A stretch of DNA of 64,000 nucleotides from the NCBI GenBank assembly GCA_963796455.1, contig CAWCLO010000004.1:896001-960000 (forward strand), written 5' to 3'. Positions 1-64,000 of the stretch are shown here, piece after piece (the stretch's first letter is position 1; each line of letters opens with the position of its first letter). Source of the DNA: Candidatus Sulfomarinibacteraceae bacterium (lineage in GTDB: Bacteria; Acidobacteriota; Thermoanaerobaculia; Thermoanaerobaculales; Sulfomarinibacteraceae). The position numbers and the translations under genes were made by a program. The notes beneath the pieces are model-generated. The model made no database searches and was not told the DNA's origin. It saw nothing but the letters and a program-made list of their open reading frames with translations.

Positions 1-555
1 AGGATCCGCGGTCAAGGGGTTGTCGGTTCATCCCATAGATCCTTCGACTACGCCCCCTCTGGGGCTGCGCTCAGGATGACATCGGAAGGCGACCCTCCCA
101 TGCAGGATGAATCGGTGCTATGTGGTTCTCCTTGGGTCACGTTCGACTGGTTGGGAACGGGAACCGAACTGTCGTTCAAGATGTCATCCTGAGCGAAGCG
201 CTTTCGGCGCGCAGTCGAAGGATCTGCGGTCATGGGGTCTGTCGGTTCATCCCATAGATCCTTCGACTACGCCCCCTATGGGGCTGCGCTCAGGATGACA
301 TCGGGAGGCGACCCTCCCGTACAGGATGAATCGGTGCTATGTGGTTCTCCTTGGGTCACGTTCGACTGGTTGGGAACGGGAACCGAACTGTCGTTCAAGA
401 TGTCATCCTGAGCGAAGCGCTTTCGGCGCGCAGTCGAAGGATCTGCGGTCAAGGGGTTGTCGGTTCATCCCATAGATCCTTCGACTACGCCCCCTATGGG
501 GCTGCGCTCAGGATGACATCGGGAGGCGACCCTCCCATGCAGGATGAATCGGTGC
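1..555. repeat. Tandem array of ~2.5 near-identical 218-219 bp units, each carrying a TGTCATCCTGAGCG...GTCGAAGGATCT/AGATCCTTCGAC...CGCTCAGGATGACA palindromic (REP/MITE-like) element
   Basis: AGGATC unit starts at 1, 219 and 438. Outer IR at 182-195/287-300, inner IR at 213-225/256-269. The array is cut by the window edge. Confidence 0.92.
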
Positions 556-564
556 CGGGATGGT

Positions 565-655
565 CCTCCCTTTCTCCTTTTCTCCCTTTCACCCTTTCTG
601 CCTTTCGGTAACGGCAACGGGCTCGGGATCCAGCATCCAGCATCGAGCATCCAGC
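565..655. repeat. Block of degenerate short tandem repeats (8-mer CCTTTCTC, 6-mer ACGGCA-like, 7-mer GCATCCA)
   Basis: cctccctttctccttttctccctttcaccctttctgcctttc; cggtaacggcaacgggctcggg; atccagcatccagcatcgagcatccagc. Confidence 0.75.
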
Positions 656-699
656 TTCGAGCGACGGGGTCCTTTCCCTTGCACCCTTACCCGGAATCC

Positions 700-1866
700 C
701 TATTCGGCTTCCGTCGGCATCCGATACCCCACCGCCGCATAGCCGACCCAGTGGTGGAGATTCGATGGCGCGGTATAGCCGAGGCCGGCCTCGCGAGCCG
801 CGGCGGATACCGGAAGCTCTGCTTCGGATAGGCTTGTGCCGTAACGCAGGAGGGCGCCGACAGGCGGAGCGCCTTCGGTCGCCACGGCAATCCTGCGCAA
901 GAGCTCGAGACCAAAAGGAATTGAAAACCGACCACACCACGGCAACTGGTATTCGAGGGTTTCCGGATCGACCAGGGTCTCGTGCATGGTCCGGAGCGCC
1001 TGTGGGTCGAGAGTTCCTGCCAGATAGTTCTCGGCCAGACCCCGATCTCGAGCAACTGCCTGTTCGTAGCCCTTTGTATCGGTGCCGAAAGGCGAATGGT
1101 CAAAATCGGGCCCGTAGTGGACGGCGTCCGACGAGACCACGACGGCCAGATCCCGTCCTAGGCGCCAGCCATTTTCTTCGAGGATCTCGACCACGGCCGA
1201 GGCGAGCACCTCATTGATCTCGGTCATCCTTTGCCAACCCATATACGGCACCAGGATCGGAACGATGGTTCTTTCGGGGTGGTCATGCTGGAGAAAGGGG
1301 ATGATCGCCTCGAGGGAGTGTTCACGACAGTGCATCGCGTTATCGACGACCAGCATTTCCGGGGGAACGGCGGCGATCAATCGGTCGCGGATCGGGTCGA
1401 CCGGAACCGGTCCCCAGGGTCCGTGCCAGGATTCGAAGTCGTCAAATACGATGCGATCTTCGAGAGCCCAGGATCGTGCACTATGAAAGACTCCGATCAA
1501 AAGCACTCTCGGAGCCGTGATTCGTTCGGTGAGGTGAACATAGACCCGCGAGGCATAGAGGTGGTCGTCATGCGGGCAGACGCCACCGATGAAACCATCA
1601 TCGGCAGTCATGCCAAGGGCCGCGTCCTGCGCCGCCACGGCCTCTTGCTCGAGCCGGATGGCGGTCGCCACGACCTCTTGCGCCTCGGCCTCGGCCACGA
1701 CAAAGCCCACCGTATCCATCTGGCCGCGCACCTGGTCGCCGGTTGAAGCCAGCCCCATCATGTTTTCCACTTCAGCTCGAGAGGGACCGTCCGGATTCGC
1801 TGCTGAAGCTGTTGCAGCCGCGGCCGCGGCAAAAACCATGCACGCCATAGCGAGGCACTGCGTCAC
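700..1866 (-). CDS. MEMO1-family (AmmeMemoRadiSam protein B-like) protein with N-terminal signal peptide
   Basis: Motifs CPHDDHLYA, LLIGVFH, EHSLE, SSDAVHYG, WCG, VGYAAV. Ala-rich leader ending ASA. GTG start overlaps the ispG stop, with a GGAGG SD. Confidence 0.8.
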   Translation of the reverse strand: MTQCLAMACMVFAAAAAATASAANPDGPSRAEVENMMGLASTGDQVRGQMDTVGFVVAEAEAQEVVATAIRLEQEAVAAQDAALGMTADDGFIGGVCPHDDHLYASRVYVHLTERITAPRVLLIGVFHSARSWALEDRIVFDDFESWHGPWGPVPVDPIRDRLIAAVPPEMLVVDNAMHCREHSLEAIIPFLQHDHPERTIVPILVPYMGWQRMTEINEVLASAVVEILEENGWRLGRDLAVVVSSDAVHYGPDFDHSPFGTDTKGYEQAVARDRGLAENYLAGTLDPQALRTMHETLVDPETLEYQLPWCGRFSIPFGLELLRRIAVATEGAPPVGALLRYGTSLSEAELPVSAAAREAGLGYTAPSNLHHWVGYAAVGYRMPTEAE

Positions 1867-3104
1867 GAATCACCTCCTGGAAATCTCTCTGAGACATAAG
1901 CGTCGATGATACGAAGAAAGGCCTCGGCGATCTCCTCGCTGGAGCCCTGAAGATTCGTCACCCGTTCTCCATCGACAAAGACCGGACACTTTGGGTCCTC
2001 GCCGGAGCCCGGGAGGCTGATGCCGATGTCGGCGGCCTTCGACTCGCCGGGGCCGTTGACGATGCAACCCATGACCGCGAGCTTGAGTCTCTGGGCGCCT
2101 GGGTGTTCGTCCCGCCATCGCGGCATGGCGTCTCGGAGATATGCCTCAACCCGTTGCGCGAGTTCTGCGAACACCCTGCTCTCGGTGCGACCGCAGCCGG
2201 GGCAAGCCGTGACCGTCGGGTGAAACGAGCGCAGGCTCAGCGCCTGAAGCAGTTCGCAGGCGGCGGCGACCTCCTCCGTTCGGCCGGCACCCGGCGCCGG
2301 TGTCAGGGACACGCGAATCGTGTCTCCGATGCCCTCGGCCAGCAGAACCGCCATCGCCGAAGCCGACCACACCAGACCCTTGGTTCCCATGCCGGCCTCG
2401 GTCAGCCCGAGATGGAGAGGCTGGCGCGTTCGCCGGTTCAGTTCACGATAGATCACAATCAGATCGACCGGCCGCGAGGTCTTGCACGAGATGACGATCC
2501 GATCCGGGGCCAGACCGTGCTCGAGCGCCTGGTCGGTGGATTCCAGGGCGGAGAGCACCATACAGTCGTTGAGGACCTCTTCCGCCGTTCTGCCGAGACC
2601 GGAGCGGGCATTCTCCTCCATCTTCTTCGTCACCAGAACGGAGTCCAGCGAACCGCCGTTGACACCGATGCGGATGGCTTTTCCGAGGTCGCGGGCGATC
2701 CGGCAGATCTCAGCGAAGTGAGCTGACGCGCGTCCTCCTCGGCCGATATTACCGGGGTTGATCCTGTACTTGGCCAGGGTCTCCGCACACTCGGCGTTGT
2801 CGCTGAGGAGGAGGTGACCGTTGTAATGGAAATCTCCGATCAGCGGCACGTTGCATCCGGCATCGGTGAGTCGCCGCTGAATCAACGGCACAGCCGCGGC
2901 CGCCCGCTCGTTGTTGACGGTGATGCGGACCAATTCGGCTCCGGCGGAAGCCAAGGCCTCAACTTGATTGGCTGTCGCCGTCACATCGTGGGTGGGGGTG
3001 TCGGTCATCGATTGAACCACAACCGGGGCCCCGCCACCGATGCAAACGCCTCCAACATCGACGGACACCGTTTTCTGAATCGGATGATTGATCTCGGACG
3101 CCAT
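1863..3104 (-). CDS. ispG: (E)-4-hydroxy-3-methylbut-2-enyl-diphosphate synthase
   Basis: VVVQSMT, DFHYNGH, RINPGN, RIGVNGGSL, HLGLTEAG, GIGDTIRVSL, CPGCGRT, AVMGCIVNGPGE. Start placed at ATG 3104 (MASEINHP). Confidence 0.97.
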   Translation of the reverse strand: MASEINHPIQKTVSVDVGGVCIGGGAPVVVQSMTDTPTHDVTATANQVEALASAGAELVRITVNNERAAAAVPLIQRRLTDAGCNVPLIGDFHYNGHLLLSDNAECAETLAKYRINPGNIGRGGRASAHFAEICRIARDLGKAIRIGVNGGSLDSVLVTKKMEENARSGLGRTAEEVLNDCMVLSALESTDQALEHGLAPDRIVISCKTSRPVDLIVIYRELNRRTRQPLHLGLTEAGMGTKGLVWSASAMAVLLAEGIGDTIRVSLTPAPGAGRTEEVAAACELLQALSLRSFHPTVTACPGCGRTESRVFAELAQRVEAYLRDAMPRWRDEHPGAQRLKLAVMGCIVNGPGESKAADIGISLPGSGEDPKCPVFVDGERVTNLQGSSEEIAEAFLRIIDAYVSERFPGGDS

Positions 3105-3132
3105 ACAATGCTGATCATAGCGTTGCCTGGGG

Positions 3133-3522
3133 GTGCTTGTGGAAAGCAGAGTGATTCGAGTCGAAGATTCGGAAAGCAGCCGCTGGCTCGAGGCGAGGGT
3201 CGAGATCGTCGGCGATGATCTGGTTGTGGCCGTGGGTGGGGGAGAGCGTCCGCACGTCGGTGTCGTCGTTCTCGCCCAACCCGTCGCTTCGCGTGGCGCC
3301 TCGCTTTCGGTGCTGACGATCCCGCCGCACAAGGAAGAACCGATTGCGCGCGGGATTGCCAAGCGATTGGCCACTGAACTCGGACGGGTGGCCGCTGTGA
3401 CCGCCGGTGTCCACGATGACAACATCGATGCCGAAGGCATCGCCTGCTACCTGCGCCTGGGAGAAGAGCTTGCGGAAGAACTGGTGAACGCACTCGGTCG
3501 GATCGATCAATGGGATGATTGA
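3133..3522 (+). CDS. Small LpdD-like (prenylated-flavin chaperone / PAC4-like fold) protein
   Basis: GDDLVVAVGGGERPHVG, HKE, VTAGVHDD pattern. Start may be a few codons downstream. Confidence 0.65.
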   Translation: MLVESRVIRVEDSESSRWLEARVEIVGDDLVVAVGGGERPHVGVVVLAQPVASRGASLSVLTIPPHKEEPIARGIAKRLATELGRVAAVTAGVHDDNIDAEGIACYLRLGEELAEELVNALGRIDQWDD

Positions 3523-3533
3523 TTCTTCTCCAT

Positions 3534-4128
3534 AATCACGGGGACACCGAGAGAGAACGCCCGCAGATCACGCAGATTGACGCAGATCCATCGCACTCGA
3601 TCTCATCGCGATCAGATAAGCCACAGATGGCCCAGATGGACCCAGATAGAGCCAAGAACGTCGCAACCACGAAGACTCTAAGACACGAAGCCGCCACCAA
3701 GGCGCTTGTCACGGCGTAGCCGCGGAGCGACGAAGCCGGACCCACAGAGCACAAAGAAAAACACAGAATGAACCACAAAGAACGCAAAGTCGTAGAGACG
3801 CAAAGGGTTGGTTTGCGGGCTTTTGCCGGGGGGTGCCATCAGTGTCGGCAGATCGACAGACGATCTCCGATCGCCAGTCGCCGGTGAGGAGCGGGGTGAC
3901 TCCCGATCGCCAGCGCTCGGAGTAACCTCGCTCCCCACCGACCGGTGCGCCTCCGGCACACCGGTTCTGCCTTGCATCGGAGACCCCCTTCTTCAATTGA
4001 AAGAAAGGGAAGGCTGCCCGTCTGTCGACGGCTTGAGTGAAATGGCCGTCTGATCGCTATCTGGGTTCATCTGGGTGATCTGTGGGCGGGCAGGACGATT
4101 GGCTCTATCATGTCTCCGTGTCACCGTG
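3534..4128. repeat. Modular intergenic element, copy A
   Basis: Triplet motifs CGCAGAT (3561-3587), CCCAGAT (3621-3647), CACGAAG (3665-3690), CACAGA (3741-3768), CGCAAAG (3771-3805). Core at 3837-3980. Inverted ATCTGGG triplet at 4059-4086. Homologous to 8941-9866 and 44106-44854. Confidence 0.88.
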
Positions 4129-4155
4129 CATCAATGACGAAGCCGCCCATATAGA

Positions 4156-6228
4156 ATGGTGGCAACGATGACCATCGTATTGTTCCTCCTCCTGGTGACC
4201 GCTGCGGGACTTGGCGGCTACGGCCTGCTGATTCGCCTCGGGCTCGACGATTTCGAGGCCTGGGCAGGTGGGCGGCTGGCCGGTCTGGTGGCGGTGGCAT
4301 TTCCCATCTGGTGGGCCGGGGTGCTCGGGTTGAAACGGTGGCAGGGCTTGGGTCTATTGCTGCTGTTGATCGCGGCCACCTATGGCGGCTACGTGCTCTT
4401 CAAGCGCCGGCCGTTTCGAGCGCTGCTTGCAGCCGAGGCCGTGTTTCTTGTCGGCGTACTGCTCATCGTTGTCCTGAGGCTCGACCACGCCTCGATCAGC
4501 GGCACCGAAAAGCCGATGGACATGGGGATATTCGCCTCTCTGATGCGGGCTGAAGGATTTCCGCCTCCTGATATGTGGTTGGCGGGTGAGGGGCTGGCGT
4601 ACTACTACTGGGGCGCCCTGATCTGGACCGTACCATTGGTGGTGGCGTCGATTCCCCTCGAGATCGCCTACAACCTGATCGTCGCGCTGATCGGTGGCCT
4701 GGTCGGTGTGTTGTTGTGGTCGCTCGGGCGGCGCCTCGGTGGCGGCCACTGGAGCGGCCTGATGGTGATGTTCTTCGGCGCTCTGGCCGGGACCCCTGAC
4801 GGGCTTCGACAACTCCTGGCGGGGACGCGTCTGTCGGGTCTGGACTACTGGCACTCCTCGCGCCAGATCCAGGACACCATCACCGAATTTCCGCTCTTCA
4901 CCCTCTGGCTCGGAGACCTGCATCCCCACCTGCTTTCGATGCCGCTCATTTGCATGGCGCTTTTGGTCGCCCTCGAAGCGGGCCGCAGGGGCCCGAATGT
5001 CCTGCAGGTTGCGGCATTGACGGTTCTTTTTGGTGCTGCCTACGCGGCCAATCCCTGGTGCATGCCGCCGACCCTGGTCGCCATTTCGTTGCTGCTGATG
5101 GCGGGGCCGGACCGATGGTATTGGCCGACGGGCGAAGGACAGCGCCGCTGGGTTGCCGCCGCAGTGATCGCCGTGGGTGGGTGGCTGCTCTTCTCGCCCT
5201 TCCACCTCAACTACCAACCCGTGTTCGGTGGCGTCAAACGAGTGATGGCATGGACCGCGCCGCAGGATCTTCTGCTTTATGGGGGCGTGCTGCTGATACC
5301 GGCCGCGATGGCGGCGATCGGCCTGGTGCGGCGTCAACTGGGCAGCACCGAAGAGGTTTCCCGAGCCGTGCTGCTGATGATGGGGGCGGCTGTGTTGGTC
5401 CTGGCCTCGGTGACCGGAAGACCGACCCTGTTGATTCTTCTGATTGTATTTCTTGTATTTGTCGGTGCTGTGCTTTCAGAGTTGTCCTCTAAAGACCGGC
5501 CTGCATTCGCATTGGCGGCGTTGGGCGTATTTCTGTTTTTTGTTCCCGAGATGATCTACGTCGCTGACGATTACGGCGAAGCCCTCCACCGCATGAATAC
5601 GATTTTCAAGTCCTTCATCCAGGGTTGGATCTTCCTGGCGGTGGCGTTGCCGGTCCTTCTGCGCTGGGGTGTCCGTCATCGCGCGGCTCGGGCTGTCCTG
5701 GTGTCGTTGATGGTGGTTGTTGCGCTGCCACATCCCATGAGCATGGTCGGCCACCAGCTGAAGGCCCAGAGCCGGGGGCTCGACGGTCTGACATGGATGC
5801 GGGCCGGCGACCGGGCGATCGTCCGCTGGCTGCGGCAACAGCCTGCGGGAACGACGATTATCGAGGCGGTCGGGGGTGCTTACTCCGAGTATTCCAGGTT
5901 CTCGGCTGCTTCCGGGGTGCCGACTCTGGTGGGGTGGTCGAATCACGAAATGGTGTGGCGGGGCTCCGACATCCTGGTTGAGACCGGGCGCCGCGAGGAG
6001 ATCGTCAAGGAAATCTATTCGGTCGGTGATCCGGCGAAGGTGCGCGACCTCGTCACGAAAGAAGGATTCCAGTTGGTGGTCATCGGTTCGTTGGAACGGA
6101 AGGATTTTGAAGAGGCCGGCATTCAAGCGGTGATCGACGCCGGAGAAATTGTTCTGGACGAAGATGGCGGCCTGGTGGTACGGATTCAACCTTCGCCTGA
6201 TGCGCAGCCGGTCGGCGAAGAGCCGTAG
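4156..6228 (+). CDS. DUF2298 / Chlor_Arch_YYY multi-pass membrane protein (putative GT-C glycosyltransferase)
   Basis: EKPMD...PPPDMWLAG..LAYYYWG, ITEFPLFT, GDLHPH, RMNTIFK, GWSNHE; many TM helices. Confidence 0.85.
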   Translation: MVATMTIVLFLLLVTAAGLGGYGLLIRLGLDDFEAWAGGRLAGLVAVAFPIWWAGVLGLKRWQGLGLLLLLIAATYGGYVLFKRRPFRALLAAEAVFLVGVLLIVVLRLDHASISGTEKPMDMGIFASLMRAEGFPPPDMWLAGEGLAYYYWGALIWTVPLVVASIPLEIAYNLIVALIGGLVGVLLWSLGRRLGGGHWSGLMVMFFGALAGTPDGLRQLLAGTRLSGLDYWHSSRQIQDTITEFPLFTLWLGDLHPHLLSMPLICMALLVALEAGRRGPNVLQVAALTVLFGAAYAANPWCMPPTLVAISLLLMAGPDRWYWPTGEGQRRWVAAAVIAVGGWLLFSPFHLNYQPVFGGVKRVMAWTAPQDLLLYGGVLLIPAAMAAIGLVRRQLGSTEEVSRAVLLMMGAAVLVLASVTGRPTLLILLIVFLVFVGAVLSELSSKDRPAFALAALGVFLFFVPEMIYVADDYGEALHRMNTIFKSFIQGWIFLAVALPVLLRWGVRHRAARAVLVSLMVVVALPHPMSMVGHQLKAQSRGLDGLTWMRAGDRAIVRWLRQQPAGTTIIEAVGGAYSEYSRFSAASGVPTLVGWSNHEMVWRGSDILVETGRREEIVKEIYSVGDPAKVRDLVTKEGFQLVVIGSLERKDFEEAGIQAVIDAGEIVLDEDGGLVVRIQPSPDAQPVGEEP

Positions 6229-7221
6229 ATGACGGGTTATGATGGACCGGTGATGTCCACTCAACCAGAACTCAGTGTTGTCGTTCCAGCTTATAACGAA
6301 GAAAAGAACGTCGCCGCCATGCACGAACGATTGGTGGCCTCGCTCGATGATCTCGTTGATGGCCTCGAAATCGTCTACGTCGACGACGGATCGGCGGACG
6401 ACACCTGGCAGATGGTCAGCGACCTGGCAGTCGCCGATCAACGGGTGCGGGGCATTCGCTTCGCCCGGAACTTCGGCCATCAAGCCGCGCTGACCGCCGG
6501 CGTGGACGCCGCCCGCGGGCGCGCGGTGGTGATCATCGACGGAGATCTTCAGGATCCGCCGGAGGTGATCCCCGAGATGGTCGAGAAATGGCGCGAAGGT
6601 TTTGAGGTGGTTTACGGCCAACGCGCGTCCCGCGAGGGCGAGACCTGGTTCAAGCTCACTACAGCATCTCTCTTTTATCGCATCCTTCGCGGAATCACGA
6701 ACGTCGAGATCCCGGTCGATACCGGCGATTTTCGTCTGATGGGACCACGTGCGGTGACGGCATTCAGGTCCTTGCCGGAACGTAATCGTTTCATCCGTGG
6801 ACTGGTCAGCTGGATTGGTTTTCGCCAGACCGCCGTGCTTTACAACCGGCGTGCACGCGAAGTCGGCGAGACAAAGTTCCCGGTTCGCAAAATGCTCCGT
6901 TTCGCCCTCGACGGCATTACTTCGTTTTCGTTCTTTCCGCTGCGGCTCGCGACCTGGACGGGTTTCGCGGTGTCGCTCTTCGCCTTTCTCTACATTGTGG
7001 TGGTGCTGGTTCTCAAGGCCATCGGTGTTTCGTGGCTCGGCTATACCTCATTGATGGCATCGATCCTCTTTCTTGGGGGAGTGCAATTGCTGATGATCGG
7101 CATCATGGGTGAGTATCTCGCGCGTATCTTCGATGAGGTCAAGCGGCGGCCCCTCTATCTGGTCGGCGATTCGACGGATGGAGAGGTGGGGGTTGTACCA
7201 CCCGAACGCCCGACCGCCTGA
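6229..7221 (+). CDS. GT2 polyprenol-phosphate glycosyltransferase (GtrB/YkoT-like)
   Basis: VVVPAYNE, VDDGS, RNFGHQAA, IDGDLQDPP, DTGDFRL, two C-terminal TM helices, GEYLARIF. Start could be 6253. Confidence 0.92.
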   Translation: MTGYDGPVMSTQPELSVVVPAYNEEKNVAAMHERLVASLDDLVDGLEIVYVDDGSADDTWQMVSDLAVADQRVRGIRFARNFGHQAALTAGVDAARGRAVVIIDGDLQDPPEVIPEMVEKWREGFEVVYGQRASREGETWFKLTTASLFYRILRGITNVEIPVDTGDFRLMGPRAVTAFRSLPERNRFIRGLVSWIGFRQTAVLYNRRAREVGETKFPVRKMLRFALDGITSFSFFPLRLATWTGFAVSLFAFLYIVVVLVLKAIGVSWLGYTSLMASILFLGGVQLLMIGIMGEYLARIFDEVKRRPLYLVGDSTDGEVGVVPPERPTA

Positions 7222-7368
7222 CATTTCGTCATCCTTTCCGGTTGAGGAAACAGACGGTAACCTGTGACCGCGGCGGAACACATTGTTCAGTTGATGTCGA
7301 TGGGGGAGCATTCTTATTCTGGAGACCCCGGTCGATCGCAGTCCGGATCTCGACGAAAAGGAGGGCAG

Positions 7369-7701
7369 ATGGACAGCTATTACAAGGCCGAACACCTGGC
7401 GCATTTCAGCGATATCTCCGAAGGCAATGACGAGCTGGCCAAGAAGTTTTTCGACTACTACGGTTCTGTCTTTGCCGATGGGGCCCTTACGGTTCGCGAA
7501 AAGGCCCTGATAGCGCTCGCAGTGTCCCATGCGGTGCAGTGTCCGTACTGCATCGACGCCTACTCGACCGAGAGCCTGAAACAGGGCGCCGACCTCGAGG
7601 AGATGACCGAGGCGGTGCACGTGGCGACCGCCATTCGCGGCGGCGCATCGTTGGTTCATGGCCTGCAGATGCTCGAACACGTAACCAAGTCGTCGATGTA
7701 G
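7369..7701 (+). CDS. AhpD/CMD-family peroxidase-like protein of the type associated with ArsS
   Basis: REKALIALAV, QCPYCIDAY, AIRGGASLVHG. AAGGAGG SD before ATG 7369. Confidence 0.9.
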   Translation: MDSYYKAEHLAHFSDISEGNDELAKKFFDYYGSVFADGALTVREKALIALAVSHAVQCPYCIDAYSTESLKQGADLEEMTEAVHVATAIRGGASLVHGLQMLEHVTKSSM

Positions 7702-7730
7702 ACAAAAAAGGCGGTCAAGGAGCAATTGGA

Positions 7731-8882
<1,152 letters not shown>

Positions 8883-8940
8883 ACCGTGGCCCGGGGTTGG
8901 GCGCTGTCACAGGGGCATCGCGAGATTTCATAACTGCAAC

Positions 8941-9866
8941 GGCGGAAGAACGCCCCCAGATCACGTAGATAGACGCAGATTGATCATCGCTATCGCTATC
9001 GCTATCGCTCTCGCTATCGGTATCGACGGGAGACGAATGCGATATGCCCACAGATCACCCAGATGGAGCCAGATTCAGCCCAAACCGTCGCAATCACGAA
9101 GCCACAAAGACACAAAGTAACCACCAAGTTGCTTGTCACGGCGTAGCCGCGGAGCGACGAAGCAGGACCCACAGAACACACAGAAAAACACAGAAGCCAT
9201 CGCAAAGGCACGACCGGAGTGCAGCCGGGACGGCTGCACCACCATGGTGGTGCACGCGTCTCGCGTGCACATGGTTGAACCGCAAAGAACGCAAAGTCGC
9301 CAAGGCCTGGTTGGTGAGCTTTTGCGGTGTTGTCATCAGTGTCGGCAGCTCGACAGACGATCTCTGATCGTCTGTCACCGGTGAGAAGCGGGGTGACTCC
9401 AATCGCCAGCGCTCGGAGTCACCCCGTTTCCCACCGGCCGGCAAGCCTACGGCATGCCGAATCTGCCTTGCATCGGGGGCCCCATCCTTGATTGAAGAAA
9501 AGGAGAGGAAGGAGGCGAGACCTGCGCGGTCGCGCAGGCCGCTGGGTAAGGAAATCGCGACGAAAGCTGGTTTTCGGGGCGATTTCCTTACCCAGCGGTA
9601 CCTGGCCGTCGGATGGCGGCCAAGACCTCGCCGAGCGGAGGGTTTTTCCGGGAAGTCCTCTGCGTCTCGCGCCTTTGCGTCTCTGCGTTAAGAACTCGGT
9701 AGGCGGAAAGCTGCCTGCATGTCAACGGGTCGAGGGAGATCGCTATCTGATTGTTATCTGCGTCCATCTGCGTGATCTGCGGGCGTTCTCTCTCTCTGTG
9801 CCTCCGTGCCTCTGTGGTTTTCTTGGTGTGACCCCTTCGTGCCTTCGTATCTTCGTGTTTGTGGCG
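8941..9866. repeat. Modular intergenic element, copy B (longest)
   Basis: Same motif order as copy A, plus an ATCGCT hexamer run (8986-9025), a REP pair (9219-9270), core at 9334-9476, a 20 bp IR (9539-9558/9579-9598) and an inverted right arm (9657-9866). Confidence 0.9.
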
Positions 9867-9920
9867 AGACGTGCTGGCTCGGTGTCTCTGCGGTTTGCCC
9901 AGGTCTAGCCTGATGGGGCG

Positions 9921-11084
9921 TCAGTCCTCGTAGATCTTGATCGCCACGATGGTGGACAACGGGATTTCATCGACGTAACGGACCACTCCTCCGCCCATGT
10001 CATCCTCAACCGCGAGCAGGAGGTCTGCTCCCTGGATGCCTCTCAGATGGCCCTCGCGGGTGACTCCACTGGTGATTCTGAGTTCGGCCCGTTTGCCGTC
10101 GGCCGCCCGGATCGCTGTTGTTTCGCCGGGCCCGAGGATCTGGAATCGAACGATTGTCTTGTGCTGGCGCGCCGCGCGGTCGATGGGTGCCGTCGGAAAA
10201 CCGAAACGTAATGAAATCCGGCGAGCGCGTTCCAAAAGCGCTTCCGCGTCCTCGAACCGTTGTTCGTTGGCCGCGTGGTTTGCGTCGTTGATAAAAATGG
10301 TCACGAGTTGCTCGGCGATTTCCACAACCGAGCTGTCGTTTCGATCGATGAGAGAGGCGGTGGCCAGGTTTCGAACCGCGCCCTCGAGATCGCCGCGGCC
10401 AAGCGCCAGACGGGCTTCCGCGATCGATTCCGCAAGGATCTTCTTCGGACTGTCGGTGTCATCGCGGCGAACCGTGGGGGTTGCAACGGGCGCCGGCGTC
10501 GGCACCGGTGTGTTCACCACCGGTGGTGTCGGCACCGCTTCGGTGCTTGGGTCTTTGGCTGCGAATGGGCCTTTGCCGAGAATGATCATCACTGCCACAA
10601 GGACCGCAGCGACCAATAGCACGAGGCCGACAATGATGGGCCAGGGTACCGGAGATGATGATTCTTCATCCGAGGGCTCGCGGTCGAGTTCGAGATCTCC
10701 GGGGGTGGACGGCCGGGCGGCGGACGATTGGGAAGGAGGGGCCGGTTGTGTGGGTTCCTGGGGAACGTCGCCGGCTCCAGGATCGAGCCCGCGAAGGGTT
10801 CGTTCGACGTGAGAGATTTCCCTGCCGACCGACGTGAAACCCATGCTCTCGAAGAGGTGGGCCACGGGAAAGAGCTCCCGCGCCATAGCGCCGAAGGCGA
10901 GCGGTTCACCCGATGCTTCGACTCCAGCCTCGAGCCGGCTGATGACGGAGGTCAAGCGCTCTTTCATAAGCGGAAACTCTTCGTTGCGGGTACCCATCGA
11001 TTCACATTTGCGCTCGATGTCTTTGAGACGGGCGATGACCGGTGTGAGTGCGGTCTGATTCGGGGAGTTTTCACCGTTCGTCAT
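9921..11084 (-). CDS. Hypothetical single-pass membrane protein with Pro-rich linkers, helical (TPR-like) region and small C-terminal beta domain
   Basis: 387 aa ORF; TM WPIIVGLVLLVAAVLVAVMIIL; PTPPVVNTPVPTPAP linker. Confidence 0.75.
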   Translation of the reverse strand: MTNGENSPNQTALTPVIARLKDIERKCESMGTRNEEFPLMKERLTSVISRLEAGVEASGEPLAFGAMARELFPVAHLFESMGFTSVGREISHVERTLRGLDPGAGDVPQEPTQPAPPSQSSAARPSTPGDLELDREPSDEESSSPVPWPIIVGLVLLVAAVLVAVMIILGKGPFAAKDPSTEAVPTPPVVNTPVPTPAPVATPTVRRDDTDSPKKILAESIAEARLALGRGDLEGAVRNLATASLIDRNDSSVVEIAEQLVTIFINDANHAANEQRFEDAEALLERARRISLRFGFPTAPIDRAARQHKTIVRFQILGPGETTAIRAADGKRAELRITSGVTREGHLRGIQGADLLLAVEDDMGGGVVRYVDEIPLSTIVAIKIYED

Positions 11085-11185
11085 TTCGTGTCGATCTTAT
11101 CCTAATCCGCTCTTCATCTCGCCTTCGAGCCTCGGAGAACGAAAGAAGGTCCACGAAGATCGATCTGTTCATCTAAAGTAAGGGG

Positions 11186-13210
11186 GTGAGATCTCGGACT
11201 TTAACTTTTGCAGGAGTGGCCCTTCTTCTCGTGGGCCTGCTGGCAAGCTGCAATGCTGCGCCGCCACGATTGGTCGATGTGGATGAGATCCGGGAATTCG
11301 GCGAACTCCGGGTTGCGGTGCGTCCCGGGTTTGTCGATGCTGCCGGTCAGTCGGGGCCGGATCCGGACGAGGCAGAGCTGTTGACCCTTCTTGCGGCCCG
11401 TCTCGGCGTCGAGCTCCGGTGGATCGAGGCCGCACGCCACGATCAGGTGTTGCCGATGATTCGAAGCGGCGGAGCCGACATCGGCGTGATTCGTTTCTCG
11501 CCCGCCTTTCTCCACGCCCACGATCTCGGCGACCCGTCGGCAATCGAATGGGTCGAGGATGTCCTGGTTACCTCGGATTCGTCCCACATCAATGACCTCG
11601 AGTCGGCTCGGGGCTCTTCGGTCCACATCCACCGCTCGCTTCTGACCGAGGCTGTCCACGGATTCGTACGGGCGAATGGACTGACGGTGGTCGAGGTGCC
11701 GGAAGAGGTGACGCTCGAAGAGACGATGCGAAGGGTCGCTTCGGGTCGCTACCCGTTGACCGTGACGGATTCGCGCTTTGCCCACGATCGGGGGGCTCTT
11801 GGGCGCTTCAGAGTCTTGGCATCGGTGGGTGGATCCAGGGCGGTCGTATGGGCAGTCAGGAATTCGAGTTCGCGACTCCGGATGGCGATCGATCAGTTTC
11901 TCTTTGCAGAAAGGGTATTGGCCCGGACAACGAAGATACCGGTGTGCCGCGATCTTAGTGAGATTCGCCGTCAAGGAGTGTTGCGGCTGGTCACTCGGAA
12001 CTCCGCAACCACCTACCGCGTGGACCGCGGTGGTCTTGGTGGTTTCGAGTACGAACTCGTTCGGTCCTTTGCACGATCAATCGGCGTTCGACTCGAGTTG
12101 TCGATCCCGCCGCCGGAGATCGATCCGGTGGCGTGGTTGGGGCAGGGCCACGGAGATCTGGCGGCGCTTCACGAACCGGTTGCCCCGGAAGACCAGGGCT
12201 CGGTGCTCGAGACCATCTCCTATCGGCGGGTCGATCTGATCTCGGTGTTGTCGTCCCGGACCAGGGCCCCGTCTTCAATTGGTGATCTGGCGGGCGTGCG
12301 GGTCGCGGCGTCGAGAGCGGTTGCCGAGTTGTGCCGCTTGATGCCGCTTGCTGCACCGTTGAGGGCCGCGGAGCCCTCGCCGGCCGGTGATGCAGCGGCC
12401 TCGGTTTCGTCGGTCCTTCGCCGCCAGGTTCCGGTCGCGGTGGTGGATGAGGATATGGCGAGGCTTGCGATCTCGAATCGTGGGGATCTGCAGCCGGGTC
12501 CGGTCATCATTCCCGGTGCGGAACTGGCGTGGTTGCTCAATTCGGGCTCGCCGGATCTACTTCGTGCCGCAAATGTGTTCCTCCTTGAAGCCCGATCATC
12601 AGGTTATGTTCGCCAGTTGGTGCTCAATGAGTTTCGTTCGTGGATGCCTCCTCGGCAGAAGGCGGCGTTACCGACACCGGATGGTGCTCTCAGCCCTTAC
12701 GATGAGCTCCTTCAATGGGTTGGGAGAAAGTATGAAATCGACTGGCGGCTTCTGGCCTCACTGATGTATGAAGAATCCCAATTCGATCCGGAGGCGGTCG
12801 GCCCCGGCGGTTCCGCGGGTCTGTTCCAGTTCATGCCGATGACCTGGCGCGAGCTCGGGGTCGAAGACCCCCATCATCCCGCGGAGGCGGCTGAAGCGGG
12901 GGCGCGCTACCTGCGGCAACTGATGGACTATTTCGAAGAGCTCCTTCTTCAGGACCGGGTGGCAATGGCCATTGCGTCATACAACGTCGGCCCGGGCCAT
13001 GTTTTCGACGCCCGGCGTCTGGCGCGTGAAATGGGATTCGACCCCGACCGATGGCAGGACTCAGTGGAGACCGCAATGCTCCTGCTCGACGATTCCGAGG
13101 TGGCGCGCAGTTATCCCTCCGGTGTTTGCCGTTGTCGCCGCGCGGTGGGCTACACCAGGAGGATTTTACGGCGCTACGCCGCCTACGCCGAGCAGTATCC
13201 CCCCGCCTGA
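11186..13210 (+). CDS. MltF-like lytic transglycosylase lipoprotein with two substrate-binding-protein domains
   Basis: Lipobox LLASC; two SBP-like modules (GELRVAV.., GVLRLVTRN..GFEYEL); SLT motifs DWRLLASLMYEESQF, GLFQFMP, ASYNVG. Confidence 0.85.
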   Translation: MRSRTLTFAGVALLLVGLLASCNAAPPRLVDVDEIREFGELRVAVRPGFVDAAGQSGPDPDEAELLTLLAARLGVELRWIEAARHDQVLPMIRSGGADIGVIRFSPAFLHAHDLGDPSAIEWVEDVLVTSDSSHINDLESARGSSVHIHRSLLTEAVHGFVRANGLTVVEVPEEVTLEETMRRVASGRYPLTVTDSRFAHDRGALGRFRVLASVGGSRAVVWAVRNSSSRLRMAIDQFLFAERVLARTTKIPVCRDLSEIRRQGVLRLVTRNSATTYRVDRGGLGGFEYELVRSFARSIGVRLELSIPPPEIDPVAWLGQGHGDLAALHEPVAPEDQGSVLETISYRRVDLISVLSSRTRAPSSIGDLAGVRVAASRAVAELCRLMPLAAPLRAAEPSPAGDAAASVSSVLRRQVPVAVVDEDMARLAISNRGDLQPGPVIIPGAELAWLLNSGSPDLLRAANVFLLEARSSGYVRQLVLNEFRSWMPPRQKAALPTPDGALSPYDELLQWVGRKYEIDWRLLASLMYEESQFDPEAVGPGGSAGLFQFMPMTWRELGVEDPHHPAEAAEAGARYLRQLMDYFEELLLQDRVAMAIASYNVGPGHVFDARRLAREMGFDPDRWQDSVETAMLLLDDSEVARSYPSGVCRCRRAVGYTRRILRRYAAYAEQYPPA

Positions 13211-13288
13211 GCAAGTCGACGTCATTGGGTCGTTGAGAGCTCGTCGAGTCTTGGAACAGCTGGGGAAAAGGGGAGAAACAGAGACAAT

Positions 13289-13552
13289 CCAGCTTGTCCG
13301 TTCCCGAACCCGATCCCGTTCCCGAATCTGTGAGATGAAGAACCGTACCCAACAGGGCGGAGGGGCAGAGGACCGCTCGGCATCCTCGCTATCGCTATCG
13401 AATAGCTGCGGTGGATACTGATCCTGAAGCAGAGAAAGGGAGAGGGAAAGGGGAGAAAGGGAGAAGCGGAGAAAGGGAGAAGGGGAGAGAAGCCTTGAAC
13501 TCTCGAAGAGGCGGGAGAAACTCCGAATTCCGAACTTCGAATTCAGAACTCA
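13289..13552. repeat. Intergenic cluster of 6-, 7- and 8-mer tandem repeats
   Basis: CCCGAA/CCCGTT run 13289-13326; ATCGCT 13386-13401; GGGAGAAA run 13431-13491; CCGAATT/TCGAACT-like run 13522-13552. Confidence 0.8.
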
Positions 13553-14710
13553 GATGTTGTTCGCCTGGAACATGTCCCGGAGCTGCAGCAAGGTCTTCGC
13601 GAAATTCGTTTCCTTCAGGTACTCCTGCAGCTGGGCACGGTCGGCCCCGTCGCGGACCTTTTCGTCCACCTTCGATGTGACCTCGTAGAAAACCGACAGA
13701 GGCTGAAGACCGAGGCGGGAGAAATTGACCTCGTACCAGTCGCTAGCGGTGACCTGATCCCAGATCAGAGAGGCCGGTGTGACCTCGTTGCTCCAGACTC
13801 CCTCGGCGACCCTTGTCACCTCGCGATACAGCTCCCGCAGCACGGCGCCATGGTCGTTGTTTTCCAGCGCGGTGCTGAGTTTCGTCTTCCGGTTGTCGCC
13901 CTCATCTGCGAAATCGGAGTCGTGTTCCGCCCGCGCGGCGGCTCTGGTCTCGACTTCCGATGCTTCGTCATCGACTGACTCTGGTGGGTCCTCGGATAGA
14001 GCCGGTATCGACGGGATCTCTTTGGTCGGGATGTCATCTTCATCGGTGACCCGCGGTTTGTCGGGTGAGGCCGTCTCTACAGCCGGTTCCGGCTTTGCCG
14101 CGCCCCGGGCATTGCGTTGCGGCCGGGTTGGCTCGTCCATACCGGCTGGTGACGCCGCCGGCTCGGGTTTCGGGTCCGGAGGATCGGGCGTCGCCTCCAC
14201 CGATTCGGATTTGGCGGCCGCTTGAACGGGTTTCTTTTTCTCGGGCGCCGACTGTATCGAGGCGACGTGTGCCGAGGTCTCTTCGATGGCTTTTCTGAAT
14301 CGTAGGTGGAAGGTTCCGAGAAACGAGAGTTCGGTCTCGGAGATGGGTCGCGCACGCCCGAGCTTGGAGCGCATCACATCGAGCTCCAGGAAGCGTGCGT
14401 GAAGGAGCGCAGGGCTCGGGGCGAGTGCCACGAAACCGGGAAAATGTTCGGAGTTCTTTTCGAGGATCTGGATCAGATCGGGAAAGGTCGCATAGTCCAT
14501 GATCTGCTGGTACTGGCCTTCGTACCAGTCAATGGATTTCTCTCGTTCCTTGGCTGCAACCAGACGTTCGAAGACCTCCTCGGGGAGGCCTTTGCGATAC
14601 CATTCTTCGCCATACACCCGCTCCAGCCCCTCGCGAATAGCGATCCTGAGCTGGCCGAGAATTTCGGAGACGATGCGGTACGCATCGATGTTTTGTTCAA
14701 GCCATTCCAT
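13550..14710 (-). CDS. Swt1-like HEPN-domain protein (degenerate Rx4H), disordered linker, C-terminal helical domain
   Basis: LRIAIREGLERVYGEEWY, IMDYATFPDLIQIL, ELDVMRSKLGRARPIS. Confidence 0.7.
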   Translation of the reverse strand: MEWLEQNIDAYRIVSEILGQLRIAIREGLERVYGEEWYRKGLPEEVFERLVAAKEREKSIDWYEGQYQQIMDYATFPDLIQILEKNSEHFPGFVALAPSPALLHARFLELDVMRSKLGRARPISETELSFLGTFHLRFRKAIEETSAHVASIQSAPEKKKPVQAAAKSESVEATPDPPDPKPEPAASPAGMDEPTRPQRNARGAAKPEPAVETASPDKPRVTDEDDIPTKEIPSIPALSEDPPESVDDEASEVETRAAARAEHDSDFADEGDNRKTKLSTALENNDHGAVLRELYREVTRVAEGVWSNEVTPASLIWDQVTASDWYEVNFSRLGLQPLSVFYEVTSKVDEKVRDGADRAQLQEYLKETNFAKTLLQLRDMFQANNI

Positions 14711-14844
14711 GTTTTCGATCTCCCAGCGGTCGCGAAGCTAAGAGAAGTCGAGATTATCACGTCGGATATGCGGTTGTCAGAACGGCTGATCGCCGCGATG
14801 ATGTCCGGCGGCCCCGGGGCTCGAAGTTTGATCCACCGCCGATA

Positions 14845-16305
14845 TCACTCCAGGGCATATGCGAAGTCGGGCAACACCGGGCTGTCCTGGAGGAGGAAGA
14901 CGTGGCAATTCTCGCAATCCATCGGAATGGTGAATTTTCCGTCAGCTGTGGCCATCTCGTCATCGTGACAGCGCCAACATCCTGGAAAGTCGTCGTGTCC
15001 GATGTGGTTTGGGTGGGTCTCCCAGTTGGTGTCCATCTCCGGGAAAACGGACCGACCGTAAAATTCAGCGGCGAGCTGGGCACCGCGTTCGATGAGATCG
15101 CGCTGGCTCGCTGCCACTGCTGGGTATTCCGAATCATAGAATTCGATGAGGTTCTGCCGTACGGCTTCCATGCCTTCGGCGTGGGTCGGGTAATCACCCT
15201 CGATAGCAGCCACCGCCTGGCGTTTAAAAAACGGCAGCTCGCTGAGCTCGGGGTGGGTATCCAGGAGCCAATCGACGGCCTTTGGCGGAACGTAGAAGGT
15301 GTGGGTCGGTCGGTTGTGGCAATCGACGCAATCCATGATCTTGGCCGCCGCGACCTCCTCATCAGACGGCGGGTCATCACCGTCCCTGGAGTAGGTCCTG
15401 ACCTCGCCGTCGCGGGTCGTGAGTTCGACCCATGTGATCTCCTCGCGGCGTTCGTCCGAGGAAAGGAAACGGATCTTGTTGTCCGAGTAGATATGCCACC
15501 AATGGATGCCGCCGTGACGTCCGGTGTCGAGCGTGCCGCCTCCGGTTTTCAGGAGCATTGCAGTGTACGAGGGCGTGTTGGCCTCGTCGGATTGGTAGCG
15601 GGAGAAGACGCGAAGTTTGTCACCGTGATGTTTGTTGGGCCAGTGGCAGTGCTCGCAGGTCTCGCGGGCCGGACGCAGGGTATGGAGTGGCGTAGAGATC
15701 GGCCGATCGTAGGTGTCGAGCGCGGTTCGCCAGACCTGTCGGAGGCCGTCGAGCTTCGATTTGACAAACCACGAGGCGCCGGGCCCGATATGGCATTCGA
15801 CACAGGCAACCCGTGAATGGGGGGAGTTCTGATAGGCCGTGAATTCAGGCTGCATCACGGTGTGGCAGGTTTCACCACAAAACTCAACCGTTTCCATTTC
15901 TTCGATCGCAAAGAAGGAGGCGGCGCCGAGAATCACGGTGTTGAGCGCGGTCACCACGATCACGGTCAGAGTCAGACGCCGGACCGCCGGAATGTTGAAA
16001 TCGAGTTTTGGATAGGATGTGATCTCGGCATCTGAGGTGCCCGCTTTCAGGAGGCGTTTGCGTCGGAACCACATTCCGATGGGAATCAAGATCAGCCCGA
16101 TCAGGAAGAAAACCGGCAAGACGGCGTAAGCAAAAAGACCGATATAGGGGTTGTCGAGCCCGCCCCAAAGCTGGGCGAGTAAGAACATGACGATCAGGAG
16201 CCCTGAAAGTGTGGTAATCACTGTTCCCGAAATTGTGAACGGATTGTTGGCGTAGTTGAAAAGCCGGCCAAAGAACCGGTCACGAGATTCCGTCGAAATA
16301 TTCAT
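14845..16305 (-). CDS. NapC/NirT-family membrane multiheme cytochrome c (ImcH-like)
   Basis: Three N-terminal TM helices; CGETCH (CX3CH), CVECH, CEHCH, CVDCH, CWRCH, CENCH; RPARETC motif; GGAGG SD. Confidence 0.88.
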   Translation of the reverse strand: MNISTESRDRFFGRLFNYANNPFTISGTVITTLSGLLIVMFLLAQLWGGLDNPYIGLFAYAVLPVFFLIGLILIPIGMWFRRKRLLKAGTSDAEITSYPKLDFNIPAVRRLTLTVIVVTALNTVILGAASFFAIEEMETVEFCGETCHTVMQPEFTAYQNSPHSRVACVECHIGPGASWFVKSKLDGLRQVWRTALDTYDRPISTPLHTLRPARETCEHCHWPNKHHGDKLRVFSRYQSDEANTPSYTAMLLKTGGGTLDTGRHGGIHWWHIYSDNKIRFLSSDERREEITWVELTTRDGEVRTYSRDGDDPPSDEEVAAAKIMDCVDCHNRPTHTFYVPPKAVDWLLDTHPELSELPFFKRQAVAAIEGDYPTHAEGMEAVRQNLIEFYDSEYPAVAASQRDLIERGAQLAAEFYGRSVFPEMDTNWETHPNHIGHDDFPGCWRCHDDEMATADGKFTIPMDCENCHVFLLQDSPVLPDFAYALE

Positions 16306-16420
16306 GGCGGGCGTCCTCCAGGTTTCTGTCTGCTGAGCCGGTGCTCATCATCCCCCGGTTCGAGGTTTACCGCAAGATCACTCGTCGGGACAGATTGATC
16401 TGGTCGAAGGGTTTATGGTC

Positions 16421-16510
16421 GAATTTTGTGAGAAGGGAAACAATGTTAAATATACGTTGTCTCAAAATTAAATGCGCACTATTGATATAACTTGAATAAT
16501 TCGTCACATA
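16421..16510. promoter_or_regulatory. AT-rich divergent promoter region with operator-like imperfect palindrome
   Basis: GAAACAATGT-N7-ACGTTGTCTC (16437-16463), and TGTGA/TCACA half sites at 16427 and 16504; one of the most AT-rich tracts in the window. Confidence 0.5.
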
Positions 16511-16560
16511 GAGATAGATTGCTCCGGAGTGGAGTGGCCACCGTTTCCGGAGGGGGTTTC

Positions 16561-19500
16561 ATGGCGAATCGAAACGCACGGATCAGAGGCCGCCAACCTG
16601 ACTTGTGGGTTGTGAACAGCGTCCTTTTCCTAGCTGTGTTGTTGTCCGCATCGGCGGCTATCGGACAGGAAAACGAAGACTGTCTGATGTGCCACGAAGA
16701 CCCCGAACTGGTCGGGGAAAGGGCCGGAGAAGAGATCTCGGTCTTTGTCGATCCGCAAGGCTTTGCGGTCTCGGTCCACGCCGAATTTGCGTGCATCGAC
16801 TGCCACATGGAGCTTGACGGGGTCGAGTTGCCTCACGAGGACGTGCTCGAACCGGTTGATTGCGCCATGTGTCACGACGATATGGCCGCCGATCTCGCGG
16901 CCGGGCCGCACGGAAAATGGGCAGTGAATCCGGCTTCGCCGGCTGCGGCCTGCACCAGCTGTCACGGCACTCACGATGTGTTGGAGACCTCGAATCCGAA
17001 GTCACCGGTTCATCCATCGGTAGTCGATGGTGTGTGCGCGAAGTGCCACCCCGCCGAACCGAAAAAGGTTGCGAGGAGCCCTCACGGTGCGATCGTCGAT
17101 GGCCGACCGAACGCCAATTGCGTCGATTGTCACTCCGGGCACGGGGTGATTGCTCCCGTCGAGCCGCTCGCCCAGATCGAATCCTGCGGTCAGTGCCACG
17201 AGACGGTGGCGGCACAGAACCGCGCCTCCTTACATGGCCGGGCTGCGGTCAAGGGAGACCCGGCGGCGCCCAACTGCATCATCTGCCATGATCACCACGA
17301 AATTCTTTCTCATACCGACCCGGCGGCTGCTACGAATGTGGTCAATGTGCCGATGCTTTGTGGCCGGTGCCACCGCGAGGGCACCGAGGTTTCTCTGCAG
17401 CACGACATCCCGCAGGATCGTATCCTCGAGAATTTCTCGATGTCGGTGCATGGTGAAGCGCTGTTTCAAAAGGGCTTGACGGTTACTGCGGTCTGCAGCT
17501 CGTGCCACACGGCGCACAATATCCTCGACCACAACAACCCACAGTCTTCGATCGCACGTGAAAATGTCGCCCGGACCTGCATGACTTGTCATGCCCGAAT
17601 CGAAGAGGTGCACGTCAAGGTGATCGAGGGCAGGTTGTGGGAAGAAGAACCGCACAAGGTTCCTTCCTGCGTCGAGTGCCACCAGCCGCACAAAATTCGT
17701 CGTCGTGCGGTTTCGCCCCAGGAGGCGAGCTCACGGCGCTGTCTGGAGTGCCACACCAACCCCGAACTCTCGACGGAGCGTGACGGCGAGACGGTGTCGT
17801 TGTTCATCGATGAGGAAGTCTACGGCTTTACCTCACATGCTGAGATCGCGTGCGCACAATGCCACACCGAGGTGACTCCCAACCACGCCGAGAGAGCCTG
17901 CGCCACCATCACCTCCCGGGTTGACTGTGGGATCTGCCACGCGCAGGCGGTCCAGGAGCACGACACCAGCCGCCACGGCCAACTCGCTGCAGCTGGAGAC
18001 GCCGATGCGCCGACATGCACCGATTGTCATGGCGACGCGCACGCGACGGTAGAGCACCGGTTGCCGACCTCGCCGACCTATGTCCGTAACGTCCCCGAGT
18101 TGTGTGGCACCTGCCACGGGAAGGGCGAGAGTGCCGATCTGCGCCTCGGCGACGACCGGGACATTGTTGCCACATATCTGGACAGCGCGCACGGACGCGG
18201 CCTGATGGGCAGCGGGCTGGTGGTGTCCGCAAGCTGTATCGACTGCCACACCGCACACACCGCTCTCCCGCACGACGATCCGGGATCGTCGGTCAATCAC
18301 TCGCGGATCACCGAGACCTGCGGCAATTGCCACAAGGGCATCGAGGAGCAGTTCAAAAACAGCATTCACTGGGCCGACAACGTCGTCACCAATGAGGAGC
18401 TTCCAACCTGCGAGAGCTGCCACATGTCGCACGAGATTACCCGGATCGATGCGCAGGGCTTCCGGATGCAGATGATGAATCAGTGCGGACACTGTCACGA
18501 GGACTACACGGAGACCTTCTTCGAGACCTATCACGGCAAAGTGACGCAACTCGGGTCCGAAGGCGCGGCGAAGTGTTACGACTGCCACGGAACCCATAAT
18601 ATTCTGCCGGCGGAAAATCCGGATTCGACCCTGAGCCACTGGAACAAGGTTCAAACCTGTGCAACCTGCCACCCCAAAGCCCACCGCCAGTTTGCGGGTT
18701 ATCTGACCCACGCGACCCACCACGACAAGGACCGCTACCCCTTCCTCTTCTATTCGTTCTGGTTCATGACGATCCTGCTCGTCACGACTCTGAGCTTTGC
18801 AGTTCTGCATACGATGGCCTGGCTGTTCCGTCTGTGGCGAACCAAGGACCAGTGGATCGCCCACAAGAACGGTGGTGAAACGAAGTTCTACCGCCGGTTC
18901 AGCCTGACTCAACGGATCATGCACTTCATCATGATTCTGAGTTTCTTCACCCTTGCCCTGACCGGCATGGCGTTGAAATTCTCGTACATGGGTTGGGCGG
19001 TCGTTCTCTCCCGCGCCCTGGGTGGATTCGACACCATGGGCACCCTCCACCGGATCGGCGCGGTGGTCTTGATCCTGCTCTTCATGTATCACCTGAGGGA
19101 AGTCTGGCGAGATTTCCGCGGCGGGGACAAGGGGATCTTCAGTTTCATCTTCAGCAAGAACTCGCTGATGTTCAATCTCACGGATATCCGTCAGGTCTTC
19201 GAATCGATCAAGTGGTTCTTCGGGCGCGGTCCGCGTCCTGAATACGGCCGCTACACCTACTGGGAAAAGTTTGATTATTTCGCGGTGTTCTGGGGCGTAT
19301 TCGTGATCGGATCGACCGGTCTCATGCTCTGGTTCCCCGAGTTCTTCACCATCTTGTTCCCGGGTTGGGCGCTCAACGTCGCCACGATCATTCACTCCGA
19401 TGAGGCGCTGCTCGCCGTCGCCTTCATTTTCACCATTCACTTCTTCAATACCCATTTCCGTCCCGACAAGTTCCCGATGGATCCGGTGATCTTTACCGGC

Positions 19501-19713
19501 AGGGTCGGAGTCAACGAGCTGAAGCACGACAAACCTGCAGAGTATGAGGAGTTCATCGAGAACGCCACGCCGGAGGAGCTCGAAAGACGGATTGCTGATG
19601 CGGCGGATCCGAGGCTCTCGAAGGCGGCAAAGATCATCGGCTTCACGGCTTTGACGATCGGTCTGTCGTTGATCGCGCTTATCGTGTACACGATGTTTGT
19701 CGGGTATCGCTGA
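16561..19713 (+). CDS. CbcL-like cytochrome: 23 CXXCH hemes fused to a C-terminal FdnI/HydC-type cytochrome b domain
   Basis: Signal peptide; 23 CXXCH counted by eye; TM domain with QRIMH, LHRIGA, YWEKFDYFAVFWG, IIHSDEA, IHFFNTH; GGAGG SD before ATG 16561. Confidence 0.9.
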   Translation: MANRNARIRGRQPDLWVVNSVLFLAVLLSASAAIGQENEDCLMCHEDPELVGERAGEEISVFVDPQGFAVSVHAEFACIDCHMELDGVELPHEDVLEPVDCAMCHDDMAADLAAGPHGKWAVNPASPAAACTSCHGTHDVLETSNPKSPVHPSVVDGVCAKCHPAEPKKVARSPHGAIVDGRPNANCVDCHSGHGVIAPVEPLAQIESCGQCHETVAAQNRASLHGRAAVKGDPAAPNCIICHDHHEILSHTDPAAATNVVNVPMLCGRCHREGTEVSLQHDIPQDRILENFSMSVHGEALFQKGLTVTAVCSSCHTAHNILDHNNPQSSIARENVARTCMTCHARIEEVHVKVIEGRLWEEEPHKVPSCVECHQPHKIRRRAVSPQEASSRRCLECHTNPELSTERDGETVSLFIDEEVYGFTSHAEIACAQCHTEVTPNHAERACATITSRVDCGICHAQAVQEHDTSRHGQLAAAGDADAPTCTDCHGDAHATVEHRLPTSPTYVRNVPELCGTCHGKGESADLRLGDDRDIVATYLDSAHGRGLMGSGLVVSASCIDCHTAHTALPHDDPGSSVNHSRITETCGNCHKGIEEQFKNSIHWADNVVTNEELPTCESCHMSHEITRIDAQGFRMQMMNQCGHCHEDYTETFFETYHGKVTQLGSEGAAKCYDCHGTHNILPAENPDSTLSHWNKVQTCATCHPKAHRQFAGYLTHATHHDKDRYPFLFYSFWFMTILLVTTLSFAVLHTMAWLFRLWRTKDQWIAHKNGGETKFYRRFSLTQRIMHFIMILSFFTLALTGMALKFSYMGWAVVLSRALGGFDTMGTLHRIGAVVLILLFMYHLREVWRDFRGGDKGIFSFIFSKNSLMFNLTDIRQVFESIKWFFGRGPRPEYGRYTYWEKFDYFAVFWGVFVIGSTGLMLWFPEFFTILFPGWALNVATIIHSDEALLAVAFIFTIHFFNTHFRPDKFPMDPVIFTGRVGVNELKHDKPAEYEEFIENATPEELERRIADAADPRLSKAAKIIGFTALTIGLSLIALIVYTMFVGYR

Positions 19714-19740
19714 GAAAATCCGGCCGAGGAATCAACACAC

Positions 19741-19768
19741 AGCCCCCTCGAAAGAGGGGGCTTTTCTT
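19741..19768 (+). terminator. Rho-independent terminator between convergent genes
   Basis: AGCCCCCTC-GAAA-GAGGGGGCT followed by TTTCTT. Confidence 0.85.
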
Positions 19769-20654
19769 ATGCGTCGACGGCCTCCCCGCCCCGTGGGAGA
19801 GCGGTGCCCGAGCGGTTGTAAACCCAGGTCAGCGCGATCGCAAAGAGGGTTGCAGCCACTCCAAGCCCGGCATCAAGCACCCGCGGTGCCGTGAGGGCGA
19901 GGCGGATCATCACTGTCGCCACCGCAAAACCGAAGTAGCGAAAGACCACCGGGTAGGCGACGCTGTAGCGAAGCGAAATCAAGACGATCAGCACGTCGGC
20001 AAAAATCAACACGGTGTAAAAGACCTCAAAGAAGGAGTGTTCGACCGCGCCGTTCCACCATGCCCAGGCGATTTCGGCGCCGATCACCACCAGGCTGGCC
20101 AGCAGTACCAGGGCAATGATCTTTTTTGCCGCCACGAACGACGACTGGTCGTCGGGGTCCTTTGAGATCGGTCGGTGGGTCTGCATGCGAAAATACAGGA
20201 CCAATAACCCGAAAATGATCAGCGCTCCTGAAGCGTCGGACAGAATATAGAGAACCCTCCGGGTTATTTCTCCGGACGAAAGATCCCAAACAATCGGCTC
20301 CGGAAAATAGGTCAGTTCTTTGAACGATTGTCGTATCAGGATCAGGGACATGATCTCGAGTTGTTTCCCGACCGCAATCGCCACCGAATCGGCCAATGCG
20401 AAGACCAGGGATATCACCTCAGCCAACAGAAGTAGATTGAGGGGCAGCAGAATCGCTACGAAGTGGTTTTCCGGGACCGCGTTGTGCAGCCCGGTCGGGA
20501 TCCAACCCTGGCGCCGTATTTCGACGGCCACCAAACCGACCAAAAAGGAAACCACCAGCAGTGTCGCGACCCTCCGTTGCGTGGCGAGCGCATGCCAACG
20601 ATGCTCGAGGGTGTCGAATAACGAGCTTGTCATGCTCAAGCGTCGATTGGACAT
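19767..20654 (-). CDS. Hypothetical polytopic membrane protein
   Basis: About 8 hydrophobic segments; GKQLEIMSLILIRQSFKEL; immediately downstream of the large fusion gene. Start could be 20660, 20654 or 20633. Confidence 0.75.
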   Translation of the reverse strand: MSNRRLSMTSSLFDTLEHRWHALATQRRVATLLVVSFLVGLVAVEIRRQGWIPTGLHNAVPENHFVAILLPLNLLLLAEVISLVFALADSVAIAVGKQLEIMSLILIRQSFKELTYFPEPIVWDLSSGEITRRVLYILSDASGALIIFGLLVLYFRMQTHRPISKDPDDQSSFVAAKKIIALVLLASLVVIGAEIAWAWWNGAVEHSFFEVFYTVLIFADVLIVLISLRYSVAYPVVFRYFGFAVATVMIRLALTAPRVLDAGLGVAATLFAIALTWVYNRSGTALPRGGEAVDA

Positions 20655-20656
20655 CT

Positions 20657-23600
20657 TCAATCCTCTGAAGTTTCAACCAACGATTGATAAAGTCCGGCAT
20701 ATCTCCGTTCGACGGTGAAACCCATGCGGTAGAAGAATTGGGGCCTGAAGAAACCGGTGGTCAGCGAAGTGAATCCTGCCGTACGCAGGCGATTACGCAG
20801 CTCCTCCAACAGGGCGCCTGCAATGCCTCGGCCCTGGAAGTGATCGGCGACAACGATCTTGTCCATGTGGGCGGTATGGGCTTCGCTGTCCTCTTCATAA
20901 AATAGCCCGCCGATGAGGCTGCCGCGGTCGCTCAGAACCACCAGGAAACGGTGCTCGGGGCGGAATTGGACCGGCATCTTTGCGCTCAGGAAGAGCCGGT
21001 GGAGGCGACCGACTTCTTTGGGACTGAGCGCGTGGCGAATCTGATAGCGTTCTCCGTCGCCGTCCTCGTGAGTGACCACCATCTCGCTCTGTTGGGTTCC
21101 TCCGGTCGCCGCTGCAACGTATTCGACTTCGTCGTCCGGTCGGAGATATGGGTACGAAAGGCGGGCGAGGAAGTAATCCTCCTCCGCGTCGAGGGTCAGG
21201 TGAGCCCGGAGGTCGGCGACGGCGGAGCTGAGTTCGTCGGTATTGAGTTCGCCGCTGCGAAGCCGTGCTATCAGCTCCTCCAGACCGCTGGCAAGGACTT
21301 CGGAACTTTCTCTGAAGACGGTTTCGCGGAAGAACCGGGCTCGCGCTTCGGGGTAATTCGGCTGAAGACTACCGAGACCATAGGTCATGAAGATCTCCTG
21401 CAGCGTCTCGGCTCTGGCAGTCAGGGTCGCGTCGGAGTTCAATCGTTGCCAGCGGCGGTATCTCCTTGCTGCAAAGAACAGCCGCCGCGGGAGAAAGCCG
21501 CGTCGGCCCACCGACTCGAGAAAAACTTCGAGGCTCTCCGCCATCTCCTGATCTTCGGTCAGTGCCGATTCGAGAACCACGCGCAGCAGCGCGGCCCCCT
21601 CCTGTTCGCCGACAACTTCGAGCACCGCAGAAAATAGGATCTTCCAATTGGCGACACCCTCGAGTTCCGGGTGCTCCGCTTCGACCGGTTTGATGAAGTG
21701 GCGCTCGAAATTTCGCAGCATGGTTGGCAGCGAATCGAATGGAGCTCGGGAGGAAATCGAAACCAATCGCGCGCCGGTGTGGTAATCGTGCATGGGAACG
21801 ATGACATTTGCCGGTGAAGGGTCGGATACCACAAGGCGGCGTCCGGTGCGGTTCCAAAAATCCACATAGGCGCTGACTGCCGACCACGCGGCGAAGGGCC
21901 ACCAATCGATGAGGCGATCGGGCTGGTCGGGGTGTTTGCGCGCCAGACGCTGAAGGGCGTGGTCGAGGGTCTCGCCGGGGATGAACTCCTCGGTCCAGAG
22001 ATCGTGCTCGGGCCATGCGCCGCCGAAGATCTCCACCAGCGGACCCACTCCCTGGGCCTCGCTGCACACGATCAGCCAGTTGATCTCCTCTTCGGCGACA
22101 TCGCTCGGCAGGTCGCGGTTGAGGTTGAGCGCGAGATTTAACTGTTCTCGGTCGCGGGTCCTGATCGCAACCCGATAAACGGACTTGCCATGTGAGGATC
22201 CGAGAAGCCTTACCCAGACTCCACCGGGAAGGATATCGTCAAGGCGAACTGTCTGGGGTGTGTTGCCGAAGAGGAACGACGCTTCGCGCAGGACGGGCAC
22301 CGATTGCAGGGCCTGCAATATGCGGGTCTGGGCCTCGTCGTCGACGTCGTCGGAAAACTCGACCACGTCCTCCCAGCGGTATTCGAGACCGGTCTCCGAA
22401 TCGACCGCCACCCTCGATGGGGAACCGAGCCAGATTCTGAAGCCCTGCGCCAGCTTTCTCTTGCCCTCTGCGGCGAGTTCCCGCGCTTCCGGGAGATCAT
22501 TGATCATCACCGCCCGGGTGAAGAAGCCCCGCAGGCGACGGTACTGGCTGGGGTGGGACGAACCATACCTCGAGAGAAAGTCACACATCGGTTGTAACGA
22601 CGGATCGAGCTTGTCCTTCGATCGATGGCACCGATCCTCCGCCTCGTCGATAAAGGCGGAGATCCGATCGGACGACAGATCGCGGTCCACCAGAACCGAG
22701 ATCGTGTCACTGTCGAGCAGGTTCTCACCGCTATCGAGAAAGCGGCCGAGTGTTCTGCGATAGCGGGATGGGATCTCCGCCGTAGCCACGACCTGAAACG
22801 CACGACGGCGGACGGTGACGGATCGTGAATCGGCGCCGCGGCGGAGAATACGTAAAACGTATTCGGTGAACTCGTTGTGTTCGATGTGCAGCAGATGATC
22901 GAGGATCTTGACCGCCGCCACCGCGATGTCGTCGTCGTCCGCCGAGAGCAAGAGAGCGGCACGGTGGAGATCCAGTAGCTCGACCTCCTGTCGCCGGAGC
23001 AACATTGGGATCGCCTCACGATCTTCTGCGGTCGCCTCATAGTTGCCGGCTTGGCGGAGCCAATCGGCGGACACGCTGCGGCGCCGCCGCCGGTTGCGCT
23101 GAACCGGTTCCAAAGGCGCAAACTTCACCAGCTCGTCGTTGCCGAGCCACAGGCGCGGAACCGACAGAAGGTGTCCGAGATCGATAGCCCGTCGGTAGGG
23201 TCGGTAAACGGCTGAACCGATACGCACCGCATCTTCGCCCTCGCGCCGGATAGTGAGTGCAGAGGCGTGTGACGTCAGAAAAAGCTGATCACCTTCGATC
23301 CGGAGATCCTGGGCGGTGATTCCGAGCGCCTGGAAGATCCAGTTGGGCACGACCACCGTGGCGTCGCCCACATTGAGGTGGCGGCGCCGATAGAGGAGGC
23401 TGATCTGTTCGGAAAAGGACCGTTCGATTGTCTTGCGGCGGTAGGTGCCTTTTGGGGTGAGCTCACCGCGATCGCCCGAGAAATCCCGGTCGATGATGGC
23501 GAAGTCGATGATGCGCTCATAGGGAGCGAGGAAGGAGTTCGCGCTGACCACGAGTGAACGGAAGTGGCTCTTGAGGTCATCCGGAGACAACGACCCGAGA

Positions 23601-25420
23601 TCGAGTTCCTTGAAATCGGCGTTGGGATAGATCAGTGCGGTGTTGTAGGGCCGGTGGTCGCCGACCAGAAAAATCCGTTCAACCGAATCAAAATCGCGGA
23701 AAAGATTCTCGACCTTTTGTGGCGCGATGGTTTCGCCGTGGATATTTTTGTAGATCTCCTTTTTACGATCGACGATTCGGATGAAGCCTTCCTCGTCCCG
23801 TTCCATCAGATCGCCGGTGTGGAACCATCCGTCGTCGTCAAAGGAGGGCGTGTCATCGGGAGGATCGAGATATCCGACCATGACGTACGGGCCACGGATG
23901 ATCAACTCGCCGTCATCCGCCAGGTCGATCTCGACACCGGGCAGGGCCGGGCCGAGTGAATCCTCCTTGTAGCGCCCGGGCGGGGTCATCGTGATCCCGC
24001 CGGTCGCTTCAGTCATGCCGAACCCACTCATCAGCTCAACGCCGTTGCGCTGGAAGAACCGAAAGATCTCCGGATCCAGATAACCCGCCGCGGACAATCC
24101 CCAACGCAGCCCGCTGCCGACCACCGCCCTGACAGCGGTCTGGACCTCGTCATCGTCGGCGGCGACGACATCGACGCTCTGCCGTACCTGGTCATACAGC
24201 TGCATCCATTTCATCGGGACGCTGATCAGGACGGTGGCCTCGTCTTCGCGCATTTGGCGCGCCAGCGTGTCGATGCTTGGATCTTCCGCAAAGCAATAAG
24301 TGGCGCCCCAGAAGATGCACCCGGTCATTTCCAGGAAGCGACCGAAGGTGTGGAAGAGGGGAAGATAGCTGAGAAAGACATCGTCCTCGCCGATTTTTGG
24401 CAAGGCGAGGGCGCGCGCGAATCGTTTGAAAACGATGTTGCGCTGGGTGAAACAGATTCCCTTGGGTGTGCCGGTGGTGCCGGAGGTATACATGACCGAC
24501 GCGACATCGTCGATTTTTTGCTTCAGCCGCCGGTCGGCAAGCTCCTGCGCCGTGATCTCGGATGATCGGGCGAGCAGTTGATCGAAAGCCACCACCTCTC
24601 TGTGACCCGAGCCGGCCGCGGGGTCGAATACGAAAATCGCCTCGAGACCCGGGAGTTGGTCCCGTACGTTGAGGACCTTCTGCAATTGTTCCTTGTCGGA
24701 GACCACAAGGGCACCGACATTCGCATGGTCGAGGATGTAGGCGACATCGGTTTCGGTGGCGGTGGCAGGTACGATCACGTTGCGGATGCCCGAGGTCAGA
24801 CAGGCGAGATCGGCGAGGGCCATTTCGAGGCTGTTCCCCGACAGGATCGCGAGCGGCCGATCATCCAGAGGGGCGGTGGCTGCGAGGAGCGCGCGGGCGA
24901 TGAGATCGACTCTTCCGGCCACCTGCCACCAACTGATTTTCCGCGTCGAACCGTCGGCAGGGACCCGGAACAATGTTCGTTCACCATAACCCGCCGCTCG
25001 TTGTACAAAGAGGTGGCCGAAGGTGAAATTGGAGGCCTCAATCAGGGCAAGTATCCGATGCGCCCAATCGTCGGTTGTGCCTTCGCCGGTGATTCGTTGC
25101 AGAACGGCGGATCGTCGGAGCACATCCAGGAGTTGCCAGGAGATCCGCCGAACTGCCGGATCGTCGCCTTGTTCCTTGCCACGGTCGAGACATCGTTGGG
25201 TGAGGATCTCGAGGCATTCCAGGGGAAGGTGATCGAGGAGCGGATCTCCGTCGCGGCGATCGGCCAGGAGATCGACGATCTCGGAATCGTCACCGAATTC
25301 CAGAACCGGCGACGAGGCGAGGGATTCGACGATCTTGGAGAGCTTGATAGAGGCCTCTTCGGGGGCCAGTTCTCGGAGGTCGTCGAATGGGATCGTGTTG
25401 TGAGTTTGAGTTTCATCCAT
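20657..25420 (-). CDS. Long-chain acyl-CoA synthetase fused to helical region, kinase-like domain and C-terminal GNAT domain
   Basis: YTSGTTGTPKG, LPLFHTFG, GFGMTE, WFHTGD, DRKKE, ELTPKGT; WTEEFIPGETL and SDPSPANVIV; KIVVADHFQGRGIAGALL..FFYRMGF. Confidence 0.85.
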   Translation of the reverse strand: MDETQTHNTIPFDDLRELAPEEASIKLSKIVESLASSPVLEFGDDSEIVDLLADRRDGDPLLDHLPLECLEILTQRCLDRGKEQGDDPAVRRISWQLLDVLRRSAVLQRITGEGTTDDWAHRILALIEASNFTFGHLFVQRAAGYGERTLFRVPADGSTRKISWWQVAGRVDLIARALLAATAPLDDRPLAILSGNSLEMALADLACLTSGIRNVIVPATATETDVAYILDHANVGALVVSDKEQLQKVLNVRDQLPGLEAIFVFDPAAGSGHREVVAFDQLLARSSEITAQELADRRLKQKIDDVASVMYTSGTTGTPKGICFTQRNIVFKRFARALALPKIGEDDVFLSYLPLFHTFGRFLEMTGCIFWGATYCFAEDPSIDTLARQMREDEATVLISVPMKWMQLYDQVRQSVDVVAADDDEVQTAVRAVVGSGLRWGLSAAGYLDPEIFRFFQRNGVELMSGFGMTEATGGITMTPPGRYKEDSLGPALPGVEIDLADDGELIIRGPYVMVGYLDPPDDTPSFDDDGWFHTGDLMERDEEGFIRIVDRKKEIYKNIHGETIAPQKVENLFRDFDSVERIFLVGDHRPYNTALIYPNADFKELDLGSLSPDDLKSHFRSLVVSANSFLAPYERIIDFAIIDRDFSGDRGELTPKGTYRRKTIERSFSEQISLLYRRRHLNVGDATVVVPNWIFQALGITAQDLRIEGDQLFLTSHASALTIRREGEDAVRIGSAVYRPYRRAIDLGHLLSVPRLWLGNDELVKFAPLEPVQRNRRRRRSVSADWLRQAGNYEATAEDREAIPMLLRRQEVELLDLHRAALLLSADDDDIAVAAVKILDHLLHIEHNEFTEYVLRILRRGADSRSVTVRRRAFQVVATAEIPSRYRRTLGRFLDSGENLLDSDTISVLVDRDLSSDRISAFIDEAEDRCHRSKDKLDPSLQPMCDFLSRYGSSHPSQYRRLRGFFTRAVMINDLPEARELAAEGKRKLAQGFRIWLGSPSRVAVDSETGLEYRWEDVVEFSDDVDDEAQTRILQALQSVPVLREASFLFGNTPQTVRLDDILPGGVWVRLLGSSHGKSVYRVAIRTRDREQLNLALNLNRDLPSDVAEEEINWLIVCSEAQGVGPLVEIFGGAWPEHDLWTEEFIPGETLDHALQRLARKHPDQPDRLIDWWPFAAWSAVSAYVDFWNRTGRRLVVSDPSPANVIVPMHDYHTGARLVSISSRAPFDSLPTMLRNFERHFIKPVEAEHPELEGVANWKILFSAVLEVVGEQEGAALLRVVLESALTEDQEMAESLEVFLESVGRRGFLPRRLFFAARRYRRWQRLNSDATLTARAETLQEIFMTYGLGSLQPNYPEARARFFRETVFRESSEVLASGLEELIARLRSGELNTDELSSAVADLRAHLTLDAEEDYFLARLSYPYLRPDDEVEYVAAATGGTQQSEMVVTHEDGDGERYQIRHALSPKEVGRLHRLFLSAKMPVQFRPEHRFLVVLSDRGSLIGGLFYEEDSEAHTAHMDKIVVADHFQGRGIAGALLEELRNRLRTAGFTSLTTGFFRPQFFYRMGFTVERRYAGLYQSLVETSED

Positions 25421-25716
25421 ACGGCGGATGATACCCGTGTATCAGACAGTTGAGAAGCAGCGGTTTGAGGGGACGACACGCCGGTTTGTCCACGAGCTTC
25501 CAGCAAGAATCCGAACCGTCGAAGGAAATGTTCGTCGAGACTCCCACTGGGCGCTCGATAATGACCCACGGCGGGGAGACCGCAGATCACGCGGATGAGA
25601 AAGCAGAAACCTAACCCAATACCACCCGATCTCGATTGACATGAGGTCGTGCTGGTTGTGGCAACACCGGCTGAAGGTCATTGTGAGCGGCGGTGCCGGA
25701 TGATTCTTCAATATGT

Positions 25717-25862
25717 TGTCATCCTGAGCGGAGGCGAAGCCGAAGTCGAAGGATCTGCGTTTTCGGATTTTTCCGTCGATGCTATAGATCCTTCGACTAC
25801 GCCCCTTCCGGCTTCGCCTTTCAGGCTACGCCGTGACAAGGCGGGGCTCCGCTCAGGATGAC
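25717..25862. repeat. Dispersed copy of the TGTCATCCTGAGCG palindromic element with a second REP motif inserted
   Basis: TGTCATCCTGAGCG 25717-25730 / CGCTCAGGATGAC 25850-25862; GTCGAAGGATCT/AGATCCTTCGAC inner IR; GGCTACGCCGTGACAAG at 25824-25840. Confidence 0.88.
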
Positions 25863-25906
25863 GTTGAGAGACGCCGCCCCCGGAAAGTCATGATGTGGAG
25901 TCGGTG

Positions 25907-25996
25907 AGCGCCGGAGGCGCGACAGATAATGAGCCTGGGGCGTGAGCCCCAGGTACCGGGCCTAAAATTAGAATCAGCCCCGGAGGGGCGACAGAT
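25907..25996. repeat. REP-like hairpin triplet
   Basis: AGCGCC-GGA-GGCGCGACAGAT; CCTGGGGC-GTGA-GCCCCAGG; AGCCCC-GGA-GGGGCGACAGAT. Confidence 0.75.
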
Positions 25997-26092
25997 CCAT
26001 CGCCTGGACCTGACGGATGAACTCAACACCGTGTCCCGCCCGTTCCGAACGCAGCCTCATTTCCTGGAGCCTGCTGGTCTTCGAGGTGGGAG

Positions 26093-26344
26093 TCAGTCGA
26101 CCAACAGTGTCGCGATCCACCCGTCCCGGTAGTCGATGATGCGCCACTCGACCCCGTTGTAGGTAAACTCGTCACCGATTCCCGGCTCCTCCGAGAGATA
26201 CAAGATCATCGAGTCGGGGGATTGATTCTCCCAGGTGGCGTCAATCAACGATTGTGCACTGCTCGGCGCCGCTGAATCACCGGCGCCCAATAGCAGGACC
26301 CGGTTGCCGGATTCGGATTCATCGAGTTCGATCCGTGAAGACAT
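26093..26344 (-). CDS. Small hypothetical protein
   Basis: 83 aa acidic ORF with globular composition (IGDEFTYNGVEWRIIDY), occupying an intergenic gap. Confidence 0.6.
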   Translation of the reverse strand: MSSRIELDESESGNRVLLLGAGDSAAPSSAQSLIDATWENQSPDSMILYLSEEPGIGDEFTYNGVEWRIIDYRDGWIATLLVD

Positions 26345-26406
26345 GATTCGAGTGTACCGGGTTTCCCCAGGGGGATGTAGGATCGACCCTGGCGGGAGGG
26401 GTTGTC

Positions 26407-27246
26407 ATGAAACGACTGGAAGACCAGGTCGTCTTGATTTCGGGTTGTTCAACGGGCATCGGCAGAGCTCTGGCGATCGAGTTCGCCGACCGCGGTCACC
26501 GTGTCATGGCAACTGCACGAAAGCTCGAGAGCCTTGAAGATCTGCAACACCCAGGGTTCGAGAAGGTGAAGCTCGATGTGACGTCTGAGTCCGATATCAA
26601 GGCCGCCATGACCGCGACTCTCGACTGGACCGGCAGGATTGACATTCTGGTCAACAACGCGGGCTATGGGCTCATCGGACCGATGGCCGAAATCGACCTC
26701 AACAACCTGCGAAGCCAATTTGAAACAAATGTCGTTGGTCTGGTGGCACTGACTCAGGCTGTGCTGCCGGGGATGATCAAGAGGAAATCCGGCAGGATCG
26801 TCAATATCGGCAGCGTGTCGGGGGTGGCCGCTGCCCCCTTCGGCGGCGCCTATTCCGGCAGCAAGGCTGCGGTCCATTTGCTTTCGGATGCGCTCCGCGT
26901 GGAGGTCGCGCCTTTCGGGGTGGAGGTGATCACCGTACAGCCGGGTGCCATCGCGACGGATTTCGCTTCGACCGCGAGCCGCGGAATCGATTGTTATTGC
27001 GATGGGTCCCGCTACGCAGAGGTCTTCGATGCGATCGAAATGAGGGCGAAATTTTCCGACCATGTTTCGATTCCGATCGCAGATTTCGCCCGCCGGGTCG
27101 TAGAGGCTGTGACGAGGGGTCGACCACCCGCGATCTATCGCCTCGGTGCCGGGTCACGAGCGCTGCCCTTGCTGGCGAAGTTGCCCACGTGGCTGCGTGA
27201 TCGCATTCTCTCCCGCCGATTCGGGTTGGGAAGACTTGCGGGATAG
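26407..27246 (+). CDS. SDR-family oxidoreductase
   Basis: ISGCSTGIG, LVNNAG, YSGSK, VQPG; GGAGG SD. Confidence 0.95.
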   Translation: MKRLEDQVVLISGCSTGIGRALAIEFADRGHRVMATARKLESLEDLQHPGFEKVKLDVTSESDIKAAMTATLDWTGRIDILVNNAGYGLIGPMAEIDLNNLRSQFETNVVGLVALTQAVLPGMIKRKSGRIVNIGSVSGVAAAPFGGAYSGSKAAVHLLSDALRVEVAPFGVEVITVQPGAIATDFASTASRGIDCYCDGSRYAEVFDAIEMRAKFSDHVSIPIADFARRVVEAVTRGRPPAIYRLGAGSRALPLLAKLPTWLRDRILSRRFGLGRLAG

Positions 27247-27340
27247 CCTATGGGGTTATAAAGCCATGGGCGGGCCATGACTCGCGTCAGCGAAGACAAA
27301 CGGCGTGTGCGTCGGGATCTAAGCCGGGGTTTTCGACCGG

Positions 27341-27395
27341 CCATAGCCTCATAGCCCCATAGCCCCATAGCCCCATTGCTTCATTGCCCCGCAGC
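27341..27395. repeat. 8-mer CATAGCCC tandem repeat
   Basis: ccatagcctcatagccccatagccccatagccccattgcttcattgcccc. Confidence 0.75.
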
Positions 27396-27447
27396 CTCCA
27401 CCGTTCGAGTACAATACCCGCGCCGCGACTGCGGCCCGAGGAGCATC

Positions 27448-28632
27448 ATGATCAACGAAAACGAACTCGAATTGTGGGCAGGCTTTCTGCTCGACCATTC
27501 CCTCGGCGGAATCACCGCCGACGACCGGGTGATGATCAAGGGCGAGGCCGTGTGCTGGCCGCTGATGGCGGTCCTTGAACGCAAGGTCATCGAAGCCGGT
27601 GGGGTCCCTGATGTTTTTCTGGTGCCGCCGAATAACGAGCGCGGCCGGGTGTGGTCGGCGACCATGGCCCGAGGCGGATCGCCGCAACAATTGGCGAGTG
27701 TCCCGGATTGGCATGGCGAGCGCTACGAAAGCATGACCAAATATGTCGAGGTTCTCGGATCTGAGGACCCAAACCAATTCATGGGTCTGCCCGCAGAACA
27801 GGCGCAGGCCCTGGCCGCAGCGGATCGACCCTTTGCTAACACCCGGCTTTCCAAGTCCTGGGTGATCACTCTCTTTCCGACCGCCGCCTCGGCCGAACTC
27901 GAAGAGATGGACTACAACGAATACGAGCGCTTTATCGTCGCTGCATCGACCACTGATCCGCGCCCTCTCCTCGAGGCCGAAAAGAAATTGGCGCCGGTCA
28001 TCGATAACGGAACCTCCGTCCGGATCGTGACCGAGCATCCTCACGAAAAACGTGATCTGGTTCTGGAAATCGATATCTCCCACGGCCACGCCGTGATGTC
28101 ATACGGGCTGCGAAACTTCCCCGACGGCGAGATCTTCACCAGCCCGAGTGCCAACGCGACCAGGGGCGAGATATTTGTCGATCTTCCGGTTAACTACGGC
28201 GGCAACGACATCGAGGGGATCTATCTGAAATTCACCGATGGTTTGATCGTCGATTACAAGGCCGATGTCGGGCACGAACACCTCAGTGCGATCATCGAAA
28301 CCGACGAAGGCTCGCACCGGCTCGGTGAGGTCGCCCTCGGGATGAACCCCGGCCTCGACAAGGTCCTTAAACACCCGCTTTTTGTCGAAAAGGTCGGCGG
28401 AACCCTTCACATCGCGATCGGAGCCAGCTACGAGGATTGCTATGTCAAGGACGCAAGCACCGACGAGGGCAAGACGAAGATCGCCGAGCTCGCGGAAGCA
28501 GGCATCCTCAACCGATCGGCTCAACACGTCGACATCGTGACGGATTTCAGACCCGGCGGTTGCGGGCGTTCGGTCCAAGTAGATGAGGTGGTGCTCGAGC
28601 CGCGCAACGGTGTGTGGGAGGTAGCGGAATGA
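27448..28632 (+). CDS. M29-family (AmpS/AmpT-like) aminopeptidase
   Basis: NFPDGEIFTSP, LGEVALG, LFVEKVGGTLHIAIGASY, NRSAQHVD; GAGGAG SD before ATG 27448. Confidence 0.9.
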   Translation: MINENELELWAGFLLDHSLGGITADDRVMIKGEAVCWPLMAVLERKVIEAGGVPDVFLVPPNNERGRVWSATMARGGSPQQLASVPDWHGERYESMTKYVEVLGSEDPNQFMGLPAEQAQALAAADRPFANTRLSKSWVITLFPTAASAELEEMDYNEYERFIVAASTTDPRPLLEAEKKLAPVIDNGTSVRIVTEHPHEKRDLVLEIDISHGHAVMSYGLRNFPDGEIFTSPSANATRGEIFVDLPVNYGGNDIEGIYLKFTDGLIVDYKADVGHEHLSAIIETDEGSHRLGEVALGMNPGLDKVLKHPLFVEKVGGTLHIAIGASYEDCYVKDASTDEGKTKIAELAEAGILNRSAQHVDIVTDFRPGGCGRSVQVDEVVLEPRNGVWEVAE

Positions 28633-29762
28633 GTGGCGACACACTTCGCCCGCTCCAGGACATCACGCCTCCGGAGATCTTCAAGGAGCTGGAGAAGGGT
28701 GTTCTCGGGCAAAACACCGCGCTGCGTTTTGCCTCGGTCGCGGTCTACAAACACACCACGGGGAAGGTGCCCGGCAACATTCTTCTGATCGGCAACTCGG
28801 GCACGGGCAAGACGACGATCATGAACAACATCCAACGGATGTATCACGACGTCGCCGAGTATCGCCCGTTCCGTGCGATGACGATCATCAACGCCAACCT
28901 CCTGGTCGACTCGGAACGGATGGAGTTCCAACCGGCCCGGCTCCTGGAGGCAGTTGAACAACGTGCCCTTGCCCTGGTCGGAGAGAACCCGAGCCCGAAG
29001 GAACTCAAGGAGACGATGGAACGGGCGACCATCTGCATCGACGAAATCGACAAGATGTCCTCGATCGTCGCGGGCAAGCCGAACCCCATCGGGGTCGTGC
29101 TGCAACAGGGGCTGCTGACCCTCATGGAGGGGGAGGTGGTCACTTACAAAACCTTCGCCACGGTCGACGGAGAGGAAAAGGCGGTGACCTTGGCCATCGA
29201 CACCCGCCATATGATGTTCATCTGCGGCGGCGCCTTTGAAGGCCTCTACGACCAGGTTTATCTCCGGGTGATCAACCCGTCGAGCGGTGAAAAACTCAAA
29301 AGCCAGGCCATCCAGATGGCGGACGGGCAGGTGCGGATCGAAACTCGTTTTGCACTGGCTGATTTTCTCAAACCCGAAGACCTCTTCGAGTTCGGCATGG
29401 TGCCGCAGTTCATGGCTCGCTTTGACAACGTGGTTTTGCTGCGAGACCTCGATGTCGCGGTGCTCAAGGAGATCCTGCTCAGGTCCCTCGATTCGCCCTA
29501 CGTCCGTTCCAAGGCCTTTTTTGAGGTTATGAACATCAATCTCGAACTTGAGGAGGTTGCTGCGGCGATGATCGCGGAGAATGCCGAGCTCAATATCCGA
29601 ACCGGCGCGCGTGCCCTGCGGACGGTGTTCAACAAGATCATCAACCGGCTCGAATTCGATCCCTGGCAACACGAGGGCCTGGAAAAGACCGCAGATGGCG
29701 GCTATCGGCTCGTGATTACCCAGGACATGGCGCGGCGGGCGATCGGTGGCAACGGCGGCTGA
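28629..29762 (+). CDS. Divergent ClpX-like AAA+ ATPase (no Zn-binding domain, no IGF loop)
   Basis: VLGQ, NILLIGNSGTGKT, IDEIDK, QQGLLTLMEG, FICGGAF, FGMVPQFMARF, GARALR; ATGA overlap with the upstream stop. Confidence 0.85.
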   Translation: MSGDTLRPLQDITPPEIFKELEKGVLGQNTALRFASVAVYKHTTGKVPGNILLIGNSGTGKTTIMNNIQRMYHDVAEYRPFRAMTIINANLLVDSERMEFQPARLLEAVEQRALALVGENPSPKELKETMERATICIDEIDKMSSIVAGKPNPIGVVLQQGLLTLMEGEVVTYKTFATVDGEEKAVTLAIDTRHMMFICGGAFEGLYDQVYLRVINPSSGEKLKSQAIQMADGQVRIETRFALADFLKPEDLFEFGMVPQFMARFDNVVLLRDLDVAVLKEILLRSLDSPYVRSKAFFEVMNINLELEEVAAAMIAENAELNIRTGARALRTVFNKIINRLEFDPWQHEGLEKTADGGYRLVITQDMARRAIGGNGG

Positions 29763-29873
29763 CATCGAGGGCTGAGGATTTGATCTCAACCGTTCCCGGT
29801 TTGCCTTGTCCCTGAGAATAAAATCCAATCTCAATATGCTAGAGTGTCCTCAACAAAGTCTGTGGGGGGATCA

Positions 29874-32534
29874 ATGAGCATCGAGGTCGGAGCGAAACTG
29901 GGTCCGTACGAGATTGAAGAGGCGATCGGCGCCGGCGGCATGGGCGAGGTCTACAAGGCCCGCGACACCCGCCTCGATCGATCGGTCGCGATCAAGGTCC
30001 TGCCGGCCCACCTCGCCGAGAGCCCCGAACTGCGGCAGCGTCTCGAACGCGAGGCCAAGGCCGTTTCAAGCCTCTCGCACCCGAACATCTGTCCTCTGTA
30101 CGACATCGGCCACGAGGACGGCGTCGACTACCTGGTCATGGAATTCATCGATGGCGAGACTCTCGGCGATCGTCTTGCAAAGGGCCCTCTTGCGCTCGAG
30201 GAGACTCTGAAAATAGGCGTCCAAATCGCGGATGCTCTCGAGAAGGCCCACCGGCAGGGGATTGTTCATCGTGATCTCAAGCCTGGCAACATCATGCTCT
30301 CGGGTGGGACCGCCAAGCTGCTCGATTTCGGTCTCGCCAAGGCCGACAACGCCTCCGGTGATGAGAATGATCTCACCCGGACGCCGACTGTCAGCCAACC
30401 GTTGACGGCCGCTGGCACGGTGCTCGGAACATATCAGTACATGGCGCCCGAACAGCTCGAGGGCAAGGAAGCCGATGCGAGAACGGATATCTTTTCGCTC
30501 GGGGCGGTGCTCTACGAAATGGCCGCGGGGAGGAGAGCGTTCGAGGCCGCCACTCAGGCGAGCATGATCGGTGCCATCATGCACGAAACGCCGGCGCCCA
30601 TCTCTTCGATGCAACCGATGACCCCTCCGGCCTTTGACCGCGTGGTCCAGACCTGTCTTGCCAAGGACCCCGAAGAACGCTGGCAGACGGCGCACGACGT
30701 CAAGCTCCAACTCCAGTGGATTGCCGAAGGTGGGTCGGTCGTCGGCTTGCCGGCGCCCGTTGCCGCGCGGCGGAAGTCACGCGAGAGACTGGCCTGGGCG
30801 ATGGCCGCGGTGGCCGCCGTTGCGGCGGCGCTCTTTGCAGTTGGATATTTTCTCCGTGCGCCGGAGACACCCCGCCAGGTGCGCTTCGAGATCGCCCCTC
30901 AGGCGGGGCTGAGCACCATCGGTTCTCCGCGACTCTCGCCGGATGGAAGGACCCTTGCGTTTCATGGTGTGGATTCCATGGGCAAATCGCAGATCTGGGT
31001 TCGCGATCTGGACAGTCTCGAAGCGCGACCGGTTGCGGGCACCGAGGAAACCCGGACCGTGAGTCAAAACGAATCGCGGCCGATCTGGTCGCCCGACAGC
31101 AAGTACATTGCGTTTTTTGTAGGCAACAAGCTCAAAAAGGTGCCGGTGGCCGGCGGACCGGCGCAGACGATCTGTGAGGCCGATGGCGCGGACGGAAGCT
31201 GGAGCAGCACCGGAGAGATCGTTTTTGACGGTGATGCCCAGGCCCCGCTGCTCAGGGTCGCGGCCACGGGCGGCATCCTCAAGACCGAGGTCGATCTCGA
31301 CGAAGATCAAGGTATCGTCTCGGTCGGCTGGCCGGAGTTTCTTCCCGACGGCAAACGGTTCGTCTACATTTCGGAGGATGCGGATGGCGCCGAGACCATC
31401 ATGTTGCACACCCTCGACGAGGAAGGGGACGTCCCTTTGACGCTGGCGGACTCCCGGGTTCAGTATGCCGAACCGGGCTATTTGATTTACGTGCTCGACG
31501 GCATGCTGGTGGCTCACCCCTTTGACGCCGGTAGGGGCGAACTGACCGGCGACCCCTTGCCGTTGGCTGACAATATCGGCTCGAGTGCGGTGGGGTTGGC
31601 AGACTTTTCGGCTTCGAATGACGGCACTCTGGCTTTCCGAAGCGGGGAGTCCGGAGGCCGCCAGTTGAGGTGGTTCGATCGTGCCGGGAGGGCGATGGGA
31701 GATCTCGCCGACGCGGACGAGTTCCGGACTTTTCGAGTATCGCCCGACGGAAAGCATGTGGCCACCCAGATCTTCGATACCGACGCGGGACACAGCGATC
31801 TCTGGATTCACGATCTGGAACGGGGGGTGGCGTCGCGCTTCACCTTTGATCCCGGCGCGGACTATGCACCGTTGTGGAGCCCCGACGGAAAAAGCATCAT
31901 ATACACATCCCGCAACGAAGAGACCCGACAGATCAAACGGAAGGAAGCGTCGGGCGCCGGTGCGGCCGAAATCGTTTTTGCGACGGAACAGAACGTCACT
32001 CCAGGTGATATCACAAACGACGGCAGGCACTTTGCGTACATGCTCCAGGCTGAAGAGACGGGTTGGGATATCTGGGCGATGCCTTTGAATGGGTCGGGGG
32101 AGGCCTTTCCGCTGTTGCAGTCTGAGTTTATCGAGGTCCGTCCGACCTTTTCCCCGGACGGCAAGTGGTTCGCCTACGGGTCGAACGAATCAGGTCGATT
32201 CGAGGTCTATGTCCGCCAGTTCCCCGGACCCGGTGGCCAATGGCAGGTCTCGACCGGCGGCGGAACCGAGCCCATGTGGAGCGGTGACGGATCGGAGATC
32301 TACTACGTCGATCCTGGGGGAAACCTCGTGTCCGTGCAGGTCGAGGCTGGATCCGCCTTCAGAGCGGGTTTGCCGGAGACGCTTTTTGCTCCTCCCATCT
32401 ACCCGACGATCCAACGCGAGCGCTACGTAGTGAGCGCCGACGGCCAGAAATTCCTGATTCTATCCACGCCCTCAGGTGAAGCTGTGCGGCCCACCACTGT
32501 GCTGCTCAACTGGCACTCAGGTCTCCGGGACTAG
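29874..32534 (+). CDS. Ser/Thr protein kinase with TM helix and TolB/PD40 beta-propeller repeats
   Basis: GAGGMGEVY, VAIK, HRDLKPGN, DFG, APE; repeated SPDG motifs. Confidence 0.95.
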   Translation: MSIEVGAKLGPYEIEEAIGAGGMGEVYKARDTRLDRSVAIKVLPAHLAESPELRQRLEREAKAVSSLSHPNICPLYDIGHEDGVDYLVMEFIDGETLGDRLAKGPLALEETLKIGVQIADALEKAHRQGIVHRDLKPGNIMLSGGTAKLLDFGLAKADNASGDENDLTRTPTVSQPLTAAGTVLGTYQYMAPEQLEGKEADARTDIFSLGAVLYEMAAGRRAFEAATQASMIGAIMHETPAPISSMQPMTPPAFDRVVQTCLAKDPEERWQTAHDVKLQLQWIAEGGSVVGLPAPVAARRKSRERLAWAMAAVAAVAAALFAVGYFLRAPETPRQVRFEIAPQAGLSTIGSPRLSPDGRTLAFHGVDSMGKSQIWVRDLDSLEARPVAGTEETRTVSQNESRPIWSPDSKYIAFFVGNKLKKVPVAGGPAQTICEADGADGSWSSTGEIVFDGDAQAPLLRVAATGGILKTEVDLDEDQGIVSVGWPEFLPDGKRFVYISEDADGAETIMLHTLDEEGDVPLTLADSRVQYAEPGYLIYVLDGMLVAHPFDAGRGELTGDPLPLADNIGSSAVGLADFSASNDGTLAFRSGESGGRQLRWFDRAGRAMGDLADADEFRTFRVSPDGKHVATQIFDTDAGHSDLWIHDLERGVASRFTFDPGADYAPLWSPDGKSIIYTSRNEETRQIKRKEASGAGAAEIVFATEQNVTPGDITNDGRHFAYMLQAEETGWDIWAMPLNGSGEAFPLLQSEFIEVRPTFSPDGKWFAYGSNESGRFEVYVRQFPGPGGQWQVSTGGGTEPMWSGDGSEIYYVDPGGNLVSVQVEAGSAFRAGLPETLFAPPIYPTIQRERYVVSADGQKFLILSTPSGEAVRPTTVLLNWHSGLRD

Positions 32535-32551
32535 GCTGATACACTGAAGAG

Positions 32552-33235
32552 GTGGCCCGAGAATTCAGCCTACGTTTCGACCTCGATTTGAGCGAGGCCC
32601 TGGGAAGACGATTGTGCCCGGACGCCAAGATCGTTCAGGAGGATCGAAATCTGGTCATGGCCGGGCAGACGATGCTCGATCTCGACCGTCACAACGGCCT
32701 CGATGCGGCGTATCTCGCGATCGCCGAGCACCGTCCCTTGCCGCTCGGGCGATATCTTCTGATGCGGAACCGCGGTGAGGATGCTTTCTGGACCTATCAG
32801 GCGGTGGTCCACGATCTCGAAGAAAAGCCGTCCTGCCGTGCCGGAAACGTTCGCCGAAGTCTGACCGCGATTCTCAAGGACGGCGTCAAACGCGGTATGA
32901 CCTCGGTCTCCGTCGAGCCCCTCGGGGTGTGGCGGTCCCGGGGGCTCAAGATCGAGGAAATGGTGGACGCTTTCGAGGCTGCGGTTCTCGAGGTCAGCGT
33001 CGGGCTCGAAGCTCCGTTGCGGCTGACCCTGTTGCTCAGCGACCTCGAGCTTGTCGAGGAGGTCTCACACCTCTTGCGATCGCGTCTGCTGCGGAAGGCC
33101 AAGCGAAGTTTCAGGACCGTTGACGGAGAGTCTGCGCTGGTCGAAGTCAAACAGCGCGGTTTCAGGCTTCACTGCCGCTTCGTGCCCGGGTCCCTGTCGG
33201 GTTATTCCGTCACCTGCATGGATCACGCGGTCTGA
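32552..33235 (+). CDS. Hypothetical protein, possible degenerate macro-domain fold
   Basis: AVVHD...VRRSLTAILKDGVKRGMTSVSVEPLG resembles the macro-domain C-terminal half. Confidence 0.55.
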   Translation: MAREFSLRFDLDLSEALGRRLCPDAKIVQEDRNLVMAGQTMLDLDRHNGLDAAYLAIAEHRPLPLGRYLLMRNRGEDAFWTYQAVVHDLEEKPSCRAGNVRRSLTAILKDGVKRGMTSVSVEPLGVWRSRGLKIEEMVDAFEAAVLEVSVGLEAPLRLTLLLSDLELVEEVSHLLRSRLLRKAKRSFRTVDGESALVEVKQRGFRLHCRFVPGSLSGYSVTCMDHAV

Positions 33236-33431
33236 GGGTTCGCGACGGCTCACATCCGTTGTGCCTTCTTATGACCGACTCGGACGCGGCCACGCCGTCA
33301 CTTCCCCCGATTGCTGCCCCTGATCGCTGTTCCCGGTCGCTGCTCACTGTTCTGTCGCTGGACACTGTTGCTGCCGCTGCCGCCGCCAGCCGTCTCTGGC
33401 CACCCGATTCCCCTCCGTGTATGCTGTCCCG

Positions 33432-33806
<375 letters not shown>

Positions 33807-33948
33807 TTTAACACCGCCTGCCAAGTGGGAGGGTTGTCTTGACTGCGCAGAGGAGCAGAGGATAGGAGAGCAGGGGAGAGGGTGATGGAACGCACACTGG
33901 TTCGGGATTGATGGCCACCGGTGTCCGATCCGATGTAATGTTGAAAGC

Positions 33949-34842
33949 GTGAAATCGGAATTCGCACCCCTCGAGCCCGGTGAGCCGATCGGCGTGGTGG
34001 CATTGTCAGGGCCGGTGGACGACGACAAGCTCGATGCCGGTCTTTCGGTGTTGCGTGCCTGGGGGCATCCCTTGGTGGAAGCTTCCAATCTTCGCCTGAA
34101 GGACTTGTACCTTGCAGGTTCGGACCAAGAACGTCTCGCCGGTTTCGAAGAGGTGGTCGATTCGGGCGTCCGTTGGATCGTGGCGGCGAGGGGGGGCTAT
34201 GGTTCGACCCGTCTCCTCGAATCGGTCTCGTTTCCGGATCTGCGTCGGCGGGGTGTGCATCTGATCGGCTATTCGGACCTCACGGCATTTCTCAACCCTT
34301 TGGCCCTTGATGGAGGGGCGATTCAGTTTCATGGGCCCATGGTGGCGGCCGGTCTTACCCGGACTCACAACGCAAGGCGGCTGCACGAAATGCTGACGGG
34401 AGATTTGGTGGGTCAGATTCTCTATCGCTTTCCGCCGAGCTCGGTCCTTCGACCTGGCTGCGTCGATGGCACGGCACTTGGCGGAAATCTGACCCTTTTG
34501 TCGGCCCTCGTCGGCACACCGTGGGAACCTGATTTTGATGGTTCGGTTCTTTTTCTCGAAGAGGTCGGCGAGCCCCTCTACAAGCTCGATCGAATGTTGA
34601 CCCACCTCCGGGGCTCTGGTAGATTGCGCAACGTGAAAGCATTGATTGGCGGGAGCTTGCGCGGTTGTCGACCGGCTCCGGAACGATCAAGACGGTGGCG
34701 GATGTTGCTCGAAGAGACGGCGCCTCCCGGGGCCTCGATCGTGGTCGGGTTGCCCTTTGGTCACGGTGCCGCAAATCTCGCTTTTCCAATCGGCGCGCGG
34801 GTCGAACTCGACACCGGTGCCGGGTGCGTTGTCTGGAGTTGA
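33949..34842 (+). CDS. ldcA: LD-carboxypeptidase (S66)
   Basis: ARGGYG, GYSD, HGPM, GGNL, LFLEEV, PFGH. Confidence 0.92.
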   Translation: MKSEFAPLEPGEPIGVVALSGPVDDDKLDAGLSVLRAWGHPLVEASNLRLKDLYLAGSDQERLAGFEEVVDSGVRWIVAARGGYGSTRLLESVSFPDLRRRGVHLIGYSDLTAFLNPLALDGGAIQFHGPMVAAGLTRTHNARRLHEMLTGDLVGQILYRFPPSSVLRPGCVDGTALGGNLTLLSALVGTPWEPDFDGSVLFLEEVGEPLYKLDRMLTHLRGSGRLRNVKALIGGSLRGCRPAPERSRRWRMLLEETAPPGASIVVGLPFGHGAANLAFPIGARVELDTGAGCVVWS

Positions 34843-34843
34843 G

Positions 34844-35641
34844 ATGGCGAAGTTCAGGGTGAAATCGACAGGCGGAGGAACGCACGACTCGCTGGAGCCG
34901 ATGCGCAGCGAGTTTCCGAAAGGGAGCGTGATCTTCGCCGAGGGAGATCTCGGGCTGGCCATGTATGTCATCGAAACCGGTCAGGTTGAAATCCGGAAGG
35001 TGCTCGGCGGTAAGGAGCGAACCCTGGCGACCCTGGCCAAGGGCGACTTCTTCGGCGAGATGTGCATGCTCGAGGATGAGAAACCGCGATCGGCCTCCGC
35101 CCACGCGATCGAGGATGTCAATCTGGTGATGATCGACCAGTCGGCCTTCACTTTCATACTCAAACACAACCCGGAGATCGCCATCCGGATGATGCGCAAG
35201 CTGGTCCTGCGATTGCAGCAGACCACCGAGTTGCTCGAAGAGGCGGTTGGACACAAGGTCGATATCGAGGATTCAGGGATCAAAGAACCGGTGGCGCCGT
35301 CGCACGACCCGAACGCGAGGCTGGTGGAGATCACCAGCGGAATCGTCTTTCCGCTCGCCGAATCAAAAGAAACCACCGTCGGGCGGATTGACCCGGTAAC
35401 GGGCATTCTTCCCGACGTGGATCTCACGCCGGTGGACGGCAAACGCTCGATCTCGAGACGCCATGCCCGGGTTCGGCGTGAGGACGACGGCACCTACAGT
35501 GTGGTCGAAGACGTCGGCACGATGAACGGGACCTTTGTCAACGGCGTTCGTCTGGTTGCGGGGCGCGCCTCGCCGGTGGCACCGGGTGACACCGTGGTCT
35601 TCGGGACCATCCAGTGCCGATTCGAGGTTGAAGGCGCCTGA
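34844..35641 (+). CDS. Cyclic-nucleotide-binding domain + FHA domain protein
   Basis: IFAEGD, GDFFGEM, PRSASA; VGR, SISRRHA, TMNGTFVNG. Confidence 0.9.
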   Translation: MAKFRVKSTGGGTHDSLEPMRSEFPKGSVIFAEGDLGLAMYVIETGQVEIRKVLGGKERTLATLAKGDFFGEMCMLEDEKPRSASAHAIEDVNLVMIDQSAFTFILKHNPEIAIRMMRKLVLRLQQTTELLEEAVGHKVDIEDSGIKEPVAPSHDPNARLVEITSGIVFPLAESKETTVGRIDPVTGILPDVDLTPVDGKRSISRRHARVRREDDGTYSVVEDVGTMNGTFVNGVRLVAGRASPVAPGDTVVFGTIQCRFEVEGA

Positions 35642-37716
35642 TCCGCCCCGAGGATCCCCTGACAGTCCTCAAGGGCATCGGTCCCCGCTCGGCCGAGGCG
35701 CTGGCTGCGGAGGGCTTTGAGAGGGTCGTCGATCTGCTCCTCCATCTGCCGCGGCGCTACGATGACCGATCGCGCCTGACCACTCTCGAGCGCAGCCTGC
35801 AGCCTGGGGAGTGGGTTCTCATTCGCGGCTCCGTCAAGGGCGTCAGGGTGCGGCGAATACCGCGTCGGCGGCTGCATATCGTTGACGGTTTCATCGATGA
35901 CGGGTGTGGGAATCTCAAGGCCGTGTGGTTCAACCAGAGGTGGCTCGGCCGCCGCCTCGAGGACGAACCGGAGCTCTATCTCTACGGCCAGATCCGCAAG
36001 ACAAAGGGCGGCGGCGTTGAATTGATCAACCCCGAGATCGAAAAGGTCGAGGACGACGCCGAGAGGATCGTCCCCATCTATCGACGGATCGGTCGTTTCG
36101 GAGGACGACGGCTGCGAAACCTGATCGGGCAGTGTCTCGAGGCCGTTCCGCAGTGTCCCGATCCATTGCCGGAGGCCATTCGTCGCGAGTATGGTCTGTC
36201 CGAACTCGGCCCCGGCCTTCGCGAACTCCATGCTCCGGTAGTGCCTTCGAACGACGACGAACGCCACCTCATGATGACTGAGCTTGGGGATGGTCGAAGG
36301 GCTGGGCACCGCCGTCTCGCCTTCGACGAGTTGCTGGCGTTTGCATGCACGGTGACGGAGAATCGTGATCGCCGTGAGGGGCTCGATGGACCTCTGATCA
36401 AAGTGACCGAAAAGGCCGAAAAGCAGCTCTGCGAACTGCTACCTTTCCGACTCACCGATGCCCAGCGACGGGTGGTGCGGGAGATCTCGGCCGATCTCGG
36501 CCGGTCGCGACCGATGGCCCGCCTGGTGCAGGGCGATGTGGGTTCGGGAAAAACCGCGGTGGCGGCGGTGGCCATGGCCATGGCGCTGGAAGCAGGGTTT
36601 CAGGTCGCGATCATGGCCCCGACGGAGCTCCTCGCCGAACAACACCTGCGGACCCTCGATGGGATTTTTACTTCGGCAGGCTACCCTCCACGACTCCTGG
36701 TGGGATCTCTGACGGCGGCCGAACGGCGCGCTGTCAACGGGGGCCTCGCGGATGGATCGCTCCGCCTCGTCATCGGCACCCATGCCCTGTTCCAGGAATC
36801 GGTGGAATTCCATCGTTTGGGTCTGGTGGTGGTCGACGAACAACACCGTTTCGGTGTGGTCCAGCGCTCTGCTCTGGTTGCCAAAGGCGCCTCGCCCCAC
36901 CTGCTGGTGATGACCGCGACACCGATCCCGAGGTCCCTGGCATTGACCGTATATGGAGATCTCGAACTATCCGTTATTGACGAAATGCCTCCTGGGCGAC
37001 AGCCGGTGAGGACGGTCCTTCGACCAGCGAGCGCTCGCGCCAAGGTCTTTGATTTCATCCGAACCGAGCTCGGGGAGGGTGGTCGAGCTTTTATCGTTTG
37101 TCCATTCATCGATCCCAACGAGGACATCCCGGTTGCCGCGGTTTCAGAACGCTTCGAAGACATCCGGAATCGCCTCCAGGGCTTCGATGTCGGAATTCTC
37201 CACGGCCGCCTGTCGAGTCACGAGCGTGACGAGGTCAGCGCCGGTTTCCGCGACGGGTCGATCCAGGTCCTTCTGGCGACGACGGTCATCGAGGTCGGGG
37301 TCGATGTTCCGGAAGCCACGATCATGGTGATCGAGTCGGCGCAGCACTTCGGTTTGTCGCAGCTTCATCAACTTCGAGGCAGGGTTGGGCGCGGCTGCCG
37401 TCCGGCCTGGTGCATCCTTCTGACCGACGGAGCCGTGAGCGAGGACGCCCGACGCCGGCTCGGGGTTGTCTGCCGCTCGGTTGATGGTTTCGAAATCGCC
37501 GAGGCGGATCTGGAAATACGCGGCCCCGGTGAACTGATGGGCACCCGGCAGTGGGGGCCGGCGGCCTTCCGCTTTGCCAACCTGGTGCGCGATCTGGGGG
37601 TGATCGGACGGACCCGCGATCTGGCCGCTGAATTCTCCAGCCAGGGTAAATTGAAGAAACTTCGTCGCGACCTTGGGCTTTATCACCCGATCGAATCTGG
37701 GTTTCGCGCGAGCTGA
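35638..37716 (+). CDS. recG: ATP-dependent DNA helicase RecG (probable CTG start)
   Basis: LKGIGP..DLLLHLPRRYDDR N-terminus in frame upstream of the called GTG; QGDVGSGKT, DEQH, MTATPIPR, QLRGRVGR. Confidence 0.95.
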   Translation: MIRPEDPLTVLKGIGPRSAEALAAEGFERVVDLLLHLPRRYDDRSRLTTLERSLQPGEWVLIRGSVKGVRVRRIPRRRLHIVDGFIDDGCGNLKAVWFNQRWLGRRLEDEPELYLYGQIRKTKGGGVELINPEIEKVEDDAERIVPIYRRIGRFGGRRLRNLIGQCLEAVPQCPDPLPEAIRREYGLSELGPGLRELHAPVVPSNDDERHLMMTELGDGRRAGHRRLAFDELLAFACTVTENRDRREGLDGPLIKVTEKAEKQLCELLPFRLTDAQRRVVREISADLGRSRPMARLVQGDVGSGKTAVAAVAMAMALEAGFQVAIMAPTELLAEQHLRTLDGIFTSAGYPPRLLVGSLTAAERRAVNGGLADGSLRLVIGTHALFQESVEFHRLGLVVVDEQHRFGVVQRSALVAKGASPHLLVMTATPIPRSLALTVYGDLELSVIDEMPPGRQPVRTVLRPASARAKVFDFIRTELGEGGRAFIVCPFIDPNEDIPVAAVSERFEDIRNRLQGFDVGILHGRLSSHERDEVSAGFRDGSIQVLLATTVIEVGVDVPEATIMVIESAQHFGLSQLHQLRGRVGRGCRPAWCILLTDGAVSEDARRRLGVVCRSVDGFEIAEADLEIRGPGELMGTRQWGPAAFRFANLVRDLGVIGRTRDLAAEFSSQGKLKKLRRDLGLYHPIESGFRAS

Positions 37717-37933
37717 GAGCTCGAGATTATGGTGCGGCTCCGGGTGATGGCACAATAGGCTCACGTTCGATAGGAGGTTTCCAATTGCAGCACGGATCCG
37801 AAATTCAGACGATCACCGGCGGTGATTTCTACCAACGTCTTCGCACCCTCCAGGATCTCCTCGAGCTTGGTGACGAAATGGTCAGCGGGCGCGTCTGGGG
37901 TCGGTTGCAACGAATGGTCGGAGGTGATTTCTG

Positions 37934-39250
37934 ATGGGGAACAACCAATGGACACCCGGCGTCGACGATCCGCAACTGGTGGTCGAGCCGGGCCAGTTGG
38001 CTCATCTCGATACCAGTCCCGAAACCATGCTGCCTATTCCAGGCAGCCGAATGTTCGAAATCAACGAGGCGCTCAAGGTCTATCTCGCGGACCGGCCCGA
38101 TGGGGTGGTATTCGACGCCAGCCAGGGTGATGGTGGCGCGAGCCTGCCCGGGGTTCCGTCAGAGATCCTGGATATGGCCCATCGACTTCAAGTCGAACAT
38201 GGAACGGGTTACGACAAACCCTTCGGCACCCCGGAGTTCCGACGTTGTGTGGTCGAGGACTACTGGGGCCTGGATGCGGCAACCGGTTGGGGCCCGGCGA
38301 ATGTCATCGCCTGCCAGGGCGGTCGTGACGCGCTCATCAAGTCATACGATGCGGCCCAGTTCCTCGGTCACCGCCGGCGCGGCGACTTCGTAGTGACCTC
38401 CCGAGTGCCGTGGATCTCGTATAACTGGGGCCCCTACGCGGTTGGAGCCAACGTGATGCTGGCCCCCGGCCGTGAGAACGAAGCGTGGACCCTGACTCCT
38501 GAGGCCATCAACCAGTGCGGCGAATTCGCCGCGCGACTCGACGGGCGGCGTCTGGCGATGCTGGTGATCACGAGCCCCGACAACCCGACCGGCCGCAGCA
38601 TGACTCCGGAGCGCCAGATCCAAATCGCCCGAGCCGCCTTTGCAGCCGGGGTTCCCTATGTCTTCTTCGACTGGATCTATCACCGGGTGACCGATGGAGA
38701 AGCGAACGATCTCAACTCCTTTCTGGGCGCCCTCGAGCCCGAGGAACGAGAAAGGTGCATATTCCTTGACGGGCTCACCAAAGCCCTCGGTGCGAGCAAT
38801 ATCCGAAACGCCCACCTCGTCGCTTCAGAGAAGGTCATCAAGTTCATCCAGAGCCGCGCTTCCCACGCCGTGATTCCATCGTTCTACAGCCTCGCGGTGG
38901 CCATCGCAGCCTATAGGATGGGTTTTGCAGAGGCGTCAAAGACCATCGTCGGCCCCACCAACGCGTCCAGAAAAGTGATGGCCGGAAAGCTCGCCGAACT
39001 GGGGATCAACCACATTTTGGGCAAGGGATATTACGCCTTCCTCGATCTGGCCCCCTGGATCGAGAAAGCAGGTCTTGCAGACAGTGCCGAACTCGGAAGT
39101 CTGCTGGCGGAGCGTCACGGTCTGGCCGTCGTTCCCGGGGTCTATTTCTCCGAATACGGACGCAACTGGATTCGATTCTCCTACGCGTTGCCGCCGAGCA
39201 CGACGGAGGCGGCGGTAGATCGTTTGTGGGAAGCGCTGTCCTCGCTGTGA
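37934..39250 (+). CDS. PLP-dependent class I/II aminotransferase
   Basis: TSPDNPTG, FFDWIY, DGLTKALG..NIR, VVPGVYF, WIRFSYA; GGAGG SD. Confidence 0.9.
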   Translation: MGNNQWTPGVDDPQLVVEPGQLAHLDTSPETMLPIPGSRMFEINEALKVYLADRPDGVVFDASQGDGGASLPGVPSEILDMAHRLQVEHGTGYDKPFGTPEFRRCVVEDYWGLDAATGWGPANVIACQGGRDALIKSYDAAQFLGHRRRGDFVVTSRVPWISYNWGPYAVGANVMLAPGRENEAWTLTPEAINQCGEFAARLDGRRLAMLVITSPDNPTGRSMTPERQIQIARAAFAAGVPYVFFDWIYHRVTDGEANDLNSFLGALEPEERERCIFLDGLTKALGASNIRNAHLVASEKVIKFIQSRASHAVIPSFYSLAVAIAAYRMGFAEASKTIVGPTNASRKVMAGKLAELGINHILGKGYYAFLDLAPWIEKAGLADSAELGSLLAERHGLAVVPGVYFSEYGRNWIRFSYALPPSTTEAAVDRLWEALSSL

Positions 39251-39263
39251 GGGGCAGCGGATC

Positions 39264-42113
39264 ATGATGCGGCCCAAGGACTGGGGCCTTTTTGCCGAAA
39301 AGGTACAACTGGCGATCGAAAATTCACAGCAGGGTGACCCCAAGGGTGGGACGTCGGGTCTGGAGATCGAGTACAACATTCTCGATCGCGATCTCGCGCC
39401 GGTGGCGCATGTCGGTTACGGTCCGGAACGCAGGTCCTTCGCCGATTATCTCCACGATGAAAGGCTGCCCGATTGGGTTCGGGATCGATTTCAGCTCGAG
39501 GTCTTCCATTGGATGACCGAGCTCACGACCCAACCCTGTTATTCGGCCCGGGCCACCGCCGCTCAATCGCGACTTCTCGAGGGCGTGCTGCTCGATACGC
39601 TCGCGGATATCGGTCATTCCTTTGGTGCGTCCTTCCTCGCAATGCACGGAAATATTCCCTGTCAGGTCGATGTGAACGGTGGCAGCATTCCGGATGGGTG
39701 GAACCTCGCCCGCCAGCGCTACCTCAGAAAGTGTGTCGATCTCTTTGGCGATCGTCTCGCGACGGCGGGGATTCACACCAACCACAGTTTTCCCGAGGCA
39801 CTCCTGTCGTGGGACTTCTTCCACCTTCCGCTCTCCGAGCGCCAGGGCAGGACCATCGAGTACTATCGCAATCATTCGGTGATCCGAGCGACCCGGTTGC
39901 TGCGGCCGATGTGTCCGGTGTTCATTGCAGTCAGCGCCGCCTCACCATTTGCGTGGGAGCAGGTCGAGGGCGCCAACCAGATTGTCCTGACCGATTTTGA
40001 CTCCTGCCGGCTGCTCGCATTCCCCAACCCCGAGGATCTCGATGTTTCGGGTCTCTACGGAAGCCACGCGGACTACCTCGACATCTCCTACCGATTGGTG
40101 AGATCGGGCGTCCGCTTCGGCGCCAACAACTGGACCCCGGTGAGAGCCCGTTCCGATGTCGATCCGGTTCGCCGCAATATCACCGCAACCAGCGATCAGC
40201 TGCGGGAGCTTTACAGCCGCGGCATCTATCCAACCGGCGAGCACGGCAGTCTCGAGGAAGCCGAACGCGCACTGGTGGTCGAAAACCTCTGCGCCCGGGT
40301 CGATCTGCCGATGAACCGGGTGGAGGTGCGCACCGACGAGGGCGGGGATGATCTCGCGCTTGCGACGGCCAAGATCCTCTTCAAAGATCTCCTGATGTTG
40401 CGGATCTATGCCGAACCGGAGTACGGCGCCAGCTATGCGTACGACGTCGCCGACATCGCCCGGGCGCGGGCGAATGAAAAGGCGGCGGCGCGGCGCGGCC
40501 TGGACGCTTCGATCGAACACCCCATGACCGGTACAAAAATCAGCATCCGAGCCTATCTCGGGGAGTTGCTCGAAGAGATTGCTCCTCTGGCGACGGCGCT
40601 CGGAGCCGGCGAGGAACTTGCGCCACTTCATGAGATGGCGGCCGGCGGGCCCAATCCGGCCGCGATGATCCGTGCCGGTTTTACCAAGGCGGTCGGAACC
40701 GATGCACCGCGAGCGCCTTCGGGTGCGAGGGTGATTCCATCATCGATGTTGATTGATCTGTTCGAACAACGTCGCCGGATGATCGCCCGGGAGACCCAGG
40801 AGATCGCCGACCGACCCGACCGTCAGGGCGCCGAGTGGCCAAAGATGGCCCCTCTCGTGGCGGGGCTCGAAAGCTTGGCGGTCGAACGGCCGGCGATGCC
40901 GGTTCGGCTCGGCAGGGCCACGGAAGGAGTGCGGGTCGAGGGACTCGGTGATCGCGCATCGGAGGTCCTGGCGCTGGCTGTCGATCTGGTGCGGATCCCA
41001 TCGGTGACGAACTGCCCCGATGAGCGTTTGGAGCAGGTCTTTTCGTGCGCCGGATTTGTCGCCAACCACCTTGCTTCGGGCAAACTGGATGTCAGGCTCT
41101 TCGACCGCGGCCGCTATCCGGCGGTGGTCGCCGCGTTTCCCGGCGTGACCCAACCGAAAATCACCCTGTGTGGACACTTCGACGTGGTGCGTCCGGAACC
41201 GGACGACGCCCAGTTCGAACCTCGCATCCAAGGAGACTATCTGTGGGGTCGTGGATCGGCTGATATGAAAACCGTGGTTGCAAGCTACATGGTTTGGATG
41301 CGCGAACGGTTGGCCATGGGGCCGCCATACCCGCCCTTCAACTTGTTATTGATTGGCAACGAGGAGAACGGAGAGGGTGATCCTTTTGGCACTCCTCACG
41401 TCCTCAAAACCCTTGAAAAGGAGAGTGGGTGGCGCCCGGAGTTGATGGTGGTTGGTGAGCGGACCGGAGAAAAAGGAGACGAACTCTACGGAGAAGTGTG
41501 CACCGAAAGCAGGGGAATCCTGCGCGCTCACCTAACGGCCCGGGGCGTCAGCGGTCACACCGGAACCAGCGGCAGCCCGGCGGATCTCCTCGATCAACTT
41601 GTCGAGGCCCAGGCGGTTCTCAAATCTTTTTTCAAAAGGCACCTGACCCTCGCCAGTGTCGATGGGTGGGAGACAACCGCTCGCTTCCCCTTCCTCAATG
41701 TCGGCGAGCCCGGGGTGTACAACATCACGGCATCGCTGGGGGTACTCGGTATCGAGATCCGCCCGATCCCGGGCGACGATCTGGACGGTTTCGTGAAAGA
41801 GACCAGGGATCTCTGCCGCGAACTCGGTCTCGAGGCGGTCGTGGAGCTCATGGAACCCGGAGTCAGTTGCCCTCCGACCAATCCCCATCTCGGACAGTTG
41901 TTGCAGGCCGTCGAGGATGTTTCGGGCGCACCGGCGGTGGTTGGCAAAAAGAAGCCGGGTTCTTCAGCCCGTTTTGCGCCAGGCGGCAATCAGGTCGTGT
42001 GGGGGCAATCGGGCATCGGGCCCCACTCGCGAGAAGAGCGCCATTTCATCCCGTCGATCGAACCGTATATGCAGGTCCTCGACGCCTTTGCCACCAAGCT
42101 CCTTTCAGAATGA
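39264..42113 (+). CDS. Fusion: GCS2-like glutamate-cysteine/carboxylate-amine ligase + M20 (DapE/ArgE-like) metallohydrolase
   Basis: N-half GLEIEY, MTELTT, AGIHTNHS, SAASPF, NNWTPVR, RVEVR; C-half GHFDVV, GRGSADMK, GNEE, VGE, PHSREE. Confidence 0.82.
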   Translation: MMRPKDWGLFAEKVQLAIENSQQGDPKGGTSGLEIEYNILDRDLAPVAHVGYGPERRSFADYLHDERLPDWVRDRFQLEVFHWMTELTTQPCYSARATAAQSRLLEGVLLDTLADIGHSFGASFLAMHGNIPCQVDVNGGSIPDGWNLARQRYLRKCVDLFGDRLATAGIHTNHSFPEALLSWDFFHLPLSERQGRTIEYYRNHSVIRATRLLRPMCPVFIAVSAASPFAWEQVEGANQIVLTDFDSCRLLAFPNPEDLDVSGLYGSHADYLDISYRLVRSGVRFGANNWTPVRARSDVDPVRRNITATSDQLRELYSRGIYPTGEHGSLEEAERALVVENLCARVDLPMNRVEVRTDEGGDDLALATAKILFKDLLMLRIYAEPEYGASYAYDVADIARARANEKAAARRGLDASIEHPMTGTKISIRAYLGELLEEIAPLATALGAGEELAPLHEMAAGGPNPAAMIRAGFTKAVGTDAPRAPSGARVIPSSMLIDLFEQRRRMIARETQEIADRPDRQGAEWPKMAPLVAGLESLAVERPAMPVRLGRATEGVRVEGLGDRASEVLALAVDLVRIPSVTNCPDERLEQVFSCAGFVANHLASGKLDVRLFDRGRYPAVVAAFPGVTQPKITLCGHFDVVRPEPDDAQFEPRIQGDYLWGRGSADMKTVVASYMVWMRERLAMGPPYPPFNLLLIGNEENGEGDPFGTPHVLKTLEKESGWRPELMVVGERTGEKGDELYGEVCTESRGILRAHLTARGVSGHTGTSGSPADLLDQLVEAQAVLKSFFKRHLTLASVDGWETTARFPFLNVGEPGVYNITASLGVLGIEIRPIPGDDLDGFVKETRDLCRELGLEAVVELMEPGVSCPPTNPHLGQLLQAVEDVSGAPAVVGKKKPGSSARFAPGGNQVVWGQSGIGPHSREERHFIPSIEPYMQVLDAFATKLLSE

Positions 42114-42213
42114 ACCGTGTCCGCGTCCCCGTCCGCGCCTGATCGGAAAATGAGTTTCAGCGGACGAGTCGGCCTTCAGGGCCCATCGGGCGCGGACTTG
42201 GATGAGGGAACGA

Positions 42214-43225
42214 TCAGTCGCCGTCGAAGATGCCGCCGATGCCGCCCATTTTGCCGAGGATGGAGCCCTCACCCTTGCTCCCTCCCATGGTCTGCGGGGC
42301 CGCCTGCCAGATGCGTCCGGCGAGGCGTGAGAAGGGCAACGACTGGAGCCACACCTTGCCGGGTCCCCGGAGCCGGGCGAAGAAGAAGCCTTCACCACCA
42401 AAGATGGCGGATTTGACGCCGCCGACGAACTCGATGTCGTAGTTGACCGAGGTCTCGAGTGCAACCAGACATCCGGTGTCCACGCGCAGGGAGTCTCCCG
42501 GGCCAAGCTCGCGCTCGATGATGGTGCCGCCTGCGTGGATGAATGCGAGACCGTCGCCCTCGAGTTTCTGCATAATGAAGCCTTCACCGCCGAAAAGGGC
42601 AGTGCCGACCTTTTTCTGGAACGCAATGCTGACCGAAACACCCTTGGCAGCGCAGAGGAATGCGTCCTTTTGACAGACGAGGTTGCCGCCGTGACGGCTC
42701 AGATCGACCGGGATGATCTTGCCTGGATAGGGCGATGCGAAGGCGGCCCGGGCTTTTCCCGTGCCTTTGTGGGAGAAGACAGTCATAAAGAGGCTCTCGC
42801 CGGTGAGCACCCGTTTGCCTGCGCCGACCAGCTTGTCGATCATCGAGCTCTGTTTCTGTGAGCCATCGCCGAAGATCGTCTCCATCTCGATGCCGTCACC
42901 CATGTACATCATGGCTCCGGCCTCTGCGACCACGCTCTCGCCGGGATCGAGCTCGACCTCGACGAATTGCATCTCTTCACCGTGGATATCGAAATCCACG
43001 TCGTCCGCGGTCCCGCCGGAGCCTCGTCCGGGCGGTGGGGGTGGAGGAGTGTGACCCTTGAGCTCGGCCACCGTGTTGGCCGGAGCCCACGCGGTCACGC
43101 CTTCACAATAGACCTGGGTCGTCGGTCCATAGGCTGCTGCCCTCAAGGGCATCCACCAGCTCCGCCTCGCTCATCGGTCCGACCGTCTGACCATCCACCG
43201 CCACGTACCACATCCTGTCACTCAT
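42214..43225 (-). CDS. TIGR00266/AIM24-family protein with N-terminal GYF-like domain (frameshift near 43135)
   Basis: GAGGAGG SD, then MSDRMWYVAVDGQTVGPMS from 43225; the other frame continues TQVYCEGVTAWAPA; AEAGAM, GESLF, FGGEGF, GPGKVWLQSLP. Confidence 0.85.
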
Positions 43226-43293
43226 TCTTCCTCCTCAAAATGCTCGGGTCGGTAGATTATACGTCGAACCGCGGCGGGAGATTCCAGCCAGAC

Positions 43294-43332
43294 GAGGGGA
43301 AAGGGAGAAAGGGAGCAGGGGAGAGAGGGAGA
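43294..43332. repeat. 8-mer GGGAGAAA purine tandem repeat
   Basis: gaggggaaagggagaaagggagcaggggagagagggaga. Confidence 0.65.
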
Positions 43333-43402
43333 CTGAGTAGTCGGGATCATGGCAGGGTGGGCGATCCCCACATCTCCCTTTCGTGCGAGTTGGCCTCGAT
43401 AC

Positions 43403-44068
43403 TCAAACCCGCGCGATACACCCCGCATCATCATTTGCAGGTTTGTTCACGTAGGTGCTCACCGGATAGGCCTCCATTTGACCCGCCGGATGGGCGACGA
43501 GGATTTCGCTGAGACGATCGGCGGCCAGCGGTTCGGGTTTCAACCATTCGTCGTATCGGTCATCAGGTAGAATGACCGGCATGCGGTCGTGGAGTCCCGC
43601 GATGAGGTCGTTGGGTGAGGTGGTGATGATGGTGCAGGTTTCCAGAGGGTCGCCTTCCCCCTTGTTCCACCGTTCCCACAGACCTGCAAACGCGAATGGC
43701 CGGGCGTCCGCAAAGTGGATGAAGTGGGGCTGTTTGCCGCCGTCGGTCTTGACCCATTCGTAGAATCCGTCGGCCGGGATCAGGCAACGGCGGCTTTTGA
43801 CGGCGGAGCGAAAGGATGGCTTCTCCGCCACGGTCTCTCCCCGGGCGTTGATCATCCGGGCACCCATTTGGGGGTCCTTCGCCCACGACGGAACCAGCCC
43901 CCAGCGCAACATGGCGCATTCTCTCGATCGATCCTGTGCAGAGCGGACAACGGGGATCGGCTGGGTCGGCGCGATGTTGAATCTGGGTTTGAGATCTCTC
44001 GGCGGATCAACGTCGAAGACATCGGCCAACACCGAAGCATCGATAATCAGGGCAAATCTTCCGCACAT
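43403..44068 (-). CDS. SOS response-associated peptidase (SRAP, YedK/HMCES family)
   Basis: N-terminal MCGRF, FNIAPTQ, WGLVP, INARGET, GFYEW, HDRMP. Confidence 0.96.
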   Translation of the reverse strand: MCGRFALIIDASVLADVFDVDPPRDLKPRFNIAPTQPIPVVRSAQDRSRECAMLRWGLVPSWAKDPQMGARMINARGETVAEKPSFRSAVKSRRCLIPADGFYEWVKTDGGKQPHFIHFADARPFAFAGLWERWNKGEGDPLETCTIITTSPNDLIAGLHDRMPVILPDDRYDEWLKPEPLAADRLSEILVAHPAGQMEAYPVSTYVNKPANDDAGCIARV

Positions 44069-44105
44069 GGGCACATTGTATGACGGCGGGCGCAAAAACG
44101 GTCAG

Positions 44106-44854
44106 GGCGGAAGAACACCCGCAGATTGCCCAAATGACCCAGATCGGGGGACGCCGCAAAAACGAAGCCACAAAGACACGAAGGCGTCACATCAGGAAAA
44201 CCACGGAGGAACAGAGAGAGAGAGAGAACGCCCGCAGATCACGCAGATAAACGCAGATGACAGCATTTTTTGCAGTGGCGTCAGCCATCTCTGCAGGCGA
44301 ACGACGTCCGCCTCTCGAGGTTTTAACGCAGAGAAGCAAAGGCGCAAAGACGCAGAGGGCTTCCCCCGATGCAAGGCAGAACCGGCATGCCGGAGGCGTG
44401 CCGGCCGGTGGGGAGCGGGGTGACTCCGAACGCTGGCGATTGGAGACGCCCCGCTCCTCACCGGCGACTGGCGATCGGAGATCGTCTGTCGATCTGCCGA
44501 CACTGACGGAACCCTCTCAAAAGCTCGCCAATCGGGCCTTTGCGTTCTTTGCGGTTCAACCATGTGCACGCGAGACGCGTGCACCACCATGGTGGTGCAG
44601 CCGTCCCGGCTGCACTCCGGTCGTGCCTTTGCGATGGCTTCTGTGTTTTTCTGTGTGCTCTGTGGGCCTTTGCGGCCAGCTCCATCTGTGATTCCATCTC
44701 TGTGTCTCCGTGCCTCTGTGGTTTTCTTGGTGTGGCTGCTTTGTGTCTTCGTGTTTGCGACGAGAGCATTTGCGATGGATCTGCGTCTATCTGCGTGATC
44801 TGCGGGCTACTCGCGGTGCGATGTGATGGCTTCGTGCCTTGGTGTCTTGGTGGT
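44106..44854. repeat. Modular intergenic element, copy C (inverted relative to A and B)
   Basis: Left arm 44150-44358 is the reverse complement of the B right arm; core (reverse) at 44366-44506; REP pair at 44564-44615; inverted triplet motifs to 44854; pyrimidine 8-mer run follows (44895-44952). Confidence 0.9.
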
Positions 44855-44995
44855 CGCGACGAAATCGGTTGCAATAATTACCCCCGTCGCCCAATCTCCC
44901 TTTCCCTCCCTTTCCCCCTTTCTCCCATCCTCCCTTTCTCCCTTTTCTCTCCGGATCTCGCCTGAAGTATCATGTTTGCCCCGCTGGAGGTCACG

Positions 44996-47125
44996 GTGAA
45001 AAAGAACTTGATCGCTGTTTCGTGGGTCTTTTTATTGGTGTTCATGGCGATGCCGAGCTCGGCAGACGGCGACAAACGCGCCTTCGAGATCGCCGATTAT
45101 TTCCGGACAGCATCGGTGGCATCGCCATCGGTCAGTGCCGATGGCTCACGGATCACCTTCACGGTCACCCGCCGCGAGATCGAGAGCGGTCAATCCTGGA
45201 CCGAGGTCTGGATGATGTCCGCCGACGGCAGCGGACTTCGGCAAATGACCCAGGGGCTGCACCACGACAGCTCCCCGGTTTTTTCACCAGATGGAAAGGA
45301 GCTGCTCTTCGTGTCCGACCGTGGCGACGGATCGCAGCTCTATCTGCTGCCGGTGGATGGCGGCGAGGCACGGCGGCTGACCGATTACCCGCCGGGTGTT
45401 TCGAATCCCGTCTGGTCACCCGATGGCAAGTACATCGCCGTGCAATCAGAGGTCTATCCGGAGTGCGGTTTCGACGGCGAGTGCAACGCCACCACTGCCG
45501 AATCCATCGAGGGTGGCCCCTTGACGGTGCGGATGACTGACGAACTCCTGTATCGCCACTGGACAGGTTGGCGGAACGGCCGTTTTTCCCATGTTCTGCT
45601 GGTTGATGTCGCAACCGGGGCAGTGGTGCGCGACATGACGCCCGGGCGTTGGGACAGCCCGACATTCTCGGTGGGTGGGGGAGGCTTTACGTTTTCGCCG
45701 GACAGCCGGGAATTGTGCGTGGTTTCCAATCACGATCGGGACCAGGCGCGCTCGACGAACGCCGATCTGTGGCTGATTCCGGTGGAAACGGCGGCGGTCA
45801 CACCGGAGGCAGTAAATATCACCACGGCAAACCAGGGCTGGGACGGCCACCCGGTTTACTCCCCGAGTGGACGGTACATCGCCTATCTGAGCCAGCAAAC
45901 ACCTGGATACGAGTCGGACCTGTATCGAATCAGTGTCTTCGATCGCAAGAAGAAGACCACCGAATACCTCACCGGGCACAAGAATTTTGACAACTGGATC
46001 AACGACCTGGCGTGGTCTGCCGATGAACGATGGCTCTACTTCACCGGTCACGAGACCGGGGAGACTCCCATTTACGCCCTCGATCTCGAAGGCGGTGATA
46101 TCCGGAAGGTTCACAGCGACGGGGCGATTGCCGGCTGGGGCCTGGGGGCAGAGGATTCAACCATCATCTATGCTCGCTCCAAAGTCGGTTCTCCGCCGGA
46201 GATCTTCTCGGTTTCCTCTGCGGGCGATGACGCAAAACAACTCACCCGTTTGAACGATGCGCTCGTATCTCAGGTCGATATCCGGCCTGCCGAGGTGATG
46301 TGGGTCGACGGTGAAGACGACACCAGAATCCAGGTCTTTGTGGTCAAACCTCATGGCTTCGATCCAACAAAAAAATATCCACTGATCCTCAATGTGCACG
46401 GTGGTCCGCAATCACCCTGGAAGGATCGTTATCGCGGCGACTGGCAGGTCTACCCCGGCAAGGGCTATGTGGTGGCGTTTCCGAATCCCACCGGGTCGGC
46501 CGGGTTTGGTCAGGATTACGTGGATGCCATTTCATGTGACTGGGGTGGACGCGTCTACCGAGATCTCATGAAGGTGACCGATGCGCTGGAAACCCTGCCC
46601 TATGTGGACGGCGATCGGATGGGTGCGATGGGTTGGTCTTACGGCGGCTACATGATGATGTGGTTCGCTGGGCATACCGACCGATTCAAGGCACTTGCAT
46701 CAATGATGGGTGTCTATGACCTGCGGTCGATGTGGGGAGCGACCGAGGAGCTCTGGTTTGTCGAGCACGACCTGTGCGGAGTTCCCTGGAAATCGAAAGA
46801 CTACGAAAAATGGTCGCCGTCGGCCTATGCGGAAGGTTTTTCATCACCCACTCTGGTGATTACCGGCGAGCGCGATTTCAGGGTTCCCTACACCCAGAGT
46901 CTTCACTTCTTCACCGATCTCAAGGTGAAGGATGTGCCCTCTCGTCTGGTGGTTTTCCCGGGTTCCGGGCACTGGCCGGGTTGGTACGAGATGGCCTTTT
47001 ACTACCTCGTTCATCTGGACTGGTTTCACCGTTGGCTGGGTGGCGAACCCGCACCATGGGATCCAAAGACCTTCTTGAGGAATCAGGTTTTCAGTCCGCC
47101 GACGGTGCCGGACAATCCCGAGTGA
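44996..47125 (+). CDS. Secreted S9-family (acylaminoacyl/dipeptidyl) peptidase
   Basis: Signal peptide, SPDG propeller repeats, VHGGP, GWSYGG, DFRV, GH; GGAGG SD before GTG 44996. Confidence 0.93.
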   Translation: MKKNLIAVSWVFLLVFMAMPSSADGDKRAFEIADYFRTASVASPSVSADGSRITFTVTRREIESGQSWTEVWMMSADGSGLRQMTQGLHHDSSPVFSPDGKELLFVSDRGDGSQLYLLPVDGGEARRLTDYPPGVSNPVWSPDGKYIAVQSEVYPECGFDGECNATTAESIEGGPLTVRMTDELLYRHWTGWRNGRFSHVLLVDVATGAVVRDMTPGRWDSPTFSVGGGGFTFSPDSRELCVVSNHDRDQARSTNADLWLIPVETAAVTPEAVNITTANQGWDGHPVYSPSGRYIAYLSQQTPGYESDLYRISVFDRKKKTTEYLTGHKNFDNWINDLAWSADERWLYFTGHETGETPIYALDLEGGDIRKVHSDGAIAGWGLGAEDSTIIYARSKVGSPPEIFSVSSAGDDAKQLTRLNDALVSQVDIRPAEVMWVDGEDDTRIQVFVVKPHGFDPTKKYPLILNVHGGPQSPWKDRYRGDWQVYPGKGYVVAFPNPTGSAGFGQDYVDAISCDWGGRVYRDLMKVTDALETLPYVDGDRMGAMGWSYGGYMMMWFAGHTDRFKALASMMGVYDLRSMWGATEELWFVEHDLCGVPWKSKDYEKWSPSAYAEGFSSPTLVITGERDFRVPYTQSLHFFTDLKVKDVPSRLVVFPGSGHWPGWYEMAFYYLVHLDWFHRWLGGEPAPWDPKTFLRNQVFSPPTVPDNPE

Positions 47126-47238
47126 GAACATTGGCCGTGGCGGTGCCCGGATTCGCCGATTCTGGGGGATGATGGAAAGCGGGAACTACCGGGAAGTGGT
47201 AGCCTTCTGCGCAGAAAGCGCACAGTTGAGGAGATGAG

Positions 47239-48591
47239 ATGGCAGGAATTTTCAAAGCCTATGATATCCGGGGAACCTATCCCGACCAATTGAATGAGGA
47301 GACTGCCTTTCGCGTGGGTTACCACTTTCGCGAGCTGCTCGACGATGAAGACCTGGCCCTCGGCCCGGTGGTCGTGGTTTCGCGCGATATGCGTTCGCAT
47401 TCGGTGCCCATGGCCCGCGCCCTCAAGGATGGTCTGAGAGCGAGTGGAGTCGCGGTTGTGGATATCGGTGTGGCCGATACGCCGCAGAACTATTTCGGGA
47501 TCGGTTTTCTCGGCGCATCTGGAGGCATTCAGGTCACTGCGAGCCACAATCCCGCGGTGTACAACGGCTTCAAAATGTCGCGGCGCGATGCGATCCCCGT
47601 GTCGTATGAGACCGGGATCGAAAATCTCGAGGCTCTCGTCGAGGCGTCCGATGTCCCGTTGGATTCACCGCCGCTGGCCGGCGAAGAGGAGCGGTCGGTC
47701 TTCGAGGAGTACACCGCCCACGTCCTGGCCGAGGTGACCGTGTTGGAACCGCGGCTCAAGCTTGCCGCCGATGCCGCCAACGGGATGGCCACGATCTATC
47801 TGCCGATCCTCGAACAGCTCAATGTGGACCTGGTGCCGCTCTATTTCGAGCTCGACGGGACCTTTCCCAATCACGAGGCGAACCCCCTCAAACACGAAAA
47901 CCTGGTGGATGTGGAGCGGGCGGTTTCCGAAAACGGTTGTGATCTCGGAGTCGCCTTCGATGGTGACGCGGATCGCGCCATCTTGATTGACGAAAAGGGC
48001 CGTTTCATATCGGCGGACAAGCTGACCGGGCTACTGGCGCCGCGCTTTCTCAAGGATGAGCCGGGCGCATCGATCGTCTACGATCTGCGCTCCTCCTGGG
48101 CGACCAAGGAGGCAATCGAGGAGGCCGGTGGTGTTCCGGTTCGAGAGCGGGTCGGCCACAGTTTCATGAAAGCGACGATGCGGGAGGTCGGATCTCCCTT
48201 TGGCGGAGAACTCGCCGGGCACTTCTATTTTCGCCGCAATTTCACCGCCGACTCGTCCATCATGACGGTCATCGAGACCCTCAATCACGTACGTGAGAAT
48301 GGGCGGCCGCTGTCGGAACTGGTAGCGCCGCTCGAGCGCTACTTCGCCACCGGTGAGATCAATTTCCACGTCGAAGACAAGGAGGGCATGATCCGACGCC
48401 TGGCTGAAGATTTCTCGGATGGCGAGGTTGATTTCTTAGATGGGATCACCGCCCAGTTCGATGACTGGTGGTTCAACGTCAGACAATCGAATACCGAGCC
48501 CCTGCTGCGATTGGTGCTCGAAGCGAAGACCCAAGAGTTGATGGATGAGAAAACCGCGGTGCTTCTCGGCTATCTCGGAACACCTGAGTAG
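47239..48591 (+). CDS. manB: Phosphomannomutase/phosphoglucomutase
   Basis: FKAYDIRG, TASHNP, DGDADR, GGELAGH, SNTEP. Confidence 0.93.
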   Translation: MAGIFKAYDIRGTYPDQLNEETAFRVGYHFRELLDDEDLALGPVVVVSRDMRSHSVPMARALKDGLRASGVAVVDIGVADTPQNYFGIGFLGASGGIQVTASHNPAVYNGFKMSRRDAIPVSYETGIENLEALVEASDVPLDSPPLAGEEERSVFEEYTAHVLAEVTVLEPRLKLAADAANGMATIYLPILEQLNVDLVPLYFELDGTFPNHEANPLKHENLVDVERAVSENGCDLGVAFDGDADRAILIDEKGRFISADKLTGLLAPRFLKDEPGASIVYDLRSSWATKEAIEEAGGVPVRERVGHSFMKATMREVGSPFGGELAGHFYFRRNFTADSSIMTVIETLNHVRENGRPLSELVAPLERYFATGEINFHVEDKEGMIRRLAEDFSDGEVDFLDGITAQFDDWWFNVRQSNTEPLLRLVLEAKTQELMDEKTAVLLGYLGTPE

Positions 48592-48603
48592 GTTGGAGGG
48601 AGC

Positions 48604-50436
48604 ATGACGGCGATCCTTGGTATCTCGGCCTACTACCACGATTCCGCGGCGGCCCTGGTGGTCGACGGCAGAATTGTCGCCGCCGCCCAGGAAGAACGAT
48701 TCACGCGGGTCAAACACGACCACGAGTTTCCAAAGAACGCAATTGACTATTGCCTCAAAGAGGCTGGGATCGAACCCGGTGATCTGGATTATGTCGGTTT
48801 CTACGACAAGCCCTTCCTCAAGTTTGAACGGATTCTCGAGACCTATCTTTCATTCGCCCCGGTGGGTTTTCGGTCCTTTCTCAAGGCGATGCCCTTGTGG
48901 ATGCGGCAGAAACTTCATCTGCCGCGGGAGATCCGCCGCGAGCTCGACGGTCACTATCGGCGCCAGATCGTCTTCACCGAGCACCACGAGTCGCACGCTG
49001 CTTCGGCATTCTTTCCTTCGCCCTTCGAGGTGGCGGCGGTCCTGACTCTCGACGGGGTTGGGGAGTGGGCCACCGCCAGCTTCGGAGTCGGACGCGGCAA
49101 CAAGCTCGAGCTCAGCCACGAACTCCAGTTTCCCCACTCGCTCGGGCTGCTCTATTCGGCATTCACCTATTTCTGCGGATTCAAGGTGAATTCAGGCGAA
49201 TACAAGCTGATGGGCTTGGCGCCATACGGTACTCCGCGTTATACGGAAGAGATCTACGACAAACTCCTCGATCTTCGCGACGACGGTTCCTTTCGCCTGG
49301 ATCTCTCCTATTTCAACTACTGCCAGGGTCTCACCATGACATCGCATCGTTTCGATGGGCTCTTCGGAGGCCCGCCGCGGGCGCCGGAGTCGCCGCTGAC
49401 TCAGCGGGAAATGGACATCGCGGCCTCGATTCAAAAGGTAACGGAGGAGATCGTCCTCCGCTCGGTGCGCCACATTCACGATCAAACCGGGGTCAAGAAT
49501 CTCTGTTTGGCAGGGGGCGTCGCGTTGAATTGTGTCGGCAACGGTCGTATCCTCCGCGAAGGCCCTTTCGAGAATATCTGGATTCAGCCCGCCGCGGGTG
49601 ACGCCGGAGGCGCCCTCGGTACTGCCCTCTTCATCTGGTATCAGCTTCTGGACAATCAACGGAAGACCGAATCTCCGGATGCTCAGACCGGCTCCCTTTT
49701 GGGGCCGAGGTTCTCCGATGAAGAGATCGAGTCCTACCTCGAGAAGACCGGTTCGGTTTATCGCCACTTCGCGGACCCGGATGAGCTCGACCGCGAGATC
49801 GTCGATCTCATCGAAGGCGGCAAGGTCGTCGGTCTCTTCCAGGGTCGTATGGAGTTCGGACCTCGCGCCCTCGGGTGCCGTTCCATCATCGGTGATGCAC
49901 GAAGTCGCGAGATGCAATCGGTGATGAATCTGAAGATCAAATTCCGCGAATCATTCCGGCCCTTTGCACCGATCGTCCTGCGAGAACAGGTATCCGAGTA
50001 CTTCGAGATGGAGGATGAGGAAGACAGTCCCTACATGCTCCTGGTGGCGTCCGTCGCCGAGGACAAACTTCTCGCGGTCGACGAGGGCGATGCCGAAGGG
50101 CTCGACAAGCTGAAACAGATCCGCTCCCAGGTGCCGGCGATCACCCATGTTGACAACTCGGCCCGAGTTCAGACTGTTGATCCCGTTCGCCACGAACGTC
50201 TGCATCGTTTGATGTCGTGTTTTTTCAAAAGAACAGGATGTCCTGTGATGATCAATACCTCTTTCAATGTTCGTGGCGAACCCATCGTCTGCACTCCGAA
50301 GGACGCCTATCACTGTTTTATGGGCACCGATATGGATGTGCTGGTGCTGGAGAACTTCGTTCTGCTCAAACCGGATCAACCGGAAACCGCGGCGCCGGAC
50401 CGCGATGAATACCTCGCGCAATTCGAGTTGGATTGA
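48604..50436 (+). CDS. Carbamoyltransferase (NodU/CmcH/SxtI family)
   Basis: ILGISAYYHDS, HHESHAAS, DGVGE, GEYKLMGLAPYG, EFGPRALG, NTSFN. Confidence 0.95.
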   Translation: MTAILGISAYYHDSAAALVVDGRIVAAAQEERFTRVKHDHEFPKNAIDYCLKEAGIEPGDLDYVGFYDKPFLKFERILETYLSFAPVGFRSFLKAMPLWMRQKLHLPREIRRELDGHYRRQIVFTEHHESHAASAFFPSPFEVAAVLTLDGVGEWATASFGVGRGNKLELSHELQFPHSLGLLYSAFTYFCGFKVNSGEYKLMGLAPYGTPRYTEEIYDKLLDLRDDGSFRLDLSYFNYCQGLTMTSHRFDGLFGGPPRAPESPLTQREMDIAASIQKVTEEIVLRSVRHIHDQTGVKNLCLAGGVALNCVGNGRILREGPFENIWIQPAAGDAGGALGTALFIWYQLLDNQRKTESPDAQTGSLLGPRFSDEEIESYLEKTGSVYRHFADPDELDREIVDLIEGGKVVGLFQGRMEFGPRALGCRSIIGDARSREMQSVMNLKIKFRESFRPFAPIVLREQVSEYFEMEDEEDSPYMLLVASVAEDKLLAVDEGDAEGLDKLKQIRSQVPAITHVDNSARVQTVDPVRHERLHRLMSCFFKRTGCPVMINTSFNVRGEPIVCTPKDAYHCFMGTDMDVLVLENFVLLKPDQPETAAPDRDEYLAQFELD

Positions 50437-50445
50437 GGTGTCGCC

Positions 50446-50865
50446 ATGAGTGTCGTTCAGATCAATACTGACCCCACCCGGAAACAGCTCAATCAATTCG
50501 GATTCATCTGGATGGGCTTCGTGGCTTTTTTTGGCCTCGTTGCCTACTTCAAATTCGGTCAACCGCAGGTGGCGCGTGGTCTCTGGATCGCATCGGTGGT
50601 CGTACCGGCCATCGGTTGGATCTTTCCTCCCATCATGCGCCTCGTTTTTCTCGGGATGTCCTATCTCGCCTGGCCCATCGGTTTTGTCGTCTCACACGTG
50701 GTCCTGGCACTGGTCTATTACCTCGTGTTGACGCCTATCGGTCTGCTCATGCGGCTCTTCAGGTATGATCCTATGAGAAGGAAGTTCGACCGCGAGGCGT
50801 CAAGTTATTGGATCGAACGCGCGACGGTGACCGGGGACCCGAAGCGGTACTTCCGCCAGTTTTGA
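50446..50865 (+). CDS. SxtJ-family membrane protein
   Basis: LNQFG, LTPIGLLMRLF..DPM, SYWI, C-terminal RQF; follows the carbamoyltransferase. Confidence 0.85.
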   Translation: MSVVQINTDPTRKQLNQFGFIWMGFVAFFGLVAYFKFGQPQVARGLWIASVVVPAIGWIFPPIMRLVFLGMSYLAWPIGFVVSHVVLALVYYLVLTPIGLLMRLFRYDPMRRKFDREASSYWIERATVTGDPKRYFRQF

Positions 50866-50874
50866 GGGGTTGGA

Positions 50875-51078
50875 ATGACTGATCACGAAACCAACGGTTC
50901 CGAATTCGAACGCGAGGCAAGCGAAAAACCACAGGGAATCGTGCGCGAGTTTCTCGATTTCTTGATGCATAACAAGAAGTGGTGGTTGACACCCATCATT
51001 CTGGTTTTGCTGCTGGTCACAGTCCTGATCGTGCTTTCCGGTTCCGCTGCGGCGCCCTTTATCTACACGCTCTTCTGA
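50875..51078 (+). CDS. DUF5989 / SxtK-like small membrane protein
   Basis: KKWWLTPI...AAPFIYTLF. Confidence 0.88.
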   Translation: MTDHETNGSEFEREASEKPQGIVREFLDFLMHNKKWWLTPIILVLLLVTVLIVLSGSAAAPFIYTLF

Positions 51079-51115
51079 TGCCTGAAACGTTGCGGGATTG
51101 AGGTAGGCTGAGGGC

Positions 51116-52195
51116 ATGGACAGGCGCAAAACAGGTCTCGGATCCCGCGGGTTGGCGGTCGGAGCGGCTGCGGTCATCGTACTGGCGGGGCTGAAGGCCG
51201 CCCAGGCCTTGGTGATTCCGTTTCTTTTGGCCCTCTTCCTGGCCATCATCTGCAGCCCGGCAGTCGCCTGGATGACACGCCGTCGAGTTCCCGTAGCGCT
51301 CGCGGTACTGATCGTGGTCGTGATTCTGTTGGGAGTCTTCTCGGGCTTCGGTGCGATCGTCGGGAGTTCGGTGAATGAATTCGCATCCTTCGCGAGCCTG
51401 TATCAAAGCAGATTCGACGGTCTCTTGAAGTCGGTGTCGACCTGGGCGGTAGCTCACGACATCGACCCGGAGTCCCTCGACGTGCTCATGATGCTGCAGC
51501 CCAGCGAATTGATGAATCTGCTGGGCGGGGTACTGAAGAATCTGGCCAACGTCCTGTCGAATCTCTTTTTGATTCTCCTCACGATGATCTTCATGCTTCT
51601 CGAGGCGGCGAGTCTTCCGACCAAGATCAAGGCGGCGGTGGGGCACGGGCGATTCGATGTCGAAAACACCAGGCAGGTTGTTACCCAGGTTCAGCAATAC
51701 CTCGGAATCAAAACTGCAACCAGTCTGACCACCGGCATCGTGGTCGGACTCTGGACCGCCATTATCGGCCTCGATTTTGCGGTGGTCTGGGGACTGCTCG
51801 CATTCCTCCTCAACTACATTCCAAGCATCGGTTCGATTGTGGCGGCGGTCCCGGCGGTGCTCCTGGGGCTGGTTCAGGGGGGCTTCGGCTACGCAATCCT
51901 GGTGGCTGTCGGCTATGTCGTGGTCAACGTGACCATCGGAAACTTCGTCGAGCCCTTTCTGTTGGGCCGCACCCTCGGGATGTCGACTCTGGTTGTTTTC
52001 ATGTCATTGGTCTTTTGGGGATTCATGTGGGGCAGCATCGGGATGCTGCTCTCGGTCCCGCTCACGATGATCATCAAGATTCTGCTCGACAATACCGATG
52101 ACCTGAAATGGGTTGCCGTGATGCTCGATAGCCGTCGTGGGGCCGAGAAGCGCCTCGAAGCGATGGCTGCCGATTCGCCAGCCACCTCCGAGTGA
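51116..52195 (+). CDS. AI-2E-family transporter
   Basis: YLGIKT, LNYIPSIGS, GNFVEP, WGFMWG..GMLLSVPLT. Confidence 0.93.
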   Translation: MDRRKTGLGSRGLAVGAAAVIVLAGLKAAQALVIPFLLALFLAIICSPAVAWMTRRRVPVALAVLIVVVILLGVFSGFGAIVGSSVNEFASFASLYQSRFDGLLKSVSTWAVAHDIDPESLDVLMMLQPSELMNLLGGVLKNLANVLSNLFLILLTMIFMLLEAASLPTKIKAAVGHGRFDVENTRQVVTQVQQYLGIKTATSLTTGIVVGLWTAIIGLDFAVVWGLLAFLLNYIPSIGSIVAAVPAVLLGLVQGGFGYAILVAVGYVVVNVTIGNFVEPFLLGRTLGMSTLVVFMSLVFWGFMWGSIGMLLSVPLTMIIKILLDNTDDLKWVAVMLDSRRGAEKRLEAMAADSPATSE

Positions 52196-52359
52196 GCTGA
52201 AAAACCCTCGAAAACGCTGCGGACGCCAGCGAGACCCATTCAGAAATGATTATTTGGGAGTTCTTCATAAAACTTCGGTTTCGGGGGTCGAAAACGAGCT
52301 CGCTTTCCTGTCGGGCACTTGTCAGAGAGATTACAATGGACCGCCAAGGGGGAGGGCTG

Positions 52360-55014
52360 ATGTTCAAAAGTTCAGGTTTTGTTGGTTTTGTTTTCGCGAT
52401 TTCGATGATCGTTGTTTTCGTGCCGGTCGCAGGCGCAGACGACCCCATCCCGACACCGGAAAGCGTTCTCGGTTTCGTGCCCGGGTCCGATCGTCAATTA
52501 ATGGACTACGGTCAATTGACCGGTTATCTGCAGCAGCTCTCCGACGCCTCATCCAGAATCGAAATGCGGGAGGTCGGAAAGACCCCGCTCGGACGAACCA
52601 TGTACGTTTTGTTCGTTTCGTCGCCCGAGAATATCGGCCGGCTGGACGAACTCCGCGACATCAACAAGCGACTGGCGCTGGATCCGGAGATTCCGGATGA
52701 CGAGCGGGTCGGTCTGGTAGATCAGGCTCGCGTCTTTGTGATGGAGGCGCTGTCCATGCACTCCGGCGAGGTCGCCCCGAGTCAGTCGTTGGCACTCTTC
52801 GCCTATCAGATGGCGACGACCGAAGATCCTGAGGTCCTTGCCGAGATGGCGAATGTGGTCCAGATGTTTGTTCCGTGCCACAACCCGGACGGGATGGACC
52901 TGGTGGTCGAACACTACCGCAAATACCTCGGAACCAAGTATGAGGGCTCGTCACTCCCACAGGTCTACCACAAGTATGTCGGACACGATAACAACCGCGA
53001 TTTTGTCGCTCTGACTCAAGAAGACACACGAGTGATCGCACGCCTCTACAGCACCGAGTGGTATCCCCAGGTGATGGTGGAAAAACACCAGATGGGCTCG
53101 ACCGGGCCCCGCTACTACGTGCCGCCGAATCACGACCCGATCGCCCAGGTGATCGACGAAGGATTGTGGAACTGGTCGAAGATCTTTGGCGCCAACCTGC
53201 AGCGCGACATGACGGCTGACGGCAATCTGGGCGTCGCGAGTCACTGGGTTTTTGACGACTATTGGCCGGGCTCCACCGAAACCTCGTTGTGGAAGAACAT
53301 GATCAGTTTTCTCACCGAGGCGGCGAGTTGTAAGACTGGCACCGCGATCTACGTCGAACCGACCGAGCTCTCGGTTCGGGGCAAAGGCCTTTCCGAATAC
53401 AAGAAGGGTGTCAACCTTCCCGCTCCGTGGCCCGGCGGCAGGTGGGGGCTCGATGACATCGTTGATTTCGAACTTTCTTCGATGTACTCGATCCTGGGGA
53501 CCGCTTCCCGCCATCGCGCGGAGATCCTTCGTTTTCGCAACGATCTCTGCCGCAAAGAGGTTGAAAAGGGTCGCACCCAGGCGCCCTACTACTACGTCCT
53601 TCCAGCGCAGCAACATGATGCAGGAGAGCTCGCGGCATTGGTTGAACTTCTCGGGCGCCACGGCGTCGTCGTCAATCATCTGAAGGCTGACACCATGATT
53701 GGCGAGAACCACTTTTCGGCGGGAGACTTCGTGGTTTCGCTGAGCCAACCATACCGGGCATTCGTGAAGGAGATGATGGAGCATCAGGTATACCCCGAGC
53801 GCCACTACACACCCGACGGGGAGTTGATCAAGCCCTACGACATCACCAGTTGGTCGCTGCCGTTGCACATGGGCGTGAAAGCCATCCAGGTTGACACCCG
53901 CTCCGAGGTTTTCGAGGCGAATCTCGAGGCACTTGATGCCGGGCCCGACTCCCAGGCTGTCGATCTGCCAGACGGTGTCTGGGGAGTGGCCTTTTCGGCC
54001 AACGACAATCAGTCGTACAAGGCGGCTTTTGCCGCCCTCGAAGCGGGCCTCGAGGTCGGTCGTCTGACTCACCCATTCGGTGCTGAAGGGAGTGAGCTTC
54101 CTGCCGGGAGTTTCGTGGTTCTTGCGGGGTCGAAAAGGACCGACATCCTGCAGAAGATCGTCGATGAAACTACAGTCAATGGGCGGGTCTTCGAGTCGGA
54201 GATCACCGCGGCTAGGCAGCCGGTCCGTCTGCCCAGAATCGCTCTTGTGGAGACCTTCTTCCACGATATGGACGCCGGTTGGACCCGCTATCTCTTTGAC
54301 ACCTACGGCATCGCATTCACAGTTCTCAATCCCGGTGATTTCGAAACGACGGATTTTACAAAATTCGACGTCGTCGTCTTTCCGAGCGCCAGCAAAGACG
54401 TGCTCACCAAGGGTAAGTACAAACGCGGTGATCGATACGTGGTCAACGACTACCCCCCGGAGTACCGCAAACCCATCTCGAAAAAGGGTCTCGGCAAATT
54501 GACGGAGTTCATTCAGGGTGGAGGCATCGTGGTCTCCTGGGGTGATTCGACGGCGTTGTTCACCGATGGTCTCGAGGTTGCCGATGGCGAAAAAGATGAG
54601 GGCGACACCATCGAGCTGCCGGTTCGGGACATCTCGAAGGGCGCCCGGGATCAAGGCCTGCTGGCTCCCGGTGCTTTCCTCGCTGTTGATTTTCTCAAAG
54701 ACCATCCCCTGACCTGGGGCATGCCGGAAAAGGGCGGCGCCTTTTCGCGCGGCACTCCGGTCCTGCAAACCTCGATCCCGAGGCTCGATACCGATCGCAG
54801 GGTGATTGCGATTCACCCGGATCGCGATCTTCTGGTGAGTGGATATCTTGCCGGAGGAAAGGCCCTCCAGAATCTCCCTGCCATGGTCTGGGTTCGCTCC
54901 GGTCAAGGCCAGCTGGTACTATTTGCTTTCCGGCCCCAGCACCGGGGGTCGACGCCGGCGACCTTCAAGCTGGTTTTCAACTCGTTGCTTTTACCACCGG
55001 TAAGCGCGGAATAG
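52360..55014 (+). CDS. Secreted M14 zinc carboxypeptidase with C-terminal GATase-like domain
   Basis: Signal peptide; HSGE, HNPDG, DNNRD, EKHQMG; PYDITSWSLP; GGAGG SD before ATG 52360. Confidence 0.88.
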   Translation: MFKSSGFVGFVFAISMIVVFVPVAGADDPIPTPESVLGFVPGSDRQLMDYGQLTGYLQQLSDASSRIEMREVGKTPLGRTMYVLFVSSPENIGRLDELRDINKRLALDPEIPDDERVGLVDQARVFVMEALSMHSGEVAPSQSLALFAYQMATTEDPEVLAEMANVVQMFVPCHNPDGMDLVVEHYRKYLGTKYEGSSLPQVYHKYVGHDNNRDFVALTQEDTRVIARLYSTEWYPQVMVEKHQMGSTGPRYYVPPNHDPIAQVIDEGLWNWSKIFGANLQRDMTADGNLGVASHWVFDDYWPGSTETSLWKNMISFLTEAASCKTGTAIYVEPTELSVRGKGLSEYKKGVNLPAPWPGGRWGLDDIVDFELSSMYSILGTASRHRAEILRFRNDLCRKEVEKGRTQAPYYYVLPAQQHDAGELAALVELLGRHGVVVNHLKADTMIGENHFSAGDFVVSLSQPYRAFVKEMMEHQVYPERHYTPDGELIKPYDITSWSLPLHMGVKAIQVDTRSEVFEANLEALDAGPDSQAVDLPDGVWGVAFSANDNQSYKAAFAALEAGLEVGRLTHPFGAEGSELPAGSFVVLAGSKRTDILQKIVDETTVNGRVFESEITAARQPVRLPRIALVETFFHDMDAGWTRYLFDTYGIAFTVLNPGDFETTDFTKFDVVVFPSASKDVLTKGKYKRGDRYVVNDYPPEYRKPISKKGLGKLTEFIQGGGIVVSWGDSTALFTDGLEVADGEKDEGDTIELPVRDISKGARDQGLLAPGAFLAVDFLKDHPLTWGMPEKGGAFSRGTPVLQTSIPRLDTDRRVIAIHPDRDLLVSGYLAGGKALQNLPAMVWVRSGQGQLVLFAFRPQHRGSTPATFKLVFNSLLLPPVSAE

Positions 55015-55029
55015 GACGATTGACGGAAG

Positions 55030-57363
55030 GTGTGCGCGGCAGCTGATGCTGCCGCTTTCACCGGCCGAGGAGCATTCCAAAACGTGTTTGGTTTTTTTGC
55101 GAAACCCTGGGATCGATGCGCACCCGGTGCGCCCCGAATCGCCTTGCTTGCGATCATGGGACTGGTTGTTCTTTCGAGTGCGCCCGGGTACTGCCAGGAA
55201 AACGAAACCACCAAACCCTTTGAGGTTCCGCGGGCGACGTCAGAGGTCGTGATCGATGGCGTGGTCGATGAGCAGGCCTGGGACGACGCACTGATTCTGG
55301 AGCTTCGTTACGAAGTCCGGCCGGGAGAAAACATCGAACCTCCGGTGCGGACGGTGGGCTATGTGACCTTTGATGAACATCACGTCCTGGTCGCCTTCAA
55401 AGCCTATGACCCCGAGCCGGATAAGATCCGCGCCCGCTATCGGGATCACGATCAGGTGTTTGGCGACGATTACGTCGGCATCACACTGGACACGTTCAAC
55501 GACCAACGTCGGGCTTACCAGTTCTGGGTCAACCCTCTCGGCGTGCAACTCGACGCGGTCTACAATGACCTGGAAAGTGACTTCGACCGGGCATGGGATG
55601 GGATCTGGGAATCGGCGGGCCGTCTGACCGATTTTGGCTACGAGGTCGAATTTGCAATTCCCTTCAACCAGATCCGATTCCAGAACCTCGCAGGTCCACA
55701 GATCTGGGGACTCGACCTGACACGGACCTACCCACGTGACAATCGTTATCAGATGGGACTCTTTCCACGTGAACGCGGCGCCAACAGCTTGCTGGCGCAG
55801 GAAGAGAGAATCGAGGGATTCGCGGGTGTTTCGCCGGGACGCAATCTCGAGTTGGTTCCGACACTGACCGGTTTCGTGCATCAGGAACGACCGGATTTCC
55901 CGGACTCGATGGAAACCTCGGAGGAAAAGAGCCTCGAACCAGGGGTCACCGGCAGGTGGGGAATCACGCCGAACATCACCCTGATCGGCGCCATCAATCC
56001 GGACTTCTCCCAGGTCGAGGCCGATGCGGTGAAGTTGGCCATCAACGAACGATTCGCGCTCTTTTTTGAAGAAAAGCGCCCATTCTTTCTTGAAAGTTCC
56101 GACTATTTCGAAACCGGTATGAACCTGCTCTACACGCGGATGATCAACGATCCCATCGCAGCCCTCAAGACAACTGGAAAGATGGACGCCAACACCTTCG
56201 GGTTGTTCGCGGCGCGCGACGAGATCACCAATGTTGTCGTCCCGGGTGCACAGGGCTCGGATTCGGGCTCCTTCGAAAGCGCCAGCAACTCCCTGGTCGG
56301 TCGCTATCGCTACGATATCGGGCTCGAGTCCGCGATCGGAGTGTTATTTACCGAGCGTCAGGGAGAAGACGGCTACTTCAATCGGGTCGGCAGCCTCGAC
56401 GGCACTTTTCGTCCGACCTCGTCGGATGAGATCTCAGTCAACGCCGCCTATTCGAACACCCGATATTCCGGTGAGATGCAGGAGGAGTTCGAAGTCAGCG
56501 CTAAGGAATTCGGCGATTACGCTCTGACCCTCAAATACAAACACACCACACGATCGTGGTGGGTCTTTTCCGAGTTCCTGGATTTCGGTGAGGGATTTCG
56601 TGCAGATCTCGGGTTCATCCCGCGGGTCGGCTTTCGGCAGGGGACTGCTGGTGCCGGTTACATCTTGTGGGGAGACTCGGAGCACTGGTACAACCGTCTC
56701 GAATTCAGCGGCTTTGTCGGGCGCACGGAAGATCGGAACCGGGAGCAACTGGCTGACGTGGCGTTGGTTTCCTTCGGGGGCGAGGGGCCGCTGCAATCCC
56801 ACTTTCGACTCGAGCTGGCCGAGCGAACCGAGGTGTATGAAGGCGTTCGCTTCGAGAATCTCTTCACGCCGGAGTTTTTCCTCAGGATGCGTCCGACCGC
56901 GTCCTTTTCATTTCGGGTCAGAGGAACACTCGGCGATTGGATCGATTTCACCAATGTTCGACCGGCGGACCGCGTCCAGATCCATGGAAGCCTCGACTTC
57001 AATATCGGGCGTCACTTCGAACTGGATCTCGGCCACACCTATTCCATCCTTGATGTGGAGGGGGGTCGCTTGTTCACGGCCAACGTATCCGAGCTGAAGG
57101 CGGTGTGGCAGTTCACTACCCGAACCTTCGTTCGGGCGATTGTTCAACACACCGATATCAGTCGGGATCAGGATCTTTACGAGGACCAGGTCGATACCGA
57201 GAGTCGAGATTTTTTTGTCCAACTCCTGTTCTCCTACAAGGTGAATCCGCAGACCGTCTTCTTCTTCGGCTACAGCGAAGGCGGAGAGGAGAACCAGGAC
57301 TTTCCGTTGACCACGATCGATCGCACGCTCTTTCTGAAGATCGGTTACGCGTGGCTCTGGTGA
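55030..57363 (+). CDS. CBM9-like + DUF5916 outer-membrane protein (start uncertain, possibly 55084 or 55156)
   Basis: IDGVVDEQAW, DTFNDQR, EFAIPF, NPDFSQVEAD, FEEKRPFF, FRADLGF, C-terminal KIGYAWLW. Confidence 0.82.
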   Translation: MCAAADAAAFTGRGAFQNVFGFFAKPWDRCAPGAPRIALLAIMGLVVLSSAPGYCQENETTKPFEVPRATSEVVIDGVVDEQAWDDALILELRYEVRPGENIEPPVRTVGYVTFDEHHVLVAFKAYDPEPDKIRARYRDHDQVFGDDYVGITLDTFNDQRRAYQFWVNPLGVQLDAVYNDLESDFDRAWDGIWESAGRLTDFGYEVEFAIPFNQIRFQNLAGPQIWGLDLTRTYPRDNRYQMGLFPRERGANSLLAQEERIEGFAGVSPGRNLELVPTLTGFVHQERPDFPDSMETSEEKSLEPGVTGRWGITPNITLIGAINPDFSQVEADAVKLAINERFALFFEEKRPFFLESSDYFETGMNLLYTRMINDPIAALKTTGKMDANTFGLFAARDEITNVVVPGAQGSDSGSFESASNSLVGRYRYDIGLESAIGVLFTERQGEDGYFNRVGSLDGTFRPTSSDEISVNAAYSNTRYSGEMQEEFEVSAKEFGDYALTLKYKHTTRSWWVFSEFLDFGEGFRADLGFIPRVGFRQGTAGAGYILWGDSEHWYNRLEFSGFVGRTEDRNREQLADVALVSFGGEGPLQSHFRLELAERTEVYEGVRFENLFTPEFFLRMRPTASFSFRVRGTLGDWIDFTNVRPADRVQIHGSLDFNIGRHFELDLGHTYSILDVEGGRLFTANVSELKAVWQFTTRTFVRAIVQHTDISRDQDLYEDQVDTESRDFFVQLLFSYKVNPQTVFFFGYSEGGEENQDFPLTTIDRTLFLKIGYAWLW

Positions 57364-57426
57364 GGCTCGGACTCTGAGCGCTCCCACGAGAAACCATGCG
57401 GCCGCCGGTCGAAACGAGCGACCCTC

Positions 57427-57978
57427 GTGACGCTGGCCGAGATTCTGGTCCTCGCCGTGGGTCTCTCGATGGACGCTTTTGCCGTTTCGCTCGCTGGAGG
57501 CGCGGCAGGTAGGTTACGCCAGCCCCGGTCGGCCATCCGCCTGGCGTTTCACCTCGGGCTCTTTCAGTTCATGATGCCGGTGATCGGGTGGTATGCGGGG
57601 TCGCGGGCGGCCCACCTCGTTTCATCATGGGGTCACTGGGTTGCATTTGTCCTTCTGGCATTTGTCGGGGCACGGATGGTGATCTCCGGCCTCGGCTCGC
57701 ACGATGGCGGGACGGCGCCCACCGATCCGTCCAAAGGCTGGAATCTGGTCGCGTTAAGCGTCGCCACCAGCATCGATGCCCTGGCGATCGGGCTGAGTCT
57801 GGCCCTCGTCGGGGTGGCGATCTGGCAGCCGAGCGTCATCATCGGAGTGGTCACCGGAGTGCTCTCGTTGATCGGCATCGCCATCGGTGGCAAGGCCGGG
57901 GCTCGATTCGGGCCGCGGATGGAGGTCGCCGGTGGACTGTTGCTGCTGGCGATCGGAATCCGAATCGTCCTCTTCTAG
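57427..57978 (+). CDS. mntP: Manganese efflux pump
   Basis: GLSMDAFAV, FQFMMP, ATSIDALA, E.AGG. Confidence 0.92.
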   Translation: MTLAEILVLAVGLSMDAFAVSLAGGAAGRLRQPRSAIRLAFHLGLFQFMMPVIGWYAGSRAAHLVSSWGHWVAFVLLAFVGARMVISGLGSHDGGTAPTDPSKGWNLVALSVATSIDALAIGLSLALVGVAIWQPSVIIGVVTGVLSLIGIAIGGKAGARFGPRMEVAGGLLLLAIGIRIVLF

Positions 57979-59175
57979 CTATGGGCGCTCGGGGGTTCGA
58001 ATCTGGAGACAGACGAAGAAACCGACCAGAGCGATTGCCCCGGCCAGGATGAAGACCCAACGAAATCCGTAGTTCACCCAGATATATCCGGAGAGAATCG
58101 GCAGGGTCATGGCTACGGCGTGGTCGATGCTGATGCCCAAGGAGATGGTCGGCGTGATGTCGGCCGGGTCATCGGCGATCTTTTTCAGATAGGTGGTTCG
58201 CGCGACGCGCAGCGCAAAGAGGACCATGTCGAGGATGTAGGCGGCGTAAAGGGCGAAGAGCACGGCCGTGCCGGAGAGGACATCTCCAGCAAAGGCATAC
58301 GTCAGGCAGATGGCGAGCAAGAGCAGCTCGTCCGCCGCCAGCACTGTGCGTTCGCCGACCCAGTCGATGACTTCTCCCAGGAGCGGCCGCATGATGACAC
58401 CGAGGGTGGCGGCGGTAAAATAGAGCAGAGCGATCGTGCTCAGAGAGACACCGTGGATCTCGATCAAAACCCAGGCACCAAAAGCGAGGAAGATCTGTTT
58501 TCGGATTCCGAAGAGTGCCGAAATCACATAGAAGAGCCGATACTTCTTTTTATAGACAAGACGGCGGGAGGGCGCATCGCCCCGTCCGGTCTTCAGGCGG
58601 AGATAGAGCACGCCGGCGAGCAGGGCGGTGGCGGCGGCAATCGCAAAGAAGAGCGAGAAGCGATCACCAAGGGTCCGGGCGAGGACAAATACCAGCCCGA
58701 CGCCGACAATCGTGCCCAGGTTCCTGGCGCCACCGAACTGGCCGAGGCGGCGTCCTTCCTTGCCGCCGTCGGCGAGCTTGAGGGCAATCGGGCCTTCGAC
58801 CGTGAAAATGATGTGTTCTCCGAGAGACCAGATGACCACGAACACCACGAGGGCGGCGTGGGTTGGCGCGAGGTAACCGAGGCCTACGGCCCCGACGGCC
58901 GCCAGGACCATGGCCGCTGCCGCCATCTGGGTCTCACGAAAAAATGTCAACATGCCCCCGGCCACAAAGATGATGAGGAACCCGGGGAACTCCCGCGGCA
59001 GTTCGAGCCAACCACGCGCTTCGGCCCCGAGTTGTTGGACCTCGGCGAGGTAGTTGTTGAATGTGGCGGCGAAGATGCCGGCCGCCGCGCCAAAACACGC
59101 TGTCGCGACCAGGGCATCCCTCAGATCGTGGTTTGTGGTTTTCGGTCTCGTGATGGTCAAGCCGGTGCTCCTCAT
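57979..59175 (-). CDS. MFS transporter
   Basis: About 12 TM helices; RELPG-type REFPGF, GIRKQIF, GEVIDWVGER, SIDH. Confidence 0.85.
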   Translation of the reverse strand: MRSTGLTITRPKTTNHDLRDALVATACFGAAAGIFAATFNNYLAEVQQLGAEARGWLELPREFPGFLIIFVAGGMLTFFRETQMAAAAMVLAAVGAVGLGYLAPTHAALVVFVVIWSLGEHIIFTVEGPIALKLADGGKEGRRLGQFGGARNLGTIVGVGLVFVLARTLGDRFSLFFAIAAATALLAGVLYLRLKTGRGDAPSRRLVYKKKYRLFYVISALFGIRKQIFLAFGAWVLIEIHGVSLSTIALLYFTAATLGVIMRPLLGEVIDWVGERTVLAADELLLLAICLTYAFAGDVLSGTAVLFALYAAYILDMVLFALRVARTTYLKKIADDPADITPTISLGISIDHAVAMTLPILSGYIWVNYGFRWVFILAGAIALVGFFVCLQIRTPERP

Positions 59176-59238
59176 CGATGGCGCGAAGCGGTCCGCATTG
59201 TACGCGTATACTCCGCGATGTCGACGGAAGGAGAAAAG

Positions 59239-61807
59239 ATGAGACGATCAGCGATTCTTGCCACGTGCTTTGCAATCCTTGTTGCGCTGGCGGCTATCCC
59301 GATCAAGGCCGAGGAAGAAACGGCCCAGCCGAAGAACGTCATCGGAAAATGGCTCGTATTGGGGCCTGTTGCACAGCCCACTCCGGCCTTTGCAGATCAG
59401 GATTCCTGTGAAGCTTCGAATGATCTGCTCGAAATCAATCATCTGCCGACCGGGATTTTGTTTCCGTCACCTGGAGACGAGGTTGATTGTTTTGGCACGA
59501 ACACGAGTTGGAACTTGGTCGAGGCCGGGTCCGATGGCGCGATCGGGCTTGATGCCACGAGCGGCCATGAAGACGGCCAGCCCTCGGTCGTGTGGCTCGC
59601 CACCACGGTGCGAAATGATCGATTCAGCACCCTGAACCTCGAGATCGAAAGCGAGCACCCGGCGCGGTTTTTTCTGGATGATTCCGAGGTCGAGAGTGGT
59701 GACGAAATCGAACTTGCACGCGGCACGCATCAATTCCTCATCCAATCCGTGTTCGACCCCGAAGTCACCGAGACATGGTCGATTCGGACCGAGCTGTCCG
59801 GGGAATTCGCCGAGTCGATCGAGGTCTCGATCGACCAGGGGCGTGATCTCGGAATTCTCGATGTCACCGACATCACCACGGCCGCAGGCATCGATCTTTC
59901 TCCCGATGGACATCGTGTCGTAATGTCTCTGACGCGCGTCCTTCCCGGAACCGATCAACGTGAGTCGTGGATCGAAATCCGTTCGACGATCGATGGCTCG
60001 CTGCTGCGGACACTGCGGGGTTCCTCAGATATCAGCCAGGTCAGGTTCGCGCCCACCGGAGGCATGATCTCCTACGTATCACGGAATCCGAATACCAAGG
60101 AATACGATGTGCTGGTGGCGGATCAGGATCTGGGGTCGGCCTCGATCCTTATCCGTGGGGTGGCCGATTTTGAAAGTTACATATGGTCTCCCCTCGGAGA
60201 CCTCATCGTGTATTCGGTTGAAACAGAGGCCGAGCAGGATGAGCGCGGCATCAAACGGCTCCGCGGCCTGCTCGATCGAATGGCGGGGAATCGAGACCTG
60301 AGTTCGCTCTATGCGGCCTCCATACCCAGTGGCATCACGCGCAGGCTCACCTCAGGAGACCTGAGCGTGGGCGCCCTCGCTTTCTCACCCGATGGCACAC
60401 GGCTTCTGGTCACCCGGGAGCGGGAGGATCTGTCACAACGCCCGTATTCCGTCACCGAGCTCTGGGAACTGAATCTCGCGGACGGCGGAGCGCGCAAGCT
60501 TCGCGATGGTCGTTGGATACAGGACGCGGCTTACTCGCCCGACGGAAAGACGATCGTGGTTCAGGCGGGACCGAGTGAGTTCGGTGAAGCGGGAATCGCA
60601 GTGGGCCTCGAGGCGCCGGTCAACGATTACGACGGCCAGCTCTTTGTCTTTGATCCGGAAACAGATTCGGTGGATGCGATCACTCGGGATTTCGATCCGG
60701 CGGTTGCCTCGTTCCAATGGAGTGTTTTTGATGGGGCCGTATATTTGCTGGCGGCCGATGGCCACCGTCGCGGGCTCTTCCAATACTCGTTCGAGAAAAA
60801 AGAATTTCGACCCATCGACACCGGGATCGAGAGCCTGGAGTCCTTTGCCATAGCCGAAGAGGGTGCGACCATCGTCGCCTCCGGGACCTCGGTCTGGACG
60901 CCACAGCGGGTCATCGCCCTGGATGCCGAAGACGAAGAGCCGCGACTGATCGTCGAGCCGGGGGCCGCGCGCTTCCAAGGAGTGCGAAGGGGAGACGTCG
61001 AAACCTGGAACTTCAAGGCGAGCGACGGACGCCTGGTGAACGGGCGCGTCTATCTACCGGTGGGATTTGAACCGGGCGGGCAGTACCCTGCAATCGTCAA
61101 CTACTACGGCGGTACCTCGCCGATGAATCGAAGTTTCGGCGGCAGGTATCCTGCCGAATGGTGGGCGGCCAACGGTTATGTGGTTTATGTTCTGACCCCG
61201 ACCGGAGCCTACGGGTGGGGCCAGGACGAGTCGGCAGTCCACGTCAACGACTGGGGCGAGGTCACGAGTCGGCAGATCATCGAGGCGACCGGCGCTTTTC
61301 TCGAGGCCCATCCGTTCGTCGATCCGAAGCGAGTCGGCTGCATCGGCGCATCCTATGGCGGTTTCATGACCATGTCGCTGGTTACCAAGACCGATATCTT
61401 TGCGGCGGCGGTGGCCCACGCGGGGATTTCTGCTCTCGTCGTACTGGGGCGAGGGTTATTGGGGATACAGCTATGGGGCGGTGGCCAACGCCGACAGTTT
61501 TCCCTGGAGCCGGAAGGACATCTTTGTCGAGCGGAGCCCGCTCTTCAACGCCGACCAGGTGACGACCCCGGTTCTGCTGACCCACGGTGACGAGGACCCG
61601 AACGTGCCTCCGGGAGAAAGTGATCAGTTCTACGCAGCCCTCAAACTACTCGGCGTCGAAACCGAATACCTTCGGGTCGCTGGTCTCGGCCACCTGATCA
61701 TGGAGCACGACAAACGGGTGCTGTGGTCGCAGAGCATCGTGGCCTGGTTCGACCGCTGGCTGAAGGACCAACCCGAATGGTGGCAGGCGCTGTATCCTGA
61801 ATCCTAG
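59239..61807 (+). CDS. Secreted S9-family peptidase with extra N-terminal beta domain (frameshift near 61435)
   Basis: AAGGAG SD, MRRSAILATC signal; YYGG, GASYGG; after the frameshift SSYWGEGYWG, HGDEDPNVP, GH. Confidence 0.88.
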
Positions 61808-61874
61808 TGATCGTGGAAGATAGCGCGCGATCTTTTGTTGTATATGAAAAGATGGAGAAGCGGGAGTTTGAGCC

Positions 61875-62458
61875 ATGATGAGAGACCTCACAATCGTCGC
61901 CCTGGTTTTTGTGCTGGCAGGGGGCGTTCTCCTTGCGCAGGAAGCCGAGGAGGAAAAGGCGAAATACGTCTTTTTTGTCGAGGACTCCAAGGCGCGGGTG
62001 TGGGCGAATCTCACTCTCACCGGACAACGAGCCGACGAGCCCTACATTCCGATTGTCGTCGGCGTCCAGAACATCCAACAGAAATCGGTGACTCTGGATC
62101 AAGCGAGCTTCAGGATTTCGGATCTGGACGATCTGATCTATGTCATGCCTACCGTCAAGGCGTGGCGCAAGAGTTACGACAAAATCGTCATGGACCGGCG
62201 CACGATGTCCGCCTCGGGAATTCCCTGGCAGGTCTGGCAGACCGGACGGCGCCTTGGCGAGACCAATTTCTTTCCTGATCTGCGGTCCGAGAGAGGCAAT
62301 GTTCTGCGCGACTCGGTGACCCTTCGCAAGGGCTACGGCATGGTGGACATCCTTTATTTCGAGCGGCCGAGAAATTTCTCGCCAACCGTCCGTTCTTTCT
62401 CGAGGTCTGGGGTGAGGGTTGGGAATCACCTATCAAGATGCGGTTGATGGTGTTCTGA
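61875..62458 (+). CDS. Secreted hypothetical protein (probable frameshift near 62373)
   Basis: Signal peptide; restoring one A in AGAAATTT gives the protein-like tail FLANRPFFLEVWGEGWESPIKMRLMVF. Confidence 0.65.
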
Positions 62459-62682
62459 GAGACCGCCTTTCCAACATCCCTGAACAGTGCGTCCAGATCT
62501 TCCGCGTCCATCGCAAAATCGACTGTGTGGATAACACTCACCAGCAGGGCTGCTCAAAGGAACAAAAAGCCGCTCCGAAAACGGTCAGCCGTGTGAGTGT
62601 TTTCCTGGCCAAACTCATTGCTCTGGGAAAACCCGGTGTGGGCAGATAATTTCCGCCCGGGTGGTGGTGGTCTCCAGGATCA

Positions 62683-62698
62683 TGTGATAGATTTCACT
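62683..62698. promoter_or_regulatory. CRP/FNR- or Rex-like palindromic site upstream of the DUF1015 gene
   Basis: TGTGA-TAGATT-TCACT, 9/10 match to TGTGA-N6-TCACA, 40 bp before the ATG. Confidence 0.4.
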
Positions 62699-62738
62699 TG
62701 CTCGGCGGATCCCGCCGAAGTCACTACCGGAGACTACA

Positions 62739-63978
62739 ATGTCACGAGTCAAACCCTTTCGAGCCTGGCGGCCGCGAACAGAGATCTGCGATCAGGTGGC
62801 GAGCCCGCCATACGATGTCCTGTCGAGCGCGGAAGCGCGCGAGATGGCGGCCGATAACCCAAATTCGTTTCTCCACGTCGTCAAACCCGAGATCGATCTC
62901 GAGCCGGGGACCGATGTTTACGCGCCTGAGGTCTATGCCACCGGGGCCGCCAATCTAAGCGGTTGATGGATGAGAAGATCCTGGTTCAGGAGAAAGCCCG
63001 GCACTGTATCTGTATCGGCAACGGATGGGGGACCACGTGCAGACGGGTCTCGTGGCCGGCGCGAGCGTCGATGAATACGAAGCGGATCTGATCAAGAAAC
63101 ACGAACACACCCGTCCGGTCAAAGAAGACGATCGAACCCGCCATATCGATACGCTCAACGCCAACACCGGACCGGTTTTTCTGACCTATAAGGCCCGCCC
63201 CGAGATCGATGCTCTGGTGGATCGACTGACGGCGGCGGATCCGACCTATGATTTCGTCGCTCCGGATGGCATCCAGCACGTGCTCTGGGTTGTTGACGAG
63301 CCTGCCGACCGGGATGCCCTGGTTGACGCATTCGGCCGGGTGCCGGAGTTGTACGTGGCAGACGGTCATCACAGATCTGCGGCCGGGACCCGGATCCGGG
63401 CCCTGCGGCGCGACGCCAACCCGGATCACACCGGTACCGAGGCCTACAACTACTTTCTTTCCGTGATCTTTCCGGACAACCAAATGATGATTCTCGACTA
63501 CAACCGGATCATCAAGGACCTCAACGATCTCGACCCCGAGACATTTCTCGAAAAGGCCGCGCTGCATTTTGACGTCGAACCGGCAGATGACGGCCGTCCG
63601 GCCGGGGTTCGGAGCTTTGGTATGTACCTTGATGGCCGCTGGTACCGGCTGACCGCCAAACCTGACAGCGTCCCGGAAGAAGACCCGGTCAACCGCCTCG
63701 ATGTGGCGCTCCTGCAAAACAACCTCCTCGCGCCCGTACTCGGTATCGGCGACCCGAGATCCGACGAACGCATCGATTTCGTAGGTGGAATTCGTGGCCT
63801 CGGGGAGCTCGAGCGGCGGGTGGAATCGGGCGATTGGGCGGTGGCATTCGCGCTGCACCCCACATCCATCGACCAGCTCTTCGCGGTTGCCGATGCCGGT
63901 TTGGTGATGCCTCCGAAGTCGACCTGGTTCGAGCCCAAACTGCGTTCGGGCCTCATCGTGAGACCACTCGACGACTGA
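62739..63978 (+). CDS. DUF1015-family protein (two single-base frameshifts near 62958 and 62998)
   Basis: KPFRAWRP, ASPPYDV, SFLHV; IKKHEHT, YVADGHHR, YNR, MPPKSTWFEPKLRSGL; restoring two bases gives 413 aa. Confidence 0.9.
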
Positions 63979-64000
63979 GGATGACGAGGAGGGAATCATG

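Follow-up and report, generated by a model that had tools for sequence, protein, structure and literature searches.

What is the function of an enzyme that appears both to make and to break an amide bond, encoded directly behind an aminotransferase? The question is raised by a locus in the window, a 64,000-nucleotide stretch of the genome of Candidatus Sulfomarinibacteraceae bacterium, in which an aminotransferase gene (positions 37934-39250, + strand, 438 aa) is followed on the same strand, after a gap of 13 nt, by a gene for a ligase/hydrolase fusion (39264-42113, + strand, 949 aa). This two-gene layout, gap included, agrees with the original prediction made from the sequence, which proposed that the unit protects an amine by glutamylation, transaminates and then deprotects. 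The predicted starvation switch ahead of related copies suggests that the three enzymes likely top up aspartate.

A conserved unit of three enzymes

The pair is conserved, a point on which the original prediction had staked itself. In 73 of 78 genome loci from Acidobacteriota and Anaerolineae the aminotransferase lies upstream of the fusion on its strand, and 68 of the 70 loci that contain both ligase and M20 hydrolase have them in a single ORF, so the pairing is not due to chance. Where metagenome loci leave 400 nt or more for it, the ligase is found downstream of the aminotransferase in 54/62; it is fused to M20 in 34/34. Twelve loci have genes between the aminotransferase and the fusion, mostly on the opposite strand or unrelated. 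An apparent triple fusion, the 1442-aa ORF of locus L013, was rejected as it results from a frameshift near the end of the aminotransferase, the true C-terminus and stop of which lie in another frame. Synteny around the pair (e.g. recG, FHA, S66, AIM24) is seen at the family level only. No third pathway gene is conserved beside the pair across lineages in the neighbourhoods compared, which fits a module relying on central metabolites alone. The aminotransferase and the ligase-hydrolase fusion form a self-contained three-enzyme module that is inherited together.

Just past recG lies a candidate extended -10 promoter element, TGGCACAAT (37748..37756, + strand), proposed from the sequence; many close relatives carry this 9-mer ahead of the aminotransferase, and a promoter scan called no + strand promoter. 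It is followed by a 49-codon ORF (37785..37934, + strand) whose TGA overlaps the aminotransferase ATG. Relatives have a DUF1232 gene ahead of the aminotransferase, and this ORF, judged by eye against the upstream gene of locus L008 and others, which belongs to PF06803, is apparently what an internal deletion has left of that gene.

Catalytic features of the three enzymes

Judging from their residues all three enzymes look intact, and their activities are predicted as follows. The first is a class I PLP aminotransferase (PF00155, E 1e-24) whose best PDB matches are aspartate aminotransferases (AspATs), those of subgroup Ib being its nearest solved relatives. It contains the PLP lysine, the Asp/Tyr/Asn/Arg set and the alpha-carboxylate arginine of the class (K283, D246, Y249, N217, R291, R414) as well as W160, Y93 and R131, all of which are invariant in 30/30 aligned sequences. 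R131 aligns with K101 of the Thermus AspAT, placing an Arg instead of a Lys at a position with a role in binding the distal carboxylate. The protein scores under the cut-offs of the AspAT models and resembles AspATs more closely than it does Rv0858c-like enzymes (E 1.7e-4), while the glutamine transaminases known so far sit in a different clade according to the accessible text of one study (PMC9309667).

The N-terminal part of the fusion is a carboxylate-amine ligase domain of the GCS2/YbdK fold (39264..40703, + strand, aa 1 to ~480). Its match to Pfam GCS2 is weak and under the cut-off (E 0.001), TIGR02048 matches at E 9e-12 with 47.5 bits against an equivalog cut-off of 249, and YbdK models reach 34-37 bits against cut-offs of 409-425. 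The predicted structure (pLDDT 86) places the domain within the GS/GCS fold found in the carboxylate-amine ligase superfamily, with a Foldseek match to YbdK (E 6e-12) and a Z of 32.1 for the model against the YbdK/GshA fold (rmsd 3.0, 328 aligned). Candidate catalytic residues comprise a GxExE motif (G32, E34, E36), E79, E86, H171, R249, R294, R352-E354-R356 and R152/Y153, and G32/E34/E36, E354/R356/D358, R249 and R294 are invariant in 24/24 aligned sequences. In the accessible part of its description (PMC2588565) the superfamily is defined by two motifs, GhExE and Ex[RK]x(2)D, along with a pair of arginines in the active site, all of which the ligase possesses; GatB/GatE are stated there to be without the two arginines of the glutamyl ligases, and the domain is therefore glutamyl-ligase-like. 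The ligase core extends to about aa 480 (nt 40703) and is followed, according to the secondary structure of the model, by a helical linker (40704..40943, + strand, aa ~481-560) that ends near nt 40944, close to the ~40950 originally given as the end of the GCS2-like domain. Standalone ligases from candidate phyla cover a similar C-terminal stretch in the alignment.

The remainder of the fusion is an M20 metallo-amidohydrolase domain (40944..42113, + strand, aa ~561-949) that matches PF01546 above the cut-off (E 1e-15) and is DapE/ArgE-like, its nearest PDB entries being 2RB7 and DapE. The metal ligands are intact, as had been predicted: H638, D640, D667, E700, E701, E732 and H921 are invariant in 26/26 aligned sequences, and both the His/Asp/Glu-Glu/Glu/His dimetal site and a dimerisation domain are found, the latter with a weak match to PF07687 (E 0.002). 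Further residues of the domain are H765, N820 and R833, together with the family-specific R733 and K896. Despite its likeness to DapE and ArgE the domain falls under every NCBIfam equivalog cut-off (79.7 bits against 284 for the DapE model NF009557), and in the 'GRRG' motif of the DapE substrate site it has Ser/Asn in place of the first Arg. The predicted domain composition is thus confirmed by HMM for PF00155 and PF01546, whereas GCS2 falls short in Pfam and is recognised through TIGR02048.

A leader that points to aspartate

The Anaerolineae copies are preceded by a predicted ribosome-mediated transcription attenuator, composed of a leaderless leader peptide ORF and alternative antiterminator and terminator hairpins. 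The ORF begins 6-10 nt after the -10 box in 61/67 leaders; automatic calling gave no leader at 18/86 loci. It carries control codons for Asn, Thr, Asp and Arg. The best 7-codon window holds 5.8 Asn/Thr/Asp against at most 2.6 in 200 shuffles, with Asn in 61/61 and Thr in 58/61 unique leader windows, N/T content having served as a tie-breaker in the selection of the ORF; Lys and Cys make up 0.7% and 0.4% of the control window. The ORF with its run of control codons is under coding selection, 238 of 350 base differences falling at third codon positions. The antiterminator duplex outdoes shuffles in 41/61 leaders, 20/61 being without a significant antiterminator, and mutually exclusive antiterminator and terminator folds are predicted for leader L074. 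In the L074 folds a portion of the Asn-Thr run is itself base-paired to the antiterminator.

Frame +1 of the leaders is enriched in Ile/Leu/Val (4.67 versus 2.87), and leader L119 holds both kinds of run. An Ile/Leu/Val leader in this frame was dismissed as a by-product, given that the promoter-adjacent start lies in the N/T frame and that changes fall at third positions. Two further readings were rejected: sensing of queuosine codons, where N/D/H/Y reach 3.79 versus a value of 3.38 for another frame, and an A/C-rich composition by itself, where K/Q/H/P show no enrichment. A search of the leaders against Rfam returned no family, the sole match being a neighbouring tRNA.

Other leaders of the same Anaerolineae genomes provide a calibration. 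The lysC-asd leader holds the run TMTMTTT (Thr/Met), that of argG-lysX holds RRTRRTK (Arg), and the ilvD leader reads Leu/Ile/Val; the leaders of this set accordingly report end products. A few Asn codons also occur in lysC leaders. The supply of Asp, Asn, Thr and Arg alike depends on aspartate, to which the codons of the present leader therefore point, and the attenuator would turn the unit on upon a shortage of Asn-, Thr-, Asp- or Arg-tRNA. Lys is made by LysW in these genomes and is rare in the leader. No attenuator (leader ORF and terminator) was found upstream of position 37934, nor among the matches listed for other Acidobacteriota copies, so for these copies the connection with aspartate is an extension from Chloroflexota.

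Proposed function

The module is considered, with a probability of about 0.65, to have an anabolic role in the aspartate family. The ligase would spend ATP to couple a carrier amino acid X, through its amine, to the gamma-carboxyl of glutamate, the aminotransferase would shift the alpha-amino group of gamma-Glu-X to oxaloacetate to yield aspartate and 2-oxoglutaryl-X, and the M20 domain would hydrolyse the latter to 2-oxoglutarate and X, thereby making the transamination irreversible. The net reaction would be Glu + oxaloacetate + ATP -> aspartate + 2-oxoglutarate + ADP + Pi. The steps are assigned from the fold and catalytic residues of the ligase, the enzyme class of the aminotransferase and the metal site of the M20 domain, each with putative substrates. 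This exact cycle, an ATP-driven transamination ratchet that raises aspartate, is a tentative proposal, possible rather than probable. Its most far-reaching form is somewhat more doubtful still, namely that a gamma-glutamyl-amino acid, made and recycled by the ligase-hydrolase, acts as a catalytic amino carrier for a dedicated aminotransferase and so constitutes a new ATP-driven aspartate route, a glutamine-transaminase ratchet built on a peptide, in Acidobacteriota, Chloroflexota and possibly candidate phyla, under a leaderless attenuator reading Asn/Thr/Asp/Arg. The M20 domain could cut gamma-Glu-X itself, and the resulting futile cycle would count against the ratchet, as do the likeness of the aminotransferase to AspATs rather than to Rv0858c-like enzymes, the separate clade of known glutamine transaminases and the nitrilase fold of the omega-amidases in known ratchets. 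Carriers already own ordinary AspAT-like genes: the window's genome has one at C10:117476, adjoining PEP carboxykinase, and three Anaerolineae have class I enzymes with the SAT motif. This counts against the aspartate-supply reading, as does the weak association of carriage with Asd.

Alternative readings and the pathways of carrier genomes

It is conceivable, if unlikely, that the unit combines an AspAT with a new ADP-forming asparagine synthetase, in which the ligase would phosphorylate and then amidate the beta-carboxyl of aspartate while M20 supplies the amine or clears beta-aspartyl peptides. GatB illustrates, in the accessible part of PMC2588565, that the fold can act on an aspartyl group. 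Asn is the sole codon common to all 61 leader windows; AsnS is present in 28/29 and GatB in 0/29 genomes of the window's order, so free Asn is needed there; the window's genome has no AsnA, two of its three AsnB matches sit among glycosyltransferases, and the single AsnB of genome G138 lies within a polysaccharide cluster. However, AsnA is not displaced (4/11 carriers versus 6/18 non-carriers), AsnB-like genes occur in 41/41 genomes, GatB is found in 11/11 Anaerolineae carriers, the ligase retains the glutamyl-ligase arginines and the RY motif, and M20 enzymes are to our knowledge not glutaminases.

Starvation induction suits salvage as much as synthesis. In this quite unlikely reading Asp, Glu and further amino acids would be released by the fusion from gamma-glutamyl or beta-aspartyl peptides; the ligase fold would run backwards or serve as a deamidase in the manner of Dop, and the products would be rebalanced by the aminotransferase. 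Dop is among the structural relatives of the ligase (Z 21.1), standalone ligase homologues are present in Gracilibacteria, and many carriers are without biosynthetic genes, with Asd in 5/11 carriers versus 5/18 non-carriers, which carriage follows weakly, and LysA in 4/11 versus 1/18. Yet YbdK/GshA (Z 32-24) are closer in fold to the ligase than Dop is, the neighbourhoods of the pair share no conserved transporter or peptidase, and five GGT homologues already exist in the window's genome.

The originally predicted model is improbable in the light of the carrier genomes. It supposes that an amine is shielded by ATP-dependent glutamylation in a variant of a diaminopimelate, ornithine or LysW-like route, that the protected keto acid is then the substrate of the aminotransferase, and that M20 removes the protection. 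It draws on the DapE-like M20 domain, on DapC, which can be class I, on the derivation of DAP from aspartate, on the higher incidence of LysA in carriers, on the DapF, LysA and DNPR-type MurE of the window's genome and on locus L070, in which an arg cluster is found just downstream of the pair. However, profile searches of the window's genome (90.5% complete) found no DapA, DapB or DapD, so no tetrahydrodipicolinate substrate is evident, and 0/28 additional genomes in the order have DapB, whether they carry the pair or not. DapF is just as present in all 18 non-carriers of the order, and it occurs in 0/7 Anaerolineae carriers, whose MurE reads AEDPR instead of DNPR (5/5) and whose DapA-like matches adjoin a proline-racemase-like gene in 3/4. 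These results count against the diaminopimelate variant, as does the altered 'GRRG' motif. An ornithine variant is opposed by the acetylated arginine route of the window's genome (argC/B/D/E/G/H, with argE in the arg operon), and a LysW-like one by the complete LysW cluster of G138, including lysK, the LysW and ThrC routes of the Anaerolineae carriers and the scarcity of Lys codons in the leader. Moreover, the Arg and LysW routes use class III omega-transamination, which a class I aminotransferase does not fit. Profiling the pair against missing canonical genes, as had been advised, gave no clean displacement pattern for DapB, AsnA, AsnB, GatB, AsnS, ThrC, Asd, LysA or LysX. What survives of block-transaminate-unblock is the intact-looking activities, the conserved pair and a likely anabolic role in amino-acid metabolism; the replacement of acyl-CoA blocking is not supported.

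A gamma-glutamylcysteine (glutathione-type) synthetase with a built-in peptidase, the alternative named originally, in which the PLP enzyme would be a C-S lyase or cysteine transaminase, has little probability: GshA/YbdK head the profile and fold matches, the ligase retains the RY motif and the window's genome has two GshB-like genes, but that genome holds another, canonical GCS2 above the cut-off, no GshB, EgtB or EgtC is conserved near the pair, the leader lacks a Cys signal and PatB-type C-S lyases score far under AspATs against the aminotransferase.

Implications

Aspartate supply is usually treated as a single reversible transamination. If true, either reading, an ATP-spending aspartate module or an asparagine synthetase that forms ADP, would extend the core nitrogen metabolism of sediment and sludge bacteria by a step and would correct many database labels, the fusion being annotated as 'succinyl-diaminopimelate desuccinylase' although the order is without DapB. 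The leader cuts the open search for substrates down to a few cheap assays, and the calibration makes Anaerolineae leader peptides usable for assigning pathways to unknown operons. The within-genome calibration and the aspartate reading are new contributions of this analysis, and an ATP-driven cycle for topping up aspartate has possibly not been described before; no account of the aminotransferase-fusion unit or its leader was found in the openly accessible literature searched.

Comparison with known systems

The ligase has its fold in common with the gamma-glutamyl ligases GCS2/YbdK and GshA (1R8G, 1TT4, 1V4G, 3NZT; TIGR02048; Z 24-32) along with the GhExE, Ex[RK] and two-arginine motifs as given in the accessible part of PMC2588565, but differs in its 13-21% identity, scores far under the equivalog cut-offs, insertions, fusion to M20 and link to an aminotransferase rather than to GshB or EgtB. 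The alternative DapE and ArgE of GapMind 2026 are described in its accessible text as different proteins and are set apart from the M20 domain by that description alone (PMC13759103). The best full-length match of the M20 domain is the Desulfovibrio M20 peptidase 2RB7 (E 7e-19, 26% identity, TM 0.84), which is standalone, unlike the fused domain, and whose title names no substrate.

Like the module, DapD-DapC-DapE (succinylase), ArgA-ArgD-ArgE (acetylated) and LysX-LysJ-LysK are trios of acylating, transaminating and M20 deacylating enzymes; here, however, either DapA/B are absent or the canonical route exists already, the acylating enzyme belongs to neither the acyl-CoA nor the ATP-grasp type, and the neighbourhood has no conserved carrier gene. 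The Anaerolineae leader resembles the thrL, ilvL and trpL attenuators in its short ORF with runs of control codons and its exclusive antiterminator and terminator, and differs from them in being leaderless, in its Asn/Thr/Asp/Arg codons, in its occurrence in Anaerolineae and in matching no Rfam family. A single chain that makes and breaks an amide is also known from E. coli Gsp, the bifunctional glutathionylspermidine synthetase/amidase, which is built from other domains (ATP-grasp and CHAP) and has no aminotransferase.

The closest parallel in working, though not in membership, is the ketoglutaramate ratchet of glutamine transaminase and omega-amidase (MtnE/MtnU, GTK/Nit2), fed by glutamine synthetase. 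It likewise couples ATP-dependent gamma-glutamyl amide formation to a class I aminotransferase and an amide hydrolase able to make transamination one-way, as described in the accessible part of PMC6302742. Known ratchets use nitrilase-fold omega-amidases and a glutamine donor, whereas the present unit has an M20 hydrolase fused to a GCS2-fold ligase, an AspAT-like aminotransferase and a regulation that points to aspartate, not methionine.

Domain architecture of the two genes

The unit is composed of an aminotransferase gene (37934-39250, forward strand) and a ligase-M20 fusion gene (39264-42113, forward strand). Re-examination of the sequence bore out both ORFs of the original prediction, the fusion and the 13-nt spacing between the genes, and profiles likewise identified a class I aminotransferase in gene 1 and an M20 domain with a GshA/YbdK-like N-terminal part in gene 2. 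Gene 1 matches PF00155 (E 1e-24) and its best solved relatives are the subgroup-Ib aspartate aminotransferases (1J32, E 4e-18), with which the profile search agrees; in the alignment R131 is the basic residue at the position of Thermus K101, which binds the distal carboxylate. The M20 domain begins around residue 561 (PF01546, E 1e-15; 2RB7, E 7e-19) and keeps H765, N820 and R833, whose counterparts in DapE-type enzymes bind the carboxylate of an N-acyl amino acid. Pfam recognises the N-terminal domain weakly, but 22-23 of 24 aligned members match the models for cyanobacterial GshA and for YbdK. Its structural model (pLDDT 86; 84.5 for full-length gene 2) superposes on YbdK with Z 32.1 and rmsd 3.0 over 328 aligned residues, and YbdK ranks before GshF, GshA, Dop, PafA and glutamine synthetase. 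Its likely activity is gamma-glutamyl ligation onto an amino acid, given the RY motif that goes with such acceptors. The ligase motifs agree with those defined for GCS2/YbdK-type ligases in PMC2588565. The catalytic residues are invariant in the alignments of all three enzyme domains, none of which, on this ground, looks dead. The parts of the unit belong to known superfamilies yet reach no equivalog cut-off, and source annotations name the fusion as DapE or as an M20 hydrolase.

Conservation and distribution

The aminotransferase and the ligase-M20 fusion form a real, conserved three-enzyme module. A GTDB scan returned 96 relatives, from which 78 distinct loci were retained, mostly titled Acidobacteriota (Thermoanaerobaculia) and Anaerolineae. 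A same-strand upstream aminotransferase is present in 73 of the 78, at most 300 nt away in 61 of these; of the other five loci, three start right at the end of a contig, and in two the available space is 344 and 1424 nt. A single ORF encodes ligase and M20 together in 68 of the 70 loci that contain the two domains; eight loci are incomplete. Of 80 metagenome loci gathered with the aminotransferase as query, 62 extend for 400 nt or more beyond it, and 54 of these have the ligase next; the ligase is fused with M20 in 34/34. An apparent triple fusion turned out to be a frameshift. The distribution is patchy (11/121 genomes of the window's class, 9/14 others in its family, 5/201 in the class of the Anaerolineae genome G138), and no third gene common to the lineages occurs among the neighbour genes listed. 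P0197, P0207 and their relatives, recovered by profile search, comprise a distant ligase-M20 fusion of 997 aa and a group of standalone ligases of 550-590 aa, one of the latter named from Candidatus Gracilibacteria (MDF2379734.1). As a lead only, unnamed Nucleocytoviricota clusters of ~470 aa in the ESM Atlas have a feature-based score of 0.92 to the ligase domain. The module is apparently undescribed: the literature searches listed no description of the unit or its leader, and the sections examined of GapMind 2026 deal with other proteins.

A predicted attenuator leader upstream of the Anaerolineae copies

The Anaerolineae copies are preceded by a promoter, a terminator and, between them, a short ORF that opens where transcription presumably starts; together these make up a predicted leaderless attenuator. 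Of 94 Chloroflexota-type loci, 86 have enough upstream DNA and 68 received an automatic leader-plus-terminator call; L067 and L077 were left out because the pick lay away from the promoter, the L077 leader also reading through its stop, which leaves 66 leaders (61 unique). The leader starts 6-10 nt past the -10 hexamer in 61/67. The best 7-codon window holds a mean of 5.8 Asn/Thr/Asp codons; the other frames reach 2.2 and 1.6, and none of 200 shuffles exceeds 2.6. In this comparison N/T content served as tie-breaker in choosing the ORF, windows were picked to maximise N/T/D and the sequences are mutually related. Asn occurs in 61/61 unique leaders and Thr in 58/61; the pooled control window contains Thr 35%, Asn 28%, Arg 9%, Asp 8%, Lys 0.7% and Cys 0.4%. 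Frame +1 is rich in Ile/Leu/Val. Third codon positions carry 238 of 350 base differences among N/T/D codons, and 309 of 443 control-column changes stay within N/T/D. The antiterminator duplex is better than in shuffles in 41/61, at a median of 19 nt after the control run, and the L074 leader folds into alternative antiterminator and terminator structures. In 5/5 genomes the terminator pattern has a single occurrence, at the aminotransferase-fusion operon, and no Rfam family matches the leader.

No such leader is found upstream of the window's copy or of the Acidobacteriota copies shown. Upstream of the window's aminotransferase, a candidate extended -10 can be read in the sequence, and a short DUF1232-like ORF (37785-37934), apparently internally deleted, is translationally coupled to it. 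Further upstream, 33298-33807 (intergenic region 33235-33949) resembles, by pseudo-translation, an RNase P RNA gene.

Probable aspartate supply and its alternatives

In the Anaerolineae genomes G138 and G254, the lysC-asd operon has a Thr/Met leader, argG-argH-lysX an Arg leader and ilvD a Leu/Ile/Val leader. These leaders match their own products, so leaders of this lineage, on a calibration of two genomes and four leaders, name pathway products. Both Asn and Thr derive from aspartate, which argininosuccinate synthase also takes as substrate, and Lys is made via LysW in Anaerolineae carriers. The simplest reading of the leader codons is that the operon supplies aspartate, which agrees with an AspAT-like enzyme keeping basic R131. 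We consider the module probably tied to aspartate supply, with a probability of roughly 0.65. The predicted Anaerolineales attenuators before lysC-asd, argG-lysX and ilvD lie as back-to-back pairs inside one intergenic region (L238:11338-11750 in G138; L240:6618-7137 in G254).

An aspartate aminotransferase paired with a new ADP-forming asparagine synthetase would suit the Asn codons of every unique leader and an order that lacks GatB (0/29) while having AsnS (28/29); this is unlikely, however, as AsnA is not displaced (4/11 carriers against 6/18 non-carriers) and AsnB-like genes are universal (41/41 genomes). The asnS missing from the window's genome is probably within its unassembled part. 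That genome also holds an archaeal-type GatE/GatD-like pair (C1:830935-834311).

The proposal that ATP-dependent glutamylation replaces acyl-CoA blocking in a variant diaminopimelate, ornithine or LysW-like route is now improbable, since the unit fills no visible gap in these routes or in that of threonine. DapA, DapB and DapD were not found in the window's genome (90.5% complete); argC, argB, argD, argE, argG and argH are present. None of the other 28 genomes tested in the order, 10 with the unit and 18 without, has DapB, which occurs in 3/7 Chloroflexota carriers. DapF occurs in 29/29 genomes of the order and so does not separate carriers from non-carriers; it occurs in 0/7 Anaerolineae carriers, whose MurE has AEDPR instead of DNPR (5/5) and whose DapA-like matches adjoin a proline-racemase-like gene in 3/4. 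G138 has an entire LysW cluster, LysX is above cut-off in 3/4 Anaerolineae carriers and ThrC is present in 10/11 carriers. In favour of glutamyl protection, LysA is found in 4/11 carriers against 1/18 non-carriers, three of those four belonging to a single genus, and at one locus the pair is next to an arg cluster. There (L070:11107-17606, one Anaerolineaceae genome, seen once only) it precedes argC-argB-argD-argA-argG-argJ-argH by 224 nt. The arginine operon of the window's genome (C1:539820-547786) includes an N-acyl-ornithine carbamoyltransferase-like gene and, between argG and argC, a 414-aa ORF without assignment; a second argG-argH lies on C7, and the queries used detected neither ArgA nor ArgJ.

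In the window's order DapF is present throughout (29/29) and DapB was found nowhere (0/29); the window's genome has a DNPR-type MurE yet no DapA, and its dapF lies at C10:641278-642117. Candidate explanations for the wall diamino acid are scavenging, on which lysA within a peptidoglycan-recycling cluster and mpl near dapF bear, lanthionine, or another racemase role, as described for Fusobacterium in PMC11602996.

A gamma-Glu-Cys synthetase with built-in peptidase, though compatible with the GshA-like fold, is equally improbable given a separate GCS2 above cut-off in the window's genome. This second GCS2 ligase (C1:704068-705435) is EgtA-like by eye, and a GshB-like gene of the same genome adjoins a QEGLA-motif-like protein (C2:179029-182165).

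A possible gamma-glutamyl donor cycle

If the module needs no further conserved gene, its substrates should be central metabolites. In a possible, if rather doubtful, form of aspartate supply, the ligase domain would form gamma-Glu-X from glutamate and a carrier amino acid X with ATP, the aminotransferase would use gamma-Glu-X as amino donor for oxaloacetate to give aspartate, and the M20 domain would remove 2-oxoglutaryl-X, such that ATP makes aspartate formation one-way. Against this exact cycle, ordinary AspAT-like genes coexist in carriers, and PMC9309667 places glutamine transaminases in another clade. The three enzymes of the original prediction are retained, but they would now serve to activate a donor, where the prediction had them protect an intermediate. 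Transamination is made one-way in a comparable manner for methionine by glutamine transaminase paired with omega-amidase, as described in PMC6302742.
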